A stretch of DNA of 64,000 bases from Phaeosaccion multiseriatum (Eukaryota > Protista > Ochrophyta, other classes): assembly GCA_965112735.1 (NCBI GenBank), contig OZ218959.1, forward strand, positions 1,860,001 to 1,924,000. The letters are read 5' to 3'. This document shows, one piece after another, positions 1 through 64,000 of this stretch (positions within the stretch are counted from its first letter, which is position 1; each line of letters begins with the position of its first letter). The position numbers and the translations under genes were made by a program. The notes beneath the pieces are model-generated. The model was given only the letters and a program-made list of their open reading frames with translations. It made no database searches and was not told where the DNA came from.

Positions 1-1655
1 AGCTGGACTCTGTCAATACGCTCGACGATGTGGTGCATCTCATCCGCCACTCCCAAAAGGTGATTGTGCTGACCGGCGCCGGATTGAGTGTGTCATGCGG
101 CATTCCTGACTTCCGATCGGAGAATGGCATTTACAGCATGCTGGGCGAGTACAACCTGCCTTCCCCGCAGGCCATGTTCGACATTCGCTTCTTCTCGGAG
201 GACCCCAAGCCCTTTTTCAAGTTTTGTCAGAGCCTCCTGCCCGGCTCCTACCAGCCCTCCTCGTCACACCGCTTCCTCAAGCTGCTGGACGCGCAGGGAA
301 AGCTGCTGCGCAACTACTCGCAGAACATTGACGGGCTCGAGAAGCAGGCGGGCGTGACGGCCAACAGGGTGCACCAGTGCCACGGACACTTTGACACGGC
401 CACATGCCAGTACTGCAAGAGGGGGGGCGTGCGCCTGGAGCGGTTCCGGCACGACATTGTCCAGCAGCGCATTCCCATGTGCGACGCGTGTGGCCACCCC
501 GAAGGCATTCTCAAGCCGGACATTGTCTTCTTCGGGGAGGCGCTGGGAGGGCACTTTTCCAACCTGCTCCAGGACGATTTGCCACAGGTTGACTTGGTGC
601 TAGTCATTGGGACCAGTTTGCAGGTGGCGCCCGTGAATCAGATTGTGGGGCTGGTCAAGCCCGACGTGCCTCAAGTCCTCATCAATAGGGAAGTGGTGGG
701 GCAGCCACACAGCTTCGATGTTGAGCTCCTCGGCGATTGCGATGCCGTGGTGGAGGAGCTGTGCCGCCGCCTAGGGTCGGAGTGGACTGAAGGGCTGGGG
801 GTGGGATCCTCCCCTTCGGTGGGTGGGGGAACAAAGGCGGCTGTAGATGGAGCAGCAGCAGCAGCAGCAGCAGACAAATCCATGTCATCCTCTACCACCC
901 CGTCGCCTCGGTCCCCGTTGGCAAGGCCTCCTTCGCCCTCGCATTCCATCGACGAAGACGGCAAGAAGCGCAGTGGGGAGGAGGAGGAGGAACAAGGCCC
1001 CGCAGTGGCCGTGGAGGAAGAGGTCTATCACGGTCGTGACAGGGATGGCAGCCACCCCTCCCACGACGACGACGATGATGATGATGACGGAGAACGGCCC
1101 ACCTTGTCACCGGCCTCGTTGGCCTTGCGAGGCGACGGCGCTGCTGCTCGCGCCTGTCCCGCCGTGCCTTGCATTGGAAGAGAGAAGAAGCCATCTCCCA
1201 CTTCTGTGGCGACCGATGCGCCCACCTCCCCCGTGTTTGAGCATGTCGCCACGGGGAGGTATCTCTTTCGAAACGGCAAGATACCGGGGCCGCTCTCCGA
1301 CTCGGACGACTCGGAGGAATCCGACGACGGGGGAGGCGGAGGCAAGTACCCACGCGAAGACCGCGACGAGGATGAGGAGGAGCTCGACCGGCAGAACAGC
1401 GACGCGAAGGAGGAGCAGGAGAAGCGCGGGGAGCGCTACTCGCTCCCCTCGCAGGACGGCAATAGAGGCGAGGATGGAGGCAGAGGCGTTAAGAATGGAA
1501 GCGACGCTGCGAGCAGCAGCGGTGGCGTTCCTTCTTCAAAGGCTGTGCAGGCTACGGCCCGGACCTCCAGTCCCGGCAGCAGCGGCAGTAGCAGCAGCAG
1601 GAGTAGCAGCAGCAGTAGCACCACCAGTGCGATGATCAGCCCCCCGCAGCCTTGA
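1..1655 (+). CDS. NAD-dependent deacetylase, class I sirtuin (SIRT1/Sir2-like); 5'-partial
   Basis: Motifs TGAGLSVSCGIPDFRS, YSQNIDGLE, HGHF, CxxC...CxxC, KPDIVFFGE, GTSLQV, INRE and LLGDCD are present. The frame is open from the window edge (LDSVNTLDDVVHLI), so the start lies upstream. Acidic low-complexity tail; stop at 1655. Confidence 0.93.
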   Translation, partial: LDSVNTLDDVVHLIRHSQKVIVLTGAGLSVSCGIPDFRSENGIYSMLGEYNLPSPQAMFDIRFFSEDPKPFFKFCQSLLPGSYQPSSSHRFLKLLDAQGKLLRNYSQNIDGLEKQAGVTANRVHQCHGHFDTATCQYCKRGGVRLERFRHDIVQQRIPMCDACGHPEGILKPDIVFFGEALGGHFSNLLQDDLPQVDLVLVIGTSLQVAPVNQIVGLVKPDVPQVLINREVVGQPHSFDVELLGDCDAVVEELCRRLGSEWTEGLGVGSSPSVGGGTKAAVDGAAAAAAADKSMSSSTTPSPRSPLARPPSPSHSIDEDGKKRSGEEEEEQGPAVAVEEEVYHGRDRDGSHPSHDDDDDDDDGERPTLSPASLALRGDGAAARACPAVPCIGREKKPSPTSVATDAPTSPVFEHVATGRYLFRNGKIPGPLSDSDDSEESDDGGGGGKYPREDRDEDEEELDRQNSDAKEEQEKRGERYSLPSQDGNRGEDGGRGVKNGSDAASSSGGVPSSKAVQATARTSSPGSSGSSSSRSSSSSSTTSAMISPPQP

Positions 1656-2316
1656 TGCATGTGTGTTTGCCCACCCCACGCTGGGTGCGTGTGGGTCAGG
1701 GCGGGGGAAAGCAGGCGCAGCGGCGGCGCCGCAGAATGGCAGCAGCAGCGGGCAGGGTGGGGTTTTTGGTGGTACATGCAGACCTCATCTTCCTGCGCAT
1801 TATGTACTTTGAAGGGCGGGGGGGGGGGGTTGTGGGTGTATTTGGGATATTTGGGAGTACTTTTAGCTTGTGGTGGGAACGATAGAGGCGTGTGTATGGG
1901 GGAAAGAACAGAAGCCTTGGCAGAAAATAAATAGCCTTTCTCCTAGTAGCAGAGCTTTTGGAGAGAATTAATGATACTCTCTTCATATATATTTTTTTTC
2001 TTCTTTCCCCAAAGTACTTCTAATTTGTACGTCCAGGGGGTATGGGAGCCGCTTCGTCGGTGTAGCATCCCTTTGTCGTGTCCATGTGCGTCAACTAACG
2101 GCAGAGGGACAAGGAAGTGAAACCACACCGACTCACTGCTTTTGTACTTCAAAGGTCTGTTCCGTTCCCAAAAAAAATCGAAAAGCTTTTGTGGTCGGCA
2201 TCGAGGCCAAGGCATCGAGCCCAACAAGTGTGTTTGATTGCACCTGCTCCTTATGGAAACAAACCACGACCTACCTACTCAACTCACAACCTACGCTACC
2301 TACTGCTACATACCGC

Positions 2317-3605
2317 TCACGCCCGGTCCGTCATCTTCGATAGCCTAATCTCCTCCTCCTTCTCCAAGAGACGTAGCCTCCTCTGCTCATGAGTGTAGCC
2401 TCCCTCGAAGCAGCCGTGGGGTGCCGTGGGCGCCCGAGAGCCGTACTTGAGTCCCATGAGCGCACCGATGAAAATGAGAATGGCGGAGGCAATGTTGAGC
2501 CCAAAGCCATCCTTCTCCTTGTAGTCCTCATCAAGAGAGTAGTGCATGACGAAGATGGTGGCCACCGAGAGGAAGGCGGCGATCTCTCCGATCAGACCAC
2601 CACTCCAGCCCATCACTTTCGACATGTAGAATGTGCCATAGGTCAGCAAGAGGGCGGCCAAACCGGTAAAGGCCAGGGACAGGCCGAGGAGGACCTTGGA
2701 GCCACACTGCTGAATGTTCCACTCGGGACCATCGCTGCAGTTCACGTCGTCCAACTTCACGTCTACACCACCCTTGCTTGCGCCGAGTGTGTGGTAGACT
2801 TTGACGTGCGGGGGGGTGGAAGGGAGGGAGTGAGGAAAGGAGGATGAGCGAGAGAGTTGAGAGAGACAGAGAACACAGAGATGAATACCATCAGAGAGGA
2901 CGAGGGTAGCAGGGAGGGAAGCCCTCAGAGGACACGTAACTTAGAGGACACGTAACGTAACTTGAAGTGCAGCAAGTTACCAAAAAAAGTGTTGCTCTTG
3001 CAGCCCACACCAAGGTGCCTCGGTCCTCACCTGAAAGCATGGCCCCCAGACCCAAGAAGAAGCCCAGCCACGTGAGGAATGATGCCACTGCGAGCGGCAC
3101 AGAGTTGAGGCAGCCGAACTGCCGGACGTTGAGGCGCTCCTCCTCGGCCACGAGTCGCTCTGCCGTGGCTCGAACAGACGCCGATGAGGCTGTGGTGGGG
3201 TTGCCGTAAGCGTCGGTGGTGGTGGTGACGGTGCCCTTTGTCGCGGGGCCAGGGGAAGAGGCACTGTCAACCGCATATTGCTGCCTCGTCTGGACGGGGC
3301 GCGTCAAGTCCTGTTGTGTGCGGCATCAGGCGGGACGTGGGTGAAGTCTTAAGCGAAGTGCAAAGCGTGTGTGTGGGAACTGGGGCAAGGACACACAGGT
3401 GCAAGCTCTCACTCTGCCATAAGGGACGACCCCCTTTTTAACAGGTGTGGCTTTGCCTGGTGAAAAGTGAAAAGTGCCACTGGACACCCACTTTTCGCAC
3501 CAGCCCTTTGCGCCCCTCTCAGTCACTCACCTCTCCATCGTAGGGTGCGCCTGTGCCCGTGTGGGTGGTAGTAGTCCTTGTGCTGCTAGTCCTTCCAGTA
3601 GACAT
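2317..3605 (-). CDS. Four-TM membrane protein (claudin/PMP22-like topology), copy A, about 278 aa
   Basis: Phase-consistent GT-AG model with exons 3605-3531, 3310-3031 and 2798-2317. Four hydrophobic segments, with a Cys pair (VNC...QQC) in the first loop. Supported by the paralog next door. Confidence 0.75.
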
Positions 3606-3932
3606 TGCTGGGAAGCAAAAGGTCAAAAAGAAAGTGTTCAAGCGCGTGGTCCTCTCGTTTCGTTTTCCCTCTCCAGGCGGACTCAGGTGCACACCACAGT
3701 CGGGTGGAAGGGCAGTAGTAGCAGCAGCACAGGCAGTGGAAGCAGCGGCAGAGGATTTTTATTGAAGAGAGAGGAGGGGCAAGTGAAGTGTTCGAAGTTC
3801 CACTTCCCAGCAAGGATTTTTTTTAGATCCCGTCAGGCTGGGGGTATGCGAACAGAAGAGTTCTTGAAGGATGATGAGGACCGTCCACACACTCACACAC
3901 ACACACTCACTCACCCTCACTCACTCACTCAC

Positions 3933-3987
<55 letters not shown>

Positions 3988-4310
3988 CACACACACGCAT
4001 CCACACTTTATTTTTTTATTTTCATCTCCTGCAAAAAACTCATATTTTTTATTTTCCCTGCGAGGCCAGTCTCGTGTCTTGAGGACACCTGCCCCCTCCG
4101 CGGGCACATTGCGTTGTCCCCTCTTTCCTCCCTCATTTGATGTCTACCTACAGCCCATCTAGCTTGAGTCTCCCCTCACAGGTCCACTCTCTCTCTCTCT
4201 CTCTCTCTAGCTTCCCGTAAAATGCTTCGATCGGAATCATTCCGTCAGTGCACTACCTACACGCATGACAAATAAACAACCCTCTTCTTTGTGCATCGTA
4301 TCGCAAAAGC

Positions 4311-6242
4311 TCACACCCGATCCACCATTTTGGCACCTCTGATCTCCTCCTCCTTCTCCAAGAGACGTAGCCTCCTCTGCTCATGAGTGTAGCCTCCCTC
4401 GAAGCAGCCGTGGGGTGCCGTGGGCGCCCGGGAGCCGTACTTGAGTCCCATGAGCGAACCGATGAAAAGGATAATGGCGGAGGCAATGTTGAGCCCAAAG
4501 CCATCCTTCTCCTTGTAGTCCTCATTAAGAGAGTAGTGCATGACGAAGATGGTGGCCAGCGAGAGGAAGGCGGCGGCCTCTCCGATCAGACCACCACTCC
4601 AGCCCATCACTTTCGACAGGTAGAACGTGCCATAGGTCAGCAGGATAGCGGCCAAACCGGCAAAGGCGAGAGAGAGAGCAAGGAGGACTTTGGAGCCACA
4701 CTGCTGAATGTTCCACATGGGACCATCGCTGCAGTTCACGTCGTCCAAAGACACGTCTCTACCACCGTTGCTTGCGCCTAGTGTGTGGTAGACTTTGACG
4801 TGCAGGGGGGGGGGGGGTGCGAGATGGGGGAGGGAGGGAGGGAGGGACGGAGGGACAGAGGGGAGGGACGGACGGACGGACGGAGGAACAGGGGAGGGAG
4901 AGGAGGGGAGGGCGAGTTGAGGGCGAGAGGGAGAGAGGGAGGCGGGGAGAGGGAGTGGGAGAGAGTTGAGATATCAATCACCTGCTTGTTGCAGGGCAGC
5001 AAGGTTTCAACACGCAAAAAACCGTGCTGCCGTTCCACCTCACCACATCAGCGCACCCCCAACTTGCCTTGGCCCTCACCTGACAGCATGGCCCCCAGAC
5101 CCAAGAAGAAGCCCAGCCACGTGAGGATCGATGCCACTGCGAGCGGCACAGAGTTGAGGCAGCCGAACTGCCGGACGTTGAGTCGCTCCTCCTCGGCCAC
5201 GAGTCGCTCTGCCGTGGCTCGAATAGACGCCGATGAGGCTGTGGTGGGGTTGTCGTAAGCGTTGGTGTTGACGGTGCCTTTTGTCGCGGAGGAAGGGCCA
5301 TTGTCAACCACATGTTGCTGCGACGATTGGACCGGGCGATGCAAGACCTGCTCCACGGGTTCGTGTTGGTGCGCATGCATACACCGTGCGGGTGGAACAT
5401 AAGGGGGTTGGTAGTACAGTGGGTGCAGTTGGTGTAACGCATGTTGTGGGAGGGAGGGAGGGAGGGAGGGAGGGAGGGAGGGAAAGAAGGAAGGAGGGGG
5501 GTGTAGGAGTGGGTGGGAATCCGGGCACGGGCACACACATACATGGGCCAAGAAAAAGTATCCACAAGGGTCACTCATGCTCTACCCACCCCCCGCGGTC
5601 TTGCGGGGGCTTGCGAGACGGGCTTGCGAGACTGCCAAAGCGTCACGAGGCACGCACGCTCCACCTTGCCACCCCCTCCACCGTCTCTCTCACCTCGCCA
5701 TCAAAGGGCGCACCACCTTTGCCAGCTGGTGTATAGGTGGAGCTGTCAGCCTCCGAGTCAGCCTTCTCCTCGTAGTTGCCGCGCAAACCCGTGGCTTCTG
5801 AGATGTTCTCCCTTTTGCCCCCTAGTGACATCGGAGACCGCGGAGACTTCGTTGACAGCCTCGGTGATTTCACGCTCGTACTCGAGTCGTAAGTAGCAGG
5901 AGCCGCAAGGACTTCTGCGATTGTTTCAGTCGATTTCTGAGATGAATCCTTATTCCCCTCCATCCCCACTCCAAAGGAAGGCGTCGCCTCGGCATCTGCA
6001 ATGACTTCCCTCACTTTGTTGTCCCTCACTTTGTTGTCCTTGACGTTCCCCCCCGCTCGAATCTCCGCTTGGGAAATCCTCTCCCGCACGCCTACGGGAG
6101 GGGGCGGAGTTGCGTTGGTTTGCCCCCTGGCGACGTCTGGGCTGCCCGAGACTCTTTCCCGCCCGGAAACGGTAGCATTTTGGTACTGGGGAGAGGGCAC
6201 GAAGGTAAGTGGGGCGTTGGTGGTCGTCACCAGACGAGGATC
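4311..6242 (-). CDS. Four-TM membrane protein, tandem paralog copy B, with a longer N-terminus (start not resolved)
   Basis: Exons ~6242-5694, 5347-5080 and 4792-4311. Intron positions match copy A (GAPFDGE| vs GAPYDGE|; MLS|V) and the TM exons are near-identical. Confidence 0.7.
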
Positions 6243-6285
6243 CTACAGCAACACTGGAAGGGGAAAGGGCGAAGAGGGAAAAGCG

Positions 6286-6580
6286 CCGGCACTCATCGCC
6301 GTGAAGATTGTCGGCCCTCATTCCCAGACACCGCCAACCATGCTATACACACCAACACCGGCAAGGGGAAAGGCAAAGCAGGAAAAGCACCGACACTCAT
6401 CACCGGGGAGGCTGTCGGCCCTGATCACCAGATACAGCCTCCAAAGCTCGCCCGCGCCAAGAGAAACGAGGAGAGCCCCGGCACTCATCACGGTGGAGGC
6501 TGTCGGCCTTCAGCACCAGATACAACCTCCCGAGCCTACCCTCTCTCTCCCACGGAGGGGCCCGGCACTCATCACCAGAC
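6286..6580. repeat. Degenerate ~85-105 bp repeat, about 4 copies (core GCACTCATCAC...TGTCGGCC...CCAGA)
   Basis: Core recurs near 6289, 6393, 6481 and 6565. Confidence 0.6.
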
Positions 6581-7613
6581 ATACCCTCCTTTGTCCCCAT
6601 AAGCACTCTCTTCGGGCCCTGCACAAAGCCTCGCTCTCCTCCCCAACAGAATTCTCCTCCTTGGCAGTGTCCACCTTACCGAGAGCCTGACGGGCGTGGT
6701 CATCGCGCGCCGATCTACTCGTTACACACTCCCAGCCGCTGCTCCTCCGTTCCTGCAGCGCCAGAGATGGTGACAGAAGGGAGTGGGGGTGTAGGACGGT
6801 TAATTAAAAAAGGATGTGAGCTCTCGCCCCCCGCAACCTGTCAATCATCATCAACAGAAAGGTCTCGAAGATACGAAGGCGATTTCCCAGGACCTTTGCA
6901 CTGTGCACACTACCTTGCCACCGAACACTACTCTTCTAAACGGATGGCAAGAGACTCGGTTGTACAAAGGAGGAGGGGAGGGGGAGGGGGATAAACTTCC
7001 CTTGCTGACGATCGGTCTTGCGCAAACGAGATGTTTTCCCTCACCTTCGTCCGTGTGATGCTGTGCAGCAGAGGGAGGGAAGCGGAGCCTCAGATGCAAC
7101 AAGTAGAGCTACACTGCCACCCTACCCTACGGATACGGCTGGGGCGTCACTCAATGCTTTTTCTTTGGCCAGACCTCTGGAGAAAATGTGAAGAAGAAGC
7201 AAAAATTTCAATTTGCCGATCTTTCATCGACTCTGGCCCTCTCACACAGCTTGCATGGCTTCCTCGGCGAACGTCTTTTTCCCACGATTTTTTTGTTTTG
7301 TTTATGTGTGCATCTGTTAGTAACAGTCACCAACAGTATATTATCCTGGAGGAGCCTTGAGGACTTGCGGCGACAACGGGCCCCTTCAGGAAAAGGCCGG
7401 GAGCTCCACCAGTTTCAAGAATCGCTCCGTGTCCTGCACCGCTGCACCCTCCGGCTCCTGCGTATCGTACTGAATGTGCCGCCCCAACCGTGCAGGGTGG
7501 GCGATGATCGTGGTCTCAGCTACATCGCTTCGCTGACCGGCGCCTGCCTGCCTCCTTCTGGCCAGACTTCCTAAAGCAGAGAAGAGAATACCGAATATCG
7601 ACCCGACCCGACC

Positions 7614-8620
7614 TCAGGACTCGTCATCCTTTGGCGCACCTCTTCTCCGCTCCCACCAGTCGACACCATACGTCGATGACGCGGCCAGAGCCGCCGCAAG
7701 GGTGGCATTGCGAAGGAACAACCTCTTCCCGCCTGTCGTCGATAGACATTGATTGATTGCAAGGGCACGCCACACATGGATGGGCGTCAGTAGGGTAGTA
7801 AGGGACTAAGGACACCCATTTGGGGCCTAGCGGCCAAGGCCTACTTTGGACAATTGGCTGACCTAGGGAGGACCGCAGACGCTCGAATGTACGCCTATTT
7901 GGAAAAGTGACCAGCCTACGGAGGGCCGAAGGCCGCCGACCTGGGGGCCTATTTCGAAAGAATATTGACCCGCCTAGGGCCTACGGCCGATCATTTGCGT
8001 GGTTCTCTGAATCAGACGCGCGGATTTATCTATCACACACGCTGTCGCCGCCCTATTCTCTCCACCCCGCATCATGTATACTGGTCTTGGGATACGCACC
8101 AATGAGTGAGGGAATGGCGACGGCTGCCGTGACTCCGACAATGAACGTGGTGGGGTGGCGCCGTTTGAAGGTGCTCATGTCTGAGTACTCGACTGCGAAA
8201 GGAGAGCAGAGATACGACGAGCAACGGCCAGAAGAAAGCACGAAGACTCGATTAGAAGAGTGCCGCACCATCAGGAAAAGGTATGACGAGCAATGGCCAG
8301 AAGGAAACACCAAGACACGATTAGAAGAGTGCCGCACCACCAGGTACAGACAGAGATTGCATGCATTGAAGAGGTCGAGTTGACAACGGTGATACACCTT
8401 CATCCTACTAAAACGCCGCACAGTCCCGCCCCCCGCCCTCCTTCCCAAACACATAGAAATGGGCAAGGAGGTGGTGTTCTTCGAGCAATGTAGCCCTCTC
8501 TCACCTCCCATTTTGTCCAGCGCCATCTGCGTATGTACCTGCGAGAGAGAGGGGATCAATAGCATGTTCGACGGTGGGAGGGAGAGAGCATTGAGCGATT
8601 GCAAAGCCAGTCCTAGAGAG

Positions 8621-8658
<38 letters not shown>

Positions 8659-8939
8659 ATCAGATGGAGAGAAGGGAGCGGAAATGCGCGCACCTGCGAG
8701 GTAAGAAGTAGCTCATCTACTCTCCCTTTATTCTCCTCCCAGCGGCCCTGTCCCAACCGCAGGGCATCATTCAGGGCAAGGCGGCACGTCCGAACAACCC
8801 CTCGCAGTGGAGTGCCTTCCCCCGGTGCTGAAGACTCTTGCTCTAATGGAGGCGCAAGGGAGGGGAGCAAGGGAGCAGATTGCTGCTCCTGCCCGGCATC
8901 AGAGGATCCTCCTGCTGCAGGTGTGGGCTCTTGTTCCAT
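7614..8939 (-). CDS. Small two-TM protein (163 aa), architecture resembling ApoO/MICOS MIC26-MIC27
   Basis: Exons 8939-8694, 8538-8505, 8192-8100 and 7732-7614 are all GT-AG and phase-consistent (492 nt). Protein: ...TPLRGVVRTCRLALNDAL...FIVGVTAAVAIPSLI-GGKRLFLR-NATLAAALAASSTYGVDWW. The gene is likely real; the family call is tentative. Confidence 0.65.
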
Positions 8940-9204
8940 AGCTTGGCCGCTGGACAATGTGCAAATTGGTCAGCCAGTTTTCAGTTCTCAGTTCATGTGT
9001 GGCGCGGTGTAAACTGAAACTCTTTTGTCGTTTCGGAAATCGTCGCTCACCTCCTCCCCCCTCCCTTCTCTTGGCTCCTTCACTTACTCCAGTCGAGTCG
9101 GCCTTTGACACCCTGCTGATGAAGGCCAGCTGATGTCCTGAAGGCTGGCGCCTTAGTGTTACGTCTAGTCGGCAAGAGCCGGGTGGGCAGGAGGGCACAT
9201 AGTC

Positions 9205-12200
9205 ATGCCAGCTCTCGGCTTTAATGGGCGGGAGACCCGCGACAACTGGAGGGGTGGGGGGATAGTAGAGCAGAAGGAGGTGTTTTCCACCTTGGGTCCG
9301 GGGTCCTATGACGACTCTAGTCGGACTCTGCTCAGCGAGCGTGGAGGCTGTGCCGCTGCCTTCAAGTCCACCTCTGCCCAGCGGTACCACCCACGCCATG
9401 AAAGCTCAGATATGCCCGGCCCTGGAGAGTACAATGTCGACCTGGCCAGGCAACAGGAGATACGTCGCCAGCAAAAGAAGGTCTTTCAAGGAGAAGTATA
9501 CAAAGGAGCGGCTGCGCAAACGTCGCACACACGACTGCTCATGCGGAGGCCCCGAGACGCTGGCCCAGGGCCTGGAGCCTACTTGGGTCAGGAAAAGTTT
9601 GTAAAGCCCTCCCACGGGAAAGTAGGCCTCATGGGAGCACCGACGCCAAGCGTTCATGAAGTGGGTGCTGGGGTGGCAGGAGGAGGAGGCGGTGGAGGAG
9701 AAGGAGGAGGAGAAGGAGGAGGAGGAGGAGTTGGAGGAGGAGGAGGAGGAGGAGGAGGAGGAGGAGGAGGAGGAGGAGGAGCAGTTGGAGTACACGCAGG
9801 AGTGGACACGAGTCCTGCGGTTACGTGGGCGAGGGTACCTACAGCCCCATCCATCCCTGGTAGAACTCAGAGCTATGGCTACGAGGAGTCTGACACGGGA
9901 GAGCTTGTGCTACAGACGCAAGCTCATCTCAAGAGAGGCCAGTCGGAGATGCCGGGGCCAATGCAGTACAGGCCCAAGCATGAGGCTATTTGCAGGCACG
10001 CCCCAGTCGTGGACTTTTCGAGAGGGGTGAGTGCGTTGTTTGTGGTGTGCAAATTTCCTGCTGCGCGAGAAAGATGTGACAATGAAACGCGCGCACCGAC
10101 CTGTGGGTCCCATTCCCCGAGCCCAAGGACATCGCCAGAGAGGCGCCTTCCTCGGCCCCTGACAAGGTTCTGAGGCGACCCAGGTTCCAGGTTCTGGCCG
10201 GCGTCAGCCAGTCAGGTTCCAGATTCTGGCCTGGGTCGCCTCAGAAGCTTGTCAAGGGCCGACCTTCCTTCCCTCCGAGTCACCTCGACCCTCGCTCCAA
10301 CAATCAATGCTTAACGACGCACTGACACCCTTTCCTTTTGTTCTCTGATTCTATCGTCATTCGCCCTCGCAGCCGGACCGCCTGGACTTGCTAGACAAGA
10401 TGAGAGGCGACACCCCCGGGCCGGGGTACTACAACGCTCCGCCAACCTTCCAGAAGGAGGAGCAGACAGTTCACATCGGGCACAAGCTGTACCATCAAAA
10501 GGTTAGAGCAAAGTACAATCATGGGAAGCATAAACGCAGCACCCCCTGGATCCACCATTGCTCTCACTTGAGCTATAAACCCACCCATACACACACAACC
10601 CACACACACAACCCAAAACAAACACACAACACATTACACACAACCCACACACACGCACGACAGGAAAAACACTCCTCTGCCTTCACGAGCAAGTCTCAGC
10701 GCCATGTCGTGCCAAAGAACCCGAGCCCCGGACCAGGCACATATGTCGTGCCTTCCACCATGGATGTCAAGACGAAGGTGACCCCGGGGCGGAGATTGCA
10801 GCAGTCCTTCCTGAGCTCTTCGGAGCGATTCGACGCTGCACGGGATCGACGAAAGGGAATGACGCCGGGCCCAGGCAGCTACTATAGTGAGCGAGTTGAT
10901 GCCTTGGGGAGTAGCGCCAAGCGAGCGAGTCGAAAGAGAGGGCCACAGAGGGGACCAAGCTTGGGCACGGCAGGAGGAGGAGGAGGAGGAGGAGGAGGAG
11001 GAGAGGGGGAAGGGCTGCACTCTACCGGATCAGTAGGCTTTGCCAGCAGCAGTGTGCGATTCGCAGACAACAATCAGCCGAGAAGGTGCGTCTCCTCGAG
11101 AGGGAGAGGCACTTAAAGCCTGGCATGGAAGCATAGCGGGTGTGGGGGGTTGGGCTGGGGCAAGTGATGGTCGCGGTCGGAATGCTAAATGCTCTCTTCG
11201 TACTGCCCCCCTGCCCCGTGTGTACCTCTCTCTCTCTCTCTCTCTCACTCATGCACACACGCACACACACGCGCGCGCACGCGCGCACACACACACGCAC
11301 GCACATAAAACACACGCACACACCTCCGCGTATGCATGCTCATGCCTATACCTCACGCGTCGGAGAGAAGGGGGTCAACACCCGATCTGAGGGATCCGCC
11401 CCTGACGAGTGAGGACGACGACCAACAGGGCCTCTCCGAAAAGGTCAAAAAGATGCGAGCCAAGGCAGCAAGGAGGGCCAAGCAAGGAACCTTCGGCAGC
11501 ACGGCCAAGCGTTTCGTGGAGGGGGAGGAGGGCTCGGAGCTGGGGCCGGGCAGCTACGATATCGGCCTGTACAGGAAGAAGGGCCCAGACGAGGAAGCCT
11601 CACAGTATGTGCCCACCATGATGACGTACCCCAAAACAGCCAAAGTGATCAAGGTGAGTGTATGCGTGCGTGCGATAGCAAAGGCGTATGTGTGTGTGGA
11701 TGATCATGCGTGGACGAGGAAACCTTCTTCCTTCTCTTGCTTGCGAGAGGAAGGCTTGCCGAACGGGAAACCCTCTCCGCTGCTGTAGCTGTAGCTCTCT
11801 GCTGTAGATGAGTCCTCAGAGAATAATGATGGCGCAGACTAGGAGTTGCACGGTGCTTAGTGTTTGCTTCTGCTGCGGCCAACCCGTTTGGACATGTGTC
11901 AGCCTGTCCCACCTTCCTTTCCTCTCACCCACGCACCCATGCACGCACTCACGCACGCACCCACTCCCGCACGCACGCACCCACGCACGCACCCACGCAC
12001 GCAGGGCCCCACATCAGCATTCGCTTCGGGGACGAAGCGCTTCTCCCCACGAGCCTCGCCCGAGAAGCTGAGCTATGGACATGACCCCACCACCCAGGGG
12101 CTCGGGCAGGCACGGGGGGGCAGTGCAGGAGCCGGCTTTGTGGCTTCTACGTCCACGGCAACAGGAGGGGGAGAAGGAGGAGGAGGAGGAGAGGGGGGGG

Positions 12201-12407
12201 GAGGAGGAGGGGCCTCGATGTACAACAGCGGCCGCAACAAGTCTTGCTGGGCGAGCTCGAAGGGCGTGCTTCCCTTGGGCAAAGGTCCCAAGGAGCGGTT
12301 CCCGGGTCCGAAAGCAGGGGCCTCAAACGTGGGGCCGGGGTCTTACAACATTCCAAGTACGCTAGGAGGGGCCCGTAGAAGCCCTGCCGCCTCCTCCTTG
12401 AAGGCGG

Positions 12408-12438
<31 letters not shown>

Positions 12439-12622
12439 GCTTGCTTGCAATCGACGACCGGCGCCTCGACAGATTATGGGAGGCACGGAGGAGAGATTTG
12501 CAGCCAGGAAAGTTGACGCTATGCCGGGCCCTGGGCACTACAATGGAGAGCTGCTGTACGGCAACATGCTGAGGCAGACCTTCAACATTGCCATTGCAGA
12601 GGCCAGCGCCGACATCGTTTAG
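9205..12622 (+). CDS. Sperm-tail PG-rich repeat (SHIPPO/ODF3/STPG-like) flagellar protein
   Basis: About ten P/G-GPGxY repeats (LGPGSYD, PGPGEYN, PGPGAY, TPGPGYYN, SPGPGTY, TPGPGSY, VGPGSYN, MPGPGHYN), often preceded by FxSxxxRF. Exons ~9205-10026, 10373-10501, 10664-11085, ~11370-11653 and 12005-12622. Confidence 0.85.
10152..10262. mobile_element. MITE (111 bp) in an intron, 33-bp TIR, 6-bp TSD CCTTCC
   Basis: 10152-10184 and 10230-10262 are inverted repeats with 2 mismatches. CCTTCC occurs at 10146-10151 and 10263-10268. Confidence 0.85.
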
Positions 12623-13021
12623 TTACCTAGTTAACAACCAAAAAAACAATCAGTTTTGAAGCTACGTTATGATGTACATGTAGGTAAGTGGGTACTGGAC
12701 GAACGTACTAACTCTATGCTTAGGAGCGTTTGTGCCCCCCTGTGAACAACAGCAACCTACCCTCAGTTCTCAGTTAAGGTAGGGGTATAAACGCCCCAGC
12801 AAGGAAGGGGCGTTTGCCTTTCTCATTTCATTGTGCATGCGTCCACTGCAGTTCCCATTCGACCAATACGAACGGTGCCACGTCTAATGAGCTATTGAGG
12901 GAAAGACGAGGGGTCGCAGCCCCACATGCGTGTCGCCCCTCCTCCCCACCGTGTTGTTTGTTGTGGATGGCCTTTGCTGTGCGGCCGGGCGGGTGTGACT
13001 ATCTGCTTCTCATGTCGTCCC

Positions 13022-13844
13022 TCATTTCGTCTTTTGTTGGCTTGACTCCATATCTTCTTTCGCCAAGCACAAAGCTGCCGAACTAAGCTGGGCAAAGTTG
13101 GTGAACTGCTTCACGCAGCAGGCAGGGAGACATACGAAGAGCACGGCTTCGCGGAGGCTCAGCCGCAGAGAATCGCTCAGTTCAAGACTCGCGTCGGGGT
13201 TGAAGTGAAGCAGATACAAGCCGATGTAGAAGAATTCAGTGAACACACAGCTGGAGGGAGGAAGGGGATGATGCGAGAGACAGCGGACAGGAGGGGAGGG
13301 GTAGGGGGGGGATGGGGTCAAGGTTGGGTGGGTCATTCGCGCAGGGCCGGACATAGCGGATCAAGCACCTTCTGCCCATGTCACTTTTCACTACTCCCTT
13401 CTCCCTCCCTGGGCTCCCTTCTCATCCCCTCACCCCACCAACACTTCGACCCAACGTCCAAGGCGAGCACCGTCTTTCCACTCTTGGGTCCAGGCACCCA
13501 ACTATTAGGTCGCCATTCTTGTAGGCATACGTACCAGTAGGCAAAAAAGTAGAAATTGCCGTAATACCACCGTAGAATAAAGTTCCTCCCCTGGAGAGTG
13601 TCCTTGCCCTTGTGGTGGCCGGTCCCTGCCACGCTTATTACGTGCATCCAGTGACTAAAGAGGTCCAGGAACATGAGGCCGATGAAGACAATGGCGTACT
13701 CCTTCTTCCAGAGAGTGGCCAGAATGCACAGCAGTCCCGCCGTGGAGCAGCGGTCTGTCACCATGTCTAACACGGCACCGAACTTGGAAGCTTTTCCAAG
13801 AGAGAGCGGGAGGGGGGGAGGGAGGGAGGGAGAGAGAGCGAGAG

Positions 13845-13896
<52 letters not shown>

Positions 13897-14445
13897 GGCG
13901 GAAGGGAGAGAGAGATAGAGGGAGACGTAGACACATAGAGGGAAGAAGAAGGAGAAGAAATGAATGAGCCTCGCGGCAGCAGCAGCAGCATCTGAGGCAG
14001 TCAAGAAGGTTGAACATCTGTGAAAGAGGGTCTGGTTTCAGGAACAGCAGGACAACCAACGACAGCCGAACACGACCCTCCTCACTCACATTGTCCCATA
14101 AGCCTTGCCACGTAGCCGTCGATCGCATCCGCCGTGAAGGCCAGCGTATAAAACAGCATGCTCAACTGCCAACTGCTGTAGGCCAGATAGAAACTCAGCA
14201 TCACGAAGACGACACGAGCATAGCCTGATCAAGAGGGCCAGACAGTGCAAAGTGGGGGAGGGCGGGGGGGGGGGGTTGGGGATAGTGTGTGAGTCGGAGA
14301 GCAGTGGAAGGAGGGAAGGGAGAAGGGAAGAAAGGAGAAGGAGAAAGGGAGGGTACTTTCTCTCCAGCCAACTCGGGGCTTGCCCCATCAGCTCACTCCT
14401 GCACGTACCGATTAGATTCGGATAATAAAGGAGTACGTGAGTCAT
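13022..14445 (-). CDS. PIS1: Phosphatidylinositol synthase (CDP-DAG:inositol 3-phosphatidyltransferase)
   Basis: YYPNLIGYARV and the CDP-alcohol phosphotransferase motif DAIDGYVAR...SKFGAVLDMVTDR, plus LDLFSHW. Exons 14445-14409, 14224-14090, 13790-13535 and 13250-13022. Confidence 0.93.
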
Positions 14446-14593
14446 TGTCCTTGTCCTCGTTTGGAAAAGAAGAAGGATTTAAAAAAAAAAAAGACTAGAA
14501 GCATCCCGGAAGTGCTCAGACCATCTGTGACTCTGAGTGGATGATGAAGAGGCGAAGCAAGCAAGAAGCCCACACAGACAAAATCGAGTCCCC
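14446..14593. promoter_or_regulatory. Very compact bidirectional promoter between PIS and TPS
   Basis: Only 148 bp separate the divergent ATGs. Contains a poly-A tract and the imperfect palindrome GCATCCCGGAAGTGC (14501-14515). Confidence 0.55.
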
Positions 14594-23371
<8,778 letters not shown>

Positions 23372-23525
23372 GATCAGAACCCCAAAGGGTGGCGGCAGCA
23401 GCAGCAGTTGGTGATATAGCAGCAGCTCAAGATGCAGGGCACGTTGGTTCGTGCGGACAGACGCAGTCGATGGGGGGTGTAATGGTGACTGGTGGAGTCC
23501 CTCGTGTACAAAATGAGAACGAAGT

Positions 23526-23732
23526 ACCATATCGTACCATAAGGAAACACATCACCTTGGAGAGCTCGTTCCGATGGGGAGGACTGACGAGTGGGAGGGA
23601 TATATACAAGGCCTACTATATACTTAGTACTATATATTACAAGGGGGGGAGCCATTACTTTTAGACAACCATTTGGAGTTTTGTAGAACCGTCGTCGCCA
23701 ACTGTGGATCCCTCTTCCTTGGTTTGTGTTTT
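23526..23732. repeat. Left, internally deleted copy of a segment duplicated on both sides of the YR element
   Basis: 23526-23652 matches 28470-28596, and 23646-23732 matches 28739-28825. The two parts join at the GGGGAGC microhomology. Confidence 0.85.
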
Positions 23733-24407
23733 CACGGCCTTCCCGGTCGGGTACCTCCCCCCACACTCACAAATGCCCACACAATAGTATTACAGTTAGG
23801 TAAAAGGGGGTACTTGCCAGTCGGAAGTTAGAGAGGAGGACGAGTCTTTGCGCACCCGGCACCGCCCCCCTGACGGTGCCGCGCACACTCCAACCCACCC
23901 GATTCTCTATCTCCCCGCGGTAGATACCAATGGGTACCCCTCGAATATCTCCCCACTGAGTCCACCAGTCCCCCGGGGCGGGTGGGTGGGAGAAGATTCA
24001 CCGCGTTAGCTGCTTTCAGGGCAGCGACTCCTATCCTCACTTCCACTCCACCACACCACACCACAGTCCTCTTATGCCACACCCTCAAGTTTCTAACCTA
24101 CCCTCCCTTGCCAGTCCGTGAAAAGTCGTTTTTCCCACCGGGGTTACGAAAACTCCCCTTTCACGGCCTTCCCGGTCGGGTACCTCCCCCCACACTCACA
24201 AATGCCCACACAATAGTATTACAGTTAGGTAAAAGGGGGTACTTGCCAGTCGGAAGTTAGAGAGGAGGACGAGTCTTTGCGCACCCGGCACCGCCCCCCT
24301 GACGGTGCCGCGCACACTCCAACTCAACTGGATTTCCAGTCCCTCAACTCGTCCCTCCGGCTCGCCTCTCCCCCCCCTCACCTTCCCCTCCACACTCCAC
24401 TACTCCA

Positions 24408-25250
24408 TCACCATCCGCATCCCCAGTCTTTGTCTGCCCCCGCCTCTTTAACCCCCAAACAATGGTCCCACGTCCTCAACCCCCCTACTGTGACAGTATC
24501 CCCCCTTCGTGCCAGTATCTCCGACACCCTATCCGACTCCTCCACGTTCGGCCGAATATACCGCATGAACGCCTTGGTCTTCCACCTCCCTTCCACTTGA
24601 ATCGTCGAATCTGACGCTCCCCTTGCCGCTAGTGTCGTTGCACCCCCAACACGAAAGGAGTGCAGTGCATATACCGAGGGATCAAGTCCCAAGGCAGTCA
24701 CTGCCCTCCTCATCTCCTTTGTGACCTCCGTCCGTTTAAAGCACGTCCAACCGCCCTTATCCCACCACGCTGACAATGGCAGAGTTCGCGTAACCTGACC
24801 CCTCCCGTCTCCCTCGTCCTGTAGATCCAAGACGCGCTGAATAAGCTCCAGTGCCCCTTTTCCCATGTCCACTCGCCTCCCACACAACCCCGCTCCCACA
24901 CTCATTTGATCGCCCTCTGATCCTCTGATCGTATCTCCACCCTGTCTGCCACATGCCGGTGCTTCAACGAGACTCTGCAGCTCCCCTTGAAGAAATGTAG
25001 ATCCTCTCGCGTCAGACCAAAGGTTGGATGGCCCTTCCCCGTTTCATCGTAACCCCACAGTTCGCTTGCACGTAGCAGCGGGAAGTAGGATATGCCCATA
25101 CCACACCACATTGCCTCCCCCCTCACCCCCCACACCCACATTGCCCTCCGCTGACTGGAGCATGACCCACGTAAACGGCTGTCGCACTGTGTTCTTCCCC
25201 TTGCTCCCCATCCCCTTCTGCCTCTTCATTCCCTTCCTGAACCACCACCA
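24408..25250 (-). pseudogene. Tyrosine recombinase of the YR element, frameshifted
   Basis: KGMKR...RQPFT, YFPLLRASEL and HSFRVGGATT...GRWKTKAFMRYIR (R...HxxR...W...Y) are split over three frames. Confidence 0.88.
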
Positions 25251-26420
25251 GCTCCGCCATCGCCACCATCGCCAACAATCCCAATAGATTGATTGACACC
25301 CTCCGATGATTGGCCACCTTGTCTCCACCATCCCCCTCCTCCCCAACGAAGCGTCCCTTCAGGCTCACTCCTTCCATCTCCTCCATCCCCAACCTCCACC
25401 ACCAGCCCAGCTCCTCACAATAGCCTCCAATTGCCTGCTTTGATGCGTCCGTGTACCACGCCATCACCGGTGGTAGCTCGATGTGTACCATCATTGGGGT
25501 AACCAGCGACTGCCTCATCTGGTCCTCCCGGTGCCCCAGCCTCCTCCACCACTCCAAGTCTTCAAAGACCTCACTCGACCCTCGCCACCTGCCATTCCTC
25601 GCTGTGGCTTGTGCTGTCGCCAGGCGCCACCAGAAGTACTTCCCCGCTCGAACCACAAAGGAGAAGTGTAGCAGCTTCCCTGCTAGCGACTCCACCTCCT
25701 TCTTCGTAGCGTACACCTTCTTCCTCGTGGTCCATACTTCGTCCAGCAAGTGCTTGAGCTCTCCCAGCTTCTTCTTCGACAAAGTAATGGTTAATGCCGC
25801 AGTGTTCACCTCCCAACCCAGCACCTCCAACTCAACCGTCCAGGGCGACGTCTTTTTCTCCGCTACACAGCACGGATGACCCGGCCTCGGGAAACCCAAT
25901 ATCTGGAAGTGGGCCTCAATCAAGCTCGCTGAAACGGTCCGGAGATACGCCTCACTGTGCATGATGCACGCCAAGAGGGCATCATCTACATACATGTGAC
26001 CCCTATGCCTCTCATCCTCCCCGCCCCTCGCCGCCGCCATGAGATCCGCTGATGGTCTTTCCCTCGCCTCTACCTCCACAATCTGCACGTCGGGCCCCGG
26101 CACCACCACCTCAATACTGCTCGCCACAGCTTGGAACCACCCAGGGCTCCCTAGCCACCCAAAGACCAACCGACAGTCCACCACTACCATCCCTTCCCAC
26201 CGGTAACAGAACCACTTCACACTCTCCAGCGCCACCATCACTTGCCGAAAAGCTGACTTGACATCCAGTTTGCTCAAGAAGATGTGCTGCCCCGGGTATT
26301 TCGCCCGAAGACACCACACCAGCTCGATGAGAGCCCGAAGTACCCGGCCGCACAAGCTCTCAGGCACACTATCCGCCATGGTAACAGCGTTTGCTGCCAT
26401 CTGCTTCAGACACACAAGCT
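25251..26420 (-). pseudogene. DIRS-type reverse transcriptase and RNase H, truncated by deletions
   Basis: KLDVKSAFRQV, RLVFGWLGSPGWF, YVDD, LEVLGW, LAGKL and WYTDAS...GG. The RNase H stops at INLLGLLAM and joins the YR N-terminus. Confidence 0.88.
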
Positions 26421-26603
26421 GGTCCCCCAACGACTGCCCTGCCGCCAACCGAGCCTTCCCCTCCTCCCACCCTCGCTGCATGCTAGTCGGCACGCCTGAG
26501 CCTCCCACCCCAATGCCCCCTGCACCGGGCCCCTCCCCAGTACCCACTGTACCGAGGCCCACAGACCGCACCCCAATGCTCCCTGCACCATGCCACACCC
26601 CAG

Positions 26604-27730
26604 TGCCGACGGCACCAGGGCCCTCAGACCGCTCCCCGGTACCGACGGTCCCAGGGCCCTCAGACCTCTCCCCGGTACCGACGGCACCAGGGCCCTCAGA
26701 CCTCTCCCCAGTACCAACGGTACCAGGGCCCTCAGACCTCTCCCCAGTACCGACGGTCCCAGGGCCTCTACCCCCGGTCCCGACGGCACCAGGGCCCTCA
26801 GGCCTCTCCCCAGTACCAACGGTACCAGGGCCCTCAGACCTCTCCCCAGTGCCGACGGTCCCAGGGCCTCTACCCCCGGTCCCGACGGCACCAGGGCCCT
26901 CAGACCTCTCCCCAGTACCAACGGTACCAGGGCCCTCAGACCTCTCCCCAGTACCGACGGTCCCCGGGGCCTCTACCCCTGGTCCCGACGGCACCAGGGC
27001 CCTCAGGCCTCTCCCCAGTACCAACGGTACCAGGGCCCTCAGACCTCTCCCCAGTACCGACGGTCCCAGGGCCTCTACCCCCGGTCCCGACGGCACCCGG
27101 GCCCTCAGGCCTCTCCCCAGTACCAACGGTACCAGGGGCCTCAGACCTCTCCCCGGTACCGACGGTACCAGGGCCCTCAGACCTCCCGACCCCCGAGACC
27201 CCTGCCCTGGGCCCCGCCCCAGTGCCCCCTGCACCAGGCCCCCCCACCCCTCTCACGGTCCCACACCCCGGCCCCGGTGGGGCATACTCACCCGATAACC
27301 GGGGCAAGCCCCCCGGGCCCCGCCCCAGTGCCCCCTGCACCAGGCCCCCCCCCACCCCCGCACTGTCCCACACCCCTGCCCAGTTGGGGCATACTCACCC
27401 GATCACCGGTGCAAGCCCCCTTGCCCCGGCAACCTCTGTGCGTCACTCCTTCCCTGCCCCGGGCCCCGCCCCAGTGCCCCCTGCACCGGGCCCCCCCACC
27501 CCTCCCACTGTCCCACACCCCTGCCCAGTTGGGGCATACTCACCCGATCACCGGTGCAAGCCCCCTTGCCCCGGCAACCTCTGTGCATCACTCCTTCCCT
27601 GCCCCGGGCCCCGCCCCAGTGCCCCCTGCACCAGGCCTCCCCACCCCTCCCACTGTCCCACACCCCTGCCCAGTTGGGGCATACTCACCCGATCACCGGT
27701 GCAAGCCCCCTTGCCCCAGCAAACCTCTGT
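26604..27730. repeat. Internal minisatellites of the YR element: 36/30-bp units in a ~102-bp higher-order repeat, then ~145-bp units
   Basis: GGTACCAGGGCCCTCAGACCTCTCCCCAGT recurs at 26719, 26821 and 26923. The 145-bp unit recurs at about 27312, 27458 and 27603. Confidence 0.9.
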
Positions 27731-28469
27731 ACGTCATGGCGCGGGAGCGTTCAGCTCGCCCACCGGTGCCACCGAGCCCCCTTCCACTGCTAGCAGCCAG
27801 TGCTGGGCCGTCGCCCATCCGTCTGCCGCGGTGCCCAGCTCAATCACGAAACGCTGCGTGTCCAAATCAATGGCGTGCACGAAACGGATGTCTCCCTCTC
27901 TCTCCCTCTCTCTCTCTCTCTTCTTCTCCCTCTCCCTTTCTCTCCCTCTCTCTCCCTCTCTCTCACTACCGCCGCTGCCACCGCAGGTCCCCCCTCCATG
28001 CCTGCCGCTGCTGCCCCCGCCCCCCCCCTGCCCGAGCCGCCAGCGCCCCCATCCGTTCCGGAAGAGCTCCGACCTGCTCCCCAAGATCTCCAACCTCCCC
28101 TTCTTCTACCCGCTCCAGCACCGCCCTGTTGTCCACCGCCCCTTCCCAAACCGTGACCGACAATTGCTCCGTGAGCTGAGCCATAAGCGGCGGGAAAGAA
28201 ACGCACTGAAGCTGAGCGGGATTCGCGGATTATCCGCCCTCTTATAAACACCTCTTTTGCTCTCCTTCACCTTCCTTCCTTCTTTTAATTTTATCTTCTC
28301 TTCGCACTGAGTCGTCCCCCGGAGAAGATTCACCGCGTTAGCTGCTTTCAGGGCAGCGACTCCTATCCTCACTTCCACTCCACCACACCACACCACAGTC
28401 CTCTTATGCCACACCCTCAAGTTTCTAACCTACCCTCCCTTGCCAGTCCGTGAAAAGTCGTTTTCCCAC

Positions 28470-28825
28470 ACCATATCGTACCATAAGGAAACACATCACC
28501 TTGGAGAGCTCGTTCCGATGGGGAGGACTGACGAGTGGGAGGGATATATACAAGGCCTACTATATACTTAGTACTATATATTACAAGGGGGGGAGCTTTT
28601 AATATATTACACCCTTAAGTGCCATCTATGGTTGTCTAAAAGTAATGTCTCACCGCCCCGGGGAACTTAGCCCTCGAGGTCGTGTCCCTCTGACTCATCA
28701 GTTCTTCCCATTGGAACAAAGTTGATACCAGCCAGGAAGGGGAGCCATTACTTTTAGACAACCATTTGGAGTTTTGTAGAACCGTCGTCGCCAACTGTGG
28801 ATCCCTCTTCCTTGGTTTGTGTTTT
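28470..28825. repeat. Right, full-length copy of the duplicated flank, containing a perfect 20-bp inverted repeat
   Basis: ATGGTTGTCTAAAAGTAATG (28628-28647) is the reverse complement of 28746-28765. Confidence 0.85.
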
Positions 28826-28915
28826 TCAACGATCCCATGCACGTATTGTTAGCAAGCAGCAGAAAGCATGCGTAGAGAGGCATAGACAGAGAGAGACTGG
28901 GAGCTCAGCACAATA

Positions 28916-31421
28916 ATGTCTGCAAAGGTGAAGGAATATCTCGCTAGAAAGAAGGAGGAGAAGCGGAAAGAGGAGGAGCTAAAGGCCTCTGATAAGGCAG
29001 CCATCCAACTGCAGCGACGGAGGCACTTCTCTTCTGCAGCTGCGAGCGGGACGACCGCCGCCGATGCTGCTTCCCATGCCGCTTCTGAAGACGACTCTCG
29101 TTCGTCGTCTTCGTCTTTTCGAAGGCCGCACCAGCGCCCCTCTGAATCATCTTCGTCGTTCGGAGGTCGGATTCCTAAGCGGAAGCTCCCATCCCAGCAG
29201 GTAGGGTAGCAATCTCGCTCGCTATCGAGGCACAGCACAACCAAGCAGATGCGGCGGGGCTCGCCCGCGCTTCGTTATCACTTGCAACGCTGCCCTGACT
29301 TCGGTAGCATACTTCACACATATCCGCTTATAGTCCTTCCTAATCGTCACCCTCTCTGTGTCTCTGAGCACCTCTCCTCCTCCTCCTCCTCCTCCTCCTC
29401 CTCCTCCTCCTCCTCCTCCTCCTCCTCCTCCTCCTCCTCCTCCTCCTCCTCCTCTTCGTTGCCACAGTCCCAAGTCCGCAGCAGCGGCCCTTCCATCAGT
29501 TTCCGACAGATCAACATGACTACCAAAGCAGAGCCGACCACCGAAGACCTCATCAAGGCCATTGCCTCGTGGGACTTCTTCGAAGAGCTGACCGCAGAGG
29601 TCACCAACACGAGGTATCATGCAGCGCTAGAGTGCAGCGCTAGAGTTGGAGGAGGGAAGGTAGTATTAGGTCTACGTATCACGGCGTCTACGCTACTACT
29701 ACTGCTGCTGCTGATGCTACTACTACTACTGCTACTACTACTAATACTGCTACTACTGCCTCTACTACTGCCTTGACTGTGCTGGAGATGAGGCTTGAGG
29801 TGGGATGAAGCCCTCATTCGATACGAACCCTAACCTTCTCCCCCAATTCCCCTTGTCCCCCCCTCTCTTCCCTCCCCCCCCCCCTCCCCTCGCCCCTCGC
29901 ATCCGACTGAATCCTTATCCCATTCCCGTCCGTCCGACTCCTACACACCCCACCCCACCCCACCCCACCCCAACCTACCCTCCCTCCCTCCCTCTCTTCT
30001 CCCATCCACAGACCAGCCTACGAGGCTAAGCATGCCCGAGATATGCCCAGCATCAGCATTCCTGACACCTTCTCATCTGCCCAAGACTATATTGATACCT
30101 GGAGCCCCCTCGTCGTGAGGGAGATACGCGCTGTGTCCCTCAAGACCATCATTATGGAAGGCACCAAGGAAAGCCCTATACCCGTTACGCTGACGGAAGC
30201 GCAGACTCCGGAGCTCACGGCGACCATGACCAATGTGTACGCCACGCTTGAGAAGAACGACAAGGGCAGGTGAGGAGAGAGGGAGAAAGGGAGAAGGAAG
30301 GGACGAGAGAGAGGGAGAGAGAGAGAAGAGCGAGCTGTGTGGAAGGAGGGATGGATCCACGACGAGGGAGATGGGAGCCCATCATACCCGCAAGCACACA
30401 CAAACACAACCTCCACCGTCTGAGACGTTGGTGTGCCCCTTCCCTTCTACTTTGCTCCCTGCCATTTGCTGCCATCGCTTTAGTCTGCTACTCCTCCTCA
30501 TTTTCTCCCACCTCCGCCCCCCGTTTTTTCTGTGGCTTTCTGTCTGTCTCTCACCCCCTCTCTCTTCCCTCTTGCTTCTCTCTCCGCCTGTCTCCCTCCC
30601 TCTCCCTCCCTCCTTTCCCTCCCTCCCTCTCTTCCCACACTCTCCGCCCTTGTTCTCCCTCCGACTCTCTCCCTCCCTTCTTCTCTGCTCTCCTTTTTGA
30701 CTCGGATCGGCGAAGCTACCCGCCCTCAAGGAGTCTGCCTACATCAAACAGCCTCGTGCTCTTTATGGGCACCGATACGACGCTCACAGAGGTTTTGAGC
30801 CTCCCCGACGAGAGACAGCAACAGCACAGACAGCAACGGAAACCGCAGCAGCAGCAGCAGAAATCTTCCAGTGCCTCGTCTGCCCGGAGCAGTGATTCTG
30901 AGGCCCCAGAGGCAGTAGATGCGTTTGCAGCAGCCCTGGCCGCCGCGGCAGGAGGAGGAGGAGGAGGGGAGGCGGAGAAGGAGAAGGAGGAGGAGGAGGA
31001 GAAGGAGGAGGAAGGGGCTGTGGTTGTCATCGACGGAGATGGCAATGACGGCGATGAGGGAGGGAGGGGCTCCCCCTCCCCTCCCGCTGCTACGGCTGCT
31101 CGCTGGCGAGGGCTGCTGGGCGTGTGTACAGCAGGCTCCCACTCCAAGTTCGGCCTCACCTTCCGCCTGCACAGGGGCATGCTCGAGCAACACGTGTACT
31201 CTTCTCCGGGCCACTCCCGACGGATGTGGATGGTCCCATTGGGCTCCATCACGCCCTCTATGCGAGAGTATGAGGTGAGGAGGGGCTGTGGGGTGGGGGA
31301 GGAGGGGGAGGAGGGGGAGTGGGGTCGGTATGTTGACTCACTTTGTGTTTGTTCGTTTGTGTGTCTTTCAGTCTGTCTGTCTCTGTCTTGTCTGTTTGTC
31401 TGTCTGTCTGTCTGTCTCTCT

Positions 31422-31453
<32 letters not shown>

Positions 31454-32239
31454 CAGTCCTCTCTCTGCGTGTCCCCCCACCACCAAACCACCCCTCGGCG
31501 CGGCCTCCCACCTCCATTCCCGTCCTTGCTCTTGTGTACTCAACTTCGTTGATGCAACGCTCCAACGCCCCCCCTCCTCCTCCTCCTCTACGTAACCCTC
31601 CTCCCTCCTCCTTCCTCTACTTACCCCCCCCCGCCCCCCTAAAGGTCCTCACCCAACTGCGAAGCGTCAAGCTCCTCCCTCAACTCTTCCAGGGGGGATC
31701 CAAGGCTCTTCTAAGTGGGGGTGGTGGGGGTGGTGGCCAGCAGAAGCAGCGCAAGAGGCCGAGGCAGGAAGGCGCTGCATCAGCAGTTGGTGATACAGCT
31801 TCATCAACTTCACTCCGCCCCCCGCCTCCGCGACCCCCGCCCCCGAGACAGGCGCCCCCACCAGAGCTGCTCGCACAACAGGCCAGAGCGAAGGCAGCAC
31901 ACGCGAGGGCAGCAGCAGCAGTTGGTGATACAACAGCACCGCTTCAGGCTATTGACCTCACAGAAGACGCCAGTGGTGCGGCAGTTGGTGATACAGCAGC
32001 AGCAGCAGCAATAGGCAGCGGCCAAAACGGTGGTAGCGAGGACAGTGGTAGTGCTGATGGTGGTAGTAGTGGTAGCAGTGGTGGCAACCGGGGCAGTGGG
32101 GGCAGCATTAGCCCCGAAGGTGAGCAAAGCCGTAACATCATGGCCATGGATCCGCATCCGCTTGTTGATGACCCGAATGGAGGATCGGGGGGTGGTGCTG
32201 TTGCTAAAAGAAGGAGTCAGTCGACCTCATTCCCATCTG

Positions 32240-32299
<60 letters not shown>

Positions 32300-32599
32300 T
32301 CCCTCCCTCTCTCTCTCTTTCTCTCTCTCTCTCCTCCCTCTCTCTCTCTCACTCACTCACTGCCTTTCGCTGCCTCTCAGCTGTGGTTCACATGGAGAAG
32401 TATCTCGGGGCGCCGTTCCTGAAATGGATGCATGGCCGTTACAACAGGAGTCAGGTATGTATGCACAAGGGTAGTGGTATAGGGCGAGAGGCACGCTCGG
32501 CAAAGGCTTGCTGCTCTTATCCCAGCTGCTGTTAGTTACTCTCGGCTTCCACCTCTCGTGCAACGACTATCATCTGTTTGTTGTTTGTGCTTTACCCTC

Positions 32600-32636
<37 letters not shown>

Positions 32637-35600
32637 TTGATTCTGAAAGGTGTCGTCCATCCAGGCCGCGGCCACGAGCGAAGGCTTCACGCTCATTAAG
32701 GGCCCCCCTGGGACAGGTACGTGTGTGTACTTGTCCCCCTACCGCGAGTATCCCCCGAGGACTGACTGCGAAAGAGATGAAACGAAAAGCCCCCCCTCTC
32801 TCTCGCTCTGTCTTGCCGTCTCTCTCCTCCATTTTCAGTCTGTGTTCCCACCTTTCTCCCTCCCTCCTTCCCTGCCCACCTCCCTGCCTGCCTGTCTACC
32901 CCCCTCCCTCCTTCCCCCTCCCTCGTCCGTTCTGACCCTCCCCCCCCTCTCTCTCTCGTTCTCCTTCCCTCCTTCCGTTAGGCAAGACAACGACCATCAA
33001 AGCCCTCCTCAACGCTCTGCACCAGCGCGAGTACAACCGCTACTACGAAGGGCTGCTCAGCGTGGCCAAGGTAAGTTTCAGTTTCAGTACTATATTCTCT
33101 CTCCCCCCCTCTCTCTCTGCATTCATCCATCCATGTACACACACACACACACGTCTGATCGTCCATCCGCCCATCCATCCATCCATCCATCCGCACACAT
33201 CCACGCCACTTACTAGCGGACATGTCCTTGTGTTGTCCTTCTGACCGTCTGCCCCGTCTGTCTGTCGAGACATACATGTTCGCGCCTTGGTTATCCGTCT
33301 GACCCACGTGCCTGTCGATCAATGCCCTTCCTCACAGGAGGAGCCTGGGCAGCAGACGGACGTGGCGTGGAGCCGCCTTAGCGAAAAGAAGCCGCACATA
33401 CTCGTAACGGCACCTTCCAATGTGGCCGTGGACAACATCGTGCTGCGCATTATGGAGGAGGGCTTCTTGGATGGCAAGGCAGAGAGGTGAGAGGGAGGGA
33501 GGGAGGGAGGGAGGGAGGGAGGGAGGGAGGGAGGGAGGGAGGGAGGGAGGGAGGGAGGGAGGGAGGGAGGGAGGGAGGGAGAAGATAAGTGAGAAGTGAG
33601 ATGTTTTGAGGCTCGTTCTTGCTAATCGCTTGCTACCTCTTGTCTCTCCTCTCCCCTCCACTCCCCTGCCCTCCCCTCCCCTCCCCTCCTCTCATCACTC
33701 AGGTACAACCCGTCGATCGTCCGCCTTGGCCGTAGCAAGGACGAGCGGGTCAGATCTGTGAGCGTGGAGACCCAACTCGACTCCATCACCCGCATGGGAG
33801 AGCGTCGCATGGGGCAGCGGTTGAGCCAGCTGAGGGCAGACCTCGATGCGGCGGCGCTGGCCGTCAATTACCATCGGAGTCGACTCCGAGCGTTACAACT
33901 GGCGGCGCCTTACCCTATGCCGGAAGGGTGCGTACGTTCGTTCGATTGAATCCACCTGAAGAGATCCGAAGGACTTGTGTAACCCCTCCCCCCTTCCTCC
34001 CTCCCTCCCTCCCTCCCTCCCTCCCTCCTCCCCTCCCTCCCTCCCTACCTACCTCCCTGCCTCTCTCTCTCTCTCTCCCTCCCTCCCTCCCTTCCTCCCT
34101 GCCTCTCTCTCTCCCTCCCTTTCTCCCTCCCTTTCTCTATCCCTTCCTCCCTTTCTCTTCCTTTCACGCTGTTCACTTCACACACCCCTTCCCTCCCTCC
34201 ATTTCCTGTGCACCACACCCCTTTCCCCGCAGGTGGGAAGTGCGAGTGAACGATGAGCTCAGACCGTACTTTGTCAACCACAGAGCCCACGCCACGCAGT
34301 GGGTCCCCCCCCCCCAAGCGCTCTCCGGACAGCCCACGGTAAGGCTGTAGTCCTTTAAGCGGGGCTCGTATGCGTTTGCCTTTGTCTTTGTTGCGTCCTT
34401 CCCAGTCTTCTTCACCTCAGTCCTCCTCCTTTCGTCTCACCCCTCCTCCTTAAATGTGCCCAAAGAAACATGACGCATGTTCGCCTCTCCACCCCCCCCC
34501 CCCCCCCGTAAACCTCCCATATGCCTCCAATATGCCCCCGCATATGCCTCCCACATGCCCCCATATGCCCCCCCATATGCCTCCCATATACCTCCAATAT
34601 GCCCCCTCGTATGCCTCCCGTATGCCTCCCATATGCCCCCTCATATGCCTCCCATATGCCTCCAATATGCCCCCTCGTATGCCTCCCGTATATTGCCCCC
34701 TCATATGCCTCCCATATGCCTCCAATATGCCCCCTTATATGCCTCCCGTATGCCTCGCTCCACACGCTTGCTCCCCAAGGTGCCCATCGAGGCCATGCCC
34801 GAGCACCAAGCCGCCTCCGACCAACTCCTCAAGGCCCTGGAGAGGCACTCCGCCGCTACCCTGGACGCCAAGCACATTCAGTTTGCGCTGCAGAACGCCC
34901 GCTCGGCCGGGGATCAGAACGTGCGGCAGCAACTCGAGGGTTCTCTCCTTGATCTCGCACATCTGGTGTTTACCACACTCAACTCGTCAGGTGCGTGGGG
35001 TGGGTGGGTGGGTGGGTGCGTGGGTGGGTGGGGTGTGCGTGGGTGGTTAGGTGGGGTGGGTGGGAGCGTGAGTGGAGGGCGATTGGTCTCCTACTTGACT
35101 TGATTGGTTGTAACTCCTCTCCCCATCCCCTCCTCCCTCCTCCTCCTTCTCCTCCTCCTCCTCCTCCTCCTCCTCCTCCTCCTCCTCCTCCTCCTCCTCC
35201 TCCTCCTCCTCCTCCTCCTCCTCCTCCTCCTCCTCCTCCTCCTCCTCCTCCTCCTCCTCCTCCTCCTCCTCCTCCTCCTCCTCCTCCTCCTCCTCCTCCT
35301 CCTCCTCCTCCTCCTCCTCCCCTCCCCCTCCCTCTCTCACCCTCCCCTCCCTCTCTTCCCCTCCCCTCCCCTCCCCGAAACCTCAAACACACTCCCAGGC
35401 CTGCCCTGCATGCAAAACACGGCGGATTTCGAAGTGCTCGTGGTGGATGAGGCGGCACAGGCTGTAGAGATGGCCACACTCATTCCACTACGGCTAGGGA
35501 GTCGTCAGTGTGTGTTGGTTGGCGACCCCAATCAGCTGCCCGCCACTGTCTTCTCCAGTGGAGGGAAGGTGAGGCGGGAGGGGAGGGGAGGGGAGGAGAG

Positions 35601-37589
35601 AGGAGAGGAAGGGAGAGGAGGAGGGGCGGAGGAACAGCTGGGGAAGAGGAAGAGTACTACCACTCAGGACTTAAAAAAGGGGGCTCTAGTGGTCGTCGGA
35701 GGCGACAGCTTAACTTTGGACACTCTTCACACCTCTCCATCCCTCCCTCCACTGCCATCCCTCCCGCCTAAACGAAACCCCCTCCAGGTGACCCAGTACG
35801 ACCGCTCTCTCTTCCAGCGATTGGAGCACTCCGGGCACCCCGTCTTCCTTTTGGACACTCAGTACCGAATGCATCCTGCCATCAGCGCCTTCCCACGTGC
35901 TGCCTTTTACGACTCCCAACTGCTGGACGGTGCCAATGTGTCACAGCCGGCCTACACGAAAGGGTTCCACGCCCACCCGGCTTTCAGACCCTTCACCTTC
36001 TTCGACCTTCACAGCGCTACACAGGAGAGGGAAGCTACCAGTTATAGGAACCCTGACGAGGCGGCGCTGGCGGTGAATCTGTACATGACGCTGAAGCGGG
36101 TGTTCAACCATGCAAGCAGTGGGGGTGGGGGTGGTGGTGGTGGTGGTGGGAGTGCGGAAGGTGGAGGGGGGGTGGCAGGAGCAGGAAGCAGCCACCAGCA
36201 GGAGCAGTTGGTGATGCAGCAGCAGCAGATAGTGGGAAGAGTCGGCATCATCACCCCCTACAACAAGCAGGTAAGGAGGAGGAGGAGGAGGAAGAGGAGG
36301 AGGAGGAGGAGGAGGAGGAGGAGGAGGAGGAGGAGGAGGAGGGGGGCCTCCGTGAGAAACTCCAGCACATAACTTGTATCTGGACCTTTCCCGACCTACC
36401 TACCTACCTACATATATACATACTGAGCTGCATCAAGCACCCCCTTGTGGTGGGGGAGGATGAGGCTCTTTCCACCAACACAACCACTCCAAACGACTCC
36501 AAACGACTGAACCTGACGAACGATTCCTGATTGCTCCCCCCCTTCCTCCCTACCGGTCTCTGTGGCCCTTTCGCCATCCACTACCATCCACTGCCATCCA
36601 CTCACTGTCCTTCGACACACGCAAGGCCGACGAGCTCCGCAGGCAGTTCGAACGAGCCCTCGGACCAGGTTATCCCAGTGAGGTGCGTCCGGCCATCAAA
36701 CTGAAACTGAACACTGTGTATTCCTTCCCCTCATAGTTGCTTCTTGAGAAGGGCGGGCGAGCGGGCAAGACCTTTTTCTTCTTCTATGTGTGATGCTTTT
36801 GCTTATCCCACTCCCTTCATTCGATCCTTCATTCGTTCCTTCATTCACCCCCTCCCCCCCCACCCACCCCCACCCCGCATTGTCTCGTCCTCCCTCGTGG
36901 CCTCTGCTCTTCGCTGCTCTTTGTGTCTTGTGCCTCCCTCTTCTGCCATGTGTGTCCCTCCGTTGCCTTGGCTGTGCGTTTACTTGGCTCCGAATGACCA
37001 ACAGGTGGAGATCAACACGGTGGACGGCTTCCAGGGGAGGGAGAAGGACATCATCATCGTCTCTCTCGTGCGTGCGGCTGCCAAGTCGGGCATCGGTTTC
37101 CTCGCCGACGTGCGACGCATGAACGTGGCACTCACGAGGGCAAAGTACGGCCTCTTTGTCATCGGGCGCAAGGAGACGCTCGTGGTCAATCCCCACTGGG
37201 CCAAGCTTATCGAACAGGCGGAGAACAGCCGGGCCATTGTCAGCGTCAGAAACCCTCACATGGATCTGATGCAGGCGAGCGCCGCTGCTGCGCCGGGGGA
37301 GGGCCAGGGCCAGCGGCAGGGGCAGTTGTCGAAGCAACACAGGAGCAAGCACCCGCCACCCCCGCCCCCGCCCCCGCCCCCCCCGCCGCCGCCGCCAGGC
37401 TTGCCGCTAAACTATGAGCAGCAGCTGCTGCCACCACCTCAGAAGCGGAAGAAGCAGAAGCAGAAGCGGCAGGAGCATCAGCAGCAGCAACAGCAGCGGA
37501 GACAAGGCGAGGGAGAGGGCACCCGAGCCGGTAGAGCCGCAGCACCAGCCGAGGAGAGGGGCGACGAGAAGGAGGAGGGAGAGCTTTGA
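28916..37589 (+). CDS. SEN1/senataxin-like UPF1-family (SF1) RNA/DNA helicase with an inserted WW domain
   Basis: FTLIKGPPGTGKTTTI, ILVTAPSNVAVD, VVDEAAQ, LVGDPNQLP, RSLFQRL, QYRMHP, IITPYNKQ, TVDGFQGREKD and RRMNVALTRAK. N-terminal TFSSAQDYIDTWSPL matches SEN1-type F.S..Y...F.PL. Multi-exon; some boundaries are approximate. Confidence 0.9.
34519..34755. repeat. Intronic ~11-bp minisatellite (ATATGCCTCCC variants)
   Basis: About 21 imperfect units are visible. Confidence 0.85.
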
Positions 37590-38162
37590 AGCGATGAAGC
37601 TTTGAAGCGAAGCTGCCCCCGGGGAGGCGGGCGGGCAACCCTTATTGACTTAAAGAGTGCGCAATACAGGAGGTACATGTACCTCCCACTTGGACAATCT
37701 GTGTTCTGTGCTCGGGCATCGCCCACCCCCTTTCTCGATGGTATAGATAATGTGACATGACAAGCTCTCTCTCGCTCTCTCTCTCTCTCGTTTCGTATGG
37801 TATAGATAATGTGACATGACATGCTCTCTCTCTCTCTCTCTCCCTGCGTGTCACGCGCCCCCCCCCCCGGTGTGAGACTCAATGGTGTAACAACTGGCGG
37901 CAAAAGGGTGGATACTGTTGGAGACAAAGGTGGTGGAGTGAGGCGTCGTCGCGCTGAGCGGTGGACGTTGCTTTACCAAGCGAGGTGTGAGATTGAAGGG
38001 TGTGAGAAAATTTTGACAAAGAGCACAGCACCAAGAGTTTGAGTTTTGACAAAGGTGTAAAGATATATTTCTAATTTGATATGCACAGAATCATGAGGGT
38101 GGAGGGGAGGGGCGAAAGAAGAAAAAAGCCCCCCCCCTCCTCCTCCCTTCATCCCCTCGGCT

Positions 38163-38302
38163 CAGCTGATCAGCTGCCGTCGCCCCGGCTTCCTGCTTCA
38201 AGCTTACTGGCCAGCATCGGCGACGCGTCCTGCAGCTGATCAGCTGCCGCCGCCCCGGCTTCCTGCTTCAAGCTTACTGGCCAGCATCGGCGACGCGTCC
38301 TG
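38163..38302. repeat. 70-bp tandem duplication covering the last psbO coding exon
   Basis: 38163-38232 and 38233-38302 differ by one base. Confidence 0.9.
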
Positions 38303-39387
38303 GATTTGATTGAATTTCATGCAGAGGGAGAGAGTAGTTGAGTGAGTGAGTGAGCTAGCAGTGAGTGCATTTGGAAGTGATTGTGAAGAGGAGACAAAAC
38401 CTCTCTCCACGCTGCAACACAAAACAACAAGAAAAACTCACCGTAGAAGATACCCTTGACGAGCATGTCCTTGGGCACCTTGGATCCCATGTCGGTATCT
38501 CCCTTCTGCTTGGACACAAACACTCCGCCAATCTCCCCGGCCTCGGTATCTACTCGGTTCACCTCAAACTCAATCTGGCCATCTGAGATATCGAAAGTCT
38601 TGTTGTTCTCCTTGAACATGTCATCGCCACCCTCCACACCTCCCTGCTGGCCCGGCAATGCAACAGCCATGTCGTATCCGGTGGATCCTCCGCGGCCCTT
38701 GGGGTCAAGGAAGAGACCAGTCCTGTATGACGGCACAGTGTACCCTCCACCGAACTGGAAGCCGGGCTTGATGGTGCTGCCTCCTGCGGCGGCCTTGGCG
38801 ACCAGGTTCTTGACGGTAAAGAGGAAAGGCACACGCTCGCCTCCGGGCAGCTGCACGGTGGTGGCCGCGTAGTCAATGCCGTCAGTCTCCTTCCATGTAA
38901 TCTTGCCGTCCTGCACGTCAAGAGGGCCCTCCACGCCGTACAGCGTGTACGTCTGCCGGGTCATGAGCTTGGTGTTGACAAACTCCTTCTGTGAGACCCC
39001 CTTCGCCTTGCCCGTCTCCTCCAACACCTGGAACACCTTGGGCTCAATGCACACGTCCTTCAGCACCTTCTTCCCACTGATGTTGATGCTCCCCTCCCCA
39101 ATCACCTCCGGGCAGCGGTTCGCCAGCCCAGTGCCCTTCACCTGCAAGTAGGAAAGCGAGTCGATCTCGCTCTTCGTGATGGCCTGCGCCGGGTTCATCA
39201 TGCTCCCGAACACACCGAGCGAAAGAAGGCCTGCGCCCAGCACCTTCTTGACGTCGTCCTGCACAGACATAGTCGTCTTCGGTGCCACGGGCGCCACACC
39301 CTTCACCCCAGCCCCCATGAAGCTGGGCTGGAAGGCCGTGGCCATGCCGACCGTGGCGAGCAGAGCGACTGCGGAGCACTTAACCAT
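38274..39387 (-). CDS. psbO: Photosystem II oxygen-evolving enhancer protein 1 (PsbO), nuclear-encoded with bipartite targeting
   Basis: YLQVKGTGLANRCP, LMTRQTYTL, DGIDYAATTVQLPGGERVPFLFTVK, PSYRTGLFLDPKGRG and DTDMG. Signal peptide ends ATA-FQ and the thylakoid signal ends AQA. Exons 39387-38442 and 38299-38274 (GRVADAGQ*). Confidence 0.97.
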
Positions 39388-39499
39388 CTTGAACGAGAGT
39401 GTAGGGGGGGTAAGGGAGTGAGGAAACAGGAATAAGGGTGCTGAGTGGATCGTTGAGGCGCAGAGATTTTACATGCGCTGAGGTCCCGAGGGGCAAAAG

Positions 39500-39516
39500 T
39501 TACGTAAATTACGCGT
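39500..39516. promoter_or_regulatory. Paired ACGT-type boxes (TTACGTAA-ATTACGCGT) ~113 bp upstream of psbO
   Basis: Palindromic TTACGTAA; the same motif sits at a similar distance upstream of the LHC gene. Confidence 0.45.
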
Positions 39517-39920
39517 ACCGTTAGGTTACCGAAGGTTGGAGGATTGGAGAAATAATGGCGCTGTGAGTTTCATATCAGGGTACATATGTATAAATGTGGT
39601 ATGGACATGGCCCCGTCCGGCAGTGCGGTGAGCAGGACTCGTTATCCTGACACCATCAATCCTCCAGGTCTGTTGTTCTACAAGGAGAAAAGGAAAAAAG
39701 GGGGGGGGAGGGAAGGAAGAAAAAGGGGGGAGGGGAGTAATGACAGGGAGTTGGAGCATCGACTCGTCTGCTGCGAGGGTGTGGGGAGGGACGCAGTTCT
39801 GTATTGTTTTGCTCTTCGCTTAGGTAGGGAGAGAAGCTGCCTCGGTAGGGAATTGTCATTGGTGATGACAGAGGTCCGCGTTGGTAATACAGCTTGCGCC
39901 GAGGCAAGTGTGCCACGGGA

Positions 39921-40102
39921 TCGACCCTGGACAAGGGTATCTGATTACTGATTACGGCCGGCGCCAGCCGGCCTGATTACTGATTATGGCGCCAGCCGGG
40001 CCGGATTACTGATTGGGCGCCAGCCGGCCTGATTACTGATTATAGCCAGCTGGCTGATTACTGATTATCGGCGGCGCACACTGTAACCTTGTCCAGGGCC
40101 GA
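39921..40102. mobile_element. MITE (182 bp), same terminal family as the 10152 element, 6-bp TSD ACGGGA, internal GATTACTGATT array
   Basis: TCGACCCTGGACAAGGGTA and TAACCTTGTCCAGGGCCGA are inverted at 17/19. ACGGGA occurs at 39915-39920 and 40103-40108. Confidence 0.85.
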
Positions 40103-41869
40103 ACGGGATGGTTGAGCAAGCCCTATTCTCTAATATCCTCGGGTGTGACATGGACTTATGGTACATCAGATTACGTATCAACTCATCTCGGAGGAGGAGC
40201 AGAGACAGACCGCCGCTCGCCGCCCTTCGCTCTGCTTCGCGCTCTCGCCTCTCTTCTGTTTTCCAGTACGTGACGGACCAGCCGCTCCTCCACCCCTCCT
40301 CCTTCATCCTACCTATCCCCCTACACACCCCTAATGCCAACCTCCACTACTTCCTCGGCCGCTGAACCTCTCTGGCCACACTACTTCCTCCGCTCTCCCT
40401 CCGGGGCGCAACTGATCACATCCTGAACTGAACAGCCAAGCCAGCCCATGATTATCACTCAAGAGGCTGGTGATATCGACTGTCCTTGCGGTGGTCGTCG
40501 TCCCGGTCAACATGCTGTGATCTGCTCCCCATCGTCTGCCATTTGCTCCTGCGCACTCAGTCAAAGAGGTCTTGCAGACAGGGCTCATCGAACAAGCGAG
40601 TACATACCTCCTCCTCCTCCTCCTCCCCCTCCCCCCCTCCTTCTCTCGTCCCTTTTCTTCTTTTTTTTCTCCTCCTCTTCTTCTTCTTCCTCCTGATCCT
40701 CCTTCTCCTGCTCCTAGTCCCCCCTTCTTCCCAGCTCCGAGGGAGAGGGGGCGGTGTATCAGGCCATTGATGGAGGAGTAGACGGAAAGGCTATACACTC
40801 TTTCATTTGGGCACCTCCTCACACCTCTTCCCCTCCACTGCCCTTCTCCCCCCCTTCTCCCGCATCCACTGCCATCCTTCTCGAACAACACTACTGCCCC
40901 TACAGCTGTATCACCAACTGCTGCTGCCGCTGCACTTCCAACTGATCGGCTGCGGAGACAGCGTGGTCGTGGTCTCCACCCCCCACGGCTTCGCGCCGGC
41001 ACAAGAAGAAGCCGGGTTCTCCCTTGTCGCCAGCCCAGTCGACGTCCGGCCACTGCTGCCCCCTCATCTCCTGAGGAACGAGCACTGCTAGCACTGCGAG
41101 CGCGGCTGCTGTATCACCAACTCCTGTCGGTGCTCCTGCTGCATCACTAACTGCCGCTGCTGCTGCTGCTGCAGTCCCACCACCAACTGATGCTGCTCAG
41201 CCTGCTCGACTCCCTCGAGGAACCGCCACAGGTCCTTCCGGCTCTGCTCCATGCCGGGCGGAGTGAGGCGGTGCGGCGGTTCCATCTTCACACACCCCCT
41301 TCCTCGAGGGGTAGCATGTCGCTCAGGAACTTCAACTTGAATGTGCGCAGCAGCGCAGTTCGCTCCGTCGGTCAGGGGGGGGAGAAATGGACCTCCGGAA
41401 AGAGTATATTCGGGCGTCCACTGCCTCTTTGCAGACCGCCTGTCTGCCGGCATTGCCTGCTCTCTCTGCAGCAGAGCACCGTTTGGCTTCAATGTTCTGG
41501 TTGCTCCTCTGGTTGCATAGTGGTTTGTGGGTGCGTGCGCGTCTGCACACCACCACCGTCCTCGTGTTGACCACTGCCGCGACCACGCACGCTCTCACGC
41601 AGAAAGAGGTGGGAGAGTATGCGATAGAAAAAGCCAGCCAAAGACAAAGGCAGCGACCAATGCAGCATGTCTGAATGACTCGCCGATCCTCCTCTTTACC
41701 CCCGCTCCTCCTTCTCTTCGGCCGTTCCCCTCACCTAGTGATACCGAAACTTTGCGTGCCATGAGTACTGCGCATAAGTTTGTACTCGGTTGTCTCGGTG
41801 AGCGCTGAGTGGTATCGAACTGAAGAGTAGAGAAAGGGGGGTGGGAGAGAGAGTAAGGTCTCCGTGGGA

Positions 41870-42074
41870 ACGCAGAGAAGGCTGAATCGAACAGCTTGGC
41901 CTCTCGACCACGACGGCTTTGAAGGCCGCCCCGAGAACCATCTCGGATCATCCTTGCCGCAGAAGGAGAGAGGAGGAGAGGAGGGGATATGAAAAGGAGA
42001 AAAGGAGCACGCAGAGAAGGCTGAATCGAACAGCTTGGGGGGCCTCTCAACCACGACGGCTTTGAAGGCCGCCC
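41870..42074. repeat. ~62-bp direct repeat pair upstream of the LHC gene
   Basis: 41870-41931 vs 42009-42074. Confidence 0.75.
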
Positions 42075-42126
42075 GATAACAGTACAAGAGGGGGGAGGAG
42101 GGGAAGAATGAAGAGACACGTATGGA

Positions 42127-42145
42127 TACGTAAAATTACGTAAAT
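42127..42145. promoter_or_regulatory. Paired TACGTAA boxes ~105 bp upstream of the LHC ATG
   Basis: TACGTAAAATTACGTAAAT. Confidence 0.45.
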
Positions 42146-42245
42146 GTACCCAGGGGGTCACACGAAATCCTTGAGGAGCGACATCTCTGACCTCATTCCC
42201 TCCTTCCTGTTCATCCTCTTTTTTCGCTCCACCAACCTATCGAAC

Positions 42246-43894
42246 ATGAAGCTCACGGCTGCCCTGGGAGCTCTGGCATTGGCCACCCCTGCCATGGGGT
42301 TCATGGCGCCCGTCGCGCCGGTGGCTGCGGGCAAGGCGGTGACATCGCGCTCCTCCACTTCGCTCAAGGCAGGCATGGAGGGAGGCAGCGTCCTCACCAG
42401 GGCCCGAGGCGATGGCATGTCTGCGGCCATCCCCTCCGACAAGCAGCCTGAGGGCCTGGACGGCACCATGGCCGGTGACCTCGGTTTCGACCCGTAAGTG
42501 TCGCAGAGGAGCAAGATTTGGTTGGATGACGTTTGCAACATGATTTGTTTTTGGGCCTTTCTGGAAGGCCTCTCCAGGAAGAGAGCAAGCAGCGCTGTGG
42601 AAGGCAGACGGCCATGGGCTATTTGGCTTCGTGGGACAGTAAAGGCGGCAGGGATGGGAGCAGCAGCAGCATGCAGGGAGGGGCGGGAGCAGCAACTGTG
42701 GCAAGCAGCAGTCGGAGGCGGTTTTCCAGGCTTTTTGACCTTTCATGCGTACTGACCTCAGCATGCATGTGTGGTCGTGCAGGCTGGCAGGGCAGCCAAA
42801 TCAGCAACAGCAGCAGCAGATAGTGAGGCAGCCTAGCCCCGTCCCTCTCTCTGTCCTCCCTACCCGCCTGTGTACCTCACTTAGCCTATCCTTCTCATTC
42901 TTCCTTCCCTCCCTGCCCCTCTCTTTCCACACCAATTGCAGCGCTGGATTCGCCCGCAACCCGCCAGCATTCGCCCCCGGGACTGGCGGAACCCTGAAGT
43001 GGTACCGCGAGGCTGAGCTGCAGCACGGCCGAGTGGCCATGATTGCCATTGTGGGCTGGCTGGTGCCTGAGTTCTACCACCTGCCCGGAAACGAGCAGTA
43101 CGGACAGGACATCTTCTCCAACACTGACCCCCTCGCCGCTGTGCACCAGGTACAGAAGAACAATCACGAAAGGAAGACTCGCCTCGTATTTTGTGTGTGG
43201 GGGGAGGGGGGGGAGGGTTGTGGGAGTGGGATGCAAATTTGCTTGCTGCTTGCTGCTTGCTGCTCCGGGCTTGCATTGCCATCGCTGGACTGAGGCAACC
43301 CACCCCACATCTCCCCCCAGCGGTTACTTTTCTCCTCTCCCCCTCTGCGAAACGTCCTACCACTGACGCACTGACCACCCACCCAACCTCTCTTTTGGCA
43401 GGTGCCCGGCGGAGGACTGTTCCAGATCGGAACCCTCATCTTCGGCGGGGAGGTGGCCCGCTACAGGAGGTGCATCAAGGGAACCAACGAGGCAGGAGAC
43501 ATGGGACTGGGACAGGGACCGGGAGAGAGGTACAACCCCTTCAAGTTCTGCTTCACCCCTGACCAATACGATGTCATCAAGCTGCAGGAGATCAAGCACG
43601 GCCGACTGGCGATGATTGCCATTATCGGAGCCATGATCCAGGCACAGTCCAGCCACATGGGCCCCCTTGAGCAGCTTGCCCCTGCCTTCAACATGCCCGG
43701 AGCCGCCACCAAGGCCGGCTACTTCTTCCCAGAGGTGGGTGTGGGCGACTGATGGGTGTCGGTGTGTATGTATGTGTGTGTGTGTTGTATTGTGTACGTA
43801 CGAGCTTCGCCTTCCGAGAGACATGCCAGCTCACCCATCTCTCCCTTGCTTGCTCCCCTTCTTCTCCGTTCTTCCTCCACCTCAGGGTCTTTAA
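42246..43894 (+). CDS. Light-harvesting complex protein (probably LHCR/PSI-antenna type)
   Basis: [21 protein letters not shown] and [10 protein letters not shown]; signal peptide ends AMG-FM. Exons 42246-42493, 42942-43149, 43402-43734 and 43886-43894 (GL*). Confidence 0.93.
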
Positions 43895-44341
43895 ATGGAA
43901 CGTCAACCCGCCCCACTTGCTTCCTAATCGGGGGAGGGACGGAGCGATCCCATCCCCGTGTACACATACCATAGATAATATATAAATTTTACAAGGGTTT
44001 ACGCTTTTTTGTTGTGTATGAATTTATTTTTATTTTATAAAATTGAAGCCTCCACACACACACAAAAAGAAAGAAACTCTCTGCACACTCACACACGGAC
44101 GGAGGGAGAGAAGTGAGAAATACTTTTGACACCTCATCATGGATCCAATCGAGAGAGAGGAGGTGGTGACCTGATGCTTGTCGTCGATCCAATCGAGAAA
44201 GGGGGACGCGAATGTCATGCTCGAGCACACACACACTCATTACAACGCTGTGTCTGTCCACGGTTGAAATGTGTCCTCTATCGTACCAGTATGTATAGTT
44301 TTAGGGGAATGAAGAAGAGATTAGGCACTGAAACCCCTACG

Positions 44342-44407
<66 letters not shown>

Positions 44408-44766
44408 CCGCCCATCCCGCCCCCAGTGAGTCACTGGAGCGATGGACCATCCTCTCATCTTCTCATCCTCACCCCTCACTCATGACAAGAGACATCATCC
44501 ATCCATCGTCAACGTCCCTTGCCTGGCATGAATAATCGTATCAGAAGAGGGCGCGCGGCCAGGGTCCCAGGGGGGCACACAAACCGCCCACCCCGCCCCA
44601 CCCCACCCCACCCCAACAAAAGGGCCTCTCTCCCCAGCAGCGCAGCTCTGTTCTGTTCTGTATTGCGCGACTCCCTGCCCGCTCCCCTCCCCCTTTTCTC
44701 AGTACAACCTCTAACTGTACAACCGTAACTGTACAAGTATCGTACTGTAACTGTTTCCTAACGTCC

Positions 44767-45068
44767 TCAAAACACAGCGGAATTGTTTTCATCCCAGCCC
44801 GCGGCGGAAGCGGACCGGTCTCTCCCCTCGCGGTCCCCACCCCTCGCCGAGACCGATAACCCGCCGAGCACGCTCAGGTCTCCCACGGCGGCCGACCCCG
44901 CCCTCTGTCAAGAGAGAGTTAAGAGAAGAGTCAAGATCGGGGCAGCAAAAGTCCAGCGACGAAGAGGGACGGGGAAGGGGGGGGGGGGGGAGACGGGGGA
45001 GGGGAGGGGGGGGGGGGGCGGCATGGGGAGTACACACGTTAAAGCACGCACGCACAATCACACACACA

Positions 45069-45113
<45 letters not shown>

Positions 45114-45899
45114 GTGTCTCTGTCTCTCTCTCTCTCACACTCTTACTCACTCCGTTTCCTCTCCTCCTCTCCCACCCCCCTGCCCCCCCCATATCCCCTC
45201 TCCTCTCACCTTACTGTCAGCTCCTGGTGCTGCGATGCTGGCAATGTGGCTCTGATCTCCGACCTTGTTGAGCGCCATCTTGAGGGCATTGCTCGCCTCT
45301 CTCTTTAGCATCGGGGCGGCGCGATCCATGCCCACCTCCTCTACTTTGATGGAGACTCGCAGCCCCAAAGTCATTCTGTGGTTGTGTGCGTGTGAGTGTG
45401 TGTGTGTGTGCGTGTGTGTGTGCGTGTGTGTGTGAGAGTAAGTGAGTGTATGTGTGTGTTTGCGTGTGTTGTGTGCGTGAGTGTGAGCGAGTGTGTACGT
45501 TTGTGAGTGAGTGGTATAGCGAGTGAGTGAGTAAGTGAGTGAGTGAATGAATAAGTGAATGAGTGAGTCAGTGAGTGAGGTGTGAGTGGAGTGAACGAGC
45601 GGGTAAGCGCGAGAGAGAGAGAGGCAGCCATGAGAGAGAGAGAGGGATCGAGTACATTGAGGCACTGATTGGTTCATTGCAGATGGACTTACTTGATGGC
45701 CCAGAACACGGCGATGCTGGTGGCGGCACTCCACACGAGCACCACAATGAGGAAAATGAGCTGCGAGGAGAGCTGCTCCCCGCTGCAGCCGTAGAAGGCG
45801 CCGCAGCATTTATCCCTGCGCTCCACAGAGTACGTTAACCCGTAGTTCTCCTGCGGCGATTAAAACGCAAACAACAACAACAACAACAACAACAACAGC

Positions 45900-45936
<37 letters not shown>

Positions 45937-47345
45937 GCAGCAGCAACAACAACAACAACAACAACAACAACATCGAGCAAGCAAGAAAAAGGGCAGCGAA
46001 GGAAGGTGCGAAGCAGGGAGAAGACGACATGACGTTAGAGTCATGGAGTTGGCAAGACCCTTAGCCTACAGGCGAGAGAGGGGGCAGGGGGCAGGGGGCA
46101 CTTCCCTCCTCTGCCCCCAACGATCGCTTCCAATCCATCCACCAACACGTTACAGAAAGAAGGAAGAAAAAGAGCCAGAGCACAGAAGCCGTCGGGTAGG
46201 AAACAGGAACAGCCCCACGCAATCCAAATCTATAGCCCGCCAAACAGCAACAGCAAAAGATGGCACCGGGTGACTATCCGACAGACTTGTAACACTCCAC
46301 CGCACTCTCCCTACTGTTGCCGTACTATGTAGCACTCAATCACTAGCAAAAGCACTATGGCACCATAGTCCTTGGCGCTTACAGCCTAGAGCAGTGGTAC
46401 ACCACTTTGCTACTCACCGGCGTGGTGAAGAGGCCTACCACGACCGTTCCCAGGATGCCTCCAAAGAGGTGGACAGGCGCCGCGTCCACCACGTCGTCCA
46501 CTTTGAAGCGTACCATGAGCATGTAGGAAGAGAGGAAGTAGACGGCTCCTGCCAGCACTCCGATCACAAAAGCGCCACTGGGGGCGACGAGGGGGGCGCC
46601 GGCGGTGATGGCGACGAGGCTGATGAGATGATGTGTGTGTATGTGTGTGTGAGTATAGGGGAGGAGGGGAGGGGAGAGCGGAGCGGAGGAGATGGGGTGG
46701 GATGGTAAGGGAGGGGAGGGGAGGGGGGGGGAGAGGACATGTGATGGGATCGGGTGGGATGAGGTGGGGTGGGGTGGAGAAGTAGAGCAGGGGAGGGCGG
46801 AGGAGGGCGGGTCAACGTATGCTCTGGCTGGGTACATGCCTTTCCCCTCATGCCCTCTCCCCCCTCCCCTCGCTCCACCCACCCTGTTAGGATGCCGTTG
46901 TTGACCATGCCGGAGTCGAACTTCTTGAGGAAGATCTTCACCATGATGATGAGCGTCACGGCGCTAGAGGCAGGCTAAGGAAGGGTCATCCGACCGACAG
47001 ACAGATAGATGGATTGACGGGTGGGGGTGGCGGATTGATTGATGGATGGCAGTGGATGGCAGTGGATGGATGGATTGATAGGGAGAGGATGAGGGTGAGT
47101 GGATGGTGGATGGATGGATGGATGGGTTGACGGATGCATTGATGGCAGTGGACGGATGGATTGATAGGTGGATGGATGATGGGTGAGGGGATGGATAGAT
47201 GGATAGATGGTAGTGAATGGATTCATGCGTGGATGGATGGATGGATGGATGGATGGATGGATGGATGGGTTGATTCGAGGCGGATATTCAAGACATGAGG
47301 AGACAGCAACAGCCACAGCACAACAACAAGAACACCACCACCACC

Positions 47346-47377
<32 letters not shown>

Positions 47378-50300
47378 CAACAACAGCATCAGCAACAGCA
47401 ACAGCAACAAGACGTGACGCGGGACAACGTAACGGTGTGGAAATGTGTGTGTGGGGGGACGGGGGGGGGAGGGGGGGTGAGAGAGAAGGCAAAGGGAAAG
47501 TGCGGCGGGCTGAGAGAGAGAGAGAGAGGGAGGGAGGGAGGGAGGGAGGGAGGGAGAGAGGGAGGGAGGGAGGGAAAGAGGGAGGGAGGGAGGGAGAAAG
47601 GAGGGAGGGAGAAAGGAGGGAGGGAGAAAGGAGGGAGGGAGGAAGGGAGGGAGAGAGAGACGGAGGGAGGGAGGGAAGGGGGAGGGAGGCAAGGCAGGCA
47701 AGGCAGGCAACGGGAAGGCAAGTACAGGGCCTTACCGCGATGGTGGTATTGACCATAGCCCTCGCAGCAACGGCGCCGAACCCGCCTGAGATTTGGCCTG
47801 TGGAGCCTGCATTGAAGCCATACCAGCCACACCATAGAATGAGCGTGCCCAGAGTCTGCAGGGCAGGGCTTTGCTGAGGGAGCTGTGCGTCACAATGCAA
47901 GCAACAGATGGCAGTGGATGGGTGGGGACAAGGGAGGCAACAGGGTAAGGGGGGTGGAGGAGTGGAGGGGTGGGGGCGTGGGATAAGAAGCGAAGGGACG
48001 AGGGAGTGCAAGAGAGAGCGGCGTGTGGAGGGAGGTGAGGAGAGGCGCGGCAAGGCAGCAGGGCATGTGCGAGAGAGAGAGAGCACACAGAGGACAAAGA
48101 GAGGAGGGCACGACAACCTGGCGGGGGGCGGAGCATTGGGAGTAGGGAACAGAAGGGAGCGAGGGAGCTGGTAACACCACAGAAAGTTGGTTCTCTCTTC
48201 TCTCACACACACTCTCTCTCTCTCTCATACACCCCCCCCCCCCCCACACACACACACGTTCACAACCACGCCTATCGATCTGCACAGTCTCCTGCCCACT
48301 CGGCAATCTCCTCCTCTCGTCGGGCCTTCAGACCCTCTGCCCCTCCCTCCTTGCACCCGAGCTCTCCCGACACCTCCATCCTTCAAACTGATCGACACCT
48401 CCATCCTTCAAACTGATCGACACCTCCATCCTTCAAACTGATCGACACCTCCATCCTTCAAACTGATCGACACCTCTATCCTTCAAACTGATCGACACCT
48501 CCATCCTTCAAACTGATCGACACCTCTATCCTTCAAACTGATCGACACCTCCATCCTTCAAGCTGATCGACACCTCCATCCTTCAAACTGATCGACACCT
48601 CCATCCTTCAAACTGATCGACACCTCTATCCTTCAAACTGATCGACACCTCCATCCTTCAAACTGATCGACACCTCTATCCTTCAAACTGATCGACACCT
48701 CCATCCTTCAAACTGATCGACACCTCTATCCTTCAAACTGATCGACACCTCCATCCTTCAAACTGATCGCACCGCCCCCCAAATACACCAACCTCTACTC
48801 ACAACCTAACCACTTCCTCACTCACTCACTCCCTCCCTCCCTCACTCATTTACTCATTCACTCGCTCAATTACTCACTCACTCACTCATCCTCACTCACT
48901 CACTCACTCACTCTATCCCTCCCTCGCCCACTCACTCATAGCCCTCTTCCCTCCCCCCCTCCCTCCCTCACTCATTCACTCACCCGATTGATGGTACCAT
49001 CTTCGCTGAAGCGACCAGAGCGTGGCTTTACCATCACCGCCCCCACGAGCGCCCCCACCCCCCCCACCACATGGACAGCAGCGCTACCGGCGAAGTCGAT
49101 GGCCCCACAGCCTAGCAGCAAGTTGCTCTTTCTATCAGGGCTGGCCCATCCGTTATCGTTCCAGACCCAGTGGGCGACGACGGGGTGGATGAAGGCGGTG
49201 ATGACCACTGAGAAGATGAAGTAGCCCGTGATCTTTACTCGCTCGGATATGGCTCCAGACACAATGGTGGCACTTGTGGCTGGTGTTTGTTTTGTTTTGG
49301 TTTGTATTGTGTATATATAATATATATATATATAATATACATATTATATATATACATATATATGTGTGTGTGTGCGTGCGTGTGTTTTGGAAGTGGGGCA
49401 CGGGGGGGGTAAGAGGGGGCGAACAAGTTTAGCAAACACACGAGTGATGGTGATATCCTTACACATCGCCAACCACAGAAAGCACGCCTCCTCTTCCCCT
49501 TCTCTCAGTGCCAGCAGCACAGCATCATTGCACGGCATTGCACGGCTTGGTCTAGGGGGAGATGGCACTCTCCTCCCCGCCCCTCCTCCTCCTCCTCCTC
49601 CTCCTCCTCCTCCTCCTCCTCCCCGCTCCTCCTCCTCCTCCTCCTCCTCCTCCTCCTCTCCTCCTCCTCCTCCTCCTCCTCCTCCTCCTCCTCCTGCTCC
49701 TCCTCCTCCCCCTCTCCAGTCCTACAGACTCACAGACATGACCCCATCACACATTACTCACCTGCAAATGCCCAGGCGAAGAACCAATTCGCGTAGGCTA
49801 TGCCCGTGCTGTCCTTACCCAGTTGCAGCGCGAAGTTTCCGCGGCCGATGAAGCCGTTTCCATCCGGGCCGTACGCGAAGGAGTTGCCCACTATCCACCT
49901 TCACACGAAAGACGGGGTGGGTCGGTGGGCGGGAGGGGAGGCATGTGAGGAACGGAGGGGAGAGACAGCAGAGAATAATTTTTTAGAGTGGGCTCCTTCT
50001 CTTACACGTCTTTCCAATCCCTTTTCATCATTGGTCTGTGTGGTTTTTCAAAAACACTTCCATATTCTCGGGGTTGAGAAGAGGGAAAATGGTTGAAGGC
50101 AGTTGAGCACAACAGGTCCTCTTCTTCCCCTCTTCCCCTTCATCTTCCTCCTCCTTCTCCTCCTCCTCCTCCTCCTCCTCCTCCTCCTCCTCCTCCTCCT
50201 CCTCCTTCATCATCATCATCATTTTCTTCTTTCTTGCTTTTCTTCTCACCAGCACCACGCCCCGATGGATGCGTCGCAAACGTTCTTGATGAGCACCGCC

Positions 50301-50713
50301 TTTGTGTTCTTGGCAGACACAGAGCCCACCTCCAGCATGCTGAAGCCGACTTGCATGACTACGTAAAAGAAGACAACAATGAAGGGAGAGAAAGGTGGCG
50401 GCAGCAGCAATGCGAGAAGTTAGTTCCACAAGCGACGCCCGCCGCCAGCCAGGCCCACCACACCAGTGACAAGAAAAATGATTGGTTGGATCCCCCTACT
50501 CACAACCACACCACTCCTTCCTGCCAAATCACGCTTCCTCACTCCATAACGGTACTTACGGAAGACCAAGACCCCGTTCATGAGCAACCAGAAGACGTCC
50601 ATGTCCTCGGCCATTCCCGCTACATCGGCTTCGAGCTCCAGCATGGCGATCTCAAGGGAGTCCACCCTGTTCACCAGGGCGTCGATAGTCACCCCATCAG
50701 TGGTCGAGGACAT
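44767..50713 (-). CDS. AMT1: Ammonium transporter, AMT1 family
   Basis: [75 protein letters not shown] and LRV...EEVGMD. About 10 exons; the last exon and stop are inferred. Confidence 0.93.
48369..48768. repeat. 25-bp minisatellite x16 in an AMT intron (GACACCTCYATCCTTCAAACTGATC)
   Basis: Contiguous units with no spacers and an alternating C/T variant. Confidence 0.95.
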
Positions 50714-51399
50714 GGCCACCACGATGTGCTGAGTCTACTGCTACTGCTGCTGCTGCTGCTACTGCTGCAGCTGCTGGTGGTGGTACTGCTGCTGATTCTG
50801 TGCCACACCTGGCCTCACCCATTCGCTGTATCGCCCCGAAACATAGCGGGACAAGTGCTGCGCGGTAAGGAGGAGCACAAGCCCTCTTCAAAGCAGGCGC
50901 TGCTCTATGTCTGGCATAGTAGTGGGAGTGTTTGCTGTTAGCGTCTGGCTTAGAAGGGGAAATTTAGAAGGGGAGGAGAAAAAAGATTGGGATGGTAGTC
51001 CTCCCTCCTTCCAGGATGGCACTAGATGGCACTAGATTTTTCCAATTCCTTTTTTCTGTAACCTCATCACTCGTTTGGTGCTAATGCCACACCCAATGCC
51101 ACATCCTCCCGAGCAGGGGAGGAGAGGAGAGGGAGCTTTGAGGGATCCCCCCAGAACGCCAGGAGTGGATTGTCAGAGCCCAGGGGCTTGAAGGTCAAGG
51201 CCTTTGAGGACGGTGAAGGGCACGCCTGAGGACATCAAGGTTCGCACCACCTCGTCTGCCCTTGCTTCGTTCTCCTGTAGTCAGGAGACTTAAGCTATGA
51301 AGGTTCGCAAGTACTAATCGACTCCCCCGTTGTTCGTTCTGCTGCAATCTCCCTCGCCCACGTCCTCTCGCGTCGCCCCTCGGCCTACTAGGGGGGCAC

Positions 51400-52337
51400 A
51401 CCCATTCTTTTCGTGCTGGACAAGAGCGTATTCTCCAACAGCGGAAGCCAATGCGGAGGAAACGCGAATAACTTTGTTGGAAGCAGGCACGAGACAATTG
51501 GCAATACGGCGATGTGTGTTCCCGAGACAGCAAATACAGAGTTGACCCAACCATGTCGAGCGTGATTCGTGACTGTGGCTTGCCTCAGAAGGTTGATGTT
51601 GTCTTGTTTGTCATGCTCGGAGAAGAACACTACGCCGGGCAGTAGTACACTGCGGCCTTTGATCATACGATTCAAGCGACCGTAAGCATTTGGTGGCTTT
51701 GCCCATCCGTCGTTGCAGGGCACATAAGTCACGGCAAGACTTGGGTTCTACTGGAGCAAGCGGAAGAGGAGGAGGACGACGATGTGGTTATTATTTTGAT
51801 GGGTGGGAGGAGAAGGAGGAGGAGAAGCTGATGGGAAGGGAAATCCAGGACATGAAACAAGCAGGCGCCAGAGTATGCAAACACTGGATGGTTTGGCAGC
51901 GAACTTCCCCAGATAGACCGGGAAGGGCTCGTGAATCGAGACATCTTTGTCCGACGCCCTGTGCGGAGGCCAAGCTTGTTTGAGACCACTGCCGATAGCG
52001 CGGGTAGCAGGAGAATTGTTGACGTGGAGGAGCTCCGCAACATTGCTGCGGCAAGGGTCTGGACCACAGACAACACAGGGCACAGGGAGAGTCGCATACT
52101 CTTTGCAGGCGAGCAAACTATGCTGTGCCCACAAGCTCTACAAGGGGGTTTAGAGAATACTCCACAGGCTCTCTGGGTTATTTGGTGCGGCCCTTGAATA
52201 ACCCAGAGAGCCTGTGGAGTATGCTCTAAACCCCCTTGTAGAGCTTGTGGGCACAGCATAGTTCATGTGCCAATGGCGTTTTATCGAGGATCTGAGTCCT
52301 GACGTGAGGTCAACACCAGAGATTCGGGAATACTTTC

Positions 52338-52340
<3 letters not shown>
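51400..52340 (+). pseudogene. Degenerate, probably transposon-derived coding remnant ending in a chromodomain-like segment
   Basis: Stops and frameshifts are present. Removing the hairpin gives ELRNIAAARVWTTDNTGHRESRILFAGEHMCQWRFIEDLSPDVRSTPEIREYF, which has chromo-like spacing. Confidence 0.35.
52116..52263. mobile_element. 148-bp fold-back (hairpin) element: 67-bp arms, 14-nt loop
   Basis: 52116-52182 and 52197-52263 are inverted with one mismatch. Confidence 0.8.
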
Positions 52341-53010
<670 letters not shown>

Positions 53011-53760
53011 AGAGGGGGGCGGGGCGGGGCATTTTTACTCCTGGCATGCACTCCTGGCATGTATGCATGGCAAGAATGGCGGAGGTCAATTCCTGTGAGC
53101 TTCTGCCGGACGTGGTAGTCTCTGCTGCCAACAGGCTGACGACCATGCTAGATGCCACCACCATTCCCTCGACAGATGCGGATGGGCGACGGGGCCCAGT
53201 CGAAGGGATAAAACGCGTTGACGAACCTCCCCAGGGAGGCTGGGAGAGCTGCGCAGAAAAAGGTCACAGAGCACTTGCTCTTCGCTTGAGTTGCTGTGGC
53301 GCCCATGAGCCATAGCTAGGCTTGTGTGGCATTGTGGCGAGAGAGTGGGTGCTGTGGCGGTGTGGGTTTGTCATAATTTGTCAGCACTGTCCCTATTCCT
53401 GAAGCTACCAGTACGCTTTGGCCCCCTAGCTGAGGGTGGTGGGTGGGGCATGTGTACATAACGACGTAAACTTTCTCCGACCCTTTTTTTCCCCCTTTTT
53501 TTTTTTTTTTTTTTAACTTAGGGCCGTTGTGCAAAAAAAGACCAAAAAAAAAAAAAAAAAAGTAGTTTTCGAGCAGAGCGAGTTTACGAGTCGATAGTAT
53601 CGAAAACGTATTTTCGGGAAACGGGGAGGACTGGCAGTCACAGAAAAAATGGATTGAGGCAAGGGCACGCCGCGCCGACCGACGCGAGGGCCCAATGGCC
53701 CGTGCGGCCACGTATGACGCTCAGCCCACCGGGGTAGAGCAAGAATTTAGCATTCACTAC

Positions 53761-54313
53761 TGTAAAAGAGGAGGCGACGCGAGTACGGCGTCGAAAGAGT
53801 TGTAGCAAGTGCCGAAGAGCTCAGCGCGGTGAGAAGGACAGCGAAGGGGCGGAGCAGCCCAGCAGTCCACCGCGCGAAGGAGACGGCAGCGACAGCAAAA
53901 GTTTCCGGGGGACGCCGCTATACGAGAAGGGGATCCGGGACTTTCTACGAGGCGTATCTTTTCAGATCAGCCGTATTTTGTGGTCTGGAGAGGAGGCACC
54001 GCAAGTTCAGCGTTGAGAGTCGTCACAAGTATTTCAGTGCTCAGCACGGTAAGGGCAGCATGGGGCAGCCCAGCAGTCACGAGCATGCGGGCGGTGGCTC
54101 GAGTGTCGAAGGCAATTGCCACTCTAGGTGGGGTTTTCACCGCCCACACACGGACCAAGACGACGATGGGGGATAGAGAGTACAGCAGAAGGCAGCGCCG
54201 CATCAGCGGGCTGCGATGCGACGTGCAGTACGACAGATGATGGGAGTGGCGTAGCAGCTCCAAGTACAGCAGCAGAAGGCAGCGCCGCAACAGCGGGCTG
54301 CGATGCGACGTGC
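53761..54313. mobile_element. Probable older repeat/LTR-like segment interrupted by the gag-only element
   Basis: Begins with TGTAA. Contains a ~50-bp direct repeat (54179-54227 and 54262-54313) whose second copy is cut exactly at the LTR. Confidence 0.35.
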
Positions 54314-54526
54314 TGTGGAAAGTCAGTCGTATGTCAGTGGCCCAGGCCTAGGCAACGCAGTGAGAAACGGTGCCCGTTTCTCACTATCCTCCTGTAGGTG
54401 GTCGTTTAGGACAGTGCATAGATAAGCTAATAGATACAAGGCCGGCTGTCAGGCTAGCTTTGGGGTGCTGCTACCTTATCTGTGTGTCTAGTCCGTTTCG
54501 TGGAGGTCTAAGCACGACTTTCCACA
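54314..54526 (+). repeat. 5' LTR of the gag-only element
   Basis: Identical to 62147-62359. Confidence 0.92.
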
Positions 54527-55002
54527 ACCCCAAAGCTCGAAGACAGTTTGGCACTTGGCCAATAGGCTCAGCAGAGGGAGGCTTTGAGTTCATCGTGCGC
54601 TAGACTAGCACGTGGACGTTTTTGGTTAGTGTCCAAGGCACGGACACGCCACAGCTTGCTCCGTCAGGGGCGTTTAGCTTAATTAGCTTTGCTTGGGAAC
54701 CGGTGTTGTGATAAGTATCGCCATTTGTGACTGAGCACTATATCGACGTACAATATCGATGTGGATATCGATATTCATGTATGGCCACGGCCATCACTTC
54801 CTTGAACGCATCTCTCAGTAGGTATTATTAATACACGAGTTGACACTACTCTAGCTTGTCCCTGTCATCGTAGAGGAGATATCGCAACACGACAGCTGTC
54901 GCGACACTTCACAGCTAGCTGGTTCTACGTAGTCGGCGACGGCACACAGGCGAGTTTTGGTCGGATAACTCAAGTGAGAGAGAAGGAGTCCTTTCGTTAG
55001 CC

Positions 55003-55971
55003 ATGCCAGGCGCGGAAGAAGAAGGCGTTGAAAAGGCGGACGCAGCGGCGCCCGTCAGTGCGAGTTCCGCGATAGAAGGAGACGCACAGCAGCAGATGGC
55101 TGAAATGATGGAAAAGATGATAGCGGCAGCGTTGGCCAAACACATCACACAGCAAGGAGTGCCCACGGCAGCGGCCGCAGCACCAGTCACTATCTCCTCA
55201 GTCGGAGGAACAGTGACCCCCAGCGGGGGGGGGAGTACAGCACAGCAGCTGCTAGAACTCACGTTCAAGCCGAAGAACAATGAGTTTGACAAGAAGTTGG
55301 AATCGGAGGGAGTGATGCCTCTCTTGCGATTTATGCGAGCGGTCACGGATCACATAGGGGGGATGGGGGCAAAGGCATTCTTGGTGGATAGTGATAAGAT
55401 CCCCAACGCAGACGACGCCTCCCGGGACTCTAAGTATGCCCTGACGTTCAGTCTGTACCAACAGACGGGCCTCAAGATTTTGGAGGCCATTCCCTCGGAC
55501 ATGAGGGATGCCATAGAAGAACGCACTCGCACAGCGCGGTTCCAAGTGGACCTGGTACTATTGATGCAGGCAATCAAGGAGGCAGTGATGGGGAGCACGC
55601 AGTCACAGCGACAAGAGTTTCTCACCTCCGAGATGCACGATCTGAGGCCAGGGGTGGGGGAGACGGGACTTGCCTACCTCAACAAGTTTCTCCAACTCAA
55701 CGTGTTGATGACGGAGGAGCAGCTTCCTATGTCCTACTCCATCATCAAGGACAAGTTCCTCAGGCGTATGGGGCAGAGATGGGAGTCGTTCGGCCAAGTG
55801 CACGGTCATTCGGTAGAGACAGAGGACGAGTTTAATCGGTTCAAACAGCAAGTGCAGCGGTTTGACAGTGACCTCCAAGCGCAAGCGAGGGAGGCGGGAG
55901 AGGACCTTGAGCGGGGCCTTTTCCACATTTACCAGCAAAGGCAGAAGACACAGCAACCAGCAGGGGGGTAG
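55003..55971 (+). CDS. Copia gag (capsid part)
   Basis: First ORF after the LTR, with an MHR-like LRPGVGETGLAYLNKF motif; ends in TAG. Confidence 0.8.
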   Translation: MPGAEEEGVEKADAAAPVSASSAIEGDAQQQMAEMMEKMIAAALAKHITQQGVPTAAAAAPVTISSVGGTVTPSGGGSTAQQLLELTFKPKNNEFDKKLESEGVMPLLRFMRAVTDHIGGMGAKAFLVDSDKIPNADDASRDSKYALTFSLYQQTGLKILEAIPSDMRDAIEERTRTARFQVDLVLLMQAIKEAVMGSTQSQRQEFLTSEMHDLRPGVGETGLAYLNKFLQLNVLMTEEQLPMSYSIIKDKFLRRMGQRWESFGQVHGHSVETEDEFNRFKQQVQRFDSDLQAQAREAGEDLERGLFHIYQQRQKTQQPAGG

Positions 55972-56530
55972 ACAGACCACCACAGGGGCAGGAGAGAAAG
56001 ATCGGTCCAACACACGCTGTTACAGGTGTGGGAGAAAGGGGCACATGCGGACGACGTGTCCGTCCAAGGAGGAGCTGTGTTTCAACTGCCACAAGCCGGG
56101 GCACCAGCGTGCAGACTGCCCAAACAGCAGGAAGAAGAAAGATGGCGAGCATGTGGAAGGCTCCACCAGCGCCATTTTCAGCATTCCGTGGACGCTACAG
56201 GAGAGGGGGAGCGGCCATTCTCTCTACCATATGTCCAAGCTGAAGTCGGGGGCGGATGGCACACGGCAGGGGCTCGCAGACAGCGGATCGGCGCTCAATG
56301 TGTGGCCCAACTTGGATGGACTGTACGATTTCTGCGCTCATCAGAGTTTAGTGCAACTCGCAGACGGCAAGTCGCACGCGCAGATAATGGGCAAAGGGAA
56401 GGTGAACATCAGCTACGTCTCCAACGACGGCAAAAGAGGACTGAAGGGGCTGGAGGTAGTGGTGTCGCCAGACGTACCTTTCTGCATTTTTGCAGAGAAG
56501 AACCTCTCAGACCTACTGGGGGGAGCGCAA
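55912..56530 (+). CDS. Copia nucleocapsid (2x CCHC) and aspartic protease, in the +1 frame relative to gag
   Basis: CYRCGRKGHMRTTC, CFNCHKPGHQRADC, LADSGSA and VQLADG...GKG. Confidence 0.85.
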
Positions 56531-58152
56531 GGCCAGCGGGGAAGCCAGTCTATTTCGGCCCCTCAGCAGACGCACCAGAGACGGTGCACACGACGCAGGA
56601 CCCAGAGCTGGGGCTTGACATGCTACAATTCAAGATCGAGGAGGCCACGGAGCAGTGGAGTGATTACATGACTTACCACTGCAAGAAGGGCCACCGCAAC
56701 GATCAAGAACTACGGCGACAGGCCAAGCTGGAGGGCGTGACACTGTGCGGGAAGAGGGCGCCGTGCAAGACTTGCGCAGAGGTGAAGATGACGAAGGCAG
56801 CTCAGAGTAAGCAGTTCATCGACTACCCCAAGGCACCGCTGGCACAGGTAACGCTCGACACCATTCCTCTCGAAGGAGAGCACGTGTTGCAGGCGTGCTG
56901 CCCGCACACGGGTATGGGCTGGTGCAGGAAGGTGGGGGGAAAGACGGAGGCGCACTTCCAGAGCGTGTATGACGACCTCAACACCACAGTATTCATTCCA
57001 GGGGAGAGGACAGCGGGGTACAAGGTGCAGTGTCTGTCAGCAGACAACGGATCGGAGCTCATCAAGACGAAGGCAGCGAAGAAGATGCTCTACTCCCAGG
57101 GCATTGAGGTCAAGCTGACGGACCCCAATTGTCAAGCGCAGAACGGACTGAACGAGGCTCGACACAAGGAGCTGGCGCGAATGTCTATTCTTTTCATTGA
57201 GGAGGCGAAGCTGGAGGAGCACTCGAAGCAGCTGAGGTTCGTAGCGTACAAGTTGGCGCAGCTTCTCTACAACACCAGGTGCAGGAGGGGGCAGCAGCAG
57301 TCCCCCTACGAGCTGTATTTCAAGCGCAAGCCTGACCTACAGCACCTACACATCTTCGGAGAGCAGGCGAAGGTGCGGGTGGGCAACAAGAAGCACAAGC
57401 AGTGGCACAACGACAAGACGCACTCGGCAGTGTACGTGGGACAGAGCCCCAACCACAGATCAGCCTGTCTCCTTTTCTACATCCCTTCACAGAAGCGGTT
57501 CATCTCCAGCTCGTCCTACACATTCGTGACGAACCGCAGACACGACGGCACGGTGTTCGGGAGTCACGTGGAGAAGGGGAAGCTACCAGAGACAGCGGAG
57601 AAGGAGGATGACAGCGAGGACGAGGACCAGCCCTCGAGCAGCGGGAGCAGCAGCAGGAGCAGCAGCGGGAGCAGCAGCAGGAGCAGCAGCAGGAGCAGCA
57701 GCGGGAGCAGCAGCAGGAGCAGCAGCAGGAGCAGCAGCAGTAGCGCGAGCGGGGGAGGTGGGGGCGGGACCAAGAGTGGAACCGTCACATGGAACACGAG
57801 ATTAGAGGAGGCACAGCCAGCCCCACAGCAGCAACAGACATCACGCTGGGAACAGGTTCTCACCCGAGAGTTCGTGGAGAAGTTACAACTCGAAGGAGAA
57901 GGCCTGGAGCGACGTCAGCACGCCGAGCGGCAACAGAGGGAGCAGACGGCAAAGCAGCAACAGAGAGAGCAGCAGAAACAGCAAGTAGAACAGGCAGAGC
58001 AGCAGCAGGAAGAGCCAACGCAGCAGGCTGAGCCGCCAGAGAGAGGCAAACTCTGGACATACGAGGTGGCCAAAGATGGCGACAAGGGAGCCAAGGAGCA
58101 CGACTGGGGCCACGATCCCAGCCTGGGCCGCACGCGTAGCGGCAAGCACTGA
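56520..58152 (+). CDS. Copia integrase
   Basis: HCKKGH...CKTC, TLDT, ADNGSE, QNGLNE, SPYELYF and LHIFG; ends in TGA at 58150-58152. Confidence 0.88.
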
Positions 58153-59796
58153 CATGCTGTCTCCTCCATACTAGGCCCACTCTTTCTGATGCCAGGCCTA
58201 AAGGAGAGCGAGGTACCGATACCGCGGTCTCTGGCCCAGGCTCAAGCAGGAGAGTACGCGGAGCAATGGACGGAGGCGTACTGGGCAGAGCTCAACGCGA
58301 TCGAGCAACGCCAGGTATGGGAGGAGGTTGATTATCAAGAGGGGATGAATGTGCTGCATACAGTCATGCTATTCAGAGCAAAGGTGACTGGGGGATTTGT
58401 GGATAGGCTCAAGTGTCGATTTGTCGTGATGGGGAACGAGCAGATCGAGGGGGAGGATTACTTTGATACCTTTGCACCAGTGGTGGGGAGCTCGACGATG
58501 AAGATGTTCTTTGCTATCACGTGCCAGAAGAAGTGGGTATTGGAGTTTGCAGATGTGGAGACGGCTTTCCTGCATGCACCTCTGCATGAGGGGGAGTACG
58601 TGTACATTAGAGCACCAGAGGGCATGAGAAAGTTCGGGAAGGTGCTGAGGCTGTTGAAGAGTCTGTACGGTCTTCATCAGTCTCCCAAGAGGTGGAACGA
58701 GACAGTGGTGGCATTTCTACTCGCAATGGGGTGGGTACAGTGCCCAGTGGATCCGTGTCTGTTCGCCAGGTTCGAGGAGGGGGAGCTAATAGGGCTCATC
58801 ATTCTATATGTAGACGACCTAGGAGGGTCAGGGGAGGGAAATCTCATTGACTGCACTTTCAAGGAGATTGACGAGCGTTTCAAGTTGAAGCGTTTGGGAT
58901 CGAATGTGGGGAAATTTCTGGGAGTTGAAGTTGACTACGCATTCGAGGCGGGACAGCTCAGGCTTTCGCTAGGAGGGTATCTTAGAGCGATGCTTGAGAA
59001 GTTCGACATGACGGAGGTACCTGTGTACGGCTCACCAGCAGAGCAGGGGGTACATTTGTCAGTGGGTATGGAGCCAAGCACCACAGAGGAGGAGGAATTC
59101 ATGCAGGACAAACCATACTGCTCAGCGGTAGGGTCAATCCTATGGGTTGCCAACTGGGTGAGGCTTGATGTATCCTTCGCCATCATGCAGTGTGCTCGTT
59201 TTATGAAGAGGCCGGGGCCTCGACACTGGGCAGCATTGCAGCGCATTTTCGGGTACTTTAGAGGTAGTTTAGACTTGGGAATTGAGTTTGATCGAGAGGC
59301 GGGGCTTCATCTGGAGGCATACGCAGACTCGAGCTGGGCAGATGACGTCGACAGGCGCAGGAGCTCAGGGGGATACGTCGTGACATTCGGCGGGGGAGTG
59401 ATTGCTCACAAGGCAACACTATTTAAGGTCATAGCACAGTGCTCTATGGAGAGTGAGTACATGGCCGCAGCGGAAGCAGTGAAGGAGTTGCTGTTTCACA
59501 GAGGGATTCTGGAGTTTCTGTTTCCAGGAGCCAACATGACGGAGTCGATTGTGCACGAGGACAATCAAGGGTGCATTCAGATGGCAAATGGCAACGCGGG
59601 CACCAAGCGCGTACGTCACATCGACATTCGTTATCATTTCCTGCAGTACCACGTGGACAAGGGACACGTTCGGTTTCAGTACATCAGCACAAAGGACCAG
59701 CTTGGGGACATCATGACCAAGGCATTGGCACCTCAGGTACACAGCGGTCTGGCGGGGCAGATGCTCAAGAAGGGAGACAGGAAAGGGGGGGACTAG
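58153..59796 (+). CDS. Copia reverse transcriptase and RNase H (same frame as the integrase, after the TGA)
   Basis: KCRFVVMG, DVETAFL, SLYGLHQSP, YVDD, YADSSWA, EDNQ, RHIDIRYH and GDIMTK. Confidence 0.95.
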   Translation, partial: HAVSSILGPLFLMPGLKESEVPIPRSLAQAQAGEYAEQWTEAYWAELNAIEQRQVWEEVDYQEGMNVLHTVMLFRAKVTGGFVDRLKCRFVVMGNEQIEGEDYFDTFAPVVGSSTMKMFFAITCQKKWVLEFADVETAFLHAPLHEGEYVYIRAPEGMRKFGKVLRLLKSLYGLHQSPKRWNETVVAFLLAMGWVQCPVDPCLFARFEEGELIGLIILYVDDLGGSGEGNLIDCTFKEIDERFKLKRLGSNVGKFLGVEVDYAFEAGQLRLSLGGYLRAMLEKFDMTEVPVYGSPAEQGVHLSVGMEPSTTEEEEFMQDKPYCSAVGSILWVANWVRLDVSFAIMQCARFMKRPGPRHWAALQRIFGYFRGSLDLGIEFDREAGLHLEAYADSSWADDVDRRRSSGGYVVTFGGGVIAHKATLFKVIAQCSMESEYMAAAEAVKELLFHRGILEFLFPGANMTESIVHEDNQGCIQMANGNAGTKRVRHIDIRYHFLQYHVDKGHVRFQYISTKDQLGDIMTKALAPQVHSGLAGQMLKKGDRKGGD

Positions 59797-60614
59797 TTTT
59801 AGTTCAGTAGTTTTAGTATGAGGTTTTCAGGACTTTGTCTCGGGGGGGTTTTAGGACAAGTCAGGTGTTTCCTCATTGTGTTTGTGGTAGAGTGTCAGCT
59901 ATCAAGAGAGATAGTGATTCAGTCATAGGAGGGTGTTGTGATAAGTATCGCCATTTGTGACTGAGCACTATATCGACGTACAATATCGATGTGGATATCG
60001 ATATTCATGTATGGCCACGGCCATCACTTCCTTGAACGCATCTCTCAGTAGGTATTATTAATACACGAGTTGACACTACTCTAGCTTGTCCCTGTCATCG
60101 TAGAGGAGATATCGCAACAACCGGTGGGAGAATTTATTTGTGGGAGAATTTATTGGTTGGCTTTGAAAGAGTGGCACAGCAGCGCTACCGTGGATCGGCA
60201 GCAAGAGGTAGCTAGGGATATTGCAAGGAGCAGCTGCAGGGGCAGCAGCAGGAGGCACGGAAGGATTGGCGAGCAGCTGCAGGGGCAGCAGCAAAGGATT
60301 GGATACAGCAGCTGCAGGGGCAGCAGCAGGAGGCACGGGTATCCGCTATACTTAATCAGAGGGGACCGCTGATTTAGAGGTTAGCGGCAGGAGATACAGC
60401 AGGCTTGGCTGGAGAGGCAGGGGGCGCAGCAGCAGGTGTTGGATACCGCAGCAGCTGCAGAGGCAGCAGCAGCAGCAGCAGGCACGGATATCAGGCATAA
60501 TTAGGCACGCTCGGAGGGAGCAGCTGCAGGGGCGCAGCAAGAGGGAAGATGCCGGCATAGCGCGGCGATCGGCTGGCACAGAGTAAGCGTACTGGCTGGT
60601 CCCAGGAGGAACCG

Positions 60615-61880
60615 ATGGGGGATCACGACATGGTCAATCGGTTGATGGAGGAGCTGCATGGAATCAGGATGGACCTTGCAGCACTTCCGGTGCTACTGGG
60701 CCAGCTATTGGGTCGGGATCCAAGGCAGCAGTCGGAGGTGCAGGTAGCTGCTGCACAGGTGGGGTCGGGCAGCAAGCAGAAACGATCTAAGGTCGACTGT
60801 GGGGCAGGGCAAGTCTTTTCGTGCTTTCACTGCAAGAAGGAGCACTGTCTCTCTCGCTGCCCTACCGAACCGACCACCGGAGCCATGGTGAGGAAGATGG
60901 TGGATGCAGGGAAGCGGTACGGCTTGGGTACAGCTTCCCAGGTGGTGGTGACGCTTGTGCAGCGCACTGAGCAATACAAGCGCGTCCTTGCTCAGCTGGT
61001 GAAGGCCGTGACGACGACAGGGCAGGCAGCACAGCGCAGAGCCTCGAAGGAGTTGCAGACGCTAGAGCTGACGGTGGCGGCCGCGGCGCAGTCTCGGCTT
61101 CGGGTGGCGCAAGCGCAGGCTCAGGAGGAGCAGGTAGAGCAGGCTGGCGTCACGCTTGCAGAGGGGTCAGTGTCTGCTGCGGTCCTCGAGCGGGAGCGGC
61201 AGGAGCGCGAGTCTGTTTGGCTGGAGGAGGAACAGTTGGAGCGGGCGCGTGTGTGTGCGGCTCAGGAGCGGGTGGAGAGGCGCCGCGTCGGGGAGAAAGA
61301 GAGACGGCAGCAGGCGCAACAAGCTGCCTTGGCTGAGGAAGCTCAGCGCAAGCTGCAAGAGGTACACACGCAGGCTCAAGCGGAGAGCACGCGGGTACAG
61401 CAAGTGCGGGACTGGCAAGAGCGGGAGGACGCACTGCGGGCTGTGGCTCAGCCTGTAGTGCGGGTGAATGGTGTTCTCAGTGGTCTTGGTTCCACTACCG
61501 AAGTTGGTGCGCGGCCAAAGAGGAGGGGGCGGCGGTCGAAGAAGCGCAAGGTAAGGCCCGACGGGGTCAGGGATCCGGCAGAGCGGCAGCTTGAGGAGGA
61601 GCGCCAGTGGCAGCAGGAGATGGACGCGAGGAAGTGTGATCCGGCAAGGCAGCGCCGGTGGCAGCAGGAGATTGCAGCGGATCGTCCGGCCTGGTTGGAC
61701 CGGCCTCCTCTCTCTCTGAAGGATCGGATGCAGCAAGTGGAAGCGGCGCAGGCGCGGCTGCAGAAGCTGATGGACGAGAAGGCGGCCCAGCTGCTGGCGA
61801 CGGAGCAGGCCGCGCATGGAGTGCCTCGTACGGTTGCAACGCTGGGACAGCAGGTGACGGTGGGGACGAGCCAGCGCTAG
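60615..61880 (+). CDS. 421-aa gag-like protein: CX2CX3HX4C knuckle, long coiled coil, basic NLS-like patch
   Basis: CFHCKKEHCLSRC, a Q/E/R/A-rich helix and RPKRRGRRSKKRK; intact ORF between the LTRs. Confidence 0.7.
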   Translation: MGDHDMVNRLMEELHGIRMDLAALPVLLGQLLGRDPRQQSEVQVAAAQVGSGSKQKRSKVDCGAGQVFSCFHCKKEHCLSRCPTEPTTGAMVRKMVDAGKRYGLGTASQVVVTLVQRTEQYKRVLAQLVKAVTTTGQAAQRRASKELQTLELTVAAAAQSRLRVAQAQAQEEQVEQAGVTLAEGSVSAAVLERERQERESVWLEEEQLERARVCAAQERVERRRVGEKERRQQAQQAALAEEAQRKLQEVHTQAQAESTRVQQVRDWQEREDALRAVAQPVVRVNGVLSGLGSTTEVGARPKRRGRRSKKRKVRPDGVRDPAERQLEEERQWQQEMDARKCDPARQRRWQQEIAADRPAWLDRPPLSLKDRMQQVEAAQARLQKLMDEKAAQLLATEQAAHGVPRTVATLGQQVTVGTSQR

Positions 61881-62146
61881 CGCAGCCGTGCGCAGCCACG
61901 GAGGGTGAGTTTGAGGCCTTGGGCTTTCTCACCCTGCCGTGGCAGGTGTGTGGCAGGGTGACCTGTGGAGTGCCACGTCACACACTGGTGGGTGAGTTTT
62001 GCATATTTCTCATCCGGTTTTTTTGGAAGCAGCATAAAGGGGTTTGCTACAGTCGAGCTTCAGTAGGTGAAAACGCTTGAGTTGCGTGGGGACACGCAAC
62101 AGTCTTGTCAGGGGAGTGTTAGAAGTGCAGGGATGGCTGACGGGGA

Positions 62147-62359
62147 TGTGGAAAGTCAGTCGTATGTCAGTGGCCCAGGCCTAGGCAACGCAGTGAGAAA
62201 CGGTGCCCGTTTCTCACTATCCTCCTGTAGGTGGTCGTTTAGGACAGTGCATAGATAAGCTAATAGATACAAGGCCGGCTGTCAGGCTAGCTTTGGGGTG
62301 CTGCTACCTTATCTGTGTGTCTAGTCCGTTTCGTGGAGGTCTAAGCACGACTTTCCACA
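62147..62359 (+). repeat. 3' (central) LTR of the gag-only element
   Basis: Identical to 54314-54526; followed by ACCCCAAA. Confidence 0.92.
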
Positions 62360-62530
62360 ACCCCAAAACCCCTTTATGCTGCTTCCAAAAAAACCGGATG
62401 AGAAATATGCAAAACTCACCCACCAGTGTGTGACGTGGCACTCCACAGGTCACCCTGCCACACACCTGCCACGGCAGGGTGAGAAAGCCCAAGGCCTCAA
62501 ACTCACCCTCCGTGGCTGCGCACGGCTGCG

Positions 62531-63796
62531 CTAGCGCTGGCTCGTCCCCACCGTCACCTGCTGTCCCAGCGTTGCAACCGTACGAGGCACTCCATGCGCG
62601 GCCTGCTCCGTCGCCAGCAGCTGGGCCGCCTTCTCGTCCATCAGCTTCTGCAGCCGCGCCTGCGCCGCTTCCACTTGCTGCATCCGATCCTTCAGAGAGA
62701 GAGGAGGCCGGTCCAACCAGGCCGGACGATCCGCTGCAATCTCCTGCTGCCACCGGCGCTGCCTTGCCGGATCACACTTCCTCGCGTCCATCTCCTGCTG
62801 CCACTGGCGCTCCTCCTCAAGCTGCCGCTCTGCCGGATCCCTGACCCCGTCGGGCCTTACCTTGCGCTTCTTCGACCGCCGCCCCCTCCTCTTTGGCCGC
62901 GCACCAACTTCGGTAGTGGAACCAAGACCACTGAGAACACCATTCACCCGCACTACAGGCTGAGCCACAGCCCGCAGTGCGTCCTCCCGCTCTTGCCAGT
63001 CCCGCACTTGCTGTACCCGCGTGCTCTCCGCTTGAGCCTGCGTGTGTACCTCTTGCAGCTTGCGCTGAGCTTCCTCAGCCAAGGCAGCTTGTTGCGCCTG
63101 CTGCCGTCTCTCTTTCTCCCCGACGCGGCGCCTCTCCACCCGCTCCTGAGCCGCACACACACGCGCCCGCTCCAACTGTTCCTCCTCCAGCCAAACAGAC
63201 TCGCGCTCCTGCCGCTCCCGCTCGAGGACCGCAGCAGACACTGACCCCTCTGCAAGCGTGACGCCAGCCTGCTCTACCTGCTCCTCCTGAGCCTGCGCTT
63301 GCGCCACCCGAAGCCGAGACTGCGCCGCGGCCGCCACCGTCAGCTCTAGCGTCTGCAACTCCTTCGAGGCTCTGCGCTGTGCTGCCTGCCCTGTCGTCGT
63401 CACGGCCTTCACCAGCTGAGCAAGGACGCGCTTGTATTGCTCAGTGCGCTGCACAAGCGTCACCACCACCTGGGAAGCTGTACCCAAGCCGTACCGCTTC
63501 CCTGCATCCACCATCTTCCTCACCATGGCTCCGGTGGTCGGTTCGGTAGGGCAGCGAGAGAGACAGTGCTCCTTCTTGCAGTGAAAGCACGAAAAGACTT
63601 GCCCTGCCCCACAGTCGACCTTAGATCGTTTCTGCTTGCTGCCCGACCCCACCTGTGCAGCAGCTACCTGCACCTCCGACTGCTGCCTTGGATCCCGACC
63701 CAATAGCTGGCCCAGTAGCACCGGAAGTGCTGCAAGGTCCATCCTGATTCCATGCAGCTCCTCCATCAACCGATTGACCATGTCGTGATCCCCCAT
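62531..63796 (-). CDS. Inverted identical copy of the 421-aa gag-like ORF
   Basis: Translation is identical to 60615-61880. Confidence 0.7.
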   Translation of the reverse strand: MGDHDMVNRLMEELHGIRMDLAALPVLLGQLLGRDPRQQSEVQVAAAQVGSGSKQKRSKVDCGAGQVFSCFHCKKEHCLSRCPTEPTTGAMVRKMVDAGKRYGLGTASQVVVTLVQRTEQYKRVLAQLVKAVTTTGQAAQRRASKELQTLELTVAAAAQSRLRVAQAQAQEEQVEQAGVTLAEGSVSAAVLERERQERESVWLEEEQLERARVCAAQERVERRRVGEKERRQQAQQAALAEEAQRKLQEVHTQAQAESTRVQQVRDWQEREDALRAVAQPVVRVNGVLSGLGSTTEVGARPKRRGRRSKKRKVRPDGVRDPAERQLEEERQWQQEMDARKCDPARQRRWQQEIAADRPAWLDRPPLSLKDRMQQVEAAQARLQKLMDEKAAQLLATEQAAHGVPRTVATLGQQVTVGTSQR

Positions 63797-64000
63797 CGGT
63801 TCCTCCTGGGACCAGCCAGTACGCTTACTCTGTGCCAGCCGATCGCCGCGCTATGCCGGCATCTTCCCTCTTGCTGCGCCCCTGCAGCTGCTCCCTCCGA
63901 GCGTGCCTAATTATGCCTGATATCCGTGCCTGCTGCTGCTGCTGCTGCCTCTGCAGCTGCTGCGGTATCCAACACCTGCTGCTGCGCCCCCTGCCTCTCC

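Follow-up and report, generated by a model that had tools for sequence, protein, structure and literature searches.

The interval at 54314-62359 consists of two elements, a complete Ty1/copia element inserted later into the leader of another retroelement, here called family A. Family A, an LTR retroelement of approximately 2.6 kb when uninterrupted, is young and non-autonomous. The combination of this nested structure with Tf1-style priming of reverse transcription by family A is probable, as judged from the sequence. For annotation, the consequence is that the 8-kb "element" becomes two elements. The window, the whole stretch of DNA that was analysed, comprises 64,000 nucleotides of Phaeosaccion multiseriatum contig OZ218959.1; positions are counted from its first base, and features are on the plus strand unless stated.

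Family A has the structure of an LTR retrotransposon, with two direct TG...CA LTRs and a target duplication. The 5' LTR (54314-54526) and the 3' LTR (62147-62359) are 213 bp long, have the ends TGTGGAAAGT...ACTTTCCACA, and match fully. The candidate primer binding site (PBS), ACCCCAAAGCT (54527-54537), adjoins the 5' LTR. The leader follows in two parts, one on each side of the nested insertion (54538-54703 and 60125-60614). ORF421 occupies 60615-61880, and a polypurine-rich tract, GGGATGGCTGACGGGGA (62130-62146), adjoins the 3' LTR, a position that suggests its function. At least ten uninterrupted copies of 2577-2698 bp are found elsewhere in the genome. All of them lack 54706-60118, with position 54705 joined straight to 60119, and their sole ORF is ORF421; protease, RT, RNase H, and integrase are absent. 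Five of these copies have 4-bp target duplications (CATG, CAAT, ACAA, CCAG, and CACT). The LTR pairs of the family have zero to two differences per 213 bases, and Logan contigs of public runs contained family A sequence as well as the joint of an empty site (contigs of five runs were checked, one a metatranscriptome with a small share and four of unspecified kind). The near-identical LTR pairs, the clean 4-bp duplications, and the empty-site contig support a recent age of family A. The initial annotation had described identical LTRs in a recently active, non-autonomous element, and all three points hold. An Rfam search of 54000-64000 gave no match.

The bases after the 5' LTR of family A pair with a motif inside the LTR itself. 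The reverse complement of the candidate PBS matches AGCTTTGGGGT (54456-54466) at 11 of 11 positions. When 200,000 random 11-mers matched in composition were compared with this LTR, only 14 had their complement in it, so the probability of such a match by chance is about 7e-5. No TGG follows the 5' LTR. An AT-rich, TATA-like patch, ATAGATAAGCTAATAGATA (54418-54436), lies 20-38 nt upstream of the LTR 11-mer; it is also present in two sister families, B and C, and may act as a promoter. These three features had been reported in the initial annotation and were all found again. As an internal control, the bases following the LTR of the nested copia element were compared with its own LTR, and any complementarity between them is shorter than 7 nt. 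Minimum-energy RNA folds starting at the motif predict that the 5' end is paired with the PBS in families A, B, and C.

A self-priming cycle can be proposed from these features. Family A RNA would begin at or near 54456, so that the transcript would open with the 11 nt AGCTTTGGGGT and use them as self-primer. These 11 nt would fold back on the PBS, with which they are complementary, and loop out 60 nt of R-U5. The RNase H of a helper would then cut behind nt 11, and the resulting 3' end would prime minus-strand synthesis. Plus-strand strong-stop DNA made on such a template would end as LTR plus 11 nt.

Rearranged copies of family A appear to preserve this end. Six independent rearranged copies retain PBS stretches of 8, 9, 9, 10, 11, and 11 nt, and none of 12 or more. 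Beyond the PBS part, each runs into other element sequence with zero foreign bases. One of the six junctions lies in the window at 62360, where ACCCCAAA (62360-62367) repeats the opening 6-8 nt of the PBS behind the 3' LTR; the 3' LTR with this addition looks like plus-strand strong-stop DNA. The six junctions have the LTR plus 11 nt form that the proposed cycle would produce, and an 11-nt primer at which plus-strand strong-stop DNA stops would give breakpoints 8-11 nt into the PBS.

The complementarity is retained in the sister families. The LTRs of B and C are approximately 75% identical to those of family A, and U5 differs in both sequence and length. Nevertheless both families keep the core CTTTGGGGT(T) inside the LTR, which is followed by (A)ACCCCAAAG. 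The pairing involves positions 1-11 in family A and positions 3-12, including the last LTR base, in B and C (10 bp). The 9-nt core is identical in the three families, which are related by descent, and the edges vary without a clean double change. With regard to the covariation between PBS and LTR proposed as a check in the initial annotation, a helix of 10-11 bp is kept across A, B, and C, but its 9-nt core is invariant. Snap-back junctions like those of family A also occur in B and C. Family B resembles TRIM elements, with LTRs of about 232 bp whose starts are approximately 1.25-1.5 kb apart, and its interior has 113-115-nt tandem repeats and no ORF. At least 55 LTRs outside family A have the same PBS. 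A pattern search of metagenomes with the conserved LTR block gave 57 matches, none of them related by BLAST. Overall, self-priming by family A is supported indirectly, not proven, and is the most likely reading of the sequence. The sister families, the tRNA comparisons described below, and the breakpoints favor the tRNA-independent priming put forward in the initial annotation, while compensatory change is lacking.

The leading alternative is that a host RNA, a tRNA fragment or small RNA ending in ...CUUUGGGGU, serves as the primer, and that the LTR motif is a regulatory, packaging, or PBS-masking stem. We consider this unlikely, but it retains some weight. A shared primer predicts a conserved site, and the three families, together with at least 55 further LTRs, do share (A)ACCCCAAAG behind the LTR. 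In addition, the LTR context TAGC-TTTGGGGT-GCTG can be drawn, on our reading, as a small hairpin similar to an arm of a tRNA. However, none of the 32 genomic sites of the 11-mer outside family A is in a tRNA gene. The core motif followed by a T-loop with the spacing of a tRNA is found at or below the frequency of a control pattern, in tests that are blind to tRNAs with introns or unusual T-loops. These comparisons of the PBS with tRNAs speak against a tRNA primer within an incomplete nuclear set, which leaves the host-primer explanation some room: the Rfam tRNA model (RF00005) scored on organellar contigs C17-C22 only. The rearranged copies also end 8-11 nt into the PBS, with no extra bases of a longer primer, and a PBS-masking stem leaves unexplained why 10-11 bp are kept through different edge pairs in each family. 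A cluster of 11-mer matches at C14:300-322 kb belongs to a duplicated host gene and not to an LTR element.

It is less probable still, and in our view quite unlikely, that the complementarity is unrelated to priming and reflects a conserved promoter or initiator block with a fortuitous match to the PBS, or the leftover of an old hairpin rearrangement. The motif does lie within some 45 conserved nt (CAAGGCYGGCTG..AGGCTRGCTTTGGGGTKGCT), a block that may be kept for transcription alone, and families A, B, and C cannot be counted as independent. Against this are the low chance expectation of the 11-nt match, the retention of 10-11 bp in each family despite differing edge bases, and the snap-back copies, in which both sequences had annealed and been extended. 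Self-priming remains our preferred reading of family A.

The second element in the interval is a Ty1/copia element at 54704-60119, within the family A leader. Its LTRs (54704-54889 and 59934-60119) are identical, 186 bp long, and of the form TGTTG...CAACA, and they are flanked by the 5-bp target duplication ACCGG (54699-54703 and 60120-60124). Its ORFs encode a gag-like protein (55003-55971), a protein with two CCHC knuckles and a D-S-G protease motif (55862-56671), an integrase with a match to Pfam SH3_retrovirus (56026-58152), and a copia-type RT/RNase H with a match to RVT_2 at an E value of 2.7e-42 (58189-59796). The coding region changes frame twice and has one in-frame stop. The RVT_2-type RT, the order gag-protease-integrase-RT, and the 5-bp duplication place 54704-60119 in Ty1/copia, and the same family stands alone at about nine other loci. 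The "Gag-only" label given to 54314-62359 in the initial annotation is not supported, since the nested element supplies gag, protease, integrase, and RT ORFs. The related statement that ORF421 is the only ORF, without protease, RT, or integrase, fails for the interval but is correct for the uninterrupted copies. The presence of gag, protease, integrase, and RT inside the outer LTRs could suggest one autonomous 8-kb element, with gag-pol, ORF421 as an extra ORF, and the 188-nt repeat as an internal duplication, but this is extremely improbable and is refuted by all other copies of the outer element, which lack exactly this segment, by the "internal repeat" being identical TG...CA LTRs with their own ACCGG duplication, by the solitary copia copies, and by the outer duplications of 4 bp instead of 5 bp.

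Family A would depend on a helper for Pol and probably also for Gag, and the integrase of this helper would give 4-bp duplications. The nested copia element is not the helper because its duplication is 5 bp, compared with 4 bp for the outer element. All RVT_1 and RVT_2 matches were crossed with all PBS and LTR-start matches, and no helper, with an RT of a self-priming type, was identified among them. The borrowing of Pol proposed in the initial annotation agrees with the lack of pol in family A, but this partner search did not supply a donor. In only a few places do such LTRs enclose or adjoin an RT, most clearly at about 2.33 and 2.59 Mb on C14 and 0.10 Mb on C3. The two on C14 belong to a different copia class, a third copy of which has no such LTR, and all of these cases are compatible with one element inserted into or next to another. 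The element in L099 contains an RT but gives no integrase match.

ORF421 is an orphan protein that is predicted to be helical. A six-frame search of the genome returned about 13 full-length open copies and no other match. No homologue was found by a word search of 5.8 billion clustered proteins or by phmmer against 1.84 billion protein representatives, and neither ESM Atlas features nor a contig look-up with the exact protein gave a result. The initial annotation had described a Gag-like zinc-knuckle protein, and this description is not borne out. The protein has a single C-X2-C-X3-H-X4-C motif around residue 70, and Pfam gives no zinc-knuckle (zf-CCHC), GAG, or capsid match. The AlphaFold model is of low confidence and consists of long helices only, with a pLDDT below 50 at the N-terminus; structure prediction, suggested as a check, returned the helices but no support for Gag. 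ORF421 should not carry a Gag label in annotation. Two subfamilies of ORF421 differ by 19 non-synonymous and no synonymous changes, and 17 of the 19 are bunched near a 57-nt deletion, in 61622-61840.

Fungi, vertebrates, and plants already provide known or predicted cases of self-priming. The original work on self-priming by Tf1 of Schizosaccharomyces pombe is reportedly that of Levin and colleagues. To our knowledge experimental proof is limited to Tf1, and a few fungal, vertebrate, and plant lineages are predicted to share the mechanism. Tf1 makes target duplications of 5 bp, in contrast to the 4 bp of family A. Self-priming has been described for the Tf1/sushi group of fungi and vertebrates and for the Tcn1 clade of mosses (PMC6317226, PMC5006619). 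Like Tf1/Tf2, Tf1/sushi, and Tcn1 elements, family A has no tRNA-type PBS, and about 11 nt of its LTR, downstream of the putative promoter, complement the bases after the LTR. However, the elements of those groups are Ty3/gypsy chromoviruses that are autonomous and make the cut with their own RT/RNase H, while family A is pol-less and its transcript start and RNA cleavage are predicted. Membership in the Tf1/sushi clade is defined by RT and integrase sequences; family A encodes neither, so clade membership is inapplicable, and the working claim of Tf1-like priming is unaffected.

Self-priming has also been predicted for plant Ty1/copia elements of the TAR lineage (Houba and Osr-1), and it was predicted for 12% of surveyed plant elements (PMC6317226). 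Family A resembles this lineage in that its self-priming is predicted from sequence and lies outside the Tf1/sushi group. TAR elements, on the other hand, are autonomous copia elements of land plants, and the copia element nested here lacks self-complementarity. TRIM and LARD elements are mobilised in trans, and sister family B is TRIM-like. Family A has a long ORF, unlike classical TRIMs, whose PBS is of the tRNA-Met type. TR-GAG elements of plants are non-autonomous, shorter than 4 kb, and have a single ORF with typical LTR, PBS, and PPT (PMC4350172). Family A is likewise short and non-autonomous, with one ORF and LTR, PBS, and PPT features, but the ORF of TR-GAG elements encodes a recognisable GAG, while ORF421 matches neither a GAG or capsid domain nor a Pfam zinc knuckle.

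The range of the mechanism would widen if this signature belongs to a young, multi-copy, pol-less family in a distant algal lineage. Such a family would also show that a self-priming signal can be used in trans, by an RT that the element does not itself encode. Breakpoints clustered 8-11 nt into the PBS may offer a cheap, sequence-only readout of primer length that is applicable to other families. A broader proposal, which is tentative and rather doubtful, is that this stramenopile alga, with its red-derived plastid, hosts a self-priming non-autonomous set (A, B, and C) in which an orphan coiled-coil protein of family A replaces Gag and which leaves strong-stop "fossils" and inverted dimers inserted by integrase. 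If true, the set and its fossils would provide sequence-level evidence on primer length and on fold-back errors of reverse transcription.

The family A copy in the window forms part of an inverted dimer. The repeat of the PBS start after the 3' LTR and the inverted copy that follows were both absent from the initial annotation. The second copy is on the minus strand (62366-64000), lacks the last 101 nt and the 3' LTR, and within the window repeats 60411-62045 before running off the window end. Its 5' LTR is beyond the window at C10:1924464-1924676. The target duplication GTGC brackets the whole inverted dimer, with the left copy at 54310-54313 and the right copy outside the window at C10:1924677-1924680. 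The left and right flanks are neighbouring pieces of a single 87-nt host repeat unit (compare 54183-54260).

Comparison of the primer-binding site (PBS) with the long terminal repeat (LTR) moderately favours self-priming of reverse transcription in family A, the retroelement at 54314-62359. Its two 213-bp direct repeats, at 54314-54526 and at 62147-62359, match base for base and have the inverted ends TGTGGAAAGT...ACTTTCCACA. The PBS ACCCCAAAGCT (54527-54537, forward strand) directly adjoins the first LTR and is the exact reverse complement of a motif within that LTR, AGCTTTGGGGT (54456-54466, forward strand), the proposed transcript start and self-primer. An AT-rich patch lies 20-38 nt upstream of the motif (54418-54436, forward strand). 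Of 200,000 composition-matched random 11-mers, 14 have their complement in the family A LTR, so the 11/11 match is not a chance one. The initial annotation had described identical LTRs and this complementarity, and its core observation is therefore correct; overall it was real yet incomplete, and its interpretation was partly right. A copia element nested in family A serves as an internal control: the bases after its LTR have no complementary stretch as long as 7 nt in that LTR.

Rearranged copies appear to be the most informative evidence for self-priming. In six independent copies a full LTR leads into a PBS stretch of 8, 9, 9, 10, 11 or 11 nt, beyond which comes sequence from elsewhere in the element; none of these stretches reaches 12 nt, and none of the six copies has foreign bases. 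The sequence after the PBS is the reverse complement of U3 in copies L095 and L096 (a snap-back form, also present in the sister families B and C), and at the window junction at 62360 it is the interior from 62045 in reverse complement. The remaining copies continue from position 73 of the LTR, from midway through the family A open reading frame ORF421, or from immediately ahead of the purine tract. An LTR with a short PBS copy is the form expected for plus-strand strong-stop DNA, its 3' end marking the length of primer copied. A tRNA primer usually allows about 18 nt to be copied, a figure well established for retroviruses, and is thus a poor fit to the 8-11 nt in these copies; a primer of about 11 nt would fit a cleaved self-primer. 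In the minimum-free-energy fold of an RNA starting at the motif, the 5' end is paired with the PBS in families A, B, and C alike.

The LTRs of families B and C are about 75% identical to those of family A, and their U5 regions are unlike in sequence and length. Family B LTRs start with TGTTGAAAGT and end with ...CTCTTTACA, and the LTR starts are about 1.25-1.5 kb apart; the interior consists of 113-115-nt tandem repeats with no ORF. Family C LTRs end with ...CGTTTTACA, and 90 nt separate this end from the motif. All three families retain CTTTGGGGT within the LTR and ACCCCAAAG after it. In family A motif positions 1-11 are paired with the PBS, while in families B and C the first two pairs are lost and the final base of the LTR forms a new T-A pair, giving 10 bp (CTTTGGGGTT with AACCCCAAAG). 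Helix length thus seems to be maintained through different edge pairs; this is suggestive rather than clean covariation, and the families share descent. Family B is TRIM-like, with 232-bp LTRs (for example L099:16-3748, which is C8:1600316-1604050, and many other loci). It is sometimes chained as LTR-interior-LTR-interior-LTR, and the genome has at least 70 LTR starts of its type.

A host primer common to many LTRs, such as a host RNA with the 3' end CUUUGGGGU(U), would also explain the shared PBS, which follows at least 55 LTRs outside family A. A tRNA in this role appears to find no support in the tests of 11-mer sites and T-loop patterns. Of the 94 genomic sites of the 11-mer, 32 lie outside family A (one of them a further diverged LTR), and the 100 nt to each side of these 32 contain no tRNA. 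For the core with a GTTCRA T-loop after it there were 3 matches at the anticodon-like spacing and 1 at the D-arm-like spacing, fewer than for the control patterns (5 and 7), in agreement with the earlier view that the PBS is not of tRNA type. ARAGORN predicts a tRNA-SeC-like gene with anticodon TCA at 41871-41957 (reverse strand), which lacks a PBS complement.

Self-priming, the reading favoured here, is established in Tf1 and has been inferred for the Tf1/sushi group (PMC6317226, PMC5006619), as well as for the Tcn1 clade of mosses and the TAR lineage of plant copia elements (PMC6317226; also PMC5006619, PMC6934838). Among the plant elements surveyed, 12% are predicted to use it (PMC6317226). 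In the literature searched, no paper linked self-priming to retrotransposons of stramenopiles, diatoms, or brown algae, and only four mention self-priming alongside non-autonomous LTR elements. Like the known TR-GAG elements (PMC4350172), family A is a single-ORF, non-autonomous LTR element.

The segment 54704-60119 is a complete Ty1/copia element inserted in the leader of a 2.6-kb family A element. It is bounded by two further direct repeats of 186 bp, identical to each other (54704-54889 and 59934-60119; TGTTG...CAACA), with ACCGG on either side, and position 54705 is joined straight to 60119 in other copies (C14:2652654-2655279, C8:1183409-1186013, and C14:2640520-2643126). Ten uninterrupted family A copies measure 2577-2698 bp. 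The copia element encodes a gag-like protein (55003-55971), an ORF with two CCHC knuckles and a D-S-G protease motif (55862-56671), an integrase (56026-58152; Pfam SH3_retrovirus), and a copia-type reverse transcriptase (RT; 58189-59796; Pfam RVT_2, E 2.7e-42). The earlier description of ORF421 as the sole ORF thus fails for the interval as a whole and holds once the copia element is removed. The copia coding region (55003-59796) shifts frame near 55900-55970 and again near 56600-56670, and an in-frame stop (58150-58152) separates integrase from RT; the LTRs of this copia are identical nonetheless. Of the nine further copies listed for the genome, eight share the 547-codon open RT frame, so the reading-frame breaks may be a feature of this copia family rather than damage. 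Copia insertions are found in the leaders of both family A (54704) and family C (C14:2590741-2594935), which could reflect target preference or chance.

ORF421 (60615-61880, forward strand) exceeds the longest ORF in all 1000 composition-matched simulations and has a coding-like GC pattern (GC1 0.75, GC2 0.46, GC3 0.72); both properties argue in favour of a real gene. About 13 open full-length copies, 95-100% identical in amino acids, form two subfamilies whose differences carry no information on selection, and the search of the genome returned no paralogue more distant than these. The label Gag-like is unsupported, because Pfam gives neither a GAG nor a zinc-knuckle match for ORF421, the Cys/His motif of the protein has non-standard spacing (C-X2-C-X3-H-X4-C), no homologue was found in two very large protein searches, Atlas, or its own genome, and the AlphaFold model consists of long helices (107-178 and 188-288) with a low-confidence N-terminus. 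A nucleic-acid-binding coiled-coil scaffold is our guess.

The genome (67 Mb in 22 contigs, the window being C10:1860001-1924000) contains at least 48 matches to the family A LTR. LTR pairs differ at 0-2 of 213 bases, clean target duplications of 4 bp flank five copies (CATG, CAAT, ACAA, CCAG, and CACT), and the empty site of one copy is present in public-run contigs (joint 517|G|3130 on L036). These features show family A to be young and to have been mobilised through an integrase making 4-bp duplications, which is not that of the nested copia, with its 5-bp duplication. They bear out the recent activity proposed initially, and the non-autonomous status stands as well, uninterrupted copies holding ORF421 alone. 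Small public runs X2-X5 (26-97 million letters; library type not recorded) contain 90-93% of the sampled words of the element at L036:300-3400. The k-mer depth over the element in X2, X3, and X5 far exceeds the genomic-DNA expectation for runs so small, and would fit RNA libraries and strong expression.

The helper proposed in the initial annotation, an autonomous partner with the same LTR ends, was not found when all RVT_1 and RVT_2 matches in the genome were crossed with all ACAACCCCAAAG sites and all TGTKGAAAGTCAGT LTR starts. Only a few places show an RT next to such LTRs or enclosed by them. The clearest two cases, at about 2.33 and 2.59 Mb on C14, belong to one copia class; they were rejected as nested insertions, since a family C leader is split by the 4.2-kb insert at 2.59 Mb and a third copy of the class lacks such an LTR. 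An RT on C3 near 0.10 Mb was also rejected and fits neighbouring insertions. A separate, abundant RT-bearing element (L099:6391-8883, reverse strand, and arrays on C1 and C8; weak RVT_1) is often tandem with a spacing of about 4.1 kb. The ORFs inspected had no integrase match, and the element could be of DIRS, Penelope, or LINE type.

Family A also occurs in inverted pairs. The region from 54310 through 64000 and on to C10:1924680 (L031:1-2680) contains a 10,363-bp unit with GTGC at both flanks. In this unit the 3' LTR of a family A copy is followed by ACCCCA(AA) and then by a second copy in inverted orientation, which lacks its last 101 nt and 3' LTR. Such a structure may be an assembly fold-back; the two flanks are neighbouring parts of a single 87-nt host repeat, so the whole dimer seems to have integrated as one molecule. 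A pair at C8:870936-876233 was rejected as a dimer and represents two separate insertions (duplications CACT and CCAG). In a head-to-head pair at L032:519-5781 (C12:1587018-1592280) neither copy has a target duplication of its own and CCAC flanks the pair on both sides, which identifies it as a second dimer integrated as a single unit.

Follow-up and report, generated by a model that had tools for sequence, protein, structure and literature searches.

Background

Reverse-transcriptase snap-back, a form of self-priming, occurs mainly in vitro or on strong-stop DNA and spans tens to hundreds of bases. The locus described here, in a window of 64,000 nucleotides of Phaeosaccion multiseriatum DNA, resembles snap-back in that a 3' end appears to have paired over a few bases with a strand of the same sense and to have been extended into inverted sequence; unlike in snap-back, 2.3 kb would have been copied and the product was integrated.

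Complex LTR retrotransposons flanked by a TSD have been described as template-switch products (Sabot & Schulman, 2007; PMC1950507) and surveyed in rice (bioRxiv 10.1101/452573). As in those elements, two copies lie within one TSD pair, the outer LTRs are identical, and an aberrant product of reverse transcription was apparently still inserted. However, the described forms are direct (LTR-int-LTR-int-LTR), whereas here the second copy is inverted and shares no middle LTR, part of the PBS is retained at the joint, and U3 lies at either outer end. Neither of the two sources mentions inverted forms, and no inverted or palindromic LTR dimer flanked by a TSD was found in the open-access literature searched.

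The Tf1 element of Schizosaccharomyces pombe offers a second comparison. In both elements an 11-mer within the LTR/R of the element itself is the complement of the PBS, a PBS copy is expected at the plus-strand 3' end, and tandem copies with a single LTR between them occur (here at locus L012). [quoted passage not shown] The outcomes reported for Tf1 in that study are tandems and insertions at PBS homology, whereas inverted dimers are an outcome of the present family. Unlike Tf1, the element here is without pol, and so offers no RT or IN for phylogenetic placement. Finally, Mu killer in maize and an antisense nested EVD in Arabidopsis (PMC11624286) are hairpin-forming rearrangements that set off silencing. 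Like the composite here, they are inverted duplications of an active transposable element in which a promoter faces the antisense arm. Their origin lay in chromosomal rearrangement or nested insertion, whereas the dimer here appears to predate integration.

Structure and limits of the composite

Two copies of a small LTR retrotransposon, arranged tail to tail at a PBS remnant, are confirmed to have entered the genome in a single integration (Table 1). The composite totals 10.4 kb and has the layout LTR>-ORF>-LTR>-PBS'-<ORF-<LTR. Element A (forward, 54314–62359) is complete, and 8 nt of the 11-nt PBS adjoin its 3' end; element B (reverse) is without the 101-nt pre-LTR tail, which lies inside the loop of the palindrome, without a 3' LTR, and without the Copia element found in A. 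Within the window, the palindrome (60411–62045 and 62366–64000) has arms of 1,635 nt that are 100% complementary and are separated by 320 nt. It runs beyond the window end, and the full arms measure 2,311 bp each and are 100% identical: over that length, arm A minus Copia equals arm B exactly. Read into the extended sequence (G000:C10:1924001 onward), the right arm corresponds base for base to the reverse complement of 60119–62045 (1,927 bp) plus 54313–54705 (393 bp), closing with a complete inverted LTR at extended 64464–64676. The 5' LTR of A, the 3' LTR of A, and the inverted LTR of B share 100% identity. A query spanning the junction (window 62000–64000) matched over its whole length at one place only in the 67-Mb genome.

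Table 1. Features of the composite and its flanks (window positions; "extended" continues the numbering beyond the window end).
Feature	Position	Strand	Description
Left flank	54183–54313		1.5 units of 87-bp satellite; last 4 nt (54310–54313, GTGC) = left TSD copy
5' LTR of A	54314–54526	+	213 bp, TGTGGAAAGTC...GACTTTCCACA
Putative self-primer AGCTTTGGGGT in LTR	54456–54466	+	Tf1-type; exact reverse complement of PBS
PBS ACCCCAAAGCT	54527–54537	+	Directly after 5' LTR
Nested Copia	54704–60119	+	Identical 186-bp LTRs; 5-bp TSD ACCGG
Left arm, contiguous stem	60119–62045	+	1,927 bp; ORF421 at 60615–61880 (+)
Pre-LTR tail	62046–62146	+	101 nt; ends in purine-rich GGGATGGCTGACGGGGA = putative PPT
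3' LTR of A	62147–62359	+	213 bp, TG..CA; in palindrome loop
Junction ACCCCAAA	62360–62367	+	8/11 nt of PBS; 2-nt overlap (AA, 62366–62367) with arm B
Right arm, element B inverted	62366–64000, on to extended 64676 (G000:C10:1924676)	-	Internal region, PBS, inverted LTR
ORF421 copy in arm B	62531–63796	-	Second copy, right arm
Right TSD copy GTGC	Extended 64677–64680		First 4 nt of right flank

The preliminary description, made from the window, had proposed a perfect inverted copy of at least 1635 bp including ORF421; this is borne out, and the copy is larger than claimed. It had also read the bases after the 3' LTR as the first 8 nt of the PBS, and the same 8 nt indeed follow the 5' LTR at 54527. 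The overlap that it placed at the junction is present, though 2 nt long rather than 3. Its prediction that the distal arm would continue without Copia and end in an inverted LTR and a TSD agrees in all three points with the downstream DNA.

The nested Copia, which encodes RVT_2 (2.7e-42) and a retroviral SH3-like domain, landed in arm A after the dimer had formed; arm B has the empty site.

A single 4-bp TSD brackets the whole composite inside an 87-bp satellite, and no TSD was found at the locus around A alone or B alone. Since one TSD bounds the whole and none bounds the parts, the composite was inserted once. The right flank carries the satellite on in the orientation and phase of the left flank, and removal of the composite together with one GTGC restores a normal satellite unit; this reconstructed empty site differs by at most 3 mismatches from 10 intact satellite units, and does so solely at the 4-nt offset. 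Five simple copies of the family likewise carry 4-bp TSDs.

These limits bear on two explanations that need no dimer of cDNA. Perfect long palindromes are a known class of assembly artefact, as might result from a chimeric fold-back read, and an inverted duplication by chromosomal fold-back could also give a palindrome. However, the arms are asymmetric, with a 320-nt loop and Copia in only one of them; the distal arm halts at the LTR end, and the flanks rebuild one satellite unit with a 4-bp TSD. A chromosomal fold-back should have copied on into an inverted left flank, whereas the right flank directly continues the left one. Either origin is very unlikely indeed.

A two-step origin is also highly improbable. 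In this scheme B, resident in the satellite in reverse orientation, would have lost its tail and 3' LTR to an incoming cDNA A in an integrase-independent, homology-directed replacement, guided by the 11-bp terminal repeat at the left and the PBS tail at the right. Integrase-independent, PBS-guided insertion beside resident copies is documented for Tf1 (PMC11042837), and L012 holds a tandem LTR-int-LTR-PBS... copy in which a single LTR separates the copies. Yet the scheme requires two separate microhomology events in inverted orientation, and a 5-nt homology (ACCCC) on offer at the junction went unused. Simple nested insertion of A into B is contradicted: the 6 nt after A's 3' LTR (ACCCCA) are foreign to B, and neither a second junction nor an inner TSD is present.

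The family and its self-priming signals

The family occupies about 20 loci in the genome. The element of this locus is 2.6 kb long with one ORF and carries direct 213-bp LTRs of the TG...CA type (TGTGG...CCACA), whose termini form an 11-bp inverted repeat, TGTGGAAAGTC. No RT or integrase domain was detected in the 2.6-kb element; the LTRs, fixed 4-bp TSD, PBS, and purine tract fit its designation as a non-autonomous, ORF-bearing LTR retrotransposon. An integrase scan of the genome gave 71 matches, among which an autonomous partner may lie. ORF421, a candidate Gag, matched no Pfam family above the cut-off and had no informative match in the protein atlas; its sole Gag-like feature is a knuckle-like motif, CX2CX3HX4C, and its matches in the genome are confined to this family.

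The PBS is complementary at 11 of 11 positions to LTR positions 143–153, and the minimum-energy fold pairs the two. The pairing (CTTTGGGGT/ACCCCAAAG) is kept over at least 9 nt in two related families. The element appears to prime its own minus strand in the manner of Tf1 with the LTR 11-mer, from a putative transcription start at 54456; the suggestion in the preliminary description that this 11-mer acts as primer gains from both its exact complementarity to the PBS and the retention of the pairing in the related families.

Junctions at sister loci

Sister loci show PBS-tailed misjoining to be an apparent habit of the family. At L013, LTR+PBS9 runs into tail position 72 and on to LTR-int-LTR; the TSD is GGTG, and the genome holds a paralogous empty site. 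L014 has two such junctions, one where LTR+PBS11 meets an internal site and one where LTR+PBS9 meets LTR position 73. At L025, LTR+PBS is joined via a 10-nt homology to an inverted element of a sister family, at the self-primer site of the latter; its (GGGA)n flanks are compatible with a GGAG duplication but uninformative. L027 is an LTR hairpin, in which U3+11-mer is directly followed by an inverted LTR. No TSD was found at L014 or L027. In L013, the first junction of L014, L025, and L027, the upstream unit consists of precisely LTR+PBS and so is as long as plus-strand strong-stop DNA, and the recurrence of this unit at four sibling junctions indicates an origin in reverse transcription.

A second inverted dimer, L015 (C12:1587018-1592280), is head to head, with TSD CCAC and an intact empty site at C14:1025943 (0 mismatches). 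Its joint links a complete U3 terminus, with one additional nucleotide, to a U3 end that is extended by the PPT. The two halves belong to different variants, so dimers between separate molecules do arise and become integrated in this family.

Opposite-strand matches elsewhere, considered as further palindromes, proved on inspection to be ordinary copies, and L016 consists of two independent insertions 135 bp apart (TSDs AGTG and CCAG).

Origin of the dimer

From the observed structure, its exact limits, the TSD of a single insertion, and the family-wide series of PBS-tailed junctions, we infer the strand-level steps, their timing during reverse transcription, and the involvement of two molecules rather than one. 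The explanation that we consider somewhat better than even is a plus-strand switch between two cDNAs, with the dimer integrated as one unit. Tf1-style priming would leave a plus strand ending in the LTR and a copy of the primer, that is, a 3' PBS tail. With 8 nt copied, this tail would have missed the normal second transfer and annealed over 2 nt (AA/TT) to another plus strand, at the equivalent of 62045, 101 nt upstream of the 3' LTR; this partner was most likely the growing plus strand of a sister cDNA that shared the particle. Both 3' ends would then have been extended, each with the opposite strand as template and as far as the template's 5' end, giving a double-stranded tail-to-tail dimer, LTR-ORF-tail-LTR-PBS8-inverted(ORF-LTR), with U3 at both outer ends. 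Owing to the 11-bp terminal inverted repeat, both ends of such a dimer would read ...GACTTTCCACA-3', and integrase could insert it with the usual 4-bp duplication; Copia entered arm A later. The preliminary description ascribed to this repeat the ability of integrase to insert the molecule, and the point is supported: with it, an inverted U3 terminus would pass for an ordinary U5 terminus. The TSD has the same length as in simple copies.

Two features of the locus bear on this switch. The junction ACCCCAAA is primer-derived and has no chromosomal source at that spot, a chance 8-nt match after the LTR having a probability of about 1.5e-5. In addition, the inverted arm stops precisely where the LTR does, so the template must have been a plus strand with a complete 5' LTR and the event a late one; such a stop fits copying to a plus-strand 5' end and would not be expected of a chromosomal event. 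Against a polymerase switch, cellular end joining just as typically leaves a 2-nt microhomology and a shortened PBS, here 8 of its 11 nt.

Host end joining is accordingly the more serious alternative, though on balance an unlikely one. A full-length cDNA with an unprocessed, PBS-tailed U5 end would have been ligated to a cDNA whose distal 314 nt were absent or had been resected, either before integration or after concerted insertion of the U3 ends of two molecules, with the break sealed by the cell. Beyond the trimmed, microhomologous junction, PBS and PPT remnants are known at ligated cDNA ends (PMC11042837), the L015 joint between two variants with its extra nucleotide resembles a ligated joint of circle-junction type, and the 4-bp TSD is accounted for equally well. 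However, four sibling junctions have exactly LTR+PBS upstream, and two use 10–11 nt of complementarity between PBS and self-primer; because of these units and this complementarity, priming and extension fit better than ligation of free duplexes.

Two cDNAs are favoured over a strictly intramolecular fold-back, in which the PBS-tailed 3' end would loop over 320 nt onto its own plus strand and copy to the 5' end. The identity of the 2,311-bp arms and the halt of the inverted arm exactly at the strand's 5' end would agree with such an event, and L027, although it is without a TSD, resembles an LTR+PBS strand self-primed on its own 11-mer. Arm identity says little on one versus two molecules, because the closest other copy of the family is itself nearly identical to the arms (1 mismatch and 1 indel). 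A hairpin, moreover, presents one 3' end, and its extended form would lack a complementary strand. The 4-bp TSD, by contrast, implies that two 3'-CA ends were joined in concert; the template region would also need to be single-stranded. We regard this origin as decidedly improbable. The version in the preliminary description, a fold-back of plus-strand strong-stop DNA, is improbable on further grounds: strong-stop DNA does not include position 62045, the template needed a complete 5' LTR, and integrase would again meet a single 3' end.

Hairpin-RNA potential and significance

Downstream of the promoter side, the stem comprises 1,927 contiguous bp plus 385 bp. Arm B retains the promoter side of its LTR and has no 3' LTR of its own, and Piwi, RNase III, and RdRP domains are present in the genome. 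The locus may be a source of hairpin RNA and siRNA.

A broader and distinctly speculative possibility, which we think unlikely, is that self-priming is itself a hazard: an LTR-complementary PBS copy, left as a free tail, would repeatedly misprime on strands of the same sense. The inverted repeats at the LTR ends would let the resulting inverted dimers and LTR hairpins integrate all the same, and each product would inevitably become a hairpin-RNA gene directed at its family, since arm B has a promoter and no terminator.

Natural, datable fossils of reverse-transcription accidents are rare, and here the junction retains primer-derived bases while the insertion limits are proven by the restored satellite unit. 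One small family presents a graded series of errors, from mis-transferred LTR+PBS through an LTR hairpin to head-to-head and tail-to-tail dimers. Taken together, these observations add sequence-level support for Tf1-like self-priming beyond fungi and animals, and the two dimers show that integrase accepts two U3 ends (the 54314–64676 composite) or two U5 ends (L015) when the LTR termini are inverted repeats. The locus is a concrete test case for an element whose own replication error may make a silencing hairpin; if the hazard is real, the family would carry a self-generated brake in which replication errors are coupled to RNAi silencing.

Structure of the palindrome

The inverted repeat detected in the window by the repeat finder pairs 60411-62045 with 62366-64000 (1,635 nt, 100% complementary, 320 nt apart), and both arms carry one and the same 421-amino-acid ORF (ORF421). 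The left arm belongs to A, a complete copy of a small non-autonomous LTR retrotransposon, and the right arm to B, an inverted partial copy. A 221-nt direct repeat (54314-54534 and 62147-62367) consists of the 213-bp LTR (TGTGGAAAGTC...GACTTTCCACA) plus ACCCCAAA. Downstream of the 5' LTR of A lies ACCCCAAAGCT; downstream of its 3' LTR, ACCCCAAA gives way to the inverted internal region, and the match to LTR plus primer-binding site (PBS) overlaps the inverted arm by 2 nt (AA, 62366-62367).

The window spans G000:C10:1860001-1924000. In the window and the next 10 kb (L022; extended coordinates continue past 64000), the right arm reads as 60119-62045 (1,927 bp) and then 54313-54705 (393 bp), each exactly reverse-complemented; neither the 101-nt tail nor a 3' LTR is present in B. 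The preliminary description had predicted a Copia-free distal arm ending in an inverted LTR and a target-site duplication (TSD), and this is what the downstream sequence contains: the LTR extends to 64676, a GTGC TSD is present, and the Copia site is empty. With the Copia element removed, arm A is identical to arm B throughout its 2,311 bp; the closest other family copy departs from this sequence by a single mismatch and a single indel. Because arms and LTRs are at zero divergence and the Copia LTRs are identical, the locus is very young.

Coordinates and structure of the elements and aberrant junctions (L-numbers are other stretches of the same genome)
Feature	Location	Strand	Structure	TSD
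A	54314-62359	+	complete element
B	inverted LTR at extended 64464-64676	-	inverted LTR, PBS, internal region to equivalent of 62045; exact match to A
Copia in A	54704-60119		RVT_2 domain	ACCGG
L013			LTR + ACCCCAAAG + tail from ~position 72 + LTR-internal-LTR	GGTG
L014, first junction			LTR + ACCCCAAAGCT joined to internal site
L014, second junction			LTR + ACCCCAAAG joined to LTR position 73
L025	L025:3266-5270 (G000:C1:1799265-1801269)		family-1 LTR + ACCCCAAAGC into inverted sister-family element, exactly at self-primer site
L027	L027:3805-4150 (G000:C16:506804-507149)		LTR hairpin: U3 + 11-mer self-primer, then complete inverted LTR
L015	L015:3019-8281 (G000:C12:1587018-1592280)		head-to-head inverted dimer, same family; joint is 56-nt extension of the polypurine tract (PPT) region + 1 extra base	CCAC

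Integration into the satellite

The left flank ends in ...GCGATGCGACGTGC and the right begins with GTGCAGTACGACAG; one 87-bp satellite, identically oriented, lies on both sides. Joined minus one GTGC, the flanks yield a 48-mer matching 10 intact satellite units with at most 3 mismatches, and joining at offsets of 0-3, 5, 6 or 8 nt matched no unit. Five simple family copies have 4-bp TSDs (CATG, CAAT, TTGT, AGTG, CCAG), and neither A nor B alone has its own. Together, these data indicate that the composite of A, PBS remnant and B (10.4 kb; ~4.95 kb before the Copia arrived) entered the genome as one unit with an integrase-type duplication. An assembly artefact is thus very unlikely. Both outer ends are U3 termini, U5-like over an 11-bp terminal inverted repeat.

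Nested insertion is ruled out, as the 6 bases past the 3' LTR of A do not derive from B, and so is chromosomal fold-back, which would have carried the copy on into an inverted left flank. The surrounding satellite array (L022:677-2260, extended 64677-66260) is broken at extended 65262-65600, where a 14-bp minisatellite, GGTCCTATGGGGAT, is repeated ~24 times. A 67-nt inverted repeat (52116-52263; 99% complementary, 14-nt spacer) adjoins long (GAT)n/(GGT)n/(GGA)n tracts at 52320-53030.

The family and its putative self-primer

The family is small, with 23 LTR-end+PBS sites in the 67-Mb genome. ORF421 is confined to it in this genome and is mostly intact; it falls in no Pfam family, and the protein atlas offers no informative neighbour, so that "gag" is still a guess from position. 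The 11-mer AGCTTTGGGGT at LTR positions 143-153 is the exact complement of the PBS, with which a predicted RNA fold pairs it, and CTTTGGGGT/ACCCCAAAG pairing is retained in two diverged sister families. This PBS complementarity to the element's own LTR, as read from sequence and predicted fold, resembles Tf1, in which about half of the cDNA ends in a single-stranded 3' tail that is a full copy of the PBS; tails of this kind steer unusual insertions (PMC11042837).

A third related family (L017:5130-5260, L028:3893-5565; LTR end ...GTTTTACA, PBS ACCCCAAAGGC) has the same CTTTGGGGT/ACCCCAAAG pairing. At L019:5317-8991, short sister-family units (1.5-2 kb) are arranged in tandem and share LTRs. 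In three copies (L020:3339-3482, L021:5373-5516, L014:5112-5252) the 5' LTR is truncated and begins at LTR position 69-73, a recurring breakpoint that might be a preferred switch or priming site. Integrase matches and family copies are grouped in a few TE-rich megabase-scale blocks (C14:2.32-2.75 Mb, C12:1.56-1.68 Mb, C10:0.75-0.83 Mb) that may be centromere-like.

Aberrant junctions and their origin

A paralogous intact site for the L013 insertion is present in L014. The L025 fusion has 10 nt of homology at its joint and (GGGA)n on both flanks; in its sister element the PPT region is extended by 30 nt, and this extension has an LTR-terminus-like start, TGTTAGAAGTG. The L027 hairpin has no TSD; identity within it is ~96%, and one of its arms has a deletion of 27 nt. 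For the L015 dimer, an intact empty site exists at C14:1025943 (0 mismatches); its halves are different variants (29 site differences and 3 indels, mostly in the last 500 nt), and so did not come from one molecule. Plain neighbouring insertions also exist in the family: L016 holds two independent insertions side by side, each with its own TSD.

Common to the aberrant junctions is a plus-strand 3' end with an 8-11 nt primer copy, continued on the wrong template. In four sibling junctions the pre-junction unit consists of LTR+PBS and nothing else, matching plus-strand strong-stop DNA in size, and two of these use 10-11 nt of PBS/self-primer complementarity, which points to an origin at the reverse-transcription stage. 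In the main rival reading, the host would have ligated two cDNAs by end joining, either ahead of a two-donor integration or following it. Such joining accounts equally well for the trimming of the PBS at the window locus and for the overlap of 2 nt there, and is in our judgement a rather unlikely source of the composite.

Since the inverted arm stops at the LTR terminus, its template was plus-strand DNA that already had a 5' LTR. Strictly intramolecular fold-back of one strand would give a closed hairpin, without the two 3'-CA ends that a 4-bp TSD requires, and is improbable. We therefore favour pairing of two cDNAs with mutual extension: the PBS tail of A would pair with a sister cDNA at its growing end, and the two plus-strand 3' ends, extended on each other, would directly yield a duplex with two U3 ends.

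TSD-flanked complexes attributed to template switching are on record (PMC1950507; bioRxiv 10.1101/452573); those are tandem, whereas the composite here is inverted, a form that neither report mentions. The open-access literature searched contained no inverted or palindromic integrated dimers, an absence that applies to that literature only.

Potential for hairpin RNA

Mu killer is an established case of silencing triggered by a transposable-element hairpin, and nested antisense EVD is a proposed one (PMC11624286). Piwi, RNase III and RdRP domains are encoded in the present genome. B retains the LTR on its promoter side and has no 3' LTR; transcripts from B would therefore be expected to pass through the loop into antisense A, forming a hairpin whose stem is perfect over 1,927 bp.
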